A program made the position numbers and the translations under genes. This document shows positions 1 through 48,208 of a DNA stretch of 48,208 nt, piece by piece (within the stretch, counting starts at the first letter, position 1; every line of letters starts with the position of its first letter). The notes beneath the pieces were generated by a model. That model did no database searches and was not told the origin of the DNA. It was given only the letters and a program-made list of their open reading frames with translations. Source of the DNA: Candidatus Kaiserbacteria bacterium CG10_big_fil_rev_8_21_14_0_10_59_10 (GTDB taxonomy: Bacteria > Patescibacteriota > Minisyncoccia > Phycocordibacterales > UBA2100); the NCBI GenBank assembly GCA_002773285.1, contig PFBM01000014.1, forward strand, positions 1 through 48,208, in the 5' to 3' direction.

Positions 1-939
1 GCCGACCATCGGCGCAGCGCGCTCCCGCTCGATGATGCGTTCGACCACAGGGTGGTTCGTAACGAACACCGCTGCCGGCGAAGCGTCCCCAATGCTAGTC
101 GGTACAATATCGGGACTTCGAGGAACTATCTCAACCACAACGCTGCCACGCTCAATGCCTGTCCCGCGGAAAAGGTATTCCTCCACCATGGAATCAACAT
201 ACTTGTTTACCGAACGCGCGATGGACGAAAGCGGCAACAGCGCATGGCCAACTGACGCGAGTGATCGTTCCGGTTCCTGTGCGACGTCCGCGACAGATTC
301 GCGTACGGCAGCGGCAAGTGCTGCATAATCCGCGCCCATCACCCTGTGCGCCGCATCTTTAACATACGCGACATGCGCACGAGCAGTGTCGACTGCAAAG
401 CGAGCGTACTGACCGTCAACGATCGCATACGTACCGAACGTAAGCATGAACGCTGTGACAAGCGCGGCTACACGGTTCAGGAACTCAAGAAGCGGGCTCG
501 TCGCATACAGCGGCGCATGCGCACGCGTCTCCACTGCGCGGGCTACCGGCCGTGCATGTAGCGCCCGCAAGAGCGCCGCATGCACCATGTCGACAGGTTC
601 CGAAGAACTTCCCCCCGATAGTGCTCCCCCTTGAGAAGCAATAGCGGTATGCGCAGGCACTCCGCCAGCGTGCACTCTCGCCGACGCCGCATTACCGTGA
701 TACTCGCGGGACCTCTCCGCTGATAAACTTTCCTTCCGCTTTTTTCTTTCGATCGCCTGTTGGTGCATGTAGGCGCGGAACCCGTTGATATCGATATACC
801 AATTTCGCCCGACCCGTCTTCCCCTCACCTTGCCCAGACGTGCAAGTCGCGCGACATAGTCCTGGGTCAACGAGAACTCATCTCCCACCTCGCGCGCGGA
901 AATGTAACGGACACCATCAAAAAGTATTTCGTCACTCAT
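1..939 (-). CDS. Membrane protein with N-terminal excisionase-like (HTH_17) DNA-binding unit; 3' end runs off the window; absent from the supplied ORF track
   Basis: Manual translation from ATG at 939 has no stop down to position 1. It begins MSDEILFDGVRYISAREVGDEFSLTQDYVARLARLGKVRGRRVGRNWYID, a paralog of the repeats in 1289-2248. A hydrophobic segment follows (RVAALVTAFMLTFGTYAIV). Confidence 0.85.
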   Translation of the reverse strand, partial: MSDEILFDGVRYISAREVGDEFSLTQDYVARLARLGKVRGRRVGRNWYIDINGFRAYMHQQAIERKKRKESLSAERSREYHGNAASARVHAGGVPAHTAIASQGGALSGGSSSEPVDMVHAALLRALHARPVARAVETRAHAPLYATSPLLEFLNRVAALVTAFMLTFGTYAIVDGQYARFAVDTARAHVAYVKDAAHRVMGADYAALAAAVRESVADVAQEPERSLASVGHALLPLSSIARSVNKYVDSMVEEYLFRGTGIERGSVVVEIVPRSPDIVPTSIGDASPAAVFVTNHPVVERIIERERAAPMVG

Positions 940-1225
940 GGAAATAGCAGAGCCGATTTATCTATAATTGTACTAGTCATTTCGGCTATCCGGACTCTGT
1001 CCGATTGTGAGTGTGGGGATAAAAGACACAGATCCCACATGGGGACTTTATGCCGCTACGCGCGCCGCGGCCTCGTCGACAATTCCTGCAAACGCATGTA
1101 TCTCGCTTGTCACCCGAGGTTGAAAGGGAAAAATAGAGTACGGCTTAGCCGTTGCCGAGCATTTGTGCAAGTAATTATTTCTTTTAATCGTACTTTCCCG
1201 CTTCTAACACGCCTAAAAACTGTAT

Positions 1226-1254
1226 AAAAACGTCCCTCGGCTTGCCGAGAGACG
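1226..1254 (-). terminator. Intrinsic terminator of the 1289-2248 gene
   Basis: Minus strand reads CGUCUCUCGG-CAAG-CCGAGGGACG followed by UUUUU, about 35 nt after the stop codon. Confidence 0.8.
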
Positions 1255-1288
1255 GATAATTCCGGAGGAGGAGACAGTCAAGACTCAC

Positions 1289-2248
1289 CTATCTACGATA
1301 CTCTAGTGACTTTGAGAAATACTGCCTGACTCTTTCTGCCGCGACGCTCTCACTTAATACCGCAGACACTACGGATGCCTGCTGCATTACCCCCGACACC
1401 CGCACGGCAAAGGTAGGGTTCTGCGGAAATGCCACTAGTGCTACGTATACCGTTATAACTAAGGCACTTAGAGACCCTGCAAGAACCCAACCGAGCCCTT
1501 TTTTCCTGATCGTCCTGGCTGCTGCGTCCCCACCGCGCTCAACGGCTACCAGCGGTACTGTGTCGCCTCCAGCCACTGATCGGTGCAATACGCGTATCGG
1601 GATGCGCTGTATGAGCTCGTCCTCAACGTAGGGCTTATTTTCTCTTGTTATTTCACCACCTTTCACCTTATTCAGTATAGGGAGTGCTACGTGTTCAACC
1701 GTATGGTACGAGTAGTGGACTCCACCGGCAGGAATTGCGCTCCCGATAGGATCTCCCCCTGTGCTCGGCTGCATAGTCCGCACAAGACCTACTGATTCGG
1801 CCTGCACTCGTGCAAGCAGTGCATCCTTCTCGGCCTTGTGCGCGCGCAGTTGCTCAAGGTCCACATACCATCGCGTACCTATCTGTCGCGCCATGATAGT
1901 GCCGCTCCGGGCGAGTTGCCCAACGTAGTCCGGATTATAGCCGCACAGTTCTGCAGCTCGGTTAGCCGAGATATAGCTTCTACCCTCGAATGACACGACG
2001 GATTCCACTTGTGGCTTCTCAAACCTGACCTGTGGTCTCGATTGCAGAACCCTATCTCGCTCGATCTCACCGGCGTGATGCTTTTCAATGGAATCCTTTC
2101 CCACATACCAAAGTCCGCCAATTCTGCGTGCATCAATTTTGCCAGCGCGCGCCAGCTGCCCGATGTAATCCTGCGCGTAGCCCGTTAATTGCGCGGCTCG
2201 CCTAGACGAGATATATTCGGCACCCTCGAAAACGACTGTATCGGTCAT
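1289..2248 (-). CDS. Protein with two tandem HTH_17/excisionase-like units and a C-terminal transmembrane helix
   Basis: Two repeats: FEGAEYISSRRAAQLTGYAQDYIGQLARAGKIDARRIGGLWYV and FEGRSYISANRAAELCGYNPDYVGQLARSGTIMARQIGTRWYV. TM segment WVLAGSLSALVITVYVALVAF. Confidence 0.8.
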   Translation of the reverse strand: MTDTVVFEGAEYISSRRAAQLTGYAQDYIGQLARAGKIDARRIGGLWYVGKDSIEKHHAGEIERDRVLQSRPQVRFEKPQVESVVSFEGRSYISANRAAELCGYNPDYVGQLARSGTIMARQIGTRWYVDLEQLRAHKAEKDALLARVQAESVGLVRTMQPSTGGDPIGSAIPAGGVHYSYHTVEHVALPILNKVKGGEITRENKPYVEDELIQRIPIRVLHRSVAGGDTVPLVAVERGGDAAARTIRKKGLGWVLAGSLSALVITVYVALVAFPQNPTFAVRVSGVMQQASVVSAVLSESVAAERVRQYFSKSLEYRR

Positions 2249-2306
2249 ACAGGAAAGTATACGCCCGATTCTACCGAAGGTGCGAGAATTGCACTCCTTG
2301 TGTGGA

Positions 2307-3779
2307 TTACGCGGTATGACTACCCTTCTGTATCTCCTCCACCAGTATCTTCTTCAAAAGCTCCGGATCTGCCGCACCCTTAGTCGCAGCCATGCCCTTG
2401 CCTACAAGGAACATGAGCGCCGCCTCTTTTCCCGCGGCGTAGTCCGCCGCCACACTACTATTTTCCTCGAGGACACGCCTCACGACCGCTAGCAACGCGT
2501 CATTATCCTGCATCTTGAATAGGCCCAGCTGCGTGGCGAGCGTTACAGGGTCCTTGCCCGTACGGACCATCTCCCGCAATACATCCTTCGCGCCGCGAGA
2601 GGAAACCTCTCCGGCCTCGGTGATACGCACCAGCTCGGCAAAATCCGCGGGTACTATCGGAATCTCGGATTGGATCTCCGTATCTCGCTCGGCAAAATCT
2701 CGGATTATATTCGCAAGATCATTGGCTATGTAATTGGAGGCCAGCGCCACGGTGTTTGGTCGGTCCTGCAGCTCGCCCACCACCTTGTCCACGAACCCTC
2801 CTAGGAGCGGGTCCCGCACGTATTGCTTGGCATCGGACTCCTTGATTCCTAGTGCGACATATCGGGCATACCTCTGCCATGGCAGCTCTTGCAGAGTCCG
2901 ACGAAGATCTTCCGGAGCGAAGTCAGGCAACTCGGATAGTCGTAGTGACGGCAAATCAGGATCGGGGAAATATCGATAATCTGCAGAGACCTCCTTCACG
3001 CGCTGCGTGAACGTGGCTTGCTTCTTCTCATCCCAGCCGCGCGTTTCCTGCGGCACCGACTCCCCTTTTTCAAGAAGTGCCGTTTGCCTCTCTATCTCAT
3101 ACCGCACTGCACGCTCCATGGCATTGAAGGAATTCAAATTCTTTATCTCAACTTTGGTTCCGGATGGATGGCGTGCACCGTTCACTGCTTCCTGGCTACT
3201 CACGCTTATATTGGCCTCAACACGCATCTCGCCGCGCTCCATCTCGGCATCCGAGGCGCCAAGGTAGCGCAGAAGAAGCTGCAGTTCCCGCGCAAACTCG
3301 CCCGCTTGCTCTGCACTTCCAATGACCGGCTCCGTCACAAGCTCCATAAGCGGCACGCCCGCGCGGTTGTAGTCAATGAGCGTTTCCCCCGTGGATTCAT
3401 CGTGCATCGAGCTCGCGGTGTCCTCTTCGAGGTGTATCCTGGTAAGCGCGACTCCTGCGAGTTCACCGCCGGAGACCAGCGGATGCTCATACTGGCTTAT
3501 CTGATACCCCTTCGGTAAATCGGGGTAGAAGTAATTCTTGCGGTCGAATTCCGTGTAGTCCGCGAGCGTCCCGCCGACCGCGACACCCACGCGCAGCACG
3601 TGCCGCACCGCTTCCCTATTGACGACGGGGAGCGTCCCGGGATGCGCCATGCATACCGGGCACACGTTCACGTTCGGCCGCACTTCGCGCGTATCGTTTT
3701 TGGACGAGCAGAACATTTTCGTCCGCGTCTTGAGTTCGGCGTGTATCTCCAATCCTATAGTGGGACGATACTCTGACAT
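2307..3779 (-). CDS. gatB: Asp-tRNA(Asn)/Glu-tRNA(Gln) amidotransferase subunit B
   Basis: Motifs IGLEIHAELKTRTKMF, FDRKNYFYPDLPKGYQISQ, RIHLEEDT, DYNRAGVPLMELVTEP and YRYFPDPDLP. Start moved to MSEYRPTIG (3779). Confidence 0.97.
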   Translation of the reverse strand: MSEYRPTIGLEIHAELKTRTKMFCSSKNDTREVRPNVNVCPVCMAHPGTLPVVNREAVRHVLRVGVAVGGTLADYTEFDRKNYFYPDLPKGYQISQYEHPLVSGGELAGVALTRIHLEEDTASSMHDESTGETLIDYNRAGVPLMELVTEPVIGSAEQAGEFARELQLLLRYLGASDAEMERGEMRVEANISVSSQEAVNGARHPSGTKVEIKNLNSFNAMERAVRYEIERQTALLEKGESVPQETRGWDEKKQATFTQRVKEVSADYRYFPDPDLPSLRLSELPDFAPEDLRRTLQELPWQRYARYVALGIKESDAKQYVRDPLLGGFVDKVVGELQDRPNTVALASNYIANDLANIIRDFAERDTEIQSEIPIVPADFAELVRITEAGEVSSRGAKDVLREMVRTGKDPVTLATQLGLFKMQDNDALLAVVRRVLEENSSVAADYAAGKEAALMFLVGKGMAATKGAADPELLKKILVEEIQKGSHTA

Positions 3780-3861
3780 GGCTAGTGTATGGCCTCTCGG
3801 CACATCACGGACAATGTACCACACCGAGGCGGCGAGCAGAACATGGCAGCGCGGAGTCGAG

Positions 3862-4542
3862 TCACTGCTGCGTCTCGTCACTGCCCTGCTCCTTTACCGC
3901 AGCCCTTCCCCGAGCACGCAGCATATACCACGCAAGAGCGAATACGGTGGCGCCAACTACGACCATACCGGCTAAGAGCAAAAAGTTTCCGCCAATAAGT
4001 ATTGAGCCGCCGTATGCAAATATGAAAGAAAACGGTGCAACACCGATGAGCGTCGCGAGCGTGTAGGTGCCGAGCGGAATGGTGCTTACCAATCCGATGG
4101 CGTAGCTCAAAAAATCGACAGGAACGACCATGCGCAGCAGAACGAGCGTGAAGAAGTTGAGCCGTGCCGGTACGCGCCGCTCGTACCGTGCCACTTCATC
4201 AAGGGAGACGAAACGTGCAACAAGCGGCCTGCCCCAGCGGCGCGCTATGACAAACGCGACCACGGCCCCCGCCGTCCACCCTAATACACTGAGCGTGCCG
4301 ACAAGCGCTGGATGCAAAAATGCGGCGGCTACAGGGATGGCGGGCGTGGCAGTGATCGGCGCGACGACAGTCGCGATAAACATAAGAAGCGTGAACGAGA
4401 TGCCCACCAAGAAGGGCCTTCCTTCGGCGAGTGCGATGATTTCCTCGGGTGAGAAGCCCCACATAAACAGGAGCGCGGGAACGACAAAAAAGAGCGTAAG
4501 TACGCCCGCCGCGAGAATACCGAGTTCCATCTTTCTCGTCAT
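3862..4542 (-). CDS. VTT / SNARE-associated (DedA/TVP38 superfamily) membrane protein
   Basis: Multi-TM protein with GWTAGAVVAFVIARRWGR and LLRMVVPVDFLSYAIGL...YTLATLIG pattern. Start uncertain (4569, 4542 or 4530). Confidence 0.85.
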   Translation of the reverse strand: MTRKMELGILAAGVLTLFFVVPALLFMWGFSPEEIIALAEGRPFLVGISFTLLMFIATVVAPITATPAIPVAAAFLHPALVGTLSVLGWTAGAVVAFVIARRWGRPLVARFVSLDEVARYERRVPARLNFFTLVLLRMVVPVDFLSYAIGLVSTIPLGTYTLATLIGVAPFSFIFAYGGSILIGGNFLLLAGMVVVGATVFALAWYMLRARGRAAVKEQGSDETQQ

Positions 4543-4627
4543 ATAAAGAGGCGCTTTACCAGTGTACATCCTCTTTGCGTTTCGACGACACCGAGATGGG
4601 ACATCCTCGCCCCCCCTCTGCTGCCCC

Positions 4628-7168
4628 TTAGGACGAGACGATGCGCCAGCCGGAGGCGAGAAGCGGCTCGGCCTTTTTGTATTTCATCTCCTTTTTCTCC
4701 TTGCCGTCCGTAACGACGACCTTGTCGTTGCGACCGTACGTCTTTTTCATCGGCGCCGCGCTGCGTGCCGTTATCGCGCTCGCCTGCCGCATGACGGCGT
4801 TCGCTTGCGGAGCCGCGCCAAAAGTAACGATAGGTGACGGCGGCGACCGTAGGAAATCAGACAAAAGCTTCCCCACCTGCGCCGTGTAGGACTCCTCCAT
4901 CTGTTGGAAGAGGCGCAGGCCTTCTTTCTTGTATTCGACCAACGGATCGCGCTGGCCATACGCGCGCAAATTGACGCTCGAGCGCAAGTATTCCATTTGC
5001 TCGAGATGCTCCACCCAGAGAAAATCTATCGACTGAAGCAGAAAGCGCCGCGCGGATGTATAAAACTCCTCGCCGAGCGACTCGCGCTTCTCCTCTATGA
5101 GCGCGGCAAGCTCTTTGTTCTCCGCCGTTATATCGGCAAGCTCTTGCTCGAGCGCTTCTTTGCCACCCGTGAGTATCGCGCGTCGGCGCTTATACACGCT
5201 TCGCCGCTGAATGTTCAACACGTCGTCGTACGACAAGACATGTTTGCGCGCGTCGAAATTCAGCTCCTCGATGCGCGTCTGCGCCTTCTCCAGGGAGCGC
5301 GTTATCATCTTGTTGTAAATGGGTTCGTCCTCCGGAATGCCGAAGGTACCCATGACCCGCTTTATCACGTCGGATGCGAAAATACGCATGAGCGCATCCT
5401 CGAGAGACACGAAGAACTGCGTCTCGCCGGGATCGCCCTGCCGGCCGGCGCGCCCGCGCAGCTGGTTGTCTATGCGCCGCGCGTCGTGCCGCTCCGTCCC
5501 GAGCACATAGAGGCCGCCGAGGCGTTTCACCTCCTCGTACTCCTCATCCGTCGCCGGATTGCCGCCAAGCTTGATGTCCACGCCACGGCCGGCCATGTTG
5601 GTCGCGATAGTCACCATGCCCTTGCGTCCCGCTTGCGCGATTATCTCTCCCTCGCGCTCGTGGTTCTTTGCGTTCAGAACCTCGTGCGGTATGCCCGCCT
5701 GCTTGAAATGGGCCGCAAGAAGCTCGTTCTTCTCGACGGACACCGTACCGACCAAAACCGGCTGCCCCTTTTGCTGAAGCTCTTTCACCTGCCGCGCGAT
5801 AGCTTTGAACTTCCCCTCCTCCGTTTGGAAGATGAGGTCTTCGTGGTCCAATCGCGCCGTCGGCTTATTGGTAGGTACCGTCACCGTGTTCAACCCATAC
5901 ACGGTGAAGAATTCCTCCGCCGACGTCGCCGCCGTTCCTGTCATGCCCGAGAGTTTGCCGTAGAGGCGGAAATAGTTTTGATAGGTAATGGACGCGAACG
6001 TGCGGCTCTCCTGCTGGATGCGCACGCCCTCTTTCGCCTCTATCGCCTGATGCAGCCCATCGCTCCAGCGGCGCCCGGGCTGCAGCCGCCCCGTAAACTC
6101 ATCCACGATGATTATTTCGCCATTGCGCACCACGTATTCCTTGTCGCGGTGGAATAGCGCCTTCGCCCGCACGGCGGTCTCAAGATGATGCACGTTCTTG
6201 ATGCCTGCGTCCGTGTACAGATTATCGACCCCGAGAGCCGCTTCCGCCTTCTCGATACCCGCGTCCGTAAGCGCGACCTGCTTGTGCTTCTCGTCTATCG
6301 TGTAATCTTCTTCCGGCACCAGCGTGCGGGCGATAGAAGCGAAGCGCTCGTATAGGTTCTCCGCATCGGCCACCGGCGCGGAGATAATAAGCGGGGTGCG
6401 CGCCTCGTCTATCAGAATGGAGTCTATTTCGTCGACGATGGCATAGTGGAATTTTCCGTCCTCGGACATGCGCTGCCTGAGTTTTTGCGGCTCGTATTCC
6501 AAGTTGTCGCGCAGGTAATCAAAGCCGAACTCACTGTTCGTACCGTAAGTGATATCCGCTTCGTACGCTTCGCGGCGTGTGCAAGGCCGCAGATACTCGT
6601 GCACGATCTTGTAGGAACCGAGTGCGTCGCGTTCGGCATCCGCCTCACGCTCCTCGCTGGAAGGCACCGCGCTCGGATCATAGAGATACGACACCTCGTG
6701 GTTCAAGACGGCGACCGAGAGGCCGAGCGCGTGGTACACCTGCCCCATCCACGCGGCGTCGCGGCGGGCGAGATAATCGTTCACCGTAATAATATGCACG
6801 CCCTTGCCGGTGAGCGCGTTGAGGTAGGCGGGGAGCGTCGCGACCAAGGTCTTGCCTTCGCCGGTGCGCATCTCCGCTATCCCTCCCTGATGCAGCACCA
6901 TGCCACCGATAAGCTGCACGTCGAAATGCCGCTGCTGGAGTGTGCGGCGCGCGGCCTCGCGCGCCGCGGCAAATGCCTCCGGCGCGAGCGAATCGAGCGT
7001 ATCGCCCGTCATGAGCCGGTTCCTGAAATCGTGCGTTTTAGTGTGGAGCTCCTCATCAGAGAGCGCCTTCATGTCCTCTTCAAGCGCATTTACCTGCGCC
7101 ACAATAGGCTCCGCACGCTTCAGCGCGCGCGCATTCTCATCCCCGAACAAACGCTTGATGAACGACAT
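4628..7168 (-). CDS. secA: Preprotein translocase ATPase SecA
   Basis: Motifs EMRTGEGKT, TVNDYLARRD, GFDYLRDN, IVDEIDSILIDEARTPLIIS, ATNMAGRGVDI and RRIDNQLRGRAGRQGDPG. Confidence 0.98.
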   Translation of the reverse strand: MSFIKRLFGDENARALKRAEPIVAQVNALEEDMKALSDEELHTKTHDFRNRLMTGDTLDSLAPEAFAAAREAARRTLQQRHFDVQLIGGMVLHQGGIAEMRTGEGKTLVATLPAYLNALTGKGVHIITVNDYLARRDAAWMGQVYHALGLSVAVLNHEVSYLYDPSAVPSSEEREADAERDALGSYKIVHEYLRPCTRREAYEADITYGTNSEFGFDYLRDNLEYEPQKLRQRMSEDGKFHYAIVDEIDSILIDEARTPLIISAPVADAENLYERFASIARTLVPEEDYTIDEKHKQVALTDAGIEKAEAALGVDNLYTDAGIKNVHHLETAVRAKALFHRDKEYVVRNGEIIIVDEFTGRLQPGRRWSDGLHQAIEAKEGVRIQQESRTFASITYQNYFRLYGKLSGMTGTAATSAEEFFTVYGLNTVTVPTNKPTARLDHEDLIFQTEEGKFKAIARQVKELQQKGQPVLVGTVSVEKNELLAAHFKQAGIPHEVLNAKNHEREGEIIAQAGRKGMVTIATNMAGRGVDIKLGGNPATDEEYEEVKRLGGLYVLGTERHDARRIDNQLRGRAGRQGDPGETQFFVSLEDALMRIFASDVIKRVMGTFGIPEDEPIYNKMITRSLEKAQTRIEELNFDARKHVLSYDDVLNIQRRSVYKRRRAILTGGKEALEQELADITAENKELAALIEEKRESLGEEFYTSARRFLLQSIDFLWVEHLEQMEYLRSSVNLRAYGQRDPLVEYKKEGLRLFQQMEESYTAQVGKLLSDFLRSPPSPIVTFGAAPQANAVMRQASAITARSAAPMKKTYGRNDKVVVTDGKEKKEMKYKKAEPLLASGWRIVSS

Positions 7169-7202
7169 ATACCGTATGGTAGGAGCATCCTATCACCAAA
7201 CC

Positions 7203-7237
7203 AAAAACGAAACACCCCTCTACTGAGAGAGGGGCAT
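7203..7237 (-). terminator. Intrinsic terminator after the Lys-rich peptide gene
   Basis: Minus strand GCCCCUCU-CUCAGU-AGAGGGGU followed by GUUUCGUUUUU. Confidence 0.75.
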
Positions 7238-7256
7238 TTCTTATCCGAGAAGAAGA

Positions 7257-7355
7257 CTATCGGCGCTTCTTTTTTGTTGCCTTCTTCTTTGTGGCCTTTC
7301 TCTTTGTGGCCTTCTTCGCGGTCTTCTTCTTTGCCGCCTTTCGCTTTTTTGCCAT
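7257..7355 (-). CDS. 32-aa Lys/Ala/Thr-rich histone-H1-like basic peptide (below the ORF-track size cutoff)
   Basis: ATG at 7355 to TAG at 7257 gives MAKKRKAAKKKTAKKATKRKATKKKATKKKRR. It has KAT(K) repeats with synonymous variation and its own terminator. Confidence 0.75.
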   Translation of the reverse strand: MAKKRKAAKKKTAKKATKRKATKKKATKKKRR

Positions 7356-7479
7356 GGTATGTGTAAATTCGTTTTCGACTAACATCGACCCGCATCTGTG
7401 CGCTTGCGTGCGCGAGCGTCAATGCGTTTTATTAATTATTGCATTCACTTGCGCGTACAAATGTTTTTTGCACATATTA

Positions 7480-7488
7480 TGTGGATAA
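7480..7488 (-). promoter_or_regulatory. Perfect DnaA-box consensus TTATCCACA
   Basis: TGTGGATAA on the + strand in a divergent intergenic region. A second copy lies at 7790-7798. Confidence 0.45.
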
Positions 7489-7789
7489 GTCGACGCAAAC
7501 AAAAAACTTTCTCGCGCGCGCAGTAAAAACATTTCATCCTATTTTCAAAATCAAAAATGTTTTTGCTCACAAACCTGAAATCTCTCAGTGTGCGAATGCA
7601 TCGCACCCCTTAGCGAGAACGCCGCGCTCGGAGAGTCGCGCGAAGTGTGGTTCATCCCACGAGCATTCTTCTACAAAGACACTGCGCCATGCGAGCGTGA
7701 TGCTTGATGAATGATTCGCGCGCATCTTGCACACAATGAATCGTACGTATCTTGCACACACTCATGCACATGGGAATTCCCCTAACCCC

Positions 7790-7798
7790 TGTGGATAA
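7790..7798 (-). promoter_or_regulatory. Perfect DnaA-box consensus abutting the left REP palindrome
   Basis: TGTGGATAA at 7790-7798. Confidence 0.45.
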
Positions 7799-7825
7799 AA
7801 CCCACGAGGTGACACCTCGTGGGTT
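7799..7825. repeat. REP-like palindrome, left of RAYT
   Basis: AACCCACGAGGTG-A-CACCTCGTGGGTT: 13-bp arms with a 1-nt centre. Confidence 0.9.
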
Positions 7826-7835
7826 AGGATGGGGT

Positions 7836-8507
7836 ATGGCTTACAGGCGCGTTCCCTTCCAAGTGGACGAGTGGTTCCATTGCTATAATCGCGGGATCGA
7901 CAAACGCACAGTGTTCGAATCAGAGGATGACTCTGAGAGATTTCTACAACTGCTGTATCTCGCAAATTCGGAGGAGAAACTACACCTTGCCGACATCTCT
8001 CTTACAACCGATGAGATTATGTGGCATGAGCGGGGCGCACCGCTTGTGTCAGTTGGTGCGTACTGTCTTATGCCAAACCACTTCCACCTAATGCTAAAGG
8101 AAATCCGCGAGAACGGCATTACCCAATTTATGCGAAAACTCGGGACTGCCTACACTATGTATTTTAACCTTCGGCATGAACGCACAGGCAACCTTTTTTT
8201 GAAACCGTTCCGTTCCCGACATGTCGACTCAGACAGGTACTTCCAGCACGTGGTCAATTACATACACTGCAATCCGGCCGAGAGAATCGACGCTGGTTGG
8301 AAGGAAGGTAGGATAAACAGTATGAACAGATTGGAGCGTGAATTGCGAGCATATCGCTATTCGAGTTTTCCTGACTACGTAGGTAACAGGCGACCGATAT
8401 CTGCGATTTTATCTGATGATGTCCGCGAGACGTATCGTCATGTTCCTGCTCGCAAAATGCTCAAAGAAGCGCACGCATACTACCGCGACCTAACCTTCGC
8501 ACTGTAG
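7836..8507 (+). mobile_element. REP-associated tyrosine transposase (RAYT, Y1 HUH family)
   Basis: Motifs FHCYNRG, AYCLMPNHFHL (HUH), YFNLRHERTGNLF, YIHCNP (catalytic Tyr) and YRYSSF. Flanked by identical palindromes. Start set at MAYRRVPF. Confidence 0.92.
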
Positions 8508-8540
8508 GCCGCGCACTCTAGCCTGCCTCACACCCACGAC

Positions 8541-8565
8541 ACCCACGAGGTGACACCTCGTGGGT
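8541..8565. repeat. REP-like palindrome, right of RAYT
   Basis: ACCCACGAGGTG-A-CACCTCGTGGGT, identical to 7800-7824. Confidence 0.9.
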
Positions 8566-8609
8566 TTAGCATAATGTTGTAGGAAAAGAACCAAGAGTAT
8601 ACAGGTAAC

Positions 8610-8837
8610 GGCGCAGTGCGGAGGACGGGTGCGAGCTCCAAAGTGAAAGTCTATGTGAGTGCCGCCGCCCTCCGCACTGTGCCCTTTTCGGTACGCGACG
8701 CGTGAAGATTCTCTTATTACAAGGTACCACGGCCACCTACAGAGGCAATTAGCGGGAGCCATAATACCGAACACCCCCCGGAGGGGGGTGCTTCGGCGAC
8801 TTTCTGCGGAGCCACAACTTTTGAAGTGGCACTCACA
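8610..8837 (-). ncRNA. Candidate structured non-coding RNA, family unknown; strand inferred from the promoter
   Basis: Lies between convergent genes. Complementary segments: 8610-8628/8665-8683, 8654-8663/8828-8837, 8645-8651/8798-8804, 8635-8639/8808-8812, plus a hairpin at 8767-8796. Confidence 0.55.
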
Positions 8838-8842
8838 CGAAC

Positions 8843-8870
8843 AGTATATGCAGCGGTGCAAAAAATGCAA
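8843..8870 (-). promoter_or_regulatory. Sigma70-type promoter pointing into the structured region
   Basis: TTGCAT (8870-8865) - N16 - TATACT (8848-8843). Predicted +1 near 8836. Confidence 0.6.
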
Positions 8871-8905
8871 AGAGGCGATCAGATCTGCCGTATGAGCGCT
8901 TCGTG

Positions 8906-11251
8906 CTACTCAAAGTTGAACGTGCCCGCGCGCATCTCCGCAATGAGCGCGCTGATATCCAGCGCGCTCGCCGGCGCGACTTCGCGCAGCGCTTCGAGCT
9001 CCTCTATCGCCTGTGCCCTCTGGCCTGCAGCATAGAGCGCAATTGCATACTGCACGCGCGCCTGCACGTCGTTTTGGTTCTGCTCTGCATATCCGCGGTA
9101 CAGACCCGCAATGCGCGCGAAGTCGCGCTTGCCTGCAAGGAGCGAGAGAATTCGCCTATCCGGCGCCTCTCCCCGCGCGACGAGCGGCGCAAGAAGCTCG
9201 TCGCCCAGCGTGTTGCGCCCTGTTTCGAACGCAGTCAGTGCATACAGTACGCGCGCCTCGCGATACGCCGGCGCCAGATTGTACGCCTCTTCGAAGTGTC
9301 GCAGTGCTTCGTTCGCCTCGTCGCGCGAGAGCGCGTTCACGCCGAGCTGAAATAGAACGGCTTGCTTGCGCGGGCTCAGCTCGCGCGCACGCTCCAAGAC
9401 GGGCTTCGCCTCGTCGTGAAATCCCGCACTGTCGAGAAATCCTCCGAAGAGCAGCAGGAACCGAAGCGTGTGCGGCATTTCCTCCATCTGCTGCCGCATT
9501 TCATTTGCGGCGCTGGCAAGGAACTCCCGCTTCACCTCTTGCGGGAAATCCGCCGCAAGCACACGCGACGCGAATTGAAGCAGCTGCTCGCGCGCTTCCT
9601 GTGTGCCGAAGGTATCGCGCTCTATCGCCTCATTGAAAAACGCGAGGTTGCTCATGATGTCCTGTTGCGGAGATATCGCGCGGATGATGGCGCGATTCGC
9701 GGCTAGCGCGTCCGCATTCACATACCACGCGACGCCCCATGCGCCCACGACGGCAAAAAGGGCGAGTATCGGCAATGCACCGCGCGAGAGCGTGTGCTTC
9801 TCAAGGAGCGGGGGCGCACCCTGGTGCGCGCGCGCCGCGATATAGGCGAGCACCGTGACGAACAACATGTAGCTCGTAATGTTGTCAAAGACGGTGAGAT
9901 TGTTGAAGAAGTAGCCGGCGAGAAGCCCCGTGAGTATGGCGCGTTCGTATGCGGCAAAGGCGGGCGAGCGCCAGAGGGCCCAGAGCGCCGCAGCGAAGAG
10001 CGCGAGGTAGCCGAGAAGACCGAATACGCCTCCGGCAATGAGCCAATCAAACACCGCATTGTGCACGCGGTCGAACCACGGCTCCTGCGCATACATGCGC
10101 GGGTCGTAGTATTTGTCGAAGACCACCGCGTAATTCTCCTGCCCCCACCCCAGCACGGGCCGCTCTTTGAACCCCTCCCACGCAATGCCCCAGTTAAGGA
10201 ATCGTGCAGTAACCGTCGTCTCGGAAAGCGAGATGGAGGCAAGACGCTGCAGCGGCTCCACCTTTTGCACCCAGGCGGCGTCCCGCGCGAACCACAGGCC
10301 TCCCGCCATGACGAGCGCGACAGCGAGCAGAACAACAATGCGCTTCAAGAGCCGCGCCCGGGGCGCCTGCACGATATACGCGAGCGCCGCCACAAGCGCT
10401 CCTACGGCGAGCCCCAGCATGGCGCCGCGCGCGAGCGTGAAGGCAAGGATGAATGTAAACAGCGCGAGCGCGAGCGCGAGCGCCACGCGCGCGAGCGCAT
10501 AGCTTCCGGAGCGCATCCACGCGTAGAGCCAAACACCCAGAGAAATGATGACGAGAACGACACTCGCGCCGCTCTCATGCGCTTGCGACACCGCGTACGC
10601 ATGCCACACGGCAAATACCTGCAGCGCCGCCGCCGCGCCAAAGAGCGCCGCGGGGTTGCCGATGCCCTTCCCCTCTATCTTCTCGCGCCCCCATACCAGC
10701 GCGGCGATAAAGATGTGGAAGAGCATGTAGACGGCAAGGTAGATGGCGTTCCCCAAAGTCGCGTCGAGGCGCACCCCGCCTTGATTGATGGTGATGAATC
10801 CCGCCAGTTGCAGCATGCCGTAGAGCCCGACGAACACCGCAACAGAGAGCGATACCTGCCAGAGCGCGTTCCACAGCCGCTCCGTGTTGAGGATAGATAC
10901 GGCAGCGAGAAAGTATGCAAAGAGATGCGCCAAAGTCACCCAGCCCTCCATCCGCTCAAAGTTGGACCAAATGCTTTTCTCCGGATACACGCCAAAAAGC
11001 GCCGCCGCACCGATGACGAGTAAGAAGAACGCGAAGGCGAGCAGTACCCAATTCCATCGCGGCCGATACTCGGGATTCACCGCGGCAAGCGCAAGCCAGG
11101 CAAAAAAGACCACCTCCGTAATGAGCCGGAACACGAAACCCTTCCCCGTGATGAACGGAAAAAAGAGCGCACTCGAGACATAGAGCACGACAAAAGGGAG
11201 CGCAAACACCCCCGCCAGGACGATATTCCGCAGCCCCCTCTCAAGCGCCAT
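8906..11251 (-). CDS. O-antigen ligase / O-oligosaccharyltransferase-like (Wzy_C) membrane protein with C-terminal TPRs
   Basis: Many TM helices. Motifs ATLGNAIYLA, ERPVLGWGQENY and FDRVHNAVFDWLIAGG. TPR-like helical repeats at the C-terminus. Start set at MALERGL. Confidence 0.88.
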   Translation of the reverse strand: MALERGLRNIVLAGVFALPFVVLYVSSALFFPFITGKGFVFRLITEVVFFAWLALAAVNPEYRPRWNWVLLAFAFFLLVIGAAALFGVYPEKSIWSNFERMEGWVTLAHLFAYFLAAVSILNTERLWNALWQVSLSVAVFVGLYGMLQLAGFITINQGGVRLDATLGNAIYLAVYMLFHIFIAALVWGREKIEGKGIGNPAALFGAAAALQVFAVWHAYAVSQAHESGASVVLVIISLGVWLYAWMRSGSYALARVALALALALFTFILAFTLARGAMLGLAVGALVAALAYIVQAPRARLLKRIVVLLAVALVMAGGLWFARDAAWVQKVEPLQRLASISLSETTVTARFLNWGIAWEGFKERPVLGWGQENYAVVFDKYYDPRMYAQEPWFDRVHNAVFDWLIAGGVFGLLGYLALFAAALWALWRSPAFAAYERAILTGLLAGYFFNNLTVFDNITSYMLFVTVLAYIAARAHQGAPPLLEKHTLSRGALPILALFAVVGAWGVAWYVNADALAANRAIIRAISPQQDIMSNLAFFNEAIERDTFGTQEAREQLLQFASRVLAADFPQEVKREFLASAANEMRQQMEEMPHTLRFLLLFGGFLDSAGFHDEAKPVLERARELSPRKQAVLFQLGVNALSRDEANEALRHFEEAYNLAPAYREARVLYALTAFETGRNTLGDELLAPLVARGEAPDRRILSLLAGKRDFARIAGLYRGYAEQNQNDVQARVQYAIALYAAGQRAQAIEELEALREVAPASALDISALIAEMRAGTFNFE

Positions 11252-11345
11252 CACCGGGATTGTATCACGCATGACGTGGTGCTTAAGATGCATCGAGGTC
11301 TCGGGGTTGTTTCCCCGTGCTCCTTTTTGTTGCGTCATGCCTCGG

Positions 11346-12371
11346 CTACTCCACGTCTTGCTCAAGAATCAACTCATCCGAGGCAATGCTGCGTAGCGAT
11401 TTCTTGCCTAGTACCGAATCTAACTTATCTGGGCCAAGGCCGGTACCCGGTCGCTTCAGTGCGATTTTCTCCCTCGTTATAACCTCGCCTTTTCTCACAT
11501 CAACCGCTGCTACGATACTCTGTCGTGCCCACTTCCGCGCCGCATCGAGCTCTGCCGCCCTTGCACGAGACGAATGTTCCATCGATGCCTCTATGTCGCG
11601 TATCTGCTGGACCATTACGACCAGCTCTTCGGGGGTGGTAGAGACCGGGCAATCAAAGGAGCGCGTGTCCGTTTTATCGAACGATTGATGTTTTTCTATC
11701 ATCGAGGCGCCCAGCGCAACGGCTGCGAGCGGTATATGCCACCCGACCGTGTGATCGGAATATCCTATGGGGTAGTCGAACATATCCTTATAACGCGTTA
11801 TCATCCGCAGGTCGCTTTTCTCCGGCGGAGTAGGATATACCGTGTTGCAGTGAAGGATTACGATCTCACGGCAACCGCCGCGTTCAAGTGCGGCGACGGA
11901 CGTACGAACCTCATCCTCCGTTTTGTGGAGACCGAAGGAAATAACGACGGGCTTCCCGCGCGATCCCACGCTCTCAAGAAACTCAAGGTTTAAGGATTCG
12001 CCTGAACCGACTTTAAAGAACGGGGCGTTAAGCTCCTTATCTAGAAAATCGAGGTCCACTTCCGTATGCGCCGTAATAAAACACTGTATGCCCCGTTTCT
12101 TGGCGTAGGTGTAGAGTTTGGCGAGTTCATCGTGACTCAGTTCTTTATATTTGAGCCGATCATACCAGTAGGGCGACACTTTCCGCGAAATGAGCACCTC
12201 GGTAGTTTGGGCTTGGAACTTAATGGCGTCACATTTGGCAATTGCAGCCGCATCTATTTGCTTCTTTGCTAACTGTACATCTCCCCAGTTGGTAAGGCCC
12301 CCCTCAGATACGATATAGACGGGTTCTCCTTCTCCCACTGCGCGTCCTGCGAGTAGAACCTTTTTTGCCAT
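11346..12371 (-). CDS. neuB: NeuB-family nonulosonic acid synthase with SAF domain
   Basis: DAIKFQ, FKVGSGE, LHCNTVYPTP, GYSDHT, IEKH, and SAF domain LKRPGTGL. Start at MAKKVLL. Confidence 0.9.
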   Translation of the reverse strand: MAKKVLLAGRAVGEGEPVYIVSEGGLTNWGDVQLAKKQIDAAAIAKCDAIKFQAQTTEVLISRKVSPYWYDRLKYKELSHDELAKLYTYAKKRGIQCFITAHTEVDLDFLDKELNAPFFKVGSGESLNLEFLESVGSRGKPVVISFGLHKTEDEVRTSVAALERGGCREIVILHCNTVYPTPPEKSDLRMITRYKDMFDYPIGYSDHTVGWHIPLAAVALGASMIEKHQSFDKTDTRSFDCPVSTTPEELVVMVQQIRDIEASMEHSSRARAAELDAARKWARQSIVAAVDVRKGEVITREKIALKRPGTGLGPDKLDSVLGKKSLRSIASDELILEQDVE

Positions 12372-12408
12372 ACATACACTATATCGTACACACAAAAGAC
12401 CCCGATGG

Positions 12409-13578
12409 TTACTCCGTTTTAGATACCCACAAAACACGCGGCATAATGATCTCTTCGTTGATGAGATCTTTGTGCTCAATGATCTTCGCAAGCATGCTTT
12501 CTACGAGCACATCCGAGAGCAGATGCGGCTTGAGACCAAGCTTCGGAAGCGCTCTGTGAACAGGGTTGTAATAGTGCTGTTCAAGCTCCGTACGAGGATT
12601 CCGTACATGCCGTATTTTTGCGCGGATGCCCATGTCCGCAGCGGCACTCTTCACTTTTTCTGCAAGCTCTCTGATGCTGAACACTTCTGTAAATTGATTA
12701 AATACGCGGAACTCGCCCTTTTTGGCCGGATGCAAAGCCGCCAATTCCACGCATCGAAGCGTATCAACAATGTTGAGGAATCCGCGTTTCTGGCCACCTT
12801 TCCCATAGGGCGTAATGGGTACACCGGCCACCGCCTGTACACAGAAACGGTTCAGGGCGGTGCCAAAAATATCGTCGTAGTGGAAACTTGTGTGCAAACC
12901 GTCGGCAAGCTTCGTTTCTTCAGTTTCCATGCCGTACACCACACCCTGGTTGAGATCAGTCACCCGCAAACCCCACACGCGGCAGGCGAACTCGAGGTTA
13001 TTGCTGTCGTGCACTTTGGAGAGATGGTAAAAGGAACCGGGTTTTTTAGGAAATAGCATTCTGTCTTTTCTCCCCTTGTGCGTAATGGTTATCCACCCTT
13101 CTTCAATGTCTATGTTCGGTGTTCCATATTCGCCCATAGTACCCAGCTTGATGAGATGCGCCTCGGGTGTACTGCGCTTCATCGAGTAGATGACGTTCAG
13201 CGTGCCAACGACGTTGTTTATCTGCGTCTCATTCGTACGCTCGTTCCCCATCATGGAAAACGGGGCGGACGGCTGCTCGCCATAGTGAATGATGACGTCC
13301 GGCTTGAAATCCCGGAAAATACGGGCAACGAAGCGCTCGTGTGCCAAGTTTCCGACGTACATCCTTATCTTTTTACCCGTCGCTTGCTTCCAGATGCGAA
13401 TGCGCTGCTGGAGCGAAGGGATAGGGATAAGGGGTTCCGCCTCTACTTCCGCCTCCCACTGGCGTTTTATAAAATTATCGACGACCGCGACGTCGTGTCC
13501 CTTCCGGGAGAAATACATGGCGGTCGGCCAGCCCAAGTAGCCGTCACCGCCGAGAATAAGCACCTTTTTCTTGACCAT
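12409..13578 (-). CDS. sqdB: UDP-sulfoquinovose synthase (SqdB/SQD1/Agl3 family)
   Basis: LGGDGYLGWPTA, HYGEQPSAPFSM, LIKLGTMGEYGTPNIDIEEG, PGSFYHLSKVHDS and TDLNQGVVYG are hallmark SqdB motifs. Confidence 0.93.
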   Translation of the reverse strand: MVKKKVLILGGDGYLGWPTAMYFSRKGHDVAVVDNFIKRQWEAEVEAEPLIPIPSLQQRIRIWKQATGKKIRMYVGNLAHERFVARIFRDFKPDVIIHYGEQPSAPFSMMGNERTNETQINNVVGTLNVIYSMKRSTPEAHLIKLGTMGEYGTPNIDIEEGWITITHKGRKDRMLFPKKPGSFYHLSKVHDSNNLEFACRVWGLRVTDLNQGVVYGMETEETKLADGLHTSFHYDDIFGTALNRFCVQAVAGVPITPYGKGGQKRGFLNIVDTLRCVELAALHPAKKGEFRVFNQFTEVFSIRELAEKVKSAAADMGIRAKIRHVRNPRTELEQHYYNPVHRALPKLGLKPHLLSDVLVESMLAKIIEHKDLINEEIIMPRVLWVSKTE

Positions 13579-13632
13579 AATGTTCCGCACCACAGTATCA
13601 GAAGTCGCCCCTTTTGCAATTTCCGAACCGGG

Positions 13633-14559
13633 TCATTGACCCCGCAAGTGGTCAACTGTTTTTGCGACTCCCTCCTCTACGCTGTATCGCGGGGTCCATC
13701 GCAAATATTGTTTTGCACGCTTATTGGACAGAATACTGCGCTTCACCTCGCCTCGGATGGCAGGCTTAAAGACCAGTTTCGCCTTTTTGCCTATAAATCT
13801 CTCGATGAGCCGTATTACGCGGATGACGCTTGTTTCCACTCCGCCGCTGATATTACACACTAGGTAGTTCCTTTTTCTGCGGCTTAGCGCGCGTACGTTT
13901 GCCCGCGCAACATCCTCGACATAAACAAAATCGCGGGTCTGTTTGCCATTTCCGTTTATATATATTTTCTTGCCGTCACGCACCCGCTGTATGAATGACG
14001 TGACGGCGCCTACGTGCTCTTTCCGCTCGTTGCGAGGTCCGTATACATTACTGTAGCGAAGGATGACGACAGGCAAATCATGTACGTGATGGTAGTAATA
14101 AAGGTACTTTTCACCGGCGAGCTTTGCGACGCCATACGGTGAGATGGGATTTGCGGGCATGTCTTCGACGCATGGCAGTGTCTTTGCGTTCCCGTAGAGC
14201 GCACCGCCGGTCGACGAAAATACGAACTTTTTTACCGGATACTTCTTCGAAGCCAGCTCAAGAAGATGCACAAGCCCAAGAATGTTCGACGTAATGTCCG
14301 CGTACGGATCCGAGAGGGACTCGCGCATGTTTGTCTTTGCTGCCAAGTGACATATTGCATCAAACCTCTCCTTTTTGAATACGTGTTCCAGTTTAGGACT
14401 CGTGAGCGCAACCTTATAGCACTTCACTCCCTGGTGCACATTCATCCGGTGGCCCGACGAAAGGTCATCAACTATAACGACGCGGTGTCCACCTTTTAGG
14501 AGCGCGTCCACGACGTGCGAGCCGACGAACCCCGCCCCCCCTGTAACTAGTACTTTCAT
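13633..14559 (-). CDS. NAD-dependent epimerase (UDP-glucose 4-epimerase-like)
   Basis: VTGGAGFVGS, SSTGGALYG, YGVAK, LRYSNVYGPR, QTRDFVYV. Confidence 0.9.
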   Translation of the reverse strand: MKVLVTGGAGFVGSHVVDALLKGGHRVVIVDDLSSGHRMNVHQGVKCYKVALTSPKLEHVFKKERFDAICHLAAKTNMRESLSDPYADITSNILGLVHLLELASKKYPVKKFVFSSTGGALYGNAKTLPCVEDMPANPISPYGVAKLAGEKYLYYYHHVHDLPVVILRYSNVYGPRNERKEHVGAVTSFIQRVRDGKKIYINGNGKQTRDFVYVEDVARANVRALSRRKRNYLVCNISGGVETSVIRVIRLIERFIGKKAKLVFKPAIRGEVKRSILSNKRAKQYLRWTPRYSVEEGVAKTVDHLRGQ

Positions 14560-14560
14560 A

Positions 14561-15715
14561 TCAATATGTTATTCGTTTTCTCAATAACGTCCCGCCAAGC
14601 TGCACCGTGCGCAGCACGTGCGCGATGCGCTCGCCTGCCCTCCCCCTTCCGAACAGATAATGATTCCTGCATCTTTTCTTGAATGTCGGCGACGTCGCGA
14701 GATTAATCGCGGAAAAAACCTTGGCTGTGGTCGGCTCTTCGACCGCTATGATATTCGTATCGCGTACGCGTCCGTCCTGCCGATGACCGACGGTTATGGA
14801 CGGTAGGTTGAAATACGGTGTTTCCATGAGTCCGCTCGAAGAGTTCCCTACCATAACGCTGGCTCCTGCCATCAACCCCCAGAAGTCCTCCGCCTGTATG
14901 TTCTTGTGCACACTGAACTGGGGTACATTCTCGAATTCCTTAAGTGCCTTCAAGACGAGTGAGTACCCTTGATCGTTGCAGGGCCACACGATAAGCGTGC
15001 GCCATCCTTTTTTCTTAAGCGCCATGTATACGGCTCTTGCCTCTCGGTAAGAATGTTCTTCGTCCAATGTAGTCGGGTGCTGGATGCAGATACAGTACGG
15101 CTCGTCCGGCTTGATACCATATTTCTTCCTCACGATACGCTCCGGCGTATAATCACCCCTGACGACCAGATCGATATAGGTGGAACCGTAATCAAACACG
15201 CGCCACTCCTCTTCCCCGAGGTTCAGAATACGCTCATACGCGTCCCTATTCGCGGGGAAGTGCAGATGCGCCAGCTTTGTGACCGCATGAATGCGCACGC
15301 CGTCCCGATTTCCCGAGACATCGCCTCCCAGAATATGTGCAACGGGAATATTCAGCTCCAGGGCGGCCATACATGCCGCTAAAACTTCCCCGCGGTCGCC
15401 CAGGGTCACCAGTATGTCCGGCTTCGTACGGGCAAAAACTTCCAACAGCCCGTCCACCGTGCGCGCGAGGGCTTTTCCCCGCTCAAGATGAGAGTCCCCT
15501 TTTTGTTTTGTCGGAACTCGGACAGTTTTCCCGTACCATTTCTCCACCTCCTTGACCGTCCCGCCAAAAAAAGAAGAGAGGTGCATATCAGTGGCGATCG
15601 GCACAACCTTGACGGCCGGATCGCGCCGCAGTGACTGGACAAGCGTTATCATGGCGCCGGAGCCCCCACGCTTGCCTGTGAGTACGGCAATAACTCTTTT
15701 TTTTACTTTAGCCAT
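14561..15715 (-). CDS. neuC: Hydrolysing UDP-GlcNAc 2-epimerase (NeuC/LegG family)
   Basis: MHLS..FG, LGDRGE, HAVTKLAHLHF, VGNSSSG, GHRQDGR; neighbours neuB and neuA. Confidence 0.88.
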   Translation of the reverse strand: MAKVKKRVIAVLTGKRGGSGAMITLVQSLRRDPAVKVVPIATDMHLSSFFGGTVKEVEKWYGKTVRVPTKQKGDSHLERGKALARTVDGLLEVFARTKPDILVTLGDRGEVLAACMAALELNIPVAHILGGDVSGNRDGVRIHAVTKLAHLHFPANRDAYERILNLGEEEWRVFDYGSTYIDLVVRGDYTPERIVRKKYGIKPDEPYCICIQHPTTLDEEHSYREARAVYMALKKKGWRTLIVWPCNDQGYSLVLKALKEFENVPQFSVHKNIQAEDFWGLMAGASVMVGNSSSGLMETPYFNLPSITVGHRQDGRVRDTNIIAVEEPTTAKVFSAINLATSPTFKKRCRNHYLFGRGRAGERIAHVLRTVQLGGTLLRKRITY

Positions 15716-15782
15716 AAACGGCAAACGTATACTACGCACTACGACGCAACCGCGCAACAAAACGGTATCGCTTGGATTTGCC

Positions 15783-16475
15783 TTACTTCTTCAACCGGAG
15801 AAAGGCCTCTATCCTCTCGAGATCATCCTTATAATCGATGTCAGAAGAGTACTTGGCGGCAACAATGATCGGGTACGTTTTGTTGCCCTCCATCTTCCCT
15901 TCTCGCATCACTGTTTCATAACTCGCGAGCCACAGATTCGCCGCGCGATAGAACTTCGGCCGGTCTTTTCCGGTCACCGTATAGTGGAGTTCGTTTTGCC
16001 AAAAGCGCACCGTGCCATCGGCTGCCATTTCCCGTACATTGTACGGATGGTTGACCGTATCGACTTCCGATACGTTGACGACCGAATCCGCGCCCTTCTC
16101 CTTCGCCAGCGCGACAGCTGCGTCTATCTGTTCCGGTTCGATAAGCGGCGTCGTCGGCTGAAGCAGGACGACGTAGTCGGCGCGGTAGCCATTTTCCTTC
16201 TCCAATTCCGTGAGGACATGCTTCACCGCTTCGATCACGGGGCTTGCGTCTGTCGCGAGCTCTGCAGGGCGTATGATGACCTCTGCACCATACTCTTTCG
16301 CGACCCGCGCTATTTCTTCGCTGTCCGTAGACACGATGACGCGTTCGACTTCTTTTGCCCGCTTCGCCGATTCTATCGGCCAGGCAACGAGCGGTTTTCC
16401 GCCGAGAAGCGCCACGTTCTTGCCGGGAAATCGCTTGCTTCCCCCGCGTGCAGGTATCACCGCAATGCAGTTCAT
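15783..16475 (-). CDS. neuA: Acylneuraminate cytidylyltransferase (CMP-nonulosonate synthetase)
   Basis: IPARGGSKRFPGKN, VSTDSEEI, LLQPTTPL, DIDYKDD. Confidence 0.92.
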   Translation of the reverse strand: MNCIAVIPARGGSKRFPGKNVALLGGKPLVAWPIESAKRAKEVERVIVSTDSEEIARVAKEYGAEVIIRPAELATDASPVIEAVKHVLTELEKENGYRADYVVLLQPTTPLIEPEQIDAAVALAKEKGADSVVNVSEVDTVNHPYNVREMAADGTVRFWQNELHYTVTGKDRPKFYRAANLWLASYETVMREGKMEGNKTYPIIVAAKYSSDIDYKDDLERIEAFLRLKK

Positions 16476-17836
16476 AATGATAGTATCTCACGTATTCGGA
16501 AGGCAAGGCGTTCCGCACTTTTCCCGTCGGTAAAATGCACTTGCTCACGCACGAGCGTACGCCTCCCCTCGGTGTCGAGCGCGGGATTTGCATGGTAGGC
16601 GGCAACCGCATCAAGCAGCTCGGCCCGGTCTCGAACGACGCGCACAGCGCCTGTCGCAACGACATTGCTGAAGTGATTCGTGCAATAGTACCGCTCCACT
16701 GAAAGGTAGAACGGCAATTTCTTTTCTCCGTCGAACGCTATGCCTATAGAGGGGCGGTCGAGAATAGCCGCTTCCAGGACTAATGTCGAGGCCATCGTTA
16801 TGAGGGCATCGGCATGAAAGATGGAATTGACGAGGTGTTGTATGTCATCCGTTTCGAATTCCCACCCTCCGGCTGTGTCTTGGATACGTTTGCCCGGCAT
16901 ATCGACGATAACGTTCGAGAGTTCGCTCGCTCGCTCGCACCATGGATAATTCGGATGCGGACGGTAGAGGACCTTTGTGCGTGCATAGCGGGGATCGGAA
17001 CCCATCGCATTCGCTAGCGCCGAGAGAACTTCGCACTCACCGGGAAAAAGGTCCAGGCCCTCGCCGCCAAAGAGTACATAGTGCTCAGTCGGCGCAACCC
17101 CGATCGTACGGAGAAACTCATCTCGCGGCATGAGAATGTTTTTATGGAAGTAGAAATCGAACTGGGGAATGCCGCACACCGTTACCCGCTGCTCGGGGTA
17201 ATCCATGTACGAGACAGCTTCACGACGCAGTAACTCGTTCTGCACCAAGAGGTGGTCCGGATGCACCGCTAAAAAGCACTTTGATGTAATACTGTCCCAT
17301 GACTTAGTCATACCGACAATGCGCACACCCTTTCTGCGTGCTGCTTTCATGAGCCCGAGATCCATGCGATCGTACAGCGTCGTGGCAAAAACGAGATCCG
17401 GCTTATGCGTATCAATGATGGGCATATACGCCGAGCAGGGCGAGAATGAGTAGAGAAAGCGCAGGAAGCGCCGCCATGGCCGCACATGGCCGAGGAGCCA
17501 CATGGCACGCGTCGCACACAGCCAGAACCATCGCACGAAACCTCGCTTTGAATAGAACGCATGCATTTGCCGGTTGTAAATGGTTGTTGTGGGAATACTC
17601 TGGCGCAACACGCGATTTGCCCGCTCTTCGAATTTTTTATAACGATCAGTGGGCGCGGACTCTACAATAACGTCTGTGCGGCCCATGAATTCCTTTTTGT
17701 AATACTCCTCGCGATATGGCGGAACGAGTAGGATGACTCGCACTCCCCCACCTGAGAGCAGGGCCGCCAGGAACCCCGTCCGAAGTAGCCCGTAGGAAAC
17801 CGCTCCGTTCGGGATGGTTACAATGACGGTATGCAT
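16472..17836 (-). CDS. Putative GT-B fold transferase (glycerophosphotransferase / sialyltransferase-like)
   Basis: KSWDSITSK, CGIPQFDFY, YRPHP, ASTLVLEAAILDRP, DGKSAERL; adjacent to neuA. Confidence 0.6.
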   Translation of the reverse strand: MHTVIVTIPNGAVSYGLLRTGFLAALLSGGGVRVILLVPPYREEYYKKEFMGRTDVIVESAPTDRYKKFEERANRVLRQSIPTTTIYNRQMHAFYSKRGFVRWFWLCATRAMWLLGHVRPWRRFLRFLYSFSPCSAYMPIIDTHKPDLVFATTLYDRMDLGLMKAARRKGVRIVGMTKSWDSITSKCFLAVHPDHLLVQNELLRREAVSYMDYPEQRVTVCGIPQFDFYFHKNILMPRDEFLRTIGVAPTEHYVLFGGEGLDLFPGECEVLSALANAMGSDPRYARTKVLYRPHPNYPWCERASELSNVIVDMPGKRIQDTAGGWEFETDDIQHLVNSIFHADALITMASTLVLEAAILDRPSIGIAFDGEKKLPFYLSVERYYCTNHFSNVVATGAVRVVRDRAELLDAVAAYHANPALDTEGRRTLVREQVHFTDGKSAERLAFRIREILSL

Positions 17837-17846
17837 CCAGCCAATA

Positions 17847-19202
17847 CTAGCCCATTTTCCCGAGCTTCTCTATCGCATTCGCGGTGCGCTCCGTAGACCT
17901 GCCGTCAAACATGCCGAGACGCGCACGGTCGTCTCGCCGCGCCTCTCTTTCCTCGCCGGAAAGGACAAATCCCCGTGCCAGCTGCGCCTCGAGTTCTGGA
18001 AGCGTTCGCGCGCGCCGCACGGAAGCGTACGGTTGATAAAATTCGTCGAAGCTCCGAAGCCGGAGCTTATAGGCAATAACGGGCGCGTCCGTTGCGAGTG
18101 CGGCCATCACGAGAGAAGATGTGAACATGCATACAGCGTCCGCAATCGCTGTAAGCCGATATGCGTCCCACTGTGTGTGCACAAGCACCACGTTGCGAGT
18201 TTTGAGTACGCGAAGATACTCATTCCACTCACCCTCAGGAATGCCCGGGTGAAGCTTGATGGCCAGCGTGTGGTTGTCCGGTACAAATGTCTCTATGATG
18301 CCAAACACGCTCCTCAACTCCTCGCGGATCGCTGGAAATTCCGCTGGATCGTACGTTCCCCTGAAATGTGTACCGAGTACGAGAAAGATATTTTCGGCAC
18401 TCGCGTTGAACTCTCTCTCGAATGCGCGTTTCGTTCCGCTGCGATCCCGGCATATCCGAGCCACGATATCGTGCGGCGGAAACCCAACGACTTCCATGCA
18501 CCTTCTCTCCAAACCTTGCACGGCATTTTCCTCGAACTGTGCATTGGAGTTTACGAGTATTTTTGCGATGGCGGAGTTGGAACCGCGAACCCAAGGATTT
18601 TTCGGCAAGAGCGTCCTCCAGAAGAGGACGAACGGAAGGAGCGCGCGAGGTTGATAAAAATGCGCTTCTTTCCCATCGTTCATCCGTACGTTCGCCGAGT
18701 ACATCCTGTGTATTATCAAACGCGCGAGCCGACGGAACGCAGTCAAGTGCGGCACGATGGACGACTTGTCTTCCTTGAGCGCGTCGAGGCGCATAAGCGT
18801 CTCGACGGGCAGAAGAATAGCGGGAATAGTGAGCTTCGATGCAGCGCGGAGAGCTGCCAGGGGATAAAAAAGTGCACGATCATCGGTCACGACGAACACT
18901 TCCGCGCCGCTTCGCTTCAAGTATGCCTTCACGTACCGGTATGATACCCATGCCGAAATAAGCGTGCCGAAAAAGGGTATGTAGCGACCGGCTCGCACTG
19001 CCCGTGCGTGCCAACCGCCGTTAACAAAGCCGTCGATCTGCACGTCTGCGCCATTGAAGTCGCTTACGCGCCTGAAATATTCTTCGCTCGGCTCACGCAG
19101 TATGAGCACGCAGCAGGAGTGCCCCCGCCTTTTGAGTTCATCTCGCACGCAATCAAACATCCGTACGTAGTGCCAATTATGAGCGAAGAAACAGACTACC
19201 AT
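17847..19202 (-). CDS. Putative GT-B fold transferase (polysaccharide biosynthesis / sialyltransferase-like)
   Basis: VVGFPPHD, IKLHP, TSSLVMAAL and FDGRSTER resemble the previous gene. Confidence 0.55.
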   Translation of the reverse strand: MVVCFFAHNWHYVRMFDCVRDELKRRGHSCCVLILREPSEEYFRRVSDFNGADVQIDGFVNGGWHARAVRAGRYIPFFGTLISAWVSYRYVKAYLKRSGAEVFVVTDDRALFYPLAALRAASKLTIPAILLPVETLMRLDALKEDKSSIVPHLTAFRRLARLIIHRMYSANVRMNDGKEAHFYQPRALLPFVLFWRTLLPKNPWVRGSNSAIAKILVNSNAQFEENAVQGLERRCMEVVGFPPHDIVARICRDRSGTKRAFEREFNASAENIFLVLGTHFRGTYDPAEFPAIREELRSVFGIIETFVPDNHTLAIKLHPGIPEGEWNEYLRVLKTRNVVLVHTQWDAYRLTAIADAVCMFTSSLVMAALATDAPVIAYKLRLRSFDEFYQPYASVRRARTLPELEAQLARGFVLSGEEREARRDDRARLGMFDGRSTERTANAIEKLGKMG

Positions 19203-19213
19203 GAGCGCGGGGT

Positions 19214-21016
19214 TTACGAGTGGTACATGCGTGCGAAATAGGAAGAAGGATCCGTAAGGAGCTGCTCCGGCGCACCTGATTCGACGAGCTTGCCTCTCTC
19301 CAGTACGAGGATGGTGTCGGCTCGCATAACGGTCGAAAGGCGGTGCGCGATGACAAAAACGGTAACATGACCCCTGAGAGCGAAGATCGACTCCTGAATA
19401 AGACGCTCTGACTCGTTATCAAGAGCGCTTGTCGCTTCGTCTAAAATGAGGATGTCCGGCTTTCCGGCCAGCGCGCGCGCGAGAACGAGCCGCTGACGTT
19501 GGCCACCGGAAAGCAATACGCCGCGATCGCCGATCCGCGTTCCGAGGCCGTCTGGCAGCGCCTCAACGACGTCAAGGACGTTCGCCTGCTTGAGCGCCTC
19601 AATAACATCCTCGCGCGAAACGGTCGGTCGATAGAAGCGTATGTTCTCGAAGACCGTATCGTTGAGCAAGAAGCTGTCCTGTGGCACGTACCCTATGTGC
19701 GAACGCCACTCATCAAGACGGATTTCGCGGATCGACACGCCATCAACGAGTATATCTCCCGCAGTGGGAGTGAACAGGCGAAGAATAAGGTCCGCAATGG
19801 ACGTCTTGCCGGCACCCGAGGAACCCACCAGACCGACAAGTGTACCCTTAGGGATACGGAACGACAAACCGGAAAGGACCGGTTTGTCTCCATCATACGC
19901 AAAGTACACATTGTCAAACGTGAGCTCGCCACTGAAGCGGAAATTTCTCCCGCTTGTCACGCTTTCTTCGCGACTTTGGCGAAGCCGTTTTTTAAAGCCG
20001 ACAACACTCTCGGCGAACGGAACGAACTGATTGATGGAATGGAGCGCGCCTTGGCCGGACTGAAGATAAAGAAAAATCTTTTGTATCAGGTACAAAAGCG
20101 CCACGAAAACGGCGATGTTCAAATTGCCGGTTACATACAGAAAGCCAAAAACGATAAGAATGAATATCAAGCTGACGGGCTGGATAATAACCGTTCCTAG
20201 AGCCTGCACGACCGCATTCCTTGTAAAGAGCGATTGGAACCTGGAAAGATAACTCTCGCCGACGTCCAAAACGGCAGTCTCCGCCCCGGCTGCTTTGACG
20301 CTCTTTAAGCCGCCGAGGTGCTCGACCATTAAGTGCGAAAACTCCTTTTCTGCATCACTCGTCTCCTCGCCTATAGACTTCGTCTTTTGCACTAGAGGAC
20401 GTAACACGAGAAGCAATATCCCACCGGCGAGAGCCGTAACGACGGTTATTAGCGGTGATAGAAGAAAGGCGATGACGAAGTACACGATGAATCCGCTCCA
20501 TGATTGGATGAATTGGGCGATGACCTCAAGAAGCCCCTGCGTGCGCCTTATGTCCCAATAGATGGTATTTTGGAGGTACCCGGCTTTTTGCTGCAACAGA
20601 AAACTCCATTGAGAACGCAAGGTTGCGGTAAGTAAGTGCGACATTTCCTTTTTCATAAAGTCGGCGGCGATGTAGGCGCGCAGGTAGGAAAAGGCGATGA
20701 GCGCGAACGCTCTTAGAGTAAAAACAGAAATTATGAGAAAGAAGAGGTACCTGAACTTGAACGGGACGCCGAAGAACGCGAACACTGCCTGGATACTTGA
20801 TGTGACAAAATCACCGGGAAGCGTTGCGTTCCCCATAAGAAAAGAGAGAAGCGGTACGACGGCGCTTATTCCTATACCGTCGAGGAAGGCGCTTACGAAG
20901 CCGAGCGCCGTGAGCGCCGCAATGTGTTTTCGGTAGCCGCCGAACGTCTCCACTAGAACCCGCGCGGAGCCGTCTTTGTAGAATTTCGTAACTGTACTGC
21001 TGTCGAGATTCGCCAT
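19214..21016 (-). CDS. ABC transporter permease/ATPase, MsbA/PglK-like glycan flippase
   Basis: N-terminal TM domain, Walker A GSSGAGKT, signature LSGGQRQR, Walker B ILILDEATSALD. Confidence 0.92.
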   Translation of the reverse strand: MANLDSSTVTKFYKDGSARVLVETFGGYRKHIAALTALGFVSAFLDGIGISAVVPLLSFLMGNATLPGDFVTSSIQAVFAFFGVPFKFRYLFFLIISVFTLRAFALIAFSYLRAYIAADFMKKEMSHLLTATLRSQWSFLLQQKAGYLQNTIYWDIRRTQGLLEVIAQFIQSWSGFIVYFVIAFLLSPLITVVTALAGGILLLVLRPLVQKTKSIGEETSDAEKEFSHLMVEHLGGLKSVKAAGAETAVLDVGESYLSRFQSLFTRNAVVQALGTVIIQPVSLIFILIVFGFLYVTGNLNIAVFVALLYLIQKIFLYLQSGQGALHSINQFVPFAESVVGFKKRLRQSREESVTSGRNFRFSGELTFDNVYFAYDGDKPVLSGLSFRIPKGTLVGLVGSSGAGKTSIADLILRLFTPTAGDILVDGVSIREIRLDEWRSHIGYVPQDSFLLNDTVFENIRFYRPTVSREDVIEALKQANVLDVVEALPDGLGTRIGDRGVLLSGGQRQRLVLARALAGKPDILILDEATSALDNESERLIQESIFALRGHVTVFVIAHRLSTVMRADTILVLERGKLVESGAPEQLLTDPSSYFARMYHS

Positions 21017-21020
21017 GGTA

Positions 21021-22103
21021 TTACTGTACGACATCTCCCTCAGAGAGAGGCGTTCCGCGTTCGATATCGTGCGCCGCTCGCCTCCCTATCACATCGTCGT
21101 ACCGATTTGGGGAAAGGCCGTACGCCGGGCGAATAACGCGGACGTTCTTGGGGGTGAACACGTCCCCTTTCTTGATATCGGAGACCGCGAACAGAGAGCG
21201 GCGCAGTTTTTTGTAATTTTTCTCGTCCTCGCCTGCCGGGCCGTATCGCACGCGGCCGAGCAGGACTTCTGCACGCCGTATCCCGCGAACCATTTCTGCA
21301 AATTCATCCGGTTCTACGGAAAATCGAGAGTCCGGGCCTCCGGTACTGCGGTCCAACATGAAGTGTTTCTCGACGATAGAAGCGCCCGCGTATACGGACG
21401 CAACAGGGGCCTCAATACCTGCATTATTATCCGAGAAACCGCTGACTACATCGAAGCGCTCTGCGATATCTCGAATTGTGCGCAGATTCATACACTCCGG
21501 CCTCGGCTCATCCGCGTATGCCGTCACGCAATGCAATAATGCGACCTCTCTTGCGCCCGCTTCCCGCACGGTTCTCACGGCTTCCTCGACCTCATGGAGC
21601 TCCGCAAACCCGATAGAAAGAATCACGGGTTTTCCGGTAGACGCGACTTTTTTCAGGAGCGGTATGTCCGTTGCCTCATACGAGGCGATCTTGTAGCATG
21701 GCACATCCATCTCTTCCAAAAAATCAACGGCCGTCTCGTCGAACGGAGTCGAGAAAAAAGCGATGCCCAATTCCTCAGCGAGTTCTTTTAGCTTTGGCTG
21801 CCACTCCCACGGCGTGTAAGCCGTGGCGTACAGATCATAAAGATTTGATTTTTTCCACGACTCCGGCGTGTTTTCCCCCTCCAAAAAAAACCACTTCTTA
21901 TCCGAATCGATCGTCATCGTGTCCGGTGTGTAGGTCTGGAACTTCACGGCATCCGCTCCAGCCGCCTTCGCCGCTTTCACGAGCGCTTCCGCCTCCTCGT
22001 ATTTTTGATGGTGGTTGGCTGAGATTTCGGCAACTATAAAACACGGCTCTCCCGGGCCGATCTTCCTGCCGGAAACAACAAGGGGCACCATATCCACAGC
22101 CAT
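21021..22103 (-). CDS. pseI: Pseudaminic acid synthase
   Basis: AEISANH, KFQTYTPDTMTID, LYDLY..AYTPWEWQ, YKIASYE, RRSLF, RVIRPAYGL. Confidence 0.9.
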   Translation of the reverse strand: MAVDMVPLVVSGRKIGPGEPCFIVAEISANHHQKYEEAEALVKAAKAAGADAVKFQTYTPDTMTIDSDKKWFFLEGENTPESWKKSNLYDLYATAYTPWEWQPKLKELAEELGIAFFSTPFDETAVDFLEEMDVPCYKIASYEATDIPLLKKVASTGKPVILSIGFAELHEVEEAVRTVREAGAREVALLHCVTAYADEPRPECMNLRTIRDIAERFDVVSGFSDNNAGIEAPVASVYAGASIVEKHFMLDRSTGGPDSRFSVEPDEFAEMVRGIRRAEVLLGRVRYGPAGEDEKNYKKLRRSLFAVSDIKKGDVFTPKNVRVIRPAYGLSPNRYDDVIGRRAAHDIERGTPLSEGDVVQ

Positions 22104-22128
22104 ATTACGGCACTATAGCACTCCTTCC

Positions 22129-22770
22129 TTATTTCTCCTTTTTGTAGATCTTTAGTTCGTAGGTATGGCCGCGATGTCTGAAAAAAGCAGGGTACCGCTC
22201 ATTGTCCACGACGCGCAGCAAGTTGAATTGCTCCGCAATGGATTTATCCGGGTCGAGCTCGCTGTCTTTCGGCGTTCGGCGTCGATAGAACGTTTCGGTT
22301 CCTTTCTGTTTCCTCCCCCCTTTCGGCGGAAATGTCTCCAGGAATTCTAGGACAAGAGCTATCGTCAGTTCGCCTTGTCTCTCACGAAGCTCATCTACTA
22401 ATTCATGTCCTTCGAAATGTAACGTGCCTTCCGCGTACACGTCGCCGCTATCAACCGCCTCCCCCGCCTCAAATAGCGTGACGGGAATGTCTGTCCTCCC
22501 CTCGAGTATCTGCCACGTGAGCGGCGACCAGCCTTTCCCCTCGGGCAGAGCGCTTCCGTGCACGACGATATTGTGGGTGTTTCTTGCCCGTATATCAGCA
22601 GGCACCATTTTCTCGCAACTTAAGAAAACTGCGCAGTCGCCCTCTGGCATTGCTTCGGCGCTATTAATGAGTACGACATCGTGCCCTCGTTTCTTCAATT
22701 CCGACGATAACTTCTTGGCATACGGAACTATCCAACTTTTAGGATTGTCAACAAGGAGGGCAATTTTCAT
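22129..22770 (-). CDS. Formyltransferase-family protein (sugar N-formyltransferase-like)
   Basis: VVHGSALPEGKGWSP, VDSGD, FNLLRVVDNERYPAFF. Confidence 0.82.
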   Translation of the reverse strand: MKIALLVDNPKSWIVPYAKKLSSELKKRGHDVVLINSAEAMPEGDCAVFLSCEKMVPADIRARNTHNIVVHGSALPEGKGWSPLTWQILEGRTDIPVTLFEAGEAVDSGDVYAEGTLHFEGHELVDELRERQGELTIALVLEFLETFPPKGGRKQKGTETFYRRRTPKDSELDPDKSIAEQFNLLRVVDNERYPAFFRHRGHTYELKIYKKEK

Positions 22771-23453
22771 ACTCTACGGTACACGAGCTCGAACGCCTCG
22801 GCGGCGGGAAAGCCCGCTTGGCCACCCCTCACCCTCGCGAGCGCCTCCAAATACTCCGCGGAACGCGGATGCGGAAAGCTTCGGATCTCGGACCTGTACG
22901 CGCGCATGGCCGCGATCTTCTTTTTGAGCTGAGCTTCTGTAAGCCCGACGAACACCTGCGGCCGGAATAACGGGCGTGTGAAGTTCCATTCCGTAGAGGA
23001 CGGTACTTCGAACGCACGCACCTCCATCACGCTGCCGTCTTTCGCTGGACGAACTGCGGTGAGAACAGCATCAGATGTTATACGATGGTCCACATTTACA
23101 TCGGAGCCATGGTGAGTATAGACGATGTGCGGCTGCATCTCCTTCATAACCGCCTCGATACCGTGCACCACGGAAAGAAGCGGGACGCTGTCAAAGGCGT
23201 TGTCAGGCAAGCTCTTCTGCACCGGCGCGCCAGCTCCGAGGAACTTGAGTGCCTTCTGAGAGCATGCATAGAGCTTCTTTTGCTCGCGTTCAATGCGCTC
23301 GCGCGGCACTCCGGCGCGTGACGATATGTCTTCGCCGAGAATAAGGACGCGTACGTTGTCCTCCTCCTCAATGTGGCGCGCGATCGCGCCTCCCGCCCCG
23401 AGTATTTCATCATCGGGATGCGCAGCTATAACGAGAATGTTTTGTTTCGACAT
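22767..23453 (-). CDS. PIG-L/LmbE-family N-deacetylase
   Basis: AAHPDDEILG, THHGSDVNVDH, FEVPSSTEW, PHPRS, AEAF. Confidence 0.9.
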   Translation of the reverse strand: MSKQNILVIAAHPDDEILGAGGAIARHIEEEDNVRVLILGEDISSRAGVPRERIEREQKKLYACSQKALKFLGAGAPVQKSLPDNAFDSVPLLSVVHGIEAVMKEMQPHIVYTHHGSDVNVDHRITSDAVLTAVRPAKDGSVMEVRAFEVPSSTEWNFTRPLFRPQVFVGLTEAQLKKKIAAMRAYRSEIRSFPHPRSAEYLEALARVRGGQAGFPAAEAFELVYRRV

Positions 23454-23456
23454 ACG

Positions 23457-24134
23457 TTAGGTTATTTCGGCGTCAGCAGATACGCTTCCCTTTTTAAGGC
23501 GAGCGTTGCGCAACGTTATGCGCCTATCGCCGCACTCTACGAAGGCCGGAGGGTATTCGGGCGCATCTAGCATCCTAATAAAATCATATGCTTGGCGCAT
23601 TGTCAGTCGAGAAGGAAGTTTGCTCATCTCGGGCGTTCGGCGCTTGAACGTAACAGCTTTTCCTCTCTGCGGTTTGGGCCGCAACTGCTTTGCCACTATG
23701 TCCGTCATCATCGCAAAAGAAAGCGCCGATGCCTCCTTATAGATATCGTGCGCGCTTCCATGTCCAATGTTGAGTGCGCGCTTCATGTATATTGGCCCGG
23801 TATCAAGGCCGCCATCAACCCGAAGTGCTGATATCTTCGTTCTGTATATGCCGCGTGATAAGAGGTTCTGCAAAGGCGAGCCGCCTCGCCCGAACGGTAG
23901 ATCAGTCATGTGAAAGACGACGCACTCGAATTGCTCATGCACGCTTTTTGGGATGATCCACGACCAGTGCGGAAAAAAAATATAGCGCGGATTCAGCTTG
24001 CGCAAACGCTCCGGCGTCAGGTCTTCTTTTCGAGATATAAGGACCTTTCGGCAGCCCTGTGGGGGGTGCCATCGCCGGAATTGCTTCATATTCCATGGTC
24101 GTATGGCGGCAACGACAAGGGTTTCTTTGAGCAT
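23457..24134 (-). CDS. Formyltransferase-family protein
   Basis: FFPHWSWIIP, VFHMTDLPFGRGGSPLQNL, LDTGPIY, YDFIRMLDAPEYPPAF. Confidence 0.85.
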   Translation of the reverse strand: MLKETLVVAAIRPWNMKQFRRWHPPQGCRKVLISRKEDLTPERLRKLNPRYIFFPHWSWIIPKSVHEQFECVVFHMTDLPFGRGGSPLQNLLSRGIYRTKISALRVDGGLDTGPIYMKRALNIGHGSAHDIYKEASALSFAMMTDIVAKQLRPKPQRGKAVTFKRRTPEMSKLPSRLTMRQAYDFIRMLDAPEYPPAFVECGDRRITLRNARLKKGSVSADAEIT

Positions 24135-24139
24135 AACCC

Positions 24140-24817
24140 TTACGAGAGCATATAAGAGCGGATTTGTCCAATCTCTTGCGCCCGCTCCGGGTACCTACCG
24201 CGAAGCGCCTGGAGAGCCCGTTCTACAAGATCTTCATCTCCCGTAATACTGTCTTTGCTCCGATGGTACACAAAGACAGGTCTGGAGACGTGCATTCCCC
24301 GCCAGCGCCCCCACGTCCGAAAAAGAATGTCGTACTCTGGAAAGATCGTGTCGTAGGAGTATCCGCCTTCCACAAAAAAACTCTCGCGTCGCCACGCGAA
24401 TGCTCCTGCGGGTGCTGCGAGAGGACTCTTCGGGCGCACGAGTTTTGTATCTCCCTTGTATTCCTCAAAATAATCACCATATACATACGCGACATCGTGT
24501 TGGAATCCCGAAGCAAAGGAGGAGATGGCTTCCGGAGTCGCCTCATCATCGGCATCCAAAAAAATGAGGATTTCTCCGCGTGCTTCCTGTGCACCAGTTT
24601 TCCCCGCCCCGGCAACACCGGCATTTTCCTGGCGAATGAGACGGATCAGGGGCGAGCGGAAGGTAGACACCACCGCACATGTACTGTCCGTCGACCCGTC
24701 GTCGACGACCACTATTTCGTATGACTCTTTGGGAAAGTCCTGCTCGAGCGCGCTTTCCACCGTACGACGGATGGTTGATTCTGCGTTGTGTGCACGAATG
24801 ACAAACGAGGCGCGCAT
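24140..24817 (-). CDS. Glycosyltransferase family 2
   Basis: EIVVVDDGSTD and FLDADD. Confidence 0.88.
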   Translation of the reverse strand: MRASFVIRAHNAESTIRRTVESALEQDFPKESYEIVVVDDGSTDSTCAVVSTFRSPLIRLIRQENAGVAGAGKTGAQEARGEILIFLDADDEATPEAISSFASGFQHDVAYVYGDYFEEYKGDTKLVRPKSPLAAPAGAFAWRRESFFVEGGYSYDTIFPEYDILFRTWGRWRGMHVSRPVFVYHRSKDSITGDEDLVERALQALRGRYPERAQEIGQIRSYMLS

Positions 24818-24825
24818 AGTACGGA

Positions 24826-25983
24826 TTACCGCTGTGCCTCTAGTGAATAATCCCCGTACTTCTTGACAAGACTATGGTCGGGAGCCCGCTGCAGCGAACC
24901 ATCCGAATTCACTTCGAACAACATCTTATCGGTGAATGAATCCACTATCGTATCGAATTCTTCGGGAGTCATGTTGAAAAACTCAAGAAACTCAGAAATA
25001 GCGACTTTTGGCCACTTGCCGTCGTACTCGGTCACGAGCTTGACCGCCTCATCGCGTGTAATGCGACCATTTCTGACGTCCAGGCATGCATGATCCGTCG
25101 CGCGGCCGAACCCGAATTTCACGAACTTCAAATAATCGTGAACAGCAACGATGGCGTCATCGAGATTCTCGTAGTTCGTATACGTTCCCTCCACCGGCCC
25201 GTCCTCCTTCACCGAGAAACCGTATTTCTGCATGAGCTGCACCTGCTGCCGCGCGTCCCATTTGAAATAGTACCCAAGGAAGGCACCGAAGAGGCCGGCC
25301 TCTTCGAGCTCTTTATCGCTCGGATAAAAGTACGAGACAAGATCTTCTTTGGTGATGCCCTCAACCCCGATCATATCCTCGACGCGAAGGCCGAGGAGGC
25401 CTCCGAACTCTTCGAGCCATCTGCGGTCAAGCACGTTCTTCATGCGAGCCGCTTTCGGTCCTCCGTATTCAAGTTGTGAATTCTCTCCCCAGAGAACGAG
25501 AGGGATCCTGAACTGAACCGCCACGCGTACCGAAAAGGTAAAAATACCGATATGGTTCGGCCACTCGTGGTCACCCACCTGCTTGAACGCATAGAGGCAC
25601 ATTTTCTTATATATTTCCGGATTCTTCTTAAACTCGAGTAGGTCACCGAATTGCCGAATGTTCTCAAGGTTTTTTCTTCCCAGTTCGTTGCGCAATGTCG
25701 CCTCGAAATTTACCATGAGCGGATTCAGACCGTACTTGCGAGCCATGTATGCCTGGTAGTGACTGTCCTTCCCGCCTGAGATAGGAATGACGCAGTCGTA
25801 ATTCCCGCCGCTTTTATTCTTGAAGCGCGAGACGAGCTCGCGGAATTCCGTTTCGCGCGCTTCCCAATCTATGGTGCCTTTCATCTCCGCAGAACGGCAC
25901 GCATCACATACACCCTCTTCATCGAACGAGAGGTCCGGCTTGGTATTCGGCATCACGCATTTGGTGCAGTACCGGAAAGACAT
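24826..25983 (-). CDS. N-acetyl sugar amidotransferase (PseA/WbuX/WbpG family)
   Basis: N-terminal CxxC...CxxC, PP-loop ISGGKDS, WGEN..EYGG, YLKFVKFGFGRAT. Confidence 0.9.
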   Translation of the reverse strand: MSFRYCTKCVMPNTKPDLSFDEEGVCDACRSAEMKGTIDWEARETEFRELVSRFKNKSGGNYDCVIPISGGKDSHYQAYMARKYGLNPLMVNFEATLRNELGRKNLENIRQFGDLLEFKKNPEIYKKMCLYAFKQVGDHEWPNHIGIFTFSVRVAVQFRIPLVLWGENSQLEYGGPKAARMKNVLDRRWLEEFGGLLGLRVEDMIGVEGITKEDLVSYFYPSDKELEEAGLFGAFLGYYFKWDARQQVQLMQKYGFSVKEDGPVEGTYTNYENLDDAIVAVHDYLKFVKFGFGRATDHACLDVRNGRITRDEAVKLVTEYDGKWPKVAISEFLEFFNMTPEEFDTIVDSFTDKMLFEVNSDGSLQRAPDHSLVKKYGDYSLEAQR

Positions 25984-25984
25984 A

Positions 25985-26635
25985 TCAACGACGTTTCTCA
26001 AGGAGATACATTTGGCTCACGTTCTTTTCGTCCGTCATTCGATATTTCCTTTCCTTAACAACTTTCAGGTCCGCGAACGTGTCCGCGAACAATCCACAGA
26101 AGTCAGCTTTCCAAAGAAGGTCGCTCGTTCCTCGATACGTTACTTCAGTATATTCAGGCGAATAATACTCGAATCCCCAGATGTAATGACTCGATACTCT
26201 GTGCATCTCGGAAATGATGCTCTTAATATCGTCCGGGGAAATATGGATGAGAACGCCCGATGTGTACACGAGATCGAACGCTCCATCACTAAAGGGCACA
26301 TCAAAGCCAGACCCGAGGATGACCTCGACTTCGGGATGGAGCTTTTTCGCCTGTGACACGGCGTACTCATTTATCTCGAGACCCGTTAGGTTCGTGAATC
26401 CCATGCGGCGGAGGAATTCAAGCTGCACGCCAATGTTCGCCCCCACCTCCAGTATCTTTAAGTCCCGCGGAATATCCGCAAGAAACTCTTCATTCATCGC
26501 GGTACGCGACACATCGTAGTCCTTAAGATACAGACGGTCAAACTCCTCGGGAGATTGCGGGTTGCGATCCGTGTACTTTTTCCCCATCTCCCCCGCCCAC
26601 TCAAAGAGCTGCTTTGTGACCTTCGTTTTGCCCAT
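25985..26635 (-). CDS. Pseudaminic-acid-associated SAM methyltransferase
   Basis: WAGEMGKKYTDRN, LEVGANIG, TSGVLIHI, EYYSP, VTYRG..LWKADF. Confidence 0.85.
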   Translation of the reverse strand: MGKTKVTKQLFEWAGEMGKKYTDRNPQSPEEFDRLYLKDYDVSRTAMNEEFLADIPRDLKILEVGANIGVQLEFLRRMGFTNLTGLEINEYAVSQAKKLHPEVEVILGSGFDVPFSDGAFDLVYTSGVLIHISPDDIKSIISEMHRVSSHYIWGFEYYSPEYTEVTYRGTSDLLWKADFCGLFADTFADLKVVKERKYRMTDEKNVSQMYLLEKRR

Positions 26636-26645
26636 GCGGCAAATC

Positions 26646-27395
26646 CTACCCGATTCGAGCGGGAAATCCAACGTCCGCGAGCGCTCGCTTTATCACATTC
26701 GGCGTTACCTGCGTGTATTGGAACATACTTGCGGCAGCCACCGCCGACGCGCCAGCCTGTACGGCTTTAACGCAGTCGCCGGGGATACCCGCGCCGCCTA
26801 GCGCGATGACCGGGATGCGCACCGCATCAGCGACCGCTCGGATAAGCTCTGTATCGTATCCCTCCATCGTGCCATCAAGATCAATCGAATTAAGTAATAT
26901 CTCACCGGCACCTAAATCTTCGACCTCCTTGGCCCACGATACCGCATCCTTACCGCCATCAGCGGAACCGCCATGCGTGAATACGCGCCAGCCGGCATGT
27001 ACCATCCGCACGTCGATTGAAACAACAACACACTGACTCCCGTAGCGACGCGATGCTTCTGCGATAAGCCGGGGGCATTCAAGTACAGCCGAATTCATGG
27101 CCACCTTATCGGCGCCGGCTGAGAGCAGGAGCTGCACGTCCTCTACCGTTTTTACGCCACCACCGAGCGTTACCGGCATGAAGCACTCCTTGGTAACCGC
27201 TTCAACGATCCATCGCTCTATGCCGCGCTTCCCCGCGTCCAGATCGAGAAAAATGAGTTCGTCCACGTCCCGGGCGTTAAAAACCCTGACGGCCGCTACG
27301 TAGTTACCGATATTTCGATGATCGCGGAATCGGACGCTCTTCACGAGCTTGTGGTCCTTTATGGTCAGACATGGAATGACGCGAACTTTAAGCAT
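26646..27395 (-). CDS. HisF-like cyclase paralog for glycan amidation (WbuZ-like)
   Basis: RVIPCL, DELIFLD, PVTLGGG, GADKV, SIDLDGTMEGYD. It sits inside the glycan cluster, not a his operon. Start at MLKVRVIP. Confidence 0.88.
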   Translation of the reverse strand: MLKVRVIPCLTIKDHKLVKSVRFRDHRNIGNYVAAVRVFNARDVDELIFLDLDAGKRGIERWIVEAVTKECFMPVTLGGGVKTVEDVQLLLSAGADKVAMNSAVLECPRLIAEASRRYGSQCVVVSIDVRMVHAGWRVFTHGGSADGGKDAVSWAKEVEDLGAGEILLNSIDLDGTMEGYDTELIRAVADAVRIPVIALGGAGIPGDCVKAVQAGASAVAAASMFQYTQVTPNVIKRALADVGFPARIG

Positions 27396-27999
27396 AGGAA
27401 ATGAAATTCTTAAGGACAGCGAGTCCTCCCTTCTGGCTTTTTTCGGGATGAAATTGCGTGCCGAAAATGTTTCCCTTCTCCACCGCAACCGGGAACGTCT
27501 CGCCATACGCACAGGTACCGACAACGATGTTCGGATCGTTCGGACGCAATACATACGAGTGTACGAAGTAAAAATGACGAGATGGAACGCTCTTGAAAAG
27601 TATCGAGCTTTCAATCGGGGCAACCTCATTCCATCCGATATGCGGAAGCCTGTACGCATCTTCATCGACTCGTAGGCGCTCAACCCGACCCTCGATCCAA
27701 CCTAAACCGGGTGCGCCGCCGGCCTCTTCTCCATAGGTCGCGAGAAACTGCATGCCGAGACAAATGCCAAGAAAGGGCTTTCCCCTTACAAGTACCTCGC
27801 GTTCCATATCCGAGAACCCGGGGCACGACTTCAGTCGCCGCATTCCGTCAGGGAACGCGCCAACGCCGGGCAGAATGATATGAGACGCTTTCTCGAAATC
27901 TGCTCCGTGCGCTGTAACGATCCCTTCCGCGCCTAGAAAACGCAGCGCATTCCGTACGGAACCGACGTTCCCCATACCATAATCGACTATCGCTATCAT
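27388..27999 (-). CDS. HisH-like glutamine amidotransferase (WbuY-like)
   Basis: IVDYGMGN, LPGVGAF, GICLGMQ, PHIGWN, YFVHSY, QFHPEKS. Confidence 0.92.
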   Translation of the reverse strand: MIAIVDYGMGNVGSVRNALRFLGAEGIVTAHGADFEKASHIILPGVGAFPDGMRRLKSCPGFSDMEREVLVRGKPFLGICLGMQFLATYGEEAGGAPGLGWIEGRVERLRVDEDAYRLPHIGWNEVAPIESSILFKSVPSRHFYFVHSYVLRPNDPNIVVGTCAYGETFPVAVEKGNIFGTQFHPEKSQKGGLAVLKNFISYA

Positions 28000-28757
28000 G
28001 CGCGTATGCCTTTTGTAGGGTATTCCGCGTCACGAAACGCGTTGAGGGACACCATCTCCGGGTGAGCATCGAGGTAGGCAAGCACATCGGGAACATGAAG
28101 GATGTCCCCTTTCTTCTCATAGAAACGCTCGTACAGATGAGAGAGCAGTTCGTAATCTTCCTCATAGTCGAGCGTCAAGCGGAACTGCGGCCGCGCATAG
28201 ATGTCTCTCGCGACGAGTTGCGGTCCGATCACGAAGTCCTCTTTTTTATTCTCGTGTATATACGGAGTCACATGCTCTCGCTCGTATGGGTTTTTTGCTT
28301 CTCGATGAGCCCTCTCAAGCGCAGCGAAGGAGAAAATCTCGCAATCCAGCCCGCGCGGGAAGGTACGGGTGTTCGGCGCAATATTGCTTTGATAATCATA
28401 CCTACCCGCACCGAAGTTCTGAACAAGTTCAGAGAGGACGCTTGGGTCAATGAGAGGGCAGTCAGAGGTGATTCGGACGACGGGGTCAAATGGACCCGTT
28501 TTTGCCGCTTCGAAGTAGCGAGAAAGCACGTCGTCTTGAGAGCCCCGAAAATGCGTATAGCCATGCTCCGTGCAAAAATCCACTATCTCATCGTCTTCGG
28601 GTGCAACAGACGTCGCGACAATGACGCTGTCTATCCCTGGTGCCCGTTTTACTCGTTCAACAACGTGAAAAAGCGCTGCGTATCCGGCAAGTGGCAGAAG
28701 TACCTTCCCCGGCAGTCTGGTCGAGCTCATCCGCGCCTGAATGATAGCTGCAATCAT
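27996..28757 (-). CDS. SpsF-like cytidylyltransferase (probable CMP-Pse synthetase)
   Basis: IQARMSSTRLPGKVL, RGSQDDVLSRY, RITSDCPLID, REHVTPYI, RLTLDYEED. Confidence 0.88.
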   Translation of the reverse strand: MIAAIIQARMSSTRLPGKVLLPLAGYAALFHVVERVKRAPGIDSVIVATSVAPEDDEIVDFCTEHGYTHFRGSQDDVLSRYFEAAKTGPFDPVVRITSDCPLIDPSVLSELVQNFGAGRYDYQSNIAPNTRTFPRGLDCEIFSFAALERAHREAKNPYEREHVTPYIHENKKEDFVIGPQLVARDIYARPQFRLTLDYEEDYELLSHLYERFYEKKGDILHVPDVLAYLDAHPEMVSLNAFRDAEYPTKGIRA

Positions 28758-28775
28758 GAGCGTAGGTGAACACCC

Positions 28776-29909
28776 TTAGAGGACTTTTCGTAGTTCACGA
28801 ATAACCCTGTCCTGTTCGCGGAGGGTGAGATCAGGAAAAAGCGGGATTGAGATCTCGGAGGCATAGAAGCTCTCCGCGCGCGGACATAGCTCCTTTCCGT
28901 AGCCAAGTTTTTGATAGTACGGATGGAGGTATACGGGCAGATAGTGCACCTGCACGGCGATACCGACGTTACGAAGGGCGTTAAAGACTCTCGCGCGCGC
29001 GGACGGCTCGGCGACACGAATAGGAAACAGATGCCACGCCGAGTGCGCATCTTTACTGTCCGAGGGCGGCAGGATGAGGCCAGGAATGCTCGAGGCCAGC
29101 TTTTTGTAGCGATGTGCGAGCGCGCGGCGTTTCGCGATGTGCGCGCGAAGCCGCTTCAGTTGCGAGAGTCCGAGTGCCGCCTGAATGTCAGTGAGCCGAT
29201 AGTTGTAGCCGAGGGACTGCATCTCCTGATGCCACGCAGGCGCGTGTTTTTTCTTAAAAAGCGTCCGGTCCTTCACGATACCGTGGTGACGGAACGCGAG
29301 GAGTTTTATATAAAACTCCTTGCTGTTCGTCGCAATAGCGCCTCCCTCACCCGTCGTGATGGACTTCACCGGATGAAAACTGAACATCGTCATGTCGGCG
29401 AGCGACCCGACGGGGCGACCCTTATATGACGCGCCGAGCGAATGTGCAGCGTCCGCGATGAGAAGAAGCTTGTGTTTTTTTGCGATACGCCGCAGTGCAG
29501 TATAGTCCGCCGGGCGGCCCGCGTAGTCAACGGATATGATAGATCTCGTCCTCTTTGTTATCTTCCTCTCAACGTCGTGTGGATCAATGTTCCCTGTTTC
29601 GATGTCCACATCCGCGAATACTGGCTTGGCGCCAACATACAAAACTGCGTTCGCGCTCGCCGCGAAGGTGAGCGCCGGCACGATAACCTCGTCGCCCTTG
29701 CCGAGCCCCGCTGCAGCGCACGCGCCGTGTAGCGCCGCCGTACCTGAAGAAAAAACCGCGCAGTAACGCGTACCCGCTGTGCGTGCGAGCTCTTTTTCAA
29801 ACGCTGGAATGGCCGGACCCTGCGTGAGAAAGTCAGAGCGTAACACGTTCACAACTGCGCGAATATCCGCGGCTGTAACAGATTGACACGAATACGGAAT
29901 GGATCTCAC
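28776..29909 (-). CDS. pseC: PLP-dependent UDP-sugar aminotransferase (DegT family)
   Basis: IPY..QSV...DI, LTQGP, DAAHSLG, FSFHPVKSITTGEGG, GYNYRLTDIQAALG, VQVHYLPV. Confidence 0.88.
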   Translation of the reverse strand: MRSIPYSCQSVTAADIRAVVNVLRSDFLTQGPAIPAFEKELARTAGTRYCAVFSSGTAALHGACAAAGLGKGDEVIVPALTFAASANAVLYVGAKPVFADVDIETGNIDPHDVERKITKRTRSIISVDYAGRPADYTALRRIAKKHKLLLIADAAHSLGASYKGRPVGSLADMTMFSFHPVKSITTGEGGAIATNSKEFYIKLLAFRHHGIVKDRTLFKKKHAPAWHQEMQSLGYNYRLTDIQAALGLSQLKRLRAHIAKRRALAHRYKKLASSIPGLILPPSDSKDAHSAWHLFPIRVAEPSARARVFNALRNVGIAVQVHYLPVYLHPYYQKLGYGKELCPRAESFYASEISIPLFPDLTLREQDRVIRELRKVL

Positions 29910-30988
29910 GTTGATTTCCGCGCTTTTGCACGCCCGGGCGATTTGACGCGCGTACGCGCGCTCTTTTTCATGCGGCTCTGTTTCTTCCCGCTACCGCCCT
30001 CGGAACCTCCCGCGAGAATGCGCGGAGCATGTTCGACGGAACGCAGAAAGCGCGGGTTATCGCTCGCGTATATGAAATCTACCCCGACCGGCGCGCCTTG
30101 TACGGGCGGCTCGTCGTCGAACTGGAGTTGTTCCGGGGAGATAACGTACATGCTTCCTATGTCGCGCGTTCTGCCCGCCTCGTGCTGCGTAATGAGCGTT
30201 TCGTGTAGTTTCTCTCCGGGGCGTATCCCTACGACCCTCACGGAGCAATCCGGTGCGAGACATTTGATAATGTCAACAACTTTCACGCTCTCCATTTTCG
30301 GTACGAATATTTCTCCGCCGTGCATTTGCTCTAGCGCCTCGATCACGTAATCCATCACGCGCTCAATGCGCAGCCAAAAGCGCGTCATACGATCGTCGGT
30401 AAGCGTTATCGTGCCGCTCGAACGCTGCTTTTCGACCACCTCAAGAAGCGAACCGCGGCTGCCGAGGATGTTGCCATAGCGCATAACGGAAAAGCGCGGC
30501 TTTTGCGCCCCGCTCCTTCGGTAGACATTTGCTGCTATGGTGAGCCGCTCCGCACAAAGCTTCGTCGCACCGTATAGATTCACCGGGTGAACCGCCTTGT
30601 CTGAGGAGGTAAAAAGTACTCTTGCGACTCCTGCGTCAAGTGCCGCCTCAATGACATTTTGCGTGCCGAGCACGTTCGTTTTTACGGCCTCCATCGGGTT
30701 GTATTCAAGCGCAGGCACCTGTTTCAAGGCAGCGGCGTGCACGACGAAATCCACGTCCCGAAACGCGCGCATGAGCCGTTCTTTATCGCGCACGTCACCC
30801 AAGAAAAAGCGCAAGCGCTCGTCGTCCTCGAAAGCCCGGCGCAGCTCCGACTGCTTGAACTCGTCGCGGCTGAACACGATGATGCGGCTTACTTTCGTCT
30901 GCAGGAGACGCGCGATGAAGGCATAACCGAACGTACCGGTGCCGCCTGTTATTAATACAGATTTCTCCGCCCAAAATGAGGAATTCAT
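29906..30988 (-). CDS. pseB: UDP-GlcNAc 4,6-dehydratase (inverting)
   Basis: ITGGTGTFG, FSRDEFKQ, HAAALKQVPALEYNP, YGATK, RYGN..SRGS, MTRFW, GIRPGEKLHE. Confidence 0.92.
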   Translation of the reverse strand: MNSSFWAEKSVLITGGTGTFGYAFIARLLQTKVSRIIVFSRDEFKQSELRRAFEDDERLRFFLGDVRDKERLMRAFRDVDFVVHAAALKQVPALEYNPMEAVKTNVLGTQNVIEAALDAGVARVLFTSSDKAVHPVNLYGATKLCAERLTIAANVYRRSGAQKPRFSVMRYGNILGSRGSLLEVVEKQRSSGTITLTDDRMTRFWLRIERVMDYVIEALEQMHGGEIFVPKMESVKVVDIIKCLAPDCSVRVVGIRPGEKLHETLITQHEAGRTRDIGSMYVISPEQLQFDDEPPVQGAPVGVDFIYASDNPRFLRSVEHAPRILAGGSEGGSGKKQSRMKKSARTRVKSPGRAKARKST

Positions 30989-31036
30989 GGATAGCGGCAC
31001 TGTACCAAACAGCGCCCCCCTCGGCAACGATCCGCT

Positions 31037-32155
31037 TTACCGTAACGCACGTATGTGCATCAGTATGTTCCGCGCGCGCTTATCCCACGAGAAGGCGCGT
31101 ACCAGTTCGCGGCCGCGTGCGGCACGCGTGGCCGCTTCGCTCGGCTGCACGAGAATGTCCCGAAGCGCTTGGACCAAAGAAGTGGCATCGTCTGGCGCAA
31201 AAAAATGCACGTGTCGTTCGTCCACGATTTCTCGTACGGACGGGAGGTCGGAGGCGACAACAGGCGTGCCTGATGCGAGGTATTCAAAAAGCTTCACGGG
31301 AGAAGTATAGACACGAGACTCGATAGTGGAAGCGGAATTAGGCAATACGAGTATGTCTGCCGCCCGCAAATAGCGCGGGACCAAAGAGTGCCGCTGGTGA
31401 GGCACGAGAAGTATGCTCTCAGCATCTTTATGCTCCTCTCGAAAGCGAACAATGTCACGATCTGTTCCGCCCACGAATACAAATAGTAGTTCAGGAAGCA
31501 TACGTGCGGCATGCGCGAGCGTCTCCACGCCCTTCCAACCGTACACATTGCCCGTATAGAGCACGATGCGCTTGTGCGCTGGGAGCGATAATTCGCGTCG
31601 CAATTCATTTTTATCCGCAGCAAACTCAAACAACTTTGGTTCATATCCGTTCGGGGCGACCAGCACCCGCTTGGGAGATACGCCGAAAATCCGACACAGT
31701 TTATCTGCCTTAAATTGGTTGGTAGAGATGTATCCTCGTGCACCCCGAATGAGACGCCACCAGAAACGTCGGCGCAGACCGGGAAAGTCATGTATCTCAT
31801 AGAATACCTTGCACCGCCGTGAGAGCATCCATGTAACCCACTGACTTCTCGTAATAACCGCATCACATTCTACTCTACCTGCACGGCGAAACACGGACAT
31901 AGCAAAAAGGATTTTCCTCAACACATACCCCAACCGCCCCGGCAAGTGCGGCCCGGCAGGCAAATATTCGATGGAGAAGTTTGAGGTGATGCTGTAATAG
32001 TCGAAAACAGAAACGGTAAGGTGATTCGTCCATGTCGGTACGAGAAGCGTCACTTGTGCACCTTGGTCGCCGAGTGCGGAGCACATGCTTGCGATCTGGA
32101 TGCCGTGCGCCTTTTCCGTCGGCATGCGAGCGTATGCAACATACAGAACTTTCAT
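31037..32155 (-). CDS. Glycosyltransferase family 4
   Basis: RMPTEKAHGIQI, GWKGV, TSPVKLFEYLASG. Confidence 0.9.
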   Translation of the reverse strand: MKVLYVAYARMPTEKAHGIQIASMCSALGDQGAQVTLLVPTWTNHLTVSVFDYYSITSNFSIEYLPAGPHLPGRLGYVLRKILFAMSVFRRAGRVECDAVITRSQWVTWMLSRRCKVFYEIHDFPGLRRRFWWRLIRGARGYISTNQFKADKLCRIFGVSPKRVLVAPNGYEPKLFEFAADKNELRRELSLPAHKRIVLYTGNVYGWKGVETLAHAARMLPELLFVFVGGTDRDIVRFREEHKDAESILLVPHQRHSLVPRYLRAADILVLPNSASTIESRVYTSPVKLFEYLASGTPVVASDLPSVREIVDERHVHFFAPDDATSLVQALRDILVQPSEAATRAARGRELVRAFSWDKRARNILMHIRALR

Positions 32156-32775
32156 ACTGAAAGAAGAAAATAATAGTGGCTCGGGTCGTCTGGAGTGTGC
32201 CCTTCTTCTCTTACTGTGAACCCGGCGTCTTTTAGGAGAACATGAAATTGTGAGAGGCTCCTGTCGCGTTTACCTAACTCCCAGTAATGCTGGCCGTCGA
32301 AAACATGTTTCTTCCAAAAATGCGGCATTTTCACCATAACAGACATCCACGGAGTAAGGGGAATTTTTACCGTAAACGCGATAATACTTCCGGCGTACGG
32401 AAGCGTAACGACAACATGCCTGCGCGCTATACGTCGAAGTTCCGCAAGCGCCCGCGGGACTTCTTCCCACGGCAAATGTTCGAGCACTTCAGCCGCAAGT
32501 GCCGTGTCAACAGCTTTGTCCGGCAGAGGAATGGCAGTTACAGAACCGACGATGTCCGGCTGTAGTGCCGGATCAATGTCGAGTGTTTGCACTTGGAGTC
32601 CCATTTTTCGTAGGGCATCTGCGACAATACCGCTCCCGATCCCGACCTCAAGTGTACTTTTAGCGTCGCTTTCCACTACAAGATGTATCTGCCGCCAAAA
32701 GTTCGCCCAACGCTCTTTCTTGACATACCCCAATCGGAAATAGTGCTCCTTGTTTACTTGGATAGAGTGCGCCAT
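32152..32775 (-). CDS. Class I SAM-dependent methyltransferase
   Basis: LEVGIGSG, LDID, EVLEHLP. Confidence 0.88.
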   Translation of the reverse strand: MAHSIQVNKEHYFRLGYVKKERWANFWRQIHLVVESDAKSTLEVGIGSGIVADALRKMGLQVQTLDIDPALQPDIVGSVTAIPLPDKAVDTALAAEVLEHLPWEEVPRALAELRRIARRHVVVTLPYAGSIIAFTVKIPLTPWMSVMVKMPHFWKKHVFDGQHYWELGKRDRSLSQFHVLLKDAGFTVREEGHTPDDPSHYYFLLSV

Positions 32776-33560
32776 ATTGCTTTGATTATCTCCCATTGAT
32801 AACGGATGCGCACCCACTCGTATGAGAGTGGATACGTGTTCGGACCGGGATGAACTATGTTGTTATAAATAGCACGAATAGCTATGCCCAACATGGCACG
32901 GAGGGCGCGGTATGTTCCGCGCATCCTTTTTCGTGCTGGAGCGTTTTTGTACCCTTCCACATAGATAGCGAGGTGGTGCGGGAGATCTTTTCCATAGTCC
33001 GCATTGTAGGTTCTCGACTCTATGTAGTATTGCCACGGTGATGTTAATGTCCGAATAGGAACGTTCGAATGCGGCGTAAACCGTTCGTGAAGTGGTTTTT
33101 TATATCGCCCCGCATCCCTATGAAAAAAGCGGACTTGGTAGCCGGGATAATTGGATGAACGAAAGATAGGAGTGCCGTCGAGTATGATCCGTGCGGGAGT
33201 CCTGCACACGCCCGGCGGTGGATTGCCGGCTAAGAACACGCGTATCTCGGCAACAAGCCCTTCGCTTGCCGATTCATCGGAGTCAATACTCAAAACCCAC
33301 GGGTACAGTGCCTCTTTGAGAGCAGCGTTTCTGACGCATGCGAAATTCCGTATGGACCCATCTTCGTTGAGGCACGTACGTTCCTGCTCGATAGTACGCG
33401 CGCCGAACTCTCGCGCGATCGCACATGTATCGTCCGTTGAACCACCATCGCAGATGAGAATATCATCAAAATCCTCCACACTATCCAGCGCTCGCCGAAG
33501 CGTCGCCGCGGAGTTGCGCGTAAGAATGAGTGCGGTGGCTGGGATGGAATCGGGATTCAT
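32754..33560 (-). CDS. Glycosyltransferase family 2 (beta-1,4-glucosyltransferase-like)
   Basis: DGGSTDDT, NFACVRN, WVLSIDSDE, LHE. Confidence 0.88.
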   Translation of the reverse strand: MNPDSIPATALILTRNSAATLRRALDSVEDFDDILICDGGSTDDTCAIAREFGARTIEQERTCLNEDGSIRNFACVRNAALKEALYPWVLSIDSDESASEGLVAEIRVFLAGNPPPGVCRTPARIILDGTPIFRSSNYPGYQVRFFHRDAGRYKKPLHERFTPHSNVPIRTLTSPWQYYIESRTYNADYGKDLPHHLAIYVEGYKNAPARKRMRGTYRALRAMLGIAIRAIYNNIVHPGPNTYPLSYEWVRIRYQWEIIKAIWRTLSK

Positions 33561-34318
33561 AGATATCGACGCATGGCATAGTACCAATCCGCCGCACGTG
33601 TGAGCCGCGCCTTAAATTCCGCAAATGATATTGTCGCGTCTATCTGGATGCGCGGCACCATATACGGTTCTTCACCAACCTGCACAGCGCGCGGTTCGGT
33701 CGTGAACGCAGCATCGTACCCTGCCTCCTTGACCGCCTGCGCGACCGCAGGGGAATGACTGCCTTTCGGATAGGCAAAGAAACTCGGGAGAGCGCCAAAG
33801 CGCTCGCATAGCAACTCTCGCGAACGTATCGCCTCTTCTCGCACTTCATCGACAGAAAGACGTCTTAGTTTACGATGCGTCAGCGCGTGACTTCCAAGTG
33901 TCACAAGAGAGTGCTGCAGGGCTATGGCATCATCCCTGCGCAAAAGTTCGCGTTCTGTGCCGAGTTCGCGACGAGCCGTTTCCTCCAAAGAAACGAACAC
34001 GGTCGCAGGAATACTGAATTTCTTAAGGACGGGTAGCGCGTTGGTGAGAAAGTCTCGGTACCCATCGTCGAAGGTTACTGAAACGGCGCTCCGCGTAAGC
34101 GGCGCACCTCCCATATGCTTGAGTACCTGCTCGAGAGGGATTACATCGTATCGCTCCGCAATGTACTTCATCTGCCGCTCAAATTCGACAGGAGAAACAG
34201 CATACTGCCACGGTTCGTCAGAAACCGAGTGGTAGAGCATGACCGTAAGCCGCGGGGCGCGCTGGAACCGAGCAAAGAATGCGAGCAGCACCAAAGCCGT
34301 TTTGCGCAATAGCTTCAC
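33557..34318 (-). CDS. Polysaccharide deacetylase (CE4)
   Basis: LYHSV, VTFDDGY, GSHALTH, FAYPKG. Probable start is GTG at 34318; the ORF extends to 34384. Confidence 0.88.
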   Translation of the reverse strand: MKLLRKTALVLLAFFARFQRAPRLTVMLYHSVSDEPWQYAVSPVEFERQMKYIAERYDVIPLEQVLKHMGGAPLTRSAVSVTFDDGYRDFLTNALPVLKKFSIPATVFVSLEETARRELGTERELLRRDDAIALQHSLVTLGSHALTHRKLRRLSVDEVREEAIRSRELLCERFGALPSFFAYPKGSHSPAVAQAVKEAGYDAAFTTEPRAVQVGEEPYMVPRIQIDATISFAEFKARLTRAADWYYAMRRYL

Positions 34319-34417
34319 CGTGCCAGTATCCGCTACACAAAGCGGTTGCGCAAGATATTCATACTCTGCATTTCCCGATCGCAAGCTCCCCTTTAACGGC
34401 TCCTTATGCTATATAGT

Positions 34418-35182
34418 ATGGACCATACGGTGAAATGGACCGGTAGTACGCATGTCGAGCAATGCAAAATGACGCACTCTACAGGTAAAACAATAACAAA
34501 AGAGGAGATTGCTTCAGGTTACGATAGAATCGCTCATAAAATAGGCCTGGATGACGCTTTCTATGAGCGCTGCCTGGACATGCACTCTGCCTATCTGGGA
34601 AAGATTCTCGACATTGGTTGCGGAAAAGGTTCATTGCTCCTAAAACTGGCGGCGCGACGCCCGGCGCTGGATGTTCAGCTGCATGGCGTAGATATATCCC
34701 CTGTTTTATGCAGCATTGCGAGGCAAAACGTTCCTCATGCTGAGATCATCGAGGGTGATGCTGAGCGTTTACCCTACATGAGTGAAATGTTTGACTTTAT
34801 CTTCATGACCGAAGCCCTTGAGCATATGCTTGATTATGATGCCGCAGTTTCCGAACTTGTCCGCGTGCTGAAGTCAGGAGGCATCGCCGTTATCACCGTG
34901 CCCAACCACGACTGGATGTCTTTCGAGTTCTACGACAGGAGGAGGAATAAGAAGCGCCAGCCCGTGGACGACCATTATTTCCGTTTTCAAGAAATCAGCG
35001 AGATACTCAGCACCCACGGTCTTACCATAGTCAACGTGCGAGGTTCTGATAATCTTTTTTACTACGGATGGAAACACAATTTTATAGAGCAACCATTGGC
35101 CTTCTTCTTTCCCTTCCTGCAGAAACGAATGAAGCGCCTGATCTTAAAATGCGTCAAATCGCCTGACAGCAAGAGTGAATGA
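34418..35182 (+). CDS. Class I SAM-dependent methyltransferase (only + strand gene in the glycan locus)
   Basis: ILDIGCGKG, GVDIS, GDAERLPY, EALEH, RVLKSGG. Start is 34418 or 34469. Confidence 0.88.
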   Translation: MDHTVKWTGSTHVEQCKMTHSTGKTITKEEIASGYDRIAHKIGLDDAFYERCLDMHSAYLGKILDIGCGKGSLLLKLAARRPALDVQLHGVDISPVLCSIARQNVPHAEIIEGDAERLPYMSEMFDFIFMTEALEHMLDYDAAVSELVRVLKSGGIAVITVPNHDWMSFEFYDRRRNKKRQPVDDHYFRFQEISEILSTHGLTIVNVRGSDNLFYYGWKHNFIEQPLAFFFPFLQKRMKRLILKCVKSPDSKSE

Positions 35183-36245
35183 TCTGTAAGAGACTCCTGT
35201 TGTGCAAATCCGGCGCGAATGCTGATTTCGCAAGTTCGTATCCTGCGCGCCCCATCTCTCTTATTTTCACGTGTTCGGAAAACTCACTTTCAATAGCGCG
35301 CGCAAGCGCCTTCGGCGAACGCTCGTTCACCAGAATGCCAGTTTTCTCTGTAACAAACTCCCGTATCCCGGGAATATCAAAAGCAATAACGGGAATAGCC
35401 GCGGCATATGCTTCCAGAACTACATTAGGGCACCCCTCGCGTCGCGAAGGCAATGCTAAGATATCGTGTGATGCATATAGTGCTGCCAAATTCGACGGAG
35501 GCATAGCTCCCGCAAACCGCACACGTCGAGTGACACCAACCTCTGCCGCAACCCGCGCGAGACGGGCACCAAGAACGCCCTTTCCGACTATTGTGAGACT
35601 AAAGTTACCAGGAAGTTGCGCAAGGGCTCGCACAAGCACTTCATGGTCTTTTTTTTCATCCAAGCTACCGACAGACAGTATACGAACGGCGTCATCTTGC
35701 TGACGCACATGCTCCGGCGGATTTAACGGCACATGAACAGCGTTGTGCAGGATACGAACACGGGAAGCGAGATGCGGCGCATACGAAAGAAGAGAATCGC
35801 GCACCGCGCCCGACACGGCAATGATTGCTTGCGAACGAAATCCTGTAAGAACATCCAGTGTCTTGTAAAAAAAGGGTTTAACGTCGGCCATATTAGCTTC
35901 GCGCGTGATGAGGCAGTAACGTGGCGCAACGAACGAAAGTACACGCGCTATTGCATTTGCCTCGTTCAATGTGGAGTACACAACATCAGGCTGTATCGCC
36001 CGGACAAGTCGCCGTGCACGAAAGTAGCCTCCGATATCAAAAACAGAACGGAACGACAGTACATGTACATGATCCGCGGGAATAATGAGCTCATCTCGCA
36101 ACTCGCCTGTCTTAAAAAGAAGCGCGACATGAACACGCCATCCCGCGCGAGAAAGCGTACGTACTTGAGATACAAAGGTGCGCTCCCCGCCACCAATCGT
36201 GAGCGCATTTATCATTAGCAGTACAGTTCTATGTTCTCCTGTCAT
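35154..36245 (-). CDS. Glycosyltransferase family 4
   Basis: GGGER, VGSLDEKKDH, PSRREGCPNVVLEA. ATGA overlap with the asnB-like stop codon. Confidence 0.9.
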   Translation of the reverse strand: MTGEHRTVLLMINALTIGGGERTFVSQVRTLSRAGWRVHVALLFKTGELRDELIIPADHVHVLSFRSVFDIGGYFRARRLVRAIQPDVVYSTLNEANAIARVLSFVAPRYCLITREANMADVKPFFYKTLDVLTGFRSQAIIAVSGAVRDSLLSYAPHLASRVRILHNAVHVPLNPPEHVRQQDDAVRILSVGSLDEKKDHEVLVRALAQLPGNFSLTIVGKGVLGARLARVAAEVGVTRRVRFAGAMPPSNLAALYASHDILALPSRREGCPNVVLEAYAAAIPVIAFDIPGIREFVTEKTGILVNERSPKALARAIESEFSEHVKIREMGRAGYELAKSAFAPDLHNRSLLQIIHSCCQAI

Positions 36246-38008
36246 ATTCCTGCGTTCTTGAGCGAATGATACAAGAGGAGTGTCTGCCAAAGCATCGACG
36301 GCCGGCGGCGCACCAAAGTAGTGGCCTCTGGTAGGCGTCTGAGGTCGATTAGCCGCTTCTCGCCAAGATACGCAAGCGCGCTCTTGTAATCTCGCTCAAG
36401 GTATCTGGAAGCGGCAAAGAACACGGGAGCATCAAGTCCAAATCCGCGCTTGCCGCGGTACACAAGAGATGATGGCAAGTAAGTGGCGAGCATGCGTTTC
36501 AACAACGGTTTCTTACTTTGAAGCGGGAGCAAAGCAGGCATGCCCGCCTCAGCTGCTGCAACAATCTCTGGATCAAGAAGCGGCATACGTGCCTCCAGCG
36601 ATGAGTACATCGTCGCAATATCGACCTTCCGGAGTATTCCATTCTCGAGGTAAAACTCAGCGTCAAGTGATGTGGGCGATGCATTACGACTCCCGAGAGT
36701 CCGCTTCGCGTGTCGCCACTGCCGCGGACGCATAAGATCTTTCGTCGGAGAAACAGTGAGGAGGTAATAGGAAAGTGGCTTCCTAAAGAACGAGAAAAGC
36801 TTCTCAAAGAGTCGTACTTTGCCCCTAAACCGTGGCGTTCCGATATATAAATAGTCTAATATCGTCATCTCCGCATCAAGCGGCGCGCCGACCATGCGCG
36901 ATAGCACGAGGCTACGTGGATACCCTAAGAAGTACTCATCGCCTCCGTCGCCGGTGAGCACCACCTTCACATGTTCCGCAGCCATACGTGACAAAAAATA
37001 CATAGGAAAAAGTGAGCTGTCGCTGAATGGCTCGTCGATCTGTGCAACTACAGTCGGATAGATCTCGTCGAACTCTTTGATGCCGAAGTACCGCTTGCGG
37101 ATCGAGAGGGCTACGTGCTTCGCTATAGCGTTAAAGTATGCTTTGTCTTCAGGGCGTGCCATGAGCTCTAAACTGAATGCCTCGATCCGGATGTTGCGCG
37201 CAGTGAGAATGGAGGCAATAAGAGAAGAGTCCGTACCGCCCGAAAAGAAAAGACCGACTGGGACATCGGCAACCAGATGTGACTGCACCTTTCTTTCAAT
37301 AAGCGCCTGCAACTCCTCAACCGTCAACGCGTGCGTGGATAACTTCTCATATTCGTGCTCAGTACAGATACCCGTCGCAACATCAACGGTAAGAACGGTG
37401 CGCCGTGGCATGCGACGCACGGCATGAAAGATCGTACGCGGCACGGGCACATACCCAAGTGCCCAGTAGATATCAAGAGCCTCCTCATCAGCGGCGATTT
37501 TTCCACCGACCCCTCTCAACATAGCAATGACTCCTTTAAGTTCCGAGGCGAACATGAACACGCTCCCAACCTGCGCGTAAAAGAGCGGCTTCATGTTCGC
37601 GTAGTCTGTCATAAGAACCAGTGCGCCGGCACTGCGATCGTAGAGCGCAAGCGCATACATACCACGCAGTCGACCAACCATAGCGTTTCCCCATGCCTTA
37701 TACGCATGCAATAACACTTCAGTATCTGATGCAGTAACGCAGAAATGACCGAGGGACTCTAATTCTTGCCGAAGCTCTTTATAATTGTATATTTCTCCGT
37801 TGAATACGATGCGCAAGGTATCATCCGCGTTCGCCATTGGCTGGTTGGCATGTGGGTCGAGGCCGATAATTGAGAGCCTATTGTGACCGAGCGTAACGCG
37901 CCCGTCCGATACAACCGCGGAGAAATCGGGTCCGCGGTACGCAAATGTCTTTGCCGCCTCTCGAATGAGCCCCTCGTGCGCACCGGTTATTCCTATAATT
38001 CCGCACAT
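36242..38008 (-). CDS. asnB: Asparagine synthase-like glutamine-dependent amidotransferase (glycan amidation)
   Basis: MCGI, RGPD, HNRLSII, FNGEIYNY, SDTEV, SGGTDSS, LTGDGGDE. Confidence 0.9.
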   Translation of the reverse strand: MCGIIGITGAHEGLIREAAKTFAYRGPDFSAVVSDGRVTLGHNRLSIIGLDPHANQPMANADDTLRIVFNGEIYNYKELRQELESLGHFCVTASDTEVLLHAYKAWGNAMVGRLRGMYALALYDRSAGALVLMTDYANMKPLFYAQVGSVFMFASELKGVIAMLRGVGGKIAADEEALDIYWALGYVPVPRTIFHAVRRMPRRTVLTVDVATGICTEHEYEKLSTHALTVEELQALIERKVQSHLVADVPVGLFFSGGTDSSLIASILTARNIRIEAFSLELMARPEDKAYFNAIAKHVALSIRKRYFGIKEFDEIYPTVVAQIDEPFSDSSLFPMYFLSRMAAEHVKVVLTGDGGDEYFLGYPRSLVLSRMVGAPLDAEMTILDYLYIGTPRFRGKVRLFEKLFSFFRKPLSYYLLTVSPTKDLMRPRQWRHAKRTLGSRNASPTSLDAEFYLENGILRKVDIATMYSSLEARMPLLDPEIVAAAEAGMPALLPLQSKKPLLKRMLATYLPSSLVYRGKRGFGLDAPVFFAASRYLERDYKSALAYLGEKRLIDLRRLPEATTLVRRRPSMLWQTLLLYHSLKNAGI

Positions 38009-38014
38009 AGGTGG

Positions 38015-39037
38015 TCAGGATAATCCTACAAATAGTCTTTCCATGAGCGTTCTCAAATTATTTTGCCTAACGAGCGTCTCTAGCGCGATACGCCAGTCGC
38101 GATGCTCCTCCTCGGTCACGGTAAGTGCCGCGGCGATCCTTTCCGCACAATCGTTCGGCTCGACGGTCTCCAGCACAAGCTCCCGGGGAACATGCTCGGC
38201 GAAATCACTGCTTGCAGCAAGGACGAGACAGCCGCAGGCGGCCGCTTCCAGAATGGACTTGTCGTACATGCCGGAGGGCGAGCAATTCACGTAGACTTTG
38301 TGCGCACTGAAGAGGTGCGGCGCTTCCGAGTGCGGAATGCCGTCTTGAAAGACCACACTCTCCGCAATGTCGAACACTCGCACTTTTTCTTTCAGACCGC
38401 CTATATATGTGCCCTCGCCGGGCCCGCAGAAGGTCGCAGCGAAATTAAAGCCCTTCGTTCGCAGAATGCCGAGTGCTTCCAATAACACCCCCGGCCGCTT
38501 TGACGGCGAGATCCGGCCGAAAAAAAGTACTGAGCGCGGTTCTCGAACAACGCCGGGCGCGGGCTTAAATATATCGGTGTCTACGCCCACCGGCATCAAG
38601 ACTGTCTTTTTGTATTTCGCCGTATAGGAATGTTTTGATGTACAAAATACTTTCGTGCAAAATGCGGCGGCAATATCCGTGAGAAACGTGCCGGCGTAAT
38701 GATTTCGCCACAGGTATACCCGTTTTCCCAAAAGCTGCCACAGCAACCCGCCAAGCAGAATATACTCTTGATTCATATGGACAAACACCGCGTCATATTC
38801 GTGACGGAATTTCCATGCGTAGTGATAGAAACGGATAACATACCTCACGCGTGATCTGCGCGTCTCTTTTCCGAGGGAGTGCACCGACACATTTTGCGGC
38901 AGAGAGTATTCTCCTTTTTTGAGGCAAACAACGTGAAGATGATCGTACTGTTTTGCAAACTCCTCTATCCACCGATGAAAAAACCCCAAAATAGGATCGT
39001 TCTTGTCGACTGCTTGAGTGATGATTAGGAGGCGCAT
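38015..39037 (-). CDS. Glycosyltransferase family 4
   Basis: DPILGFFHRWI, GRISPSK, DKSILEAAACG. Confidence 0.88.
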   Translation of the reverse strand: MRLLIITQAVDKNDPILGFFHRWIEEFAKQYDHLHVVCLKKGEYSLPQNVSVHSLGKETRRSRVRYVIRFYHYAWKFRHEYDAVFVHMNQEYILLGGLLWQLLGKRVYLWRNHYAGTFLTDIAAAFCTKVFCTSKHSYTAKYKKTVLMPVGVDTDIFKPAPGVVREPRSVLFFGRISPSKRPGVLLEALGILRTKGFNFAATFCGPGEGTYIGGLKEKVRVFDIAESVVFQDGIPHSEAPHLFSAHKVYVNCSPSGMYDKSILEAAACGCLVLAASSDFAEHVPRELVLETVEPNDCAERIAAALTVTEEEHRDWRIALETLVRQNNLRTLMERLFVGLS

Positions 39038-39915
39038 ATGTCCTCGGGGTTCTCACCGTACACTCCTTTGAGTAAATCAAGGTCTTTGCCACTCTTGGTA
39101 AGCAAGTCGACGTTTTTACACTCCATTGCGCGCAGGAACGACTGGCCACGAGCGTCATCCGAGAGTCTTCGGGCATAGAGCTCACTCAGCGCCGCCATGT
39201 CTTTTATAAAACAGTGGCCACCCGCTCCCCGACCCTGCTTCGCGCCCGGGTGCCCGCTTGCGTGCACCGGCTTTGCATACCTGTTGCACACGAGGGGATC
39301 GTTCCGGATGGCCTCCTCGATGGTATTCCAATCGCAGCCAAGAGATCGGGCTAGATCGTACATCATGTTGAAAAATACGATTTGGATATAGCCGCTCCCG
39401 TTGTGGGTGTATTTGATCAGCTCTGCCTCCGTGCTCGTACAGGTAAGCGAATACTGTGCCTTGGGCAACACCGAATGCACGAGCTCGGCGGCCGCCCTGT
39501 GCCGCTCGCTCTCCTCAGGCATACCGATGATGTTTGAAAAAGGATGCGCGGCATCCTCGGCAGCCGTCCTCTCGCTCAGGAACTCCGGCGAGTACAGTAT
39601 GGTGACAGTATTGTGCCTATTCTGCAGCTCAGCTGTAGTTCCCGGCAGAACGGTCGATTTAATAACAGCGATCTTTCCTTCCCCGACCAGCTGAAGAACA
39701 CTCTCAACGACGCTCAGGTCAAATTGACCAGATGTTGTTGGCGTCGGCACGGCGATTATCACTACATCGCATTCAGCTACCTTTGCTTTATTGCCATTGT
39801 ACGGCTCCTCCAGGGCGTAGCGCACTACCGCATAGCCGCGACGCTCAAAATCGTCGGCGTAGTTTTTTCCGATGTACCCCTGTCCTATAAACCCAACGAG
39901 CAGCTTGTTTGCCAT
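39025..39915 (-). CDS. UDP-glucose/GDP-mannose dehydrogenase family, short form
   Basis: GQGYIG, AVPTP, IKSTVLPGT, PEFL, AELIKY, GGHCFIKD. Confidence 0.88.
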   Translation of the reverse strand: MANKLLVGFIGQGYIGKNYADDFERRGYAVVRYALEEPYNGNKAKVAECDVVIIAVPTPTTSGQFDLSVVESVLQLVGEGKIAVIKSTVLPGTTAELQNRHNTVTILYSPEFLSERTAAEDAAHPFSNIIGMPEESERHRAAAELVHSVLPKAQYSLTCTSTEAELIKYTHNGSGYIQIVFFNMMYDLARSLGCDWNTIEEAIRNDPLVCNRYAKPVHASGHPGAKQGRGAGGHCFIKDMAALSELYARRLSDDARGQSFLRAMECKNVDLLTKSGKDLDLLKGVYGENPEDICAS

Positions 39916-40049
39916 AACGCAGCAGTATAGCCGTTTTCATCCCTCGGCGCACGCCCCCACACTAACCCGGCATAATTTCTACGCTGCATTGTAGCCCGCC
40001 ATAAAAAACGGTGGCGTTGTGGAAAAATTGCGTACGTGAATCTGAAAAA

Positions 40050-41129
40050 TCATACCGTGATGCCAGGGTTAGTGTGGAGGCACGCCCGTATGTCATCGCA
40101 ATATGCTTGCACATACTCATCAAGCGACGCGTACGGATACCGCTTGAGCTCGCCGCGGCACGGCCCTTCCTTGAGCCACTCGCGAAGCGCATCCACGAAC
40201 CCCTCCTCCGTCGTAACGATAGCGCCGGCCTCGCGGGCAACGCCAACGTCCGTGGAAAGCACCGGCGTGCCGGCAGCAAGCGCCTCTATGATGACGAGTC
40301 CATACCCTTCATAGTGCGATGTGACGAGCACAAGATCCGCCAGTTTGTAGTACGACGCCGGATCCCCCTCCCCCTCGAAGAATATTCGATCGTCGCATGC
40401 GCATTCCTTTGCAAAGGACTGCAGCAGCGATCGCTCACTTCCCTCGCCTACAATGATAAGGCACGCATCCCTTGGGGCTACCCGTGCGAAGGCGCTTACA
40501 GCAAGCTTCACGTTTTTCTCCGGCTCGAGGCGCGAAACGACGAGCAATTTCGTCTTGAACGCCGAGAATCGCGCCTTGAGTGCGGCATCCGACGGCGCGC
40601 TGCGATAGCGGGCGACATCAACGTATATCGGGAGAACGGCGGGTACGGCCCGCTGCCCATAGCCCGTAGCTTGCAGCGAGCGTGCGATACGCTCGCTCAC
40701 GACGCGGATACGGGTAGCACGAGCAAGAACATGGGGCATAACGAGAGTCCTGATACGGTTCAGAAAGGAGCGGCGAAATTGCGCCGCAAACGGGTCCGTA
40801 TGCAGTTGCACATGAAGCGGCTTGCCGCGGCGCGCAAGGAGACCGACTAATCCGGATTCGAACGGATCCTGGACGGTCACGACATCGGCTGGCAGGCGGC
40901 GCGCGATGCGCGCAGCGTCAAGAACATATAATGTTTTCAAACGTGAGTTGGTCGGATACAGGTGAAGAGGGCCTGCGTGCACTGTTGCAAGAGCATGCGA
41001 GCGCAACGAAAATACCACCACGTGCATTTCGCCGAATGTTTCCGCATAGCGCGCCGCGCGTACGCGTGCGGCGCTTCCTTCCCGAAACAATGCCCTATCG
41101 GAACCGATAGAAAGCACACGCATAGTCAT
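40050..41129 (-). CDS. Glycosyltransferase family 4
   Basis: QDPFESG, SRLEPEKN, SHYEGYGLVIIEA. Confidence 0.9.
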   Translation of the reverse strand: MTMRVLSIGSDRALFREGSAARVRAARYAETFGEMHVVVFSLRSHALATVHAGPLHLYPTNSRLKTLYVLDAARIARRLPADVVTVQDPFESGLVGLLARRGKPLHVQLHTDPFAAQFRRSFLNRIRTLVMPHVLARATRIRVVSERIARSLQATGYGQRAVPAVLPIYVDVARYRSAPSDAALKARFSAFKTKLLVVSRLEPEKNVKLAVSAFARVAPRDACLIIVGEGSERSLLQSFAKECACDDRIFFEGEGDPASYYKLADLVLVTSHYEGYGLVIIEALAAGTPVLSTDVGVAREAGAIVTTEEGFVDALREWLKEGPCRGELKRYPYASLDEYVQAYCDDIRACLHTNPGITV

Positions 41130-42130
41130 GTGCGCCTAAGCGCGGTGCATATTTCCCGTGCCATGTCTTCCCATGAGTGTTCGAAGGAGAACGCCCGGCA
41201 GGCGCCCTGCAGTTTTGCGTACACTCCCGGCTCGAGCATCCTCTCCACGGCACCCTCCAGTTCTTTCTCTGAGCGCATGTCGATGAATATCCCGCACTCG
41301 CCCAAGCGCTCCTTCGTGCCGGTGTCCCGCGCCATGATGAACGGTTTCCCGCGCGCCACCGCCTCTATCGCCGTATTCGAACATATCTCGCTGAAGGCCG
41401 GCAGTATGACGGCGTACGATCTCTCCAAGCGCTTCAGGTGCTCGGAATACGGAAGCGCGCGGGCATCGAGCGAAACGCCGCTGTGCTTTGCTGCTATGCG
41501 CGCGACCACTCGCTCGACCATGCCGGCATTCTTGAGGAACATATCTCTGCCCGCGCTCACGAACACAATTCCGTCGGGAGCGCGCTGAGCCGCCTTCGGC
41601 GGATAATAGTTTTCCAGTAGGTGTACTCGGGAATCGGAAAATTCATAGGCGTCCCGCCATACTTCCCGCTGGAAACGCGTCGTAAAGAAGAGGGCATCCG
41701 CGCCTCGCACGAGGGAGCGTATGCCGCGGAACGTACACCGTTCCCGTATCGTGAACCTCCTCTTCGCCGAATAAAACTCAGAGAGCAGTATCGGCTCTCT
41801 CGTCCGCTCCACATATATTTCCCACAAAAAATCTCCCCCGATGCGCACCGCGAAACGTTTCCTGCATAGGCGTGCAGCGACAAAAGCGGGAAAACCGACA
41901 CTCCATGTATCAAGCGCGAATACGACATCGCTTCGCAACACTCGTGGAATGATGCGTATCCCATACATAAGATGCCGCAACCCAGACGGAAGCATTCTCT
42001 CCAGTGCATTACGCTCGACAAGGTCGACCGTATGCCCTGCCGATTCAAGCCCGCCCGTAAGGCCCCGCGCGTAAACGCTTAGTGCTTCTATCGACCTATC
42101 CGTAAAGGGTGTCGCGACGAGGAACCTCAT
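41126..42130 (-). CDS. Glycosyltransferase family 4-like
   Basis: RIGGDFLWE, GRDMFLKN, SEICSNTAIEA. Start set at MRFLVATP. Confidence 0.82.
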   Translation of the reverse strand: MRFLVATPFTDRSIEALSVYARGLTGGLESAGHTVDLVERNALERMLPSGLRHLMYGIRIIPRVLRSDVVFALDTWSVGFPAFVAARLCRKRFAVRIGGDFLWEIYVERTREPILLSEFYSAKRRFTIRERCTFRGIRSLVRGADALFFTTRFQREVWRDAYEFSDSRVHLLENYYPPKAAQRAPDGIVFVSAGRDMFLKNAGMVERVVARIAAKHSGVSLDARALPYSEHLKRLERSYAVILPAFSEICSNTAIEAVARGKPFIMARDTGTKERLGECGIFIDMRSEKELEGAVERMLEPGVYAKLQGACRAFSFEHSWEDMAREICTALRRT

Positions 42131-42168
42131 TATTGAATACTCTAGCGCAGGGTGAAATGAATAGCGAG

Positions 42169-42190
42169 GAGGCGCCCGAAGGGGCGCCTC
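42169..42190 (-). terminator. GC-rich hairpin 3' of the small ORF (terminator or stabiliser; weak U-tract)
   Basis: GAGGCGCCC-GAAG-GGGCGCCTC, a perfect 9-bp stem. Confidence 0.5.
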
Positions 42191-42209
42191 AACACGTATG
42201 GCGTGGCGT

Positions 42210-42398
42210 TCACCGAAACGCCGCGTGGATAACTCGGTGGGACCCGTCAACATCCACGCTTTGGATCGCGCGCTCAGCGCGCGATGGCCCTTCGTGTACG
42301 ACGAGGCGATTAGGTAAGGTCATAGATCGCCAAACCGCGACCTGGAGACCAAGCATCGCCTCTATCCAACGCCAATAAGCAACCTGGAACTCCAACAT
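42210..42398 (-). CDS. Hypothetical 62-aa protein
   Basis: AAAGGAGG 7 nt before the ATG, an internal tandem repeat, and a downstream hairpin. Confidence 0.55.
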   Translation of the reverse strand: MLEFQVAYWRWIEAMLGLQVAVWRSMTLPNRLVVHEGPSRAERAIQSVDVDGSHRVIHAAFR

Positions 42399-42478
42399 GG
42401 AGGTTCCTCCTTTCTGTGCTTGCGGTTGCGCTGCCTTCAGCTAACACCCTTGCGACCGATTCTCCAAGGGCACTTATC

Positions 42479-42795
42479 CCCGCACACTTAACCTCCTATT
42501 GCAAACTAAAAGATAAGCGTTCCATCAGAAATCTTCTTGCGTTGCCCCGTAACTTCAGTGCCTTCTCTCGTCGCACGGCGTCACGTTCGTCTCTATACGC
42601 TTCGTAATAAAGCAGTGTAAAGGGGCGCCGAAAGGCCGTTGAGAAACTTTCTCCATTGTTGTGTTTTTTCAGTCTGCGCCTCAAATCATTCGTCCTGCCG
42701 ATATACAGTCGGGAGTCACGCTCGCTCCCAAGAACATAGACGTAATACATGGCACAAGTATGCGATTCGAGGCGATAGGAGGTTAAGTGTGCGGG
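42479..42795. mobile_element. 317-bp element with 21-bp perfect terminal inverted repeats and flanking TTATC direct repeats, encoding only a GIY-YIG nuclease
   Basis: CCCGCACACTTAACCTCCTAT (42479-42499) and ATAGGAGGTTAAGTGTGCGGG (42775-42795) are exact reverse complements. TTATC lies at 42474-42478 and 42796-42800. Confidence 0.75.
42496..42750 (-). CDS. Stand-alone GIY-YIG nuclease (84 aa)
   Basis: YYVYVL..S...LYIGRTNDLRRRLKKHN.G..ST..RP..L.YYEAY....DA..RE..LK. Confidence 0.93.
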   Translation of the reverse strand: MYYVYVLGSERDSRLYIGRTNDLRRRLKKHNNGESFSTAFRRPFTLLYYEAYRDERDAVRREKALKLRGNARRFLMERLSFSLQ

Positions 42796-44007
42796 TTATC
42801 CCCGCCCGAAAAGCGGCACGAACACCTTCTCGTGCATGTCTTTCGCAACGAGGTCCCAGTCGTATTTTTCGACGACCATTGCCTTCGCCGTAGCGACGAC
42901 TGCCCGCACTTTCTCCGGATGCGCCGTGATGTCTTTTACCGCTTCGGCTATCTGCTCCGGCGAATCCTTGTCTACCGCCCAGCCCGTCACGGGCTTGTCG
43001 GGGTCGCGTGTCTGGTCGAAAAGAAAGTCCGCAATGCCGCCCTCTTGCGTCGCAATGACGGGGAGGCCTGCGGCCATCGCCTCCACGAACGAATTCCCCA
43101 TTCCCTCCGAGCGGCTCGGGCGCGTAAAAATGTCGCACGCCTTGAGATACTTCGGCAATTCATCGTGCTCTATTTGCCCGAGAAATTGGACACGCTTTTG
43201 CAGCCCGTGGCTTGTAACCAACAACTTGAGCTCTTTTTCCAGAGGGCCGGTGCCGAGAATGATAAAGTGCACATTCTCCGATAGCAGGGGCAATGCGCGT
43301 ATCACGTCATCGAGCGCGTTTTTATGCACAAGGCGCGACGTGGTGATTATGAATACGTCCCCCATCTTTTTGCCGAGGCGGTCTTTTATCTCGTCTATCG
43401 CGCGCGCTGGATACTCTTGCGAAAAGTGCGCCACATTGACGGCATTCGGGACGAGGACGGGCTTACCGGGAAATCCACGCCTCTTCGCCCAACGTCCGAG
43501 GAAGGTGGAGATGGCCGACACCGCATCGGCCGACGTAAAGGCGCTCTTAAAGAGCGGCCAAAGCGGCAGCATCCTGCGCTCGATATACTCCGGGGGATCA
43601 CCCTCTTGGAGCTCAAGCACGTAGGACACGCGCGGATGGAAGAGCTTGAAAAGCGCCGCCGGCACGCCGCAGGAGTGCGCCATCATCGCCCATATGCAGT
43701 CATAGCGGTGCTTCCGGTGCAGCCGCAGGGCTTTCCACGCGGCGAGGAACTGGAAGAGCAGCTTATTGAGATGCAGCGGCCAGCGACGCAACTCTGCCAT
43801 AGAGGGGCTCGGCCGCGCGATACCAATGCGGTGGACGAGTACGTTGCCGATCTGCTCGACCGTCGGCAGGGTGGAATCGAAACGATTCGTCACCATGTGG
43901 AACTCTATGTCCGGCATTCTGTCGGTCTTTTCTTTTATCGCCACTTCCGCACCCCCGACATGCTTTGGGTAGTACGCGAGCGAGAAAATAAGTACTTTTC
44001 TTTTCAT
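42796..44007 (-). CDS. Glycosyltransferase family 4
   Basis: GGAEVA, TSRLVHKN, RPSRSEGMGNSFVEAMAAG. Confidence 0.92.
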   Translation of the reverse strand: MKRKVLIFSLAYYPKHVGGAEVAIKEKTDRMPDIEFHMVTNRFDSTLPTVEQIGNVLVHRIGIARPSPSMAELRRWPLHLNKLLFQFLAAWKALRLHRKHRYDCIWAMMAHSCGVPAALFKLFHPRVSYVLELQEGDPPEYIERRMLPLWPLFKSAFTSADAVSAISTFLGRWAKRRGFPGKPVLVPNAVNVAHFSQEYPARAIDEIKDRLGKKMGDVFIITTSRLVHKNALDDVIRALPLLSENVHFIILGTGPLEKELKLLVTSHGLQKRVQFLGQIEHDELPKYLKACDIFTRPSRSEGMGNSFVEAMAAGLPVIATQEGGIADFLFDQTRDPDKPVTGWAVDKDSPEQIAEAVKDITAHPEKVRAVVATAKAMVVEKYDWDLVAKDMHEKVFVPLFGRG

Positions 44008-45464
44008 TGCGTTTTGCCTTTGTGCAGCAAGACCTCAGCATACGCATACCGGAGCTGGTTGGCGAATGCGTCGCCCTCGCCCATGGAATGCCGCCTAAGC
44101 GCTCCGGCGGTTATGTCTCCCGCGCGGCGCTCTTGCGCGGCGCTCGTGCCATAGACCTGGTCCGCATCGGAGAGCACCGTCGCGATGAGGCCTCGCTTAA
44201 AGCGCGACACGTCGTCCAGGTCGTGATCCGCAAGCGTGATGAGAAGCGGCAGCCGCGCGTAGCGCTTAAGGAGGACCCCCGCGAGCGCGGCGTAGCTCGC
44301 AAGAAGCGACCATGCGAAGAGATAGCGATGCGCTCTGTGCAACCGGCGCGCTTTCCAGTAACCCAAAAGCGGGAGAAAGAACTTATCGAGCGCGCCGCCG
44401 AAGCCGACGCGGTGTATGTGCACATTGGGAGAGGGCGGCGCGATGCCGCGCGCGCTCGGCGTAAAGACGGTCGTGACAACGTCGAAGGTTACGTCCGGCA
44501 TCGCGCGCGCGAGCGCAAGAAGCGCCTCTTCGGCTAGGCCCACCGTCGGATAGAACGTCGTCGAGAACACGAGCACGCGCTTCTCGCGGGAAGCGCCGCG
44601 CGAGTGCGTCGACACGAATTCCGCTATGTATGCGTCAAGCGCGCGCTTCGGCTGCCAGCCGAGCGCGCGCGATTTCGCCGTATCCAGGCCGGAGCTCATG
44701 CGATTGCCGCCGCGCGCGGGAAGCATGATGATTTCTCCGCCGAAGAGCTCCGCCACCTCGCGTATCGAATAGGCGCGCTCCGCACCGAGCCCATACTCGT
44801 CCCCCTGCCCCCTTTCGCCGATGAGCAATAATCCGTCCACGATGTCGTCCACGTGCGTAAAATTCCTCGTCTGGGTGCCCGGCGCGGTAACTGCGATCGG
44901 CGCTCCGGCGAGGTACATCTGCTTGAACACTTCAATGACGGTACCGTAGAGGCCCGCCCGCTCCCCCGGCCCGTACACGTTGTAAAAATAGGCAATGGCG
45001 TACGGCAGACCGTGGCGCTCTCCACACTCATTCACGCGCTCCGTGTTCGCCGCCTTCGTCGATGCATATGGCGTACGCTCCCGCGCGAGCCCGCCGTCCC
45101 CGAATTTTGTGGACGAGCCGGCGTAGACCAATTTGCAGCCGCGTTTTTTCCAAAACTCAAGCACCGCCCCCGTGCCGACGACGTTCAGGTCGTGAACGGC
45201 ATCCGGCTCCAAAACACTTTGCTCCACGCGCGCATACTCTCCGAGATGGTAGATGATGCCCGGTGTCTCGGGAATGTGCTTTTCAATATCCTTCGTATGC
45301 CCCTCGCGATATTCAACGCCCGCGACATGGTTCGCGCGCGAGCCGGCAAAATAGTTGTCGAGCGATATCACCCGCTTTCCTTCTCCCGCAAGGCGCGCGC
45401 ACAGGCGTGCGCCGATAAACCCGGCCCCGCCCGTGACAACGATTATTTCTTCTCCTTTTTCCAT
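44004..45464 (-). CDS. NAD-dependent epimerase/dehydratase fused to a GT4 N-terminal-like domain
   Basis: VTGGAGFIG, YASTK, YNVYGP, TRNFTHV. The C-terminal part resembles the N-half of the next gene. Confidence 0.85.
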   Translation of the reverse strand: MEKGEEIIVVTGGAGFIGARLCARLAGEGKRVISLDNYFAGSRANHVAGVEYREGHTKDIEKHIPETPGIIYHLGEYARVEQSVLEPDAVHDLNVVGTGAVLEFWKKRGCKLVYAGSSTKFGDGGLARERTPYASTKAANTERVNECGERHGLPYAIAYFYNVYGPGERAGLYGTVIEVFKQMYLAGAPIAVTAPGTQTRNFTHVDDIVDGLLLIGERGQGDEYGLGAERAYSIREVAELFGGEIIMLPARGGNRMSSGLDTAKSRALGWQPKRALDAYIAEFVSTHSRGASREKRVLVFSTTFYPTVGLAEEALLALARAMPDVTFDVVTTVFTPSARGIAPPSPNVHIHRVGFGGALDKFFLPLLGYWKARRLHRAHRYLFAWSLLASYAALAGVLLKRYARLPLLITLADHDLDDVSRFKRGLIATVLSDADQVYGTSAAQERRAGDITAGALRRHSMGEGDAFANQLRYAYAEVLLHKGKTQ

Positions 45465-45473
45465 GCCCGCTAT

Positions 45474-46706
45474 TTATCCTTCCTCGATATCCCACTCTTT
45501 TCTATTGTACCGCCGCACGATGAGCGTCGCTGCAACGCCGGTGAGCATAACGCCGAGAAGACTCACCCACCAGCCGCCGGAGCCGCCGCCGGCTGCTGCC
45601 GCCGCCGCTGCCGCGTAGCGCCCGCGCTCACCAGAAGCGTCGAGGGAATCGAGCGCATGCTCCCCCTCGATAGTGGAAGACGCCCCGGCCGGAGGCAAGG
45701 GTGCAGGCGCTTGTACCGCCTGCGTTGCGCCGCGTATGCGCGCCGCAGGAGAAGGCGCTCGAGGAGCGGCCCGCTCACTCGCGCTCTGCGCCGGGGAAGG
45801 CGCGGGAGAGGCGCCCGCAGGCGCCTCCTCGACCTCGGCGGCAGACGTGACGACCTCTCCGCTCGGAAAGCGGAGCTCGACCAAACTCGATGCGGCAAAA
45901 CGAAGTACGGCAGGAGAGAGACGCAGCGCGCCGTCGGGCAGGAGCATCGTTCCCTCGGGCAGGGCAAACTCCTGCGTGCGATCGGCTACCTTCCAGTGCG
46001 ACACATCCACCTCGCGCCCTGTGCGATTCTCCAGAAGAACGCCGCCGTCCGCCAGGAGCGTGAGGCCGAATTGCGGCGCATCCGCAGTTACCGTAATGCG
46101 GTGCGTCGCGGAAGTATCATAGTGCGACGCTTTCACCACCACAGCGTACCGCCCCGGGTGCATCCATCGATGCGTCACCGCTCGCCCTGTGCCTGTCGTG
46201 CCGTCGCCGAAATTCCAGAAGAAATGCACGCGCTCATCCGCCGGCTTGCGCTCGCCATCAAGCGCACGCGCAATGAGCGAGACCTCCGCACCGGCGACGA
46301 TCGTGCGATCGCCTCCGGCGGTGACGAAGAGTGACGTAATGGGAGCCGATGTGCTCGCTCCGCTCGCGCGCTGCGCGAGCGCCTCCTGCTCACCCTCTCC
46401 TCCGGGGGGTAGACCGGAAGAGTGTCCGCCCTCTATTGTGATGTGGTCTTTGATGTTGCTGAAGATCACTGCGCCAATTCCGCTCACGTTCTGAATCTCC
46501 TCGATGGCCGCGAAGGGACCGTACTGCTGCCGGTAGTCGACGATGCGCTGCGCGATGACCGTACCTATGCCTACCAGCTGGGTAAGCGTCTCCGCATCCG
46601 CCGTATTGATGTTGATAGCATGCGCTGCGTGCGTGAAGGGTGCGGTGCACAGGAGGAGCGCGAGCGCAAAAAGGGCTGCCCTGCCGGTATGTCTAACCGT
46701 TGCCAT
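45474..46706 (-). CDS. ComEA-type HhH DNA-binding protein with PKD domain and C-terminal membrane anchor
   Basis: Signal peptide; ININTADAETLTQLVGIG..IAQRIVDYRQQYGPF..IEEIQNVSGIG; PKD motif WNFGDG...H....PGRY; C-terminal TM helix. Confidence 0.88.
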   Translation of the reverse strand: MATVRHTGRAALFALALLLCTAPFTHAAHAININTADAETLTQLVGIGTVIAQRIVDYRQQYGPFAAIEEIQNVSGIGAVIFSNIKDHITIEGGHSSGLPPGGEGEQEALAQRASGASTSAPITSLFVTAGGDRTIVAGAEVSLIARALDGERKPADERVHFFWNFGDGTTGTGRAVTHRWMHPGRYAVVVKASHYDTSATHRITVTADAPQFGLTLLADGGVLLENRTGREVDVSHWKVADRTQEFALPEGTMLLPDGALRLSPAVLRFAASSLVELRFPSGEVVTSAAEVEEAPAGASPAPSPAQSASERAAPRAPSPAARIRGATQAVQAPAPLPPAGASSTIEGEHALDSLDASGERGRYAAAAAAAAGGGSGGWWVSLLGVMLTGVAATLIVRRYNRKEWDIEEG

Positions 46707-48208
46707 TGAGCACACGTTGTAGCACCTCCGGGGAAACCTCGCCATGTGCCCCTTCGCGCGGCTTTTCGGAGCCGGCGGTCTCTCCTTTCGGCTCTGTGCG
46801 CCTCTCGCCTGGCGCGCTCTGCGTATTCGCACCGCCGCGCTTTGCGCGCAGAATTTCGGCCGGCGACGTGCCGGCGCCTGCGGAAGCGTTCCGAGATGCG
46901 GCGGCCAGCGCCGCGCGAAGCGCGGCGCGCTCGTCTTCCCTGTCTGCTTGGCGCGGCTCTCTTTTCTCCTGGGGCGCTAATTTTTGCACCGGTTCGTGCG
47001 GTGCTGCCTCTCTCGGCGCCGGGCGCGGAGCGCGGGAACCCTCGCCGCGCCTATCAGCCGAAACGCTTTCGCGCCTCGCGCCAGGCGCATAATCGCGCCG
47101 CGCACTCTCCCGCGGCGGCTTCGGCGGCATGGCGAACTCCAACTGCCGTTTATTTATGAGCGCTTCCACTTCCGCGCGCGACCGGCCGTAGGTAGCGCGC
47201 GAGTATTGCGCGATATCCTCGCGATACGACACCGACGGCGTTTCGATGGGGGGAATGGTTTCCGCTGAGAACGGCGGCGAGCCGACGCCGTCTATCATGA
47301 GCGTAAGGTATATCTGGCCGATGCCGAGGTTGATGAGGTCTTCGGCGTGGAACGTCGGCTCGAATACCGTCTTCAACACCTCCGCGTCGAACGGCCCGAC
47401 GCGGAACGCTACCAGCGTACCCACGTTGCCGAACACCGCATTGCGGACGTTCTCCTCCATTTGCTCGATATACTGGTTCGCGAGCGTAAGGGCGAGCTTG
47501 TATTTCCGCGCCTCCGAGAGAATATCGGCAAACGCTTCGTTCATCATGGATTGGAACTCGTCAACGTAAAAATACGAGCGCGGTAGTTGCATCAAACGGG
47601 CCGCGGGCTCCTCTGCCCGCGACATCGCGGCAAGGTATACCTTGACGGTAAGCATCGAGCCGAGAAGCGCAGCGTTCGTCTCGCCCATCCGCCCTTTCGA
47701 GAGGTTCACGATGAAAATCTTCCGCTCGTCCATCATCTTCCGCAGGTCGAACGTCGAGCGCGGCTGCCCGACAATGTTCCTGATGAGCGGGTTCGCGACG
47801 AACTGCCCGACCTTGTTTTGAATGGCTGGCGTCGCCTCGCGCGTGTAGCTATCGGTATAGTTCGCGAATTCCTCCGTCCAGAACGAACGCACCAAGGGGT
47901 CCGTCACGCGCGCCGTAACGGCAGCGCGAAAACTCTTATTGGTGAGCATGCGGTTCACGTCCAGGAGCGTCGAGCCGGGATACTCGAGGAGTGCGAGGAG
48001 CGTGTTCTGCAAAATGTACTCCATGCGCGCGCTCCATGCATCCACCCAGATGCGCCGGAACGCACCCATAAGGCCGGAGACGACCAAGTGCCGCCTGTCA
48101 TAGCCCACGTCCTCCATCACGTTGAACCCTATCGGATGCTCAGTGTCGAAGGGAGCAAAATACAGTACGTCTTTAATGCGATCGTGCGGCACGAAATCCA
48201 AGAGCTTT
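46693..48208 (-). CDS. VirD4/TraG-HerA-like P-loop ATPase, 5' end outside the window
   Basis: PIGFN, PIQNKVGQF, IVNLSKG, Walker B YVDEFQ, LSEARKY, ANQYI.Q, AVFGNVGT. The frame is open to the window edge. Confidence 0.88.
   Translation of the reverse strand, partial: KLLDFVPHDRIKDVLYFAPFDTEHPIGFNVMEDVGYDRRHLVVSGLMGAFRRIWVDAWSARMEYILQNTLLALLEYPGSTLLDVNRMLTNKSFRAAVTARVTDPLVRSFWTEEFANYTDSYTREATPAIQNKVGQFVANPLIRNIVGQPRSTFDLRKMMDERKIFIVNLSKGRMGETNAALLGSMLTVKVYLAAMSRAEEPAARLMQLPRSYFYVDEFQSMMNEAFADILSEARKYKLALTLANQYIEQMEENVRNAVFGNVGTLVAFRVGPFDAEVLKTVFEPTFHAEDLINLGIGQIYLTLMIDGVGSPPFSAETIPPIETPSVSYREDIAQYSRATYGRSRAEVEALINKRQLEFAMPPKPPRESARRDYAPGARRESVSADRRGEGSRAPRPAPREAAPHEPVQKLAPQEKREPRQADREDERAALRAALAAASRNASAGAGTSPAEILRAKRGGANTQSAPGERRTEPKGETAGSEKPREGAHGEVSPEVLQRVLNGNG

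Follow-up and report, generated by a model that had tools for sequence, protein, structure and literature searches.

In the RNA-IN/RNA-OUT pair of IS10, a free 5′ end attacks the loop of a hairpin and unzips its stem, and CopA/CopT is a two-step kissing pair; the RNAs of both systems are cis-encoded, fully complementary, and found on mobile elements or plasmids. GcvB-SroC is a pair made of an sRNA and its sponge (anti-sRNA), and OxyS-fhlA is a two-site sRNA contact. Most known sponges derive from mRNAs or tRNA spacers as by-products, and the sRNAs that they bind have many mRNA targets. Two-piece tmRNA is one structured RNA formed from two base-paired pieces, which arise by processing of a permuted precursor. 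To our knowledge, hardly anything has been described of RNA-based regulation in members of the candidate phyla radiation, which are uncultured and have few recognizable regulators.

The locus described here, a gap between two protein-coding genes, probably consists of two neighboring and independently transcribed small-RNA genes on the minus strand, B followed by A, which are single-copy across a class of ultra-small groundwater bacteria and whose products would base-pair and act as a two-RNA switch. The pair resembles RNA-IN/RNA-OUT and CopA/CopT in that a second RNA would contact a hairpin loop while a single-stranded 5′ end would invade the upper stem, excluding the intramolecular helix. 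Unlike those systems, A and B are separate genes, complementary in two short blocks (8 bp and 7 to 15 bp) of non-colinear order, and they are chromosomal and conserved across the class. With the sponge pairs and OxyS-fhlA they share trans-encoding, short seed-like pairing, bipartite contact, and possible titration, but both partners are dedicated, adjacent, and co-evolving genes, and no mRNA target was evident in a scan for the complement of the seed (CACTCAC occurred 7 times near crude ORF starts against 6.5 expected). As in two-piece tmRNA, conserved helices join the two halves, and function seems indifferent to their linkage, order, and strand; however, there is no homology, each piece has its own promoter, and a one-piece tmRNA is found elsewhere in the genome. 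The locus is relevant because its two dedicated small-RNA genes are strongly conserved and single-copy, and because covariation points to two alternative states of the pair. It is thus a concrete system for in vitro tests that do not depend on culture of the organism.

The window, that is, the whole 48,208-nt stretch of DNA analyzed, corresponds to contig C18 of a genome that totals 760 kb in 24 contigs and has a completeness rating of 98.95%. The gap, which a first-pass annotation had described as about 400 bp between convergent genes without a credible ORF, measures 398 bp (8508-8905) and lies between a Y1_Tnp/RAYT-type ORF on the plus strand (7752-8507) and a Wzy_C-TPR membrane-protein ORF on the minus strand (8906-11365). 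The absence of a coding sequence is borne out by comparison, as the reading frames within the gap are not conserved and 1-to-2-nt indels occur in A between close relatives. Over 261 nt, the minus strand folds with a z score of −5.1 (none of 200 shuffles was as good), compared to −3.1 for the plus strand. An inverted repeat joins 8600-8628 with 8665-8693 (79% complementarity over 8600-8693), and there are in addition a G+C-rich hairpin at 8766-8797 and a loop of the long hairpin complementary to the segment just 3′ of the promoter. Exact 11-mers of the region gave only scattered matches in the rest of the genome, chance-like by rough estimate. The four sequencing runs in which the stretch was located are all of DNA contigs, with no RNA run among them. 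The single promoter-like match in a scan was not above chance (1 found versus 1.7 expected), and the case therefore rests on the comparison with relatives, from which we infer the ends, the transcription starts, and the expression of A and B.

To evaluate the distribution of the region, we used BLASTN and covariance models. BLASTN recovered two conserved blocks, corresponding to A (8607-8686) and B (8763-8848), in 38 of 61 related genomes, i.e., the own genome, 27 of 36 genomes of its genus, and 10 of 24 belonging to other families. Two covariance models were then available for A, the first built from 28 sequences and the second from 101 aligned rows. With the first, A was detected in 104 of 151 genomes of a sample of the order, with one match per genome, and in 3 of 151 genomes of a sample of the phylum. 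The exceptions to one A per genome in the order sample were an opposite-strand echo in the own genome and matches on two contigs in one other genome. With the second model, A was detected once in each of 48 of the 151 genomes of a class sample (the two weakest matches being partial), six of them from the same order, including the own genome, and 42 from other orders. It was not found in the other 103, which does not equal absence, as the model may miss divergent forms, and the genomes in all of these samples are related to one another rather than independent observations. In the own genome, both A and B are single-copy.

A is a putative RNA of ca. 100 to 118 nt (8597-8714, minus strand, with ends estimated from the comparison) that would fold into a short leader and one long hairpin. 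The stem proposed previously between 8610-8628 and 8665-8683 proved to be real and extends to 8600-8693. RNAalifold on 28 A sequences gave 29 pairs, 15 of them with compensatory changes, and in the alignment of 101 rows, changes on both sides were found in 26 of the 29 pairs, including all 22 of the long stem. In that alignment 93.3% of the cells were paired, compared to 71.7% after shuffling and 40 to 51% when the 3′ partner was slid; these values are to be read with the provision that the 101 rows were fitted to the model, which favors the modeled stems here as in the B alignment, and that one of them is a wrong-strand row. At the tip, two short inner helices (GC/GC, then CUC/GAG plus CA/UG) lie under an apical loop of ca. 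15 nt, AUAGACUUUCACUUU (8640-8654), which contains the segment c′, GACUUUC (8645-8651), and covaries with the linker of B. Both inner helices, designated 2 and 3, were predicted and show almost no variation. They involve the segment a′, GCACUCAC (8655-8662), for which the partner would be either the 3′ strand of A itself or the 5′ end of B. With regard to the strand, several pairs of A are mostly G-U when read from the minus strand (for instance in 20 of 28 and 17 of 28 sequences) and would be A-C on the plus strand, and the covariance model R1 scores 96.1 bits on the minus strand versus 32.8 on the plus. On these grounds, A is a minus-strand RNA as judged by comparative sequence.

A candidate promoter precedes A at 8721-8748 on the minus strand, with a −35 element TTGCCT (8748-8743), a 16-nt spacer, and TGG followed by a −10 element TACCTT (8729-8721), so that the arrangement in the window reads TTGCCT-16-TGGTACCTT (8748-8721). 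By eye, the genus relatives carry TTGnCA-16-TGnTACnCT before A. Across 100 A loci, TAnnnT hexamers peak just before the gene, with 78 hexamers (26 of them with TGn) in the 0-to-5-nt bin versus 4 to 38 elsewhere. Where the gap between B and A is shorter than 10 nt, the −10 element of A overlaps the hairpin of B. A is followed by a run of at least four T residues in 33 of the 100 loci.

B is a putative RNA of about 77 nt (8760-8836, minus strand, ends again estimated by comparison) composed of a 5′ seed GUGAGUGC, a hairpin P1, a linker, and a second hairpin, P2. Its promoter (8843-8870, minus strand) is backed by the sequence, the scan, and conservation, with a −35 element TTGCAT (8870-8865), a 16-nt spacer, and a −10 element TATACT (8848-8843), rendered by the scan tool as TTTGCA-17-TATACT. 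This is the promoter that the first-pass annotation had placed on the minus strand with its +1 near 8836, and the relatives agree with it: a TAnnnT motif ends 4 to 10 nt before GUGAG in 73 of the 78 B loci, usually as TGnTAnnnT with a TTGAC-like −35 some 17 nt upstream. G1 of GUGAG is 8836, and the position of TAnnnT thus puts the +1 of B at or beside this nucleotide. The segment a, the 5′-terminal GUGAGUGC (8829-8836), is complementary to a′ in A. P1 (8811-8830) would pair 8826-8830 with 8811-8815, with changes on both sides in four of its five pairs and a loop that varies from 4 to about 50 nt. In the linker that follows, the segment c, GAAAGUC (8798-8804), has the apical loop of A as its partner. 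P2 (8766-8797) is a G+C-rich, terminator-like hairpin with changes on both sides in 12 of 14 pairs, so that the helix noted earlier at 8767-8796 turns out to be a covarying hairpin; its U tract is weak in this genome. For P1 and P2 together, 16 of 19 pairs show both-side changes, and 88.5% are paired compared to 39 to 68% when slid, in an alignment of 81 rows, three of them partial or spurious. P2 is followed by at least three T residues in 46 of 78 loci and by at least four in 22 of 78, and in the window no clear U tract follows either B or A. The covariance model R2 scores 82.4 bits at B, the sole good match in the own genome. The possibility that B is a small-protein gene or a leaderless mRNA was discarded on the short GUG frames (reading from the 5′ GUG, the median distance to a stop was 12 codons, with 15 or fewer in 43 of 76 homologues) and on the small indels in A among close relatives mentioned above.

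B is usually found near A. The model placed B next to A in 47 of 58 sources and, for a second set, in 78 of 100 A loci; a pattern search recovered it in 8 of the remaining 22, which brings the number to at least 86 of 100. In one further genome (G133), B lies ca. 735 nt from A. In other orders of the class, a B-like gene was located near A by eye in 15 of 24 loci (14 + 1), and these genes have the promoter, GUGAGUG, a linker complementary to the loop, and a terminator. In 71 of the 78 loci placed by model, B precedes A on the same strand; it is located downstream of A in 1 and is encoded on the opposite strand in 6. Same-strand genes are separated by 5 to 640 nt (median of 55). Judging from gene order, this variation shows that linkage between B and A would not be required. 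Read-through from B into A, giving a single B-A RNA, is possible in view of the prevailing tandem order (71 of 78 loci), the median spacing of 55 nt, and the short U tract of B.

These data bear directly on the question of whether the region encodes one RNA or two. The first-pass annotation had taken it as a single RNA with its own promoter, and such a molecule, of about 240 nt, would be transcribed from 8836 through P2 into A and would fold through intramolecular pseudoknots into a ribozyme-like structure or a switch. The predominance of the tandem same-strand order, with gaps down to 5 to 9 nt, is consistent with this, as are the weak U tract of B (with none after P2 in the window) and the fold of the 261 nt as a whole (z of −5.1). 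However, a −10 element (in many cases with TGn) keeps its position immediately before A, also where it coincides in part with the hairpin of B, P2 is shaped like an intrinsic terminator, and B occurs in opposite-strand (6/78), swapped (1/78), and distant arrangements. We therefore consider a single RNA unlikely. The earlier view of one RNA is not the best reading, as each half has a conserved promoter and the halves can lie on different strands, in swapped order, or up to 640 or even ca. 735 nt apart. In agreement with two RNAs forming a regulator-antagonist pair, comparative sequence points to a promoter and a terminator for each, with U tracts that are short or absent in many, and their complementarity is kept through compensatory change.

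To evaluate the contact between the two RNAs, the loop of A and the linker of B were taken from 78 cognate pairs and compared with non-cognate combinations. Cognate duplexes had a mean energy of −10.9 kcal/mol and 9.6 contiguous pairs, versus −6.0 kcal/mol and 6.5 for non-cognate ones. None of 5,000 permutations reached the cognate means, a count that is not to be read as a probability, since related genomes share changes and independence is overstated. The own B was the best or tied-best partner for 19 of the 78 A loops, with a median rank of 4. The contact spans 7 to 15 bp and is maintained through compensatory changes, from GACUUUC/GAAAGUC in the window to GACAUU/AAUGUC in many families, GAUGUUUAC/GUAAACAUC in locus L056, GGCAUUU/AAAUGCC in L067, and UACAUUUGUC/GACAAAUGUA in L126. 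Pairing of 8645-8651 with 8798-8804, one of three long-range helices suggested from the window sequence, is in this way strongly supported by covariation.

The second of these helices, suggested as 8654-8663 with 8828-8837, is recovered as 8 conserved bp between the 5′ end of B and GCACUCAC of A, with a few compensatory changes. Its positions 1 to 8 are paired in 69 to 78 of the 78 cognate pairs and position 9 in 39 of 78. There are six double-change cells, found at B1-A9 (A-U twice and C-G once), B3-A7 (A-U), B6-A4 (C-G), and B8-A2 (U-A). Mismatches occur in several loci, L061, L038, and L042 among them, and four loci have C opposite A at B6. The helix is nearly invariant overall, and its support consists of few events. 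In L158, a locus from another order, three strands have changed together, namely CCCAC in A, GGGG in the 3′ strand of A, and GUGGG at the start of B, and this triple change supports both alternative partners of a′, as far as a sequence comparison can. In L086, where a G of RNA A is replaced by an A, the intramolecular partner and position 8 of B both fit the change (GACA/GUU/B8 U). Covariation shows, at the level of sequence, that the loop of A would pair with the linker of B and GCACUCAC of A with the 5′ end of B. Since GCACUCAC also forms the inner helices of A, the latter pairing and these helices are mutually exclusive. The third helix, between 8635-8639 and 8808-8812, pairs here and in the genus but is not conserved beyond it, the segment of B being variable in other families (by reading, uncounted). 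The more general expectation, that pairing of the loop with the distant segment crosses the stem of the hairpin and involves folds that exclude one another, is borne out. RNAcofold of B with A indicated no gain (ddG of 0 to −4.9 kcal/mol), because the loop-linker contact crosses the stem of A and makes, with the 5′-end contact, a pseudoknotted two-RNA complex, while the method cannot represent the loop-linker pseudoknot.

The best reading of the comparative data would be a two-RNA switch or antagonist pair. B would start at its own strong promoter with an exposed GUGAGUGC, followed by P1, a single-stranded linker, and P2, and the tip of A would hide GCACUCAC within its two short inner helices. 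In a first step, B would dock on the loop of A through a kissing contact, and in a second, its 5′ end would displace the 3′ strand of A, UUUGGAGCUCGC (8630-8644), converting a closed A hairpin into an open A:B heterodimer. Either one RNA would titrate the other, as a regulator and its dedicated antagonist, or the heterodimer would be the active form. Such a three-way pairing would explain the near-invariance of GCACUCAC and its partners without invoking other targets. If A and B are a regulator and its antagonist, they would be a rare case in which the two are co-evolving dedicated genes; should the heterodimer be what is active, it would represent a new structured RNA composed of two pieces.

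The A:B heterodimer might also be the functional unit as such, a two-piece housekeeping RNA or RNP scaffold instead of a regulator with its antagonist. Presence as one copy per genome across the class, the near-consensus strong promoter of B, the invariant core with both contacts co-evolving, and the changes of order and strand without loss would all fit such a role. Against it, neither a protein partner nor a catalytic motif could be identified, and 103 of the 151 class-sample genomes gave no match to A (where divergent forms may be missed). The alternative closed fold of A is conserved too, including in L158, which fits a switch better than a static scaffold. We regard a housekeeping heterodimer of this kind as possible but rather doubtful. 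A broader version, in which A and B form a new bipartite structured RNA of the whole class, i.e., a double-pseudoknotted heterodimer with a conformational switch serving as a housekeeping RNP or a catalytic or sensing RNA and not as a usual regulator, is offered with low confidence.

The two-RNA switch has also to be weighed against functions in cis. The surroundings of A and B are syntenic. Of 30 loci, 23 have the Wzy_C-TPR gene and 22 have secA as a flank, and A and B are usually on the same strand as both. A position between these two genes, mostly in the same orientation, is what would be expected from a leader or attenuator acting on the downstream lysine-rich micro-gene and secA. However, among the 27 genus-level loci with a recognizable flank, A is opposite in strand to its flanks in 8 (compared to 0 of 19 order-level loci, including two duplicates), and the start of secA lies 300 to 1,200 nt beyond A. 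Moreover, a separate conserved unit lies between A and secA, formed by a TTATCCACA box, a promoter, a conserved leader, a lysine-rich micro-ORF, and a terminator, and this indicates that A and B are not a secA leader. A cis-acting leader or attenuator is thus very unlikely, and a cis-regulatory leader or riboswitch was rejected for the region on the inverted orientation in 8 of 27 genus-level loci and on this independent unit. In the micro-gene leader of some relatives, partial matches to the seed complement can be seen by eye; they are not conserved.

At the other border of the gap, the RAYT gene with its flanking REP hairpins abuts the region, and the first-pass annotation had tied the RNA to this unit. 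As both RNAs contain strong hairpins, they could in principle be REP/REPIN-like or otherwise mobile hairpins linked to RAYT, or bidirectional terminators of the convergent genes. The segment is single-copy, however, its position is syntenic across the order, a RAYT homologue occurs at 2 of the 30 syntenic loci, and A and B have conserved promoters and covary with each other, so that we find this explanation hardly credible. The REP-type hairpin at the right flank of the RAYT insertion (8541-8566) is outside the RNA genes and marks their boundary; it recurs as an identical 26-nt sequence at 7800-7825, and contig C4 carries a third copy. The RAYT gene and its REP hairpins form a local insertion unrelated to A and B. 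The proposed link, including the expected co-occurrence of homologs with RAYT genes, was not upheld (2 of 30 loci, with the RNA segment single-copy and the REP hairpin not), and a REP/REPIN identity was rejected for the same reasons.

No member of a known RNA family was recognized in the region. Rfam 15 gave no match at gathering score anywhere in the window, and a permissive scan of 8450-8950 returned four weak look-alikes (best E value of 0.045). Scanning 16 diverse homologous loci gave only sub-threshold matches over the A and B elements. The look-alikes from these scans resembled hairpins or terminators, and one of them, mir-1976 (22.3 bits against a cutoff of 71), was rejected as chance or generic architecture. 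The best and recurrent library match to B is RF01772 (rnk_pseudo), a Pseudomonas cis-leader upstream of rnk, which it resembles in having a hairpin, a linker, and an intrinsic terminator in that order. However, none of the scores (38.2, 35.1, and 17 bits) reaches the gathering score of 55, the alignment depends on the terminator and in the window runs into the promoter, and other terminator-bearing leaders match the same place. It was likewise rejected as chance or generic architecture. ARAGORN detected no tRNA or tmRNA in the window. The RNase P RNA of this genome is a full-length copy on contig C4 (74.9 bits) and its tmRNA a standard one-piece copy on C16 (146.2 bits), by which both identities were rejected. 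For 6S RNA (RF00013) there was no match in the region, nor in the genome at an E value of ≤1, and this identity was rejected as well. 6S RNA is rod-shaped, measures about 180 nt, and has a large bubble at its center; A taken alone, without B, is a hairpin of ca. 100 nt with small internal loops only. A and B are thus two families without an Rfam 15 match that current genome annotation misses, and the earlier prediction of a novel structured RNA other than tmRNA, RNase P RNA, SRP RNA, or tRNA stands, the covariance scan having given no strong match to a known family such as 6S RNA or RNase P. In the literature, we found no description of such RNAs in these bacteria.

SRP RNA deserves a separate comment. 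The models RF00169 and RF01854 gave no match in 8450-8950 at an E value of ≤10 and none in the genome at ≤1, and RF00169 was found in 0 of 61 relatives. No Ffh or FtsY was detected in the own genome (neither PF02978 nor PF00448), where tblastn with Escherichia coli Ffh gave a best E value of 0.094 and SecY, used as a positive control, was found. A genome in which neither Ffh nor FtsY is found removes SRP RNA as a candidate, and this identity was rejected on the lack of both a model match and the two proteins. Ffh, FtsY, and SRP RNA were likewise not found in the 151 sampled genomes of the phylum. The passages available from PMC8321541, PMC10768705, and PMC6744442 do not state whether SRP is present or absent in the phylum, and the SRP genes in those from PMC10768705 bear the APY09 tag within host-strain comparisons and were taken as belonging to the host. 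One might speculate that the A/B heterodimer fills the gap left by this missing machinery; the link is speculative because the A/B RNA is confined to one class.

A last point concerns the TTATCCACA boxes, which had suggested a replication origin. This was rejected, as no GC-skew turn is seen in the window. With one mismatch or none, 12 such boxes were counted versus 5.95 expected, and 3 of 100 shuffles reach 12.

A signal-recognition particle (SRP) system was not found by RNA and protein-domain searches in the Kaiserbacteria genome to which the window belongs (G000), in its relatives or in the phylum sample. In the genome itself, the search for SRP RNA gave no match, the domain search recovered neither the Ffh M domain nor an SRP54-type GTPase, and the Escherichia coli Ffh protein, used as a tblastn query, reached a best E value of only 0.094. 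SecY and SecA are both encoded in this genome. None of the 61 related genomes compared had a match to the SRP RNA family RF00169, and the matches to PF00448 among them were P-loop fragments only. Across the 151 genomes of the phylum sample, PF02978 was found in none, and no PF00448 match reached an E value of 1e-10 or lower. The parts of the literature covered by our search are silent on whether these bacteria have an SRP system.

Next to the inferred small-RNA gene A (RNA A, minus strand), positions 7752 to 8566 of the window hold a RAYT-type Y1 transposase gene with its REP hairpins. Identical 26-nt hairpins are located on both sides of the gene (7800 to 7825 and 8541 to 8566), and a third copy is found on another contig of the same genome (C4, 19203 to 19229). 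Because the left hairpin falls within the long RAYT open reading frame (ORF) as annotated, the true start of the gene is probably later than the annotated one. Immediately upstream of this ORF, a 25-nt unit is repeated in direct tandem (7710 to 7759, 84% identical).

A stand-alone conserved unit is situated between RNA A and secA, on the minus strand of the window (7257 to 7500). It combines a promoter of the extended −10 type with a conserved leader that contains GCGGGTCGA, followed 3′ by a micro-ORF of 25 to 80 amino acids rich in Lys and Arg and then by a terminator. In the window the micro-ORF (7257 to 7355, minus strand) starts with MAKKRK and has no Pfam match. The unit also carries a perfect TTATCCACA box (7480 to 7488), which we take to be the DnaA-box consensus, and a second copy of TTATCCACA adjoins the left REP hairpin (7790 to 7798). 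The unit was present in the window and in each of the 19 loci of relatives displayed.

Some relatives of the same genus (loci L018, L023 and L031) have a second long hairpin downstream of RNA A, which is absent from the window. These hairpins share the 3′ module of RNA A, have a 5′ arm complementary to this A-type module and bear an apical insert of ca. 90 nt with two small hairpins. At two other loci (L025 and L039), a partial inverted copy of the 3′ module lies beside RNA A. Finally, in the RNA A locus L158, from genome G383, a run of N occurs together with a duplicated flank, an arrangement suggestive of a scaffold gap or of masked sequence; the reading of this locus is based on the intact copy only.

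Follow-up and report, generated by a model that had tools for sequence, protein, structure and literature searches.

Very small, probably mobile elements whose only gene encodes a stand-alone GIY-YIG nuclease

The window analysed here (the whole stretch of 48,208 nucleotides) contains a very short gene for a GIY-YIG nuclease set between inverted repeats and lying next to an intact glycosyltransferase gene, and the question raised by this locus is whether the gene and its repeats form a mobile element and, if they do, what moves it. Comparison with other genomes makes it very likely that this is one copy, intact here, of a family of very small mobile elements. The role of the nuclease in driving movement is inferred, and there are no binding, cleavage or mobility data to support it.

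The element and its nuclease gene

The element occupies 317 bp of the minus strand from tip to tip (42479–42795) and consists of an inverted repeat, a 45-nt leader, the GIY-YIG ORF and a second inverted repeat. A sequence-only reading of the locus had described exact 21-bp inverted repeats around an 84-aa GIY-YIG ORF with its stop codon in the left repeat, and this held: the 21-nt arms are exact at 42479–42499 (plus strand) and 42775–42795 (minus strand), and when extended reach 24 nt with one mismatch (42479–42502 and 42772–42795). In gene orientation the upstream arm reads CCCGCACACTTAACCTCCTATCGC on the minus strand, with the tip CCCGCACAC common to five relatives (L006, L007, L035, L036 and L038), and the downstream arm holds the last codons and the stop codon (42496–42498) of the ORF. 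These are the only two matches to the 21-nt arm in the window, with up to three mismatches allowed, and two or more matches were seen in none of 100 dinucleotide shuffles. When the element is folded as single-stranded DNA, the arms form its closing stem (z = -3.47). A chance origin of the arms was rejected on the basis of the shuffles, the genome-wide uniqueness of the 21-mer and the control intervals described below.

The element is flanked by two copies of the 10-bp direct repeat TTATCCCCGC (42474–42483 and 42796–42805), as had also been claimed. The last five nucleotides of the first of these are the arm tip, and in the second the TTA is the stop codon (42796–42798) of the GT4 glycosyltransferase gene (42796–44007, minus strand), which shares a strand with the element and is immediately upstream of it; the first 4–5 nt of this copy are the probable target duplication. 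The same reading took TTATC to be a 5-bp target duplication, which held only in part. As flanking repeats in the family are modally 4 nt long and that of the closest relative reads ATAA, the true duplication is likely to be (G)ATAA, including the GT4 stop codon, and the remaining CCCGC/GCGGG identity is then likely to reflect a target that resembles the element tip and not a duplication. The suggestion that the target mimics the element end (CCCGC) is supported by the family repeat lengths, and the claim that no gene is broken, with the right copy including the GT4 stop codon, also held, as the GT4 gene is intact. The element thus meets the general criterion for insertion sequences and DNA transposons of terminal inverted repeats with a flanking target duplication, although the duplication is modally 4 nt and variable.

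The stand-alone nuclease gene (42496–42750, minus strand) encodes a protein of 84 aa which matches Pfam PF01541 with 64 bits (cut-off 22.6; E = 1.6e-17) and so meets the criterion for the GIY-YIG superfamily; no other family was found in the Pfam search of this ORF except the related T5orf172 and MUG113. It has every residue that is invariant in the family (Y3, Y5, Y16, G18, R26, H30, E50, R61, E62 and K66). Across 34 family members a total of 14 columns are invariant, including the GIY-YIG Tyr/Tyr/Arg/His/Glu set, from which we infer, on sequence alone, strong purifying selection on the nuclease. A profile of the 34 members searched against the PDB found the UPF0213 proteins 1zg2 (1.4e-14) and 1ywl (1.3e-10) as best matches, with SLX1 chains next (7e-5 to 0.03) and I-TevI reaching just 0.046. 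As a minimal single domain nearer to UPF0213 and SLX1 than to UvrC or I-TevI, the protein meets the criterion for the prokaryotic stand-alone Slx1-like/UPF0213 group (Dunin-Horkawicz 2006, PMC1564403). The element encodes no transposase of a known class (DDE, HUH-Y1, serine, tyrosine or DEDD), and the GIY-YIG domain is its sole ORF.

Related elements, gene-less copies and empty sites

Inverted repeats with a score of 11 or more were found at 36 of the 52 distinct homologue loci of the genus compared with 2/520 control intervals of the same length, and at 48/77 homologue loci in other species (controls, 4/462); the threshold was missed at 16/52 and 29/77 loci, respectively. The other-species hosts belong to many Patescibacteria classes, with Cloacimonadota, Stahlbacteria and Gammaproteobacteria MAGs in addition. 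The genus loci split by identity to the query, with inverted repeats at 36/42 loci of at least 45% identity and at 0/10 below 45%, and because these low-identity homologues, which carry the classical ..GAKYT.. motif, have no inverted repeats, we regard the element nucleases as a distinct sub-clade. The geometry is repeated at the 36/52 and 48/77 loci, with one arm 5–45 nt before the start codon and the other overlapping the stop codon, and the GIY-YIG gene is the sole gene found between the arms (84 loci from many genomes). Arm sequences vary among lineages, with CCC(G/C)..CACAC tips common to them. The direct repeats vary in length (3–5 nt, 7–10 nt, and up to 17 nt in L004, a paralogue in the same genome), which is unlike the product of a fixed staggered cut and counts against the explanation we prefer. 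It should be noted that the automated repeat lengths include many zeros where the scored arm stops short of the true tip at an interrupted repeat, and for this reason we relied on cases which reach the tip and on the printed flanks.

The same tips also bound copies without a gene. One lies in the window at 39953–40081 (129 bp), with 16-nt arms (GCCCCCACACTAACCC, one mismatch) which form the closing stem in the single-stranded DNA fold (z = -3.68) and with CACG on both flanks; a GT gene (40050–41129, minus strand) ends within it and takes its last codons and stop codon from the element. The genome holding the window has two ORF-bearing and two gene-less copies in all, and in related genomes the gene-less derivatives are 40–140 bp long with flanking repeats mostly of 4 nt. 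Relative G109, the richest in copies, has 74 tips (1 in the control). Pairing these by eye gave 36 inverted pairs, of which 30 measure 131–139 bp, two 183 and 201 bp, one 40 bp and three 302–303 bp. Two gene-less copies (L085 and L091) show 100% identity along their 133 bp but differ in their flanks. These copies, including that at 39953–40081, meet the criteria for MITEs in being shorter than 300 bp, non-coding and multi-copy, with inverted repeats, a duplication, and ends which match those of a longer element.

The sequence-only reading had accepted that it would be refuted if the inverted repeat proved to be a dispersed REP or the end of a known DDE insertion sequence. The exact 21-mer occurs just twice in the entire 759,674-bp genome and does not qualify as the former; the tip family is dispersed as miniatures (the two in this genome and the 36 pairs in G109), but this dispersal is MITE- or REPIN-like and therefore supports mobility rather than refuting it. 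The end of a larger insertion sequence was rejected, as no pair in G109 (n = 36) exceeds 303 bp and no longer element with such tips was found there, and of the two DDE families for which five genomes were scanned, DDE_Tnp_1 occurs in none and rve in one. We note that the genomes are metagenome bins, from which a kilobase-sized multi-copy insertion sequence may be missing in the assembly.

Related elements sit at unrelated sites. The elements L008, L043 and L045 are 85–88% identical in DNA with unrelated flanks, and the closest relative of the window element (L105, 74% identity) has the same geometry and the ATAA repeat at a different locus. The host loci are empty in relatives at rnc (5/5), hpf (5/5) and glmS (4/4), and also at the GT4 locus, where orthologues of 70–75% identity in 13 relatives all lack the element downstream; no GIY-YIG match was found near the orthologue at any of the 13 loci, 12 of which have at least 1182 nt of downstream sequence. 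The orthologues end in ..GATAA in 5/13 relatives too, and GGGGATAAGTGCCC would be the empty-site sequence here. The 41 close genomes carry between 0 and 7 copies each. The second general criterion for insertion sequences and DNA transposons, which demands that non-homologous sites hold related copies and that relatives show empty sites, is thus met, and mobility of the family is very likely and well supported by comparison. This case rests on comparisons of assembled sequences only, with no read-level or biochemical evidence behind it: the stretch, found in no RNA run, lies on a single contig of one DNA run, probably its source, where no joint crosses the element and no junction occurs, and as contigs cannot reveal rare variants this result speaks neither for nor against. 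The expectations that homologues would carry GTG(C/G)GGG-type inverted repeats with variable short direct repeats in their flanks, and that relatives would show empty sites, were both borne out (the latter at the GT4 locus and three others), and the overall interpretation as a mobile element is supported, with every check that was run coming out in its favour.

One alternative places the function of the arms in RNA. On this view the arms would base-pair once transcribed, which would either hold down translation of a toxic free-standing homing endonuclease or create an RNase III site, and the gene would spread by homing to one homologous site only. In its favour, one arm falls in the 5' leader and the other spans the stop codon, the elements are co-oriented with host genes, and copies within a 16S rRNA gene would need a stem that is excisable or tolerated. 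Against it, gene-less copies retain the arms and flanking repeats and multiply (30 pairs of 131–139 bp in G109, two of them identical), and related elements are found at unrelated sites, a pattern which homing does not yield. There is no clear excess of G-U-compatible mismatches between the arms on the sense strand (7 G/T vs 4 A/C of 22), although this sample is too small for a test of RNA against DNA pairing, and the region has no Rfam match. This reading is already disfavoured, and we consider it highly improbable. An intron or known RNA at the locus was likewise rejected, since an Rfam search of 39000–45000 with E up to 1 gave no match, and the criterion for a homing endonuclease (one cognate site, self-splicing intron) is not met as related copies lie at different host genes.

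Known systems and candidates for the moving enzyme

The closest known system is Ssn/NTS, described in 2025, for which an IS-like architecture around a small GIY-YIG nuclease has already been noted (PMC11893778). In both Ssn/NTS and the present family the gene for a small single-domain GIY-YIG protein lies between inverted-repeat sequences, which are also scattered elsewhere in the genome. The Ssn nucleases bind single-stranded DNA hairpins flanking their own genes and cut beside them, and the authors liken NTS-ssnA-NTS to an insertion sequence (Chenal et al. 2025, PMC11893778). However, Ssn genes are flanked by complete short hairpins (NTS/SRM and CGTC-tagged REP, with 7–9-bp stems and a CGTC tag; PMC11893778), whereas in the present family they are replaced by the two halves of one long stem (12–25 nt), so that the gene sits in the loop; membership of cd10448 is not established. 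The published SRM motif is not enriched in the genome (6 occurrences vs 0–5 across five simulated sequences) and is absent from C18 and C14, which hold the GIY-YIG genes, and we therefore rejected a match to the Ssn criterion of flanking SRM hairpins. Target duplications, empty sites, same-ended miniatures and start-codon insertion are not reported for Ssn in the relevant sections of PMC11893778. The statement in the sequence-only reading that no bacterial IS family is known to be driven by a GIY-YIG nuclease holds within the literature we searched, in which we found no description of GIY-YIG-bearing elements with terminal inverted repeats or of their MITEs; this search did not cover the Ssn homologue lists of PMC11893778 (Supplementary Data 3–5).

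Other systems share individual features with the family. In REP/REPIN systems with RAYTs and in TIR-flanked TIRYTs a nuclease gene is similarly bracketed by repeats thought to be moved by it (Di Nocera et al. 2013, PMC3733652), and gene-less hairpin-forming copies, or REPIN-like doublets, replicate within genomes (Bertels and Rainey 2011, PMC3116915). Whereas RAYTs act as Y1 HUH transposases through covalent intermediates, the enzyme encoded in the present family is a GIY-YIG nuclease, which acts by hydrolysis. A RAYT gene is as a rule present in one copy and passed on vertically; the present elements are instead multi-copy at varying sites. The IS200/IS605 elements are also very small, with secondary structure at the ends, a target that resembles the element end and orientation-biased insertion (partly PMC11893778). 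They move by single-strand 'peel and paste' using subterminal hairpins and a Y1 transposase, and unlike the present family they have neither terminal inverted repeats nor target duplications. The criterion shared by IS200/IS605 and REP/RAYT, an element-encoded Y1 HUH transposase, is not met here, as the Y1 genes are elsewhere and near other hairpins. Bacterial MITEs (Correia and other IS-derived elements; PMC10969869) resemble the 130–140-bp gene-less copies in having inverted repeats, short duplications and tens of copies, and both insert beside or into gene ends. The bacterial MITEs known so far derive from DDE insertion sequences whose ends they match, whereas the only longer partner of the gene-less copies is the 300-bp GIY-YIG element. 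Finally, selfish GIY-YIG nuclease genes between or within host genes are also known as homing endonucleases (I-TevI and the Seg proteins of phages) and as ORFs in insertions of CPR rRNA genes (Tsurumaki et al. 2024, PMC11270868). Homing, however, targets a single cognate site without leaving inverted repeats or duplications behind (the text of PMC11270868 does not use the term 'inverted repeat'), and homing endonucleases carry extra DNA-binding domains where the present protein is a bare 84-aa domain.

The explanation towards which we lean, by a modest margin, is that these are miniature mobile elements of about 300 bp with 12–25-nt repeats and a lone gene for an Slx1/UPF0213/Ssn-like nuclease of 80–90 aa, which would also move their gene-less derivatives in trans. 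We infer that both arms snap back in single-stranded DNA to give one stem with the gene as its loop, and that the nuclease would recognise the stem or its tip and, by analogy with the related Ssn nucleases, nick at the stem base. It may also cut genomic sites which resemble the element end plus target (GCGGGGATAA here and TGTGGATAA elsewhere). Excision and insertion would then be completed by host repair or ligation, which we invoke because the joining of DNA is beyond a hydrolytic GIY-YIG enzyme, and gene-less derivatives of 40–140 bp with the same tips would be mobilised in trans. The insertion step has no demonstrated enzyme, and that a GIY-YIG nuclease has no known joining activity counts against this explanation.

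The main rival, which we consider unlikely, is that of a passenger cassette, in which the arms and the gene-less copies are moved in trans by a RAYT- or IS200-like Y1 HUH transposase, or by an unassembled DDE insertion sequence, with the GIY-YIG gene as cargo serving addiction, defence or repair. Matches to Y1_Tnp (PF01797) were found in 5/5 genomes tested, with 15 in G109 (which has the 36 paired elements) and three in the genome holding the window, one of them inside the window, and Y1 transposases are the established enzymes for the hairpin repeats of REP and REPIN (PMC3116915, PMC3333891). GIY-YIG enzymes have no joining activity, and some genomes hold gene-less copies for which the elements compared include no matching ORF-bearing copy (G071 and G107, where the gene-less copies have CCCGCACACTAA tips). 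Against this, each of the three Y1 genes of the genome has differing hairpins within 700 nt, none with CCC(G/C)CACAC tips, and the copy in the window is bracketed on both sides by its own palindrome (7798–7824 and 8541–8567). No Y1 match in G109 lies inside or adjoining a tip pair and no pair exceeds 303 bp; cargo is normally variable, yet GIY-YIG is the sole gene between the arms at the 84 loci; and of the two DDE families scanned, only rve was found, in a single genome of five. The choice originally posed, between an autonomous element driven by its nuclease and a cassette moved in trans, is undecided, with RAYT-like Y1 transposases in 5/5 of the genomes tested.

A further rival, very unlikely in our view, is a domesticated nuclease with its repeat family, comparable to Ssn/NTS or RAYT/REP, which serves the host, for example by restraining the recombination of single-stranded DNA that enters the cell; its repeats would spread slowly and the gene would not be a selfish transposon. 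The Ssn nucleases of Neisseria modulate transformation via NTS repeats and domestication of NTS-ssnA-NTS has been proposed (PMC11893778), and the strong purifying selection inferred for the present nuclease is in keeping with this. Against it are the range in copy number from 0 to 7 among the 41 close genomes, the loci which differ between genomes with empty sites in relatives, and the insertions inside a 16S rRNA gene and abutting tRNA genes. The genome holding the window has just four elements, and so there is no repeat network for such a host function.

Insertion at gene boundaries and wider implications

The comparison shows that the elements are co-oriented with host genes and that their position very often coincides exactly with a start codon. 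In 41/79 elements an ORF of 50 or more codons, opening with ATG, begins between -3 and +30 nt from the arm end, and 9/37 elements lack a start codon themselves and are read in frame from a flanking ATG. The host ATG is duplicated, so that just a few nucleotides separate the nuclease stop codon from the restart of the host gene. Other insertions lie inside a 16S rRNA gene or abut tRNA genes, and L013 and L050 are GIY-YIG insertions in rRNA genes.

A bolder version of the preferred explanation would make these the smallest autonomous cellular transposable elements known (about 300 bp) and a new class, with a bare GIY-YIG 'transposase' of 80–90 residues that works on the snap-back stem which the element's ends form in single-stranded DNA, joining by host enzymes, a start-codon preference with ATG duplication and translational coupling, and MITE- or REP-like progeny; it would explain non-intron CPR rRNA GIY-YIG insertions and make the elements still-mobile relatives of Ssn/NTS. 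As a joint claim we would not wager on it in either direction. If the nuclease does drive transposition, the family would bring a new catalytic class to prokaryotic transposition and lower the minimum size of an autonomous element. The pairing of enzyme and ends across many lineages with different arms would offer a natural specificity panel for single-stranded-DNA nucleases, and such panels for single-stranded-DNA tools have been proposed in the Ssn work (PMC11893778). The family would also account for several small 'GIY-YIG family' genes in tiny CPR genomes, for GIY-YIG genes within rRNA genes and beside tRNA genes, and for short repeats which end or begin host genes, such as that at 40050–40081, and start-codon duplication with translational coupling would allow an element to be tolerated inside tight operons without harm.

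Two minor observations were also made. An insertion at an RNase P gene (L022), read from the sequence, was only partly borne out by a sub-threshold Rfam match of 48.5 bits (gathering score 100; E = 3e-13) at 1813–2295, about 70 nt downstream of the ORF stop codon. The site TGTGGATAA, which we tentatively take to be a DnaA-box consensus, occurs 10 times in the genome compared with 1–5 times in simulated sequences.

An armed GIY-YIG gene in a glycosyltransferase operon

The element at 42479-42795 (-) is 317 bp long and is bounded by inverted-repeat arms which, on sequence comparison, are exact over 21 nt (42479-42499 and 42775-42795; 24 nt if one mismatch is accepted) and flanked by the 10-nt direct repeat TTATCCCCGC (42474-42483 and 42796-42805). 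The sole ORF between the arms encodes an 84-aa GIY-YIG protein (42496-42750 (-); Pfam GIY-YIG, E=1.6e-17) whose stop codon lies within an arm, and the direct repeat includes the stop codon of the GT4 glycosyltransferase gene directly upstream on the same strand (42796-44007 (-)). The arms, direct repeats and ORF had all been described in a sequence-only reading, and this observation is confirmed. When up to three mismatches were allowed, the window matched the 21-nt arm at the two arms only (two matches were found in 0/100 shuffles), and the 759,674-bp genome held no other match; the count of arm copies suggested in that reading therefore finds the arm to be unique to this element, with two gene-less members of the wider family present in the genome.

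Across 34 family members the nuclease has 14 invariant columns, amongst them the catalytic Tyr, Tyr, Arg, His and Glu, and in several lineages its C-terminal residues are encoded by the right arm. A family profile search matched the UPF0213 structures 1zg2 and 1ywl first and SLX1 next, and NCBIfam gave no specific match for the protein.

Two neighbouring ORFs were also noted. Downstream of the element, a 62-aa ORF (42210-42398 (-)) sits behind a GGAGG site, and GT4 orthologues at two fetched loci (L060 and L068) are followed by a similarly placed ORF with a ..LGLQ.. string in common; this is possibly a conserved small operon gene. A single 486-aa ORF (44004-45464 (-)) encodes two domains: residues 8-224 match an NAD-dependent epimerase/dehydratase and residues 313-449 a glycosyltransferase-4-like N-terminal domain.

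The elements have moved between loci

Comparison of loci shows that the elements have moved. At L008, L045 and L043, from three genomes, the element DNA is 85-88% identical with flank similarity at background only, and each element lies at the start codon of a different gene; we take these genes to be those of RNase III, a hibernation factor and another protein (N-termini read by eye). The sequence-only reading had also proposed looking for empty sites in relatives, and these were found: the rnc, hpf and glmS loci, each occupied in one genome, hold no element in the other genomes compared (5/5, 5/5 and 4/4, respectively), and the window's own site lacks the element in 13 fetched GT4 orthologue loci (70-75% identity, with at least 1182 nt of downstream sequence in 12/13). 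No GIY-YIG match (best E 0.53) or tip-like motif (the tip being the outer arm end) was found downstream of these 13 orthologues, five of which end in ..GATAA as the window GT4 does, and the window sequence minus the element and one repeat is colinear with the GATAA-ending orthologues. No relative found anywhere is closer than L105 (74% identity), which shares the window element's geometry (arm at -45, arm end +16), carries an ATAA repeat and is sited in AT-rich non-coding DNA.

Gene-less derivatives are also present. The tip CCCSCACACTAA occurs 55 times in G109, the genome of one relative, vs 0 in the control, and 20, 17, 15 and 11 times in four further genomes. With one mismatch allowed, the 74 tips in G109 form 36 inverted pairs plus two singles (pairing by eye): 30 are 131-139 bp long, two measure 183 and 201 bp, one is a bare hairpin of 40 bp, and three reach 302-303 bp, two of these being ORF-bearing copies; none of the 36 exceeds 303 bp. 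The 19 gene-less examples we fetched have 16-25-nt arms around an interior that bears no relation to the ORF, and their flanking repeats are mostly of 4 nt and variable in sequence (CATA, CATG, TATG, CAAG, CTTG, CGCAA); two gene-less copies (L085 and L091, 133 bp) are 100% identical at different sites. Bare hairpins of ~30 nt (CCCCCACACCTTT..AAAGGTGTGGGG) with (T)CATA flanks are also nested in the leaders of two ORF-bearing copies, L167 and L175. An RNA-level role alone for the arms is disfavoured, as it leaves the multiplying gene-less copies unexplained.

The two gene-less elements in the window's own genome are at C5:11726-11863 on another contig (138 bp, 21-nt arms with one mismatch, CCCG on both flanks) and at 39953-40081 in the window (129 bp, 16-nt arms, CACG flanks), where the GT gene at 40050-41129 (-) takes its final codons, stop codon included, from the right arm. 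The left arm of the former holds the end of the upstream gene's reading frame, and the latter shares a glycosyltransferase operon with the GIY-YIG copy, 2.4 kb away.

Distribution and insertion sites

A second GIY-YIG copy in the same genome (C14:2273-2524, 57% protein identity) lies within an element (L004, C14:2229-2560) with its own 22-nt arms, different in sequence and equivalent in position to those of the window element. Homologues occur in 34/41 close genomes at 0 to 7 copies per genome, and in 40 of the 116 genomes of the genus at E<=1e-18 (top identity 69%). A domesticated, host-serving nuclease with repeats is a poor fit to such variable copy number and position.

Each locus was scored by the best ungapped inverted repeat pairing the 100 nt around the ORF start with the 100 nt around the stop, with same-length intervals placed randomly in the same loci as genus controls. 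The flanks of homologues, a check the sequence-only reading had proposed, reached the threshold score of >=11 in 36/52 distinct genus loci vs 2/520 control intervals, with all 36 amongst the 42 loci of >=45% identity to the query and 0/10 below this. A wider scan of one genome per species of bacteria and archaea gave 521 relatives, and of the best 80, 48/77 scorable loci reached >=11 vs 4/462 controls. Hosts include many Patescibacteria classes and MAGs labelled Cloacimonadota, Stahlbacteria, Clostridia, Methylobacter and Gammaproteobacteria (mis-binning of small contigs is possible). Arm sequence varies by lineage, most starting CCC(G/C) and many continuing ..CACAC. As the low-identity armless homologues carry the classical UPF0213 '..GAKYT..' motif, the armed elements form a separate sub-clade.

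Elements have the orientation of the genes beside them. Several lineages have (T)ATG as the flanking repeat, its downstream copy serving as a housekeeping gene's start codon, and 41/79 armed elements have an ATG-initiated ORF of >=50 codons starting -3 to +30 nt from the arm end. In 9/37 cases the nuclease ORF lacks its own start and is in-frame from the upstream flanking ATG, the host start codon behind the host ribosome-binding site; we infer that translational coupling would re-initiate the host gene.

RNA genes are also targets. Elements with ATGCCACACCTC arms lie within the 16S rRNA gene 5' region on the same strand in two genomes (L013 in G033 and L050 in G048, from two GTDB families of one order); Tsurumaki et al. 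2024 (PMC11270868) report CPR rRNA insertions with GIY-YIG ORFs that are not introns. L040, L044 and L056 abut the tRNA-Ala 5' end, and their 7-9-nt repeat is the first bases of the tRNA. L056 (G115:C9, 1501-2072) consists of two identical GIY-YIG units of 302 bp arranged in tandem; GGCCAGTAG, with which the neighbouring tRNA-Ala starts, stands ahead of both units, and the array might reflect unequal exchange or reinsertion into a duplicated target. TGTGGATAA boxes adjoin L105, L124, L167, L171, L172 and L174, and at these six loci, the window element (GCGGGGATAA) and L004 (17-nt repeat) the target resembles the element end plus the duplication, and therefore repeat length is not fixed.

Three further loci deserve mention. 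At L004 the outer 13 nt of the left arm recur after the right arm, giving the 17-nt direct repeat and a perfect hairpin, which could be an end-mimicking target or the junction of two abutting elements. At L022 (G009:C78) a sub-threshold match to RNase P RNA (48.5 bits, E=3e-13) lies ~70 nt downstream of the element and GGAGGAAAGTCCGGAC comes directly after the right arm; the element may interrupt the 5' part of that gene. At L016 (G039:C4, about 1430-1830) the GIY-YIG ORF lacks long arms and closely precedes tRNA-Tyr(GTA); two stretches of the tRNA 5' part, the first ~15 nt and another ~12 nt, are duplicated ahead of the ORF.

A putative nuclease-driven mechanism and its rivals

Amongst characterised enzymes, the Ssn nucleases come nearest: these small GIY-YIG proteins cut single-stranded DNA just upstream of a hairpin to which they bind, and their own genes are flanked by those hairpins (PMC11893778). 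When each window element is folded as a DNA single strand, its arms pair as the closing stem (z = -3.47 for the GIY-YIG copy and -3.68 for 39953-40081). From these two observations we infer a mechanism in which the nuclease would recognise the snap-back stem or its tip, nick at the stem base and at look-alike targets, and leave joining to host functions; this last step is purely inferred and is the weakest link, because GIY-YIG enzymes only hydrolyse. The proposal of a mobile element is supported for mobility, and the GIY-YIG nuclease is probably the driver, although this is not demonstrated, with binding, cleavage and joining all inferred.

We regard the window family as a variant of the Ssn-type nuclease-plus-repeat systems described by Chenal et al. 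2025, who remark that NTS-ssnA-NTS is IS-like (PMC11893778). Di Nocera et al. 2013 (PMC3733652) describe CGTC-tagged repeats without a dedicated transposase and RAYT-like genes with long flanking inverted repeats. The literature we searched (full text, supplements excluded) held no description of split-stem elements that show target duplications, empty sites, MITE offspring or insertion at start codons, and it is possible, at slightly less than even odds, that they form a new class of transposable element.

Mobilisation by DDE-family transposases was considered, but DDE_Tnp_1 was found in 0/5 genomes tested and rve in 1/5. Mobilisation in trans by Y1 (RAYT-like) transposases is not excluded: these occur in 5/5 genomes tested (15 in G109 and three in the window's own genome), but no Y1 gene of the latter is associated with CCC(G/C)CACAC tips. 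The RAYT-like Y1_Tnp gene at 7752-8507 (+) (PF01797 match 8046-8267) is bracketed by two 27-nt perfect palindromes (ACCCACGAGGTG A CACCTCGTGGGT; 7798-7824 and 8541-8567), with which it forms a separate REPtron-like unit, and the genome's two other Y1 genes have different hairpins nearby. TGTGGATAA boxes were also seen at 7480 and 7790, the latter immediately next to the hairpin.
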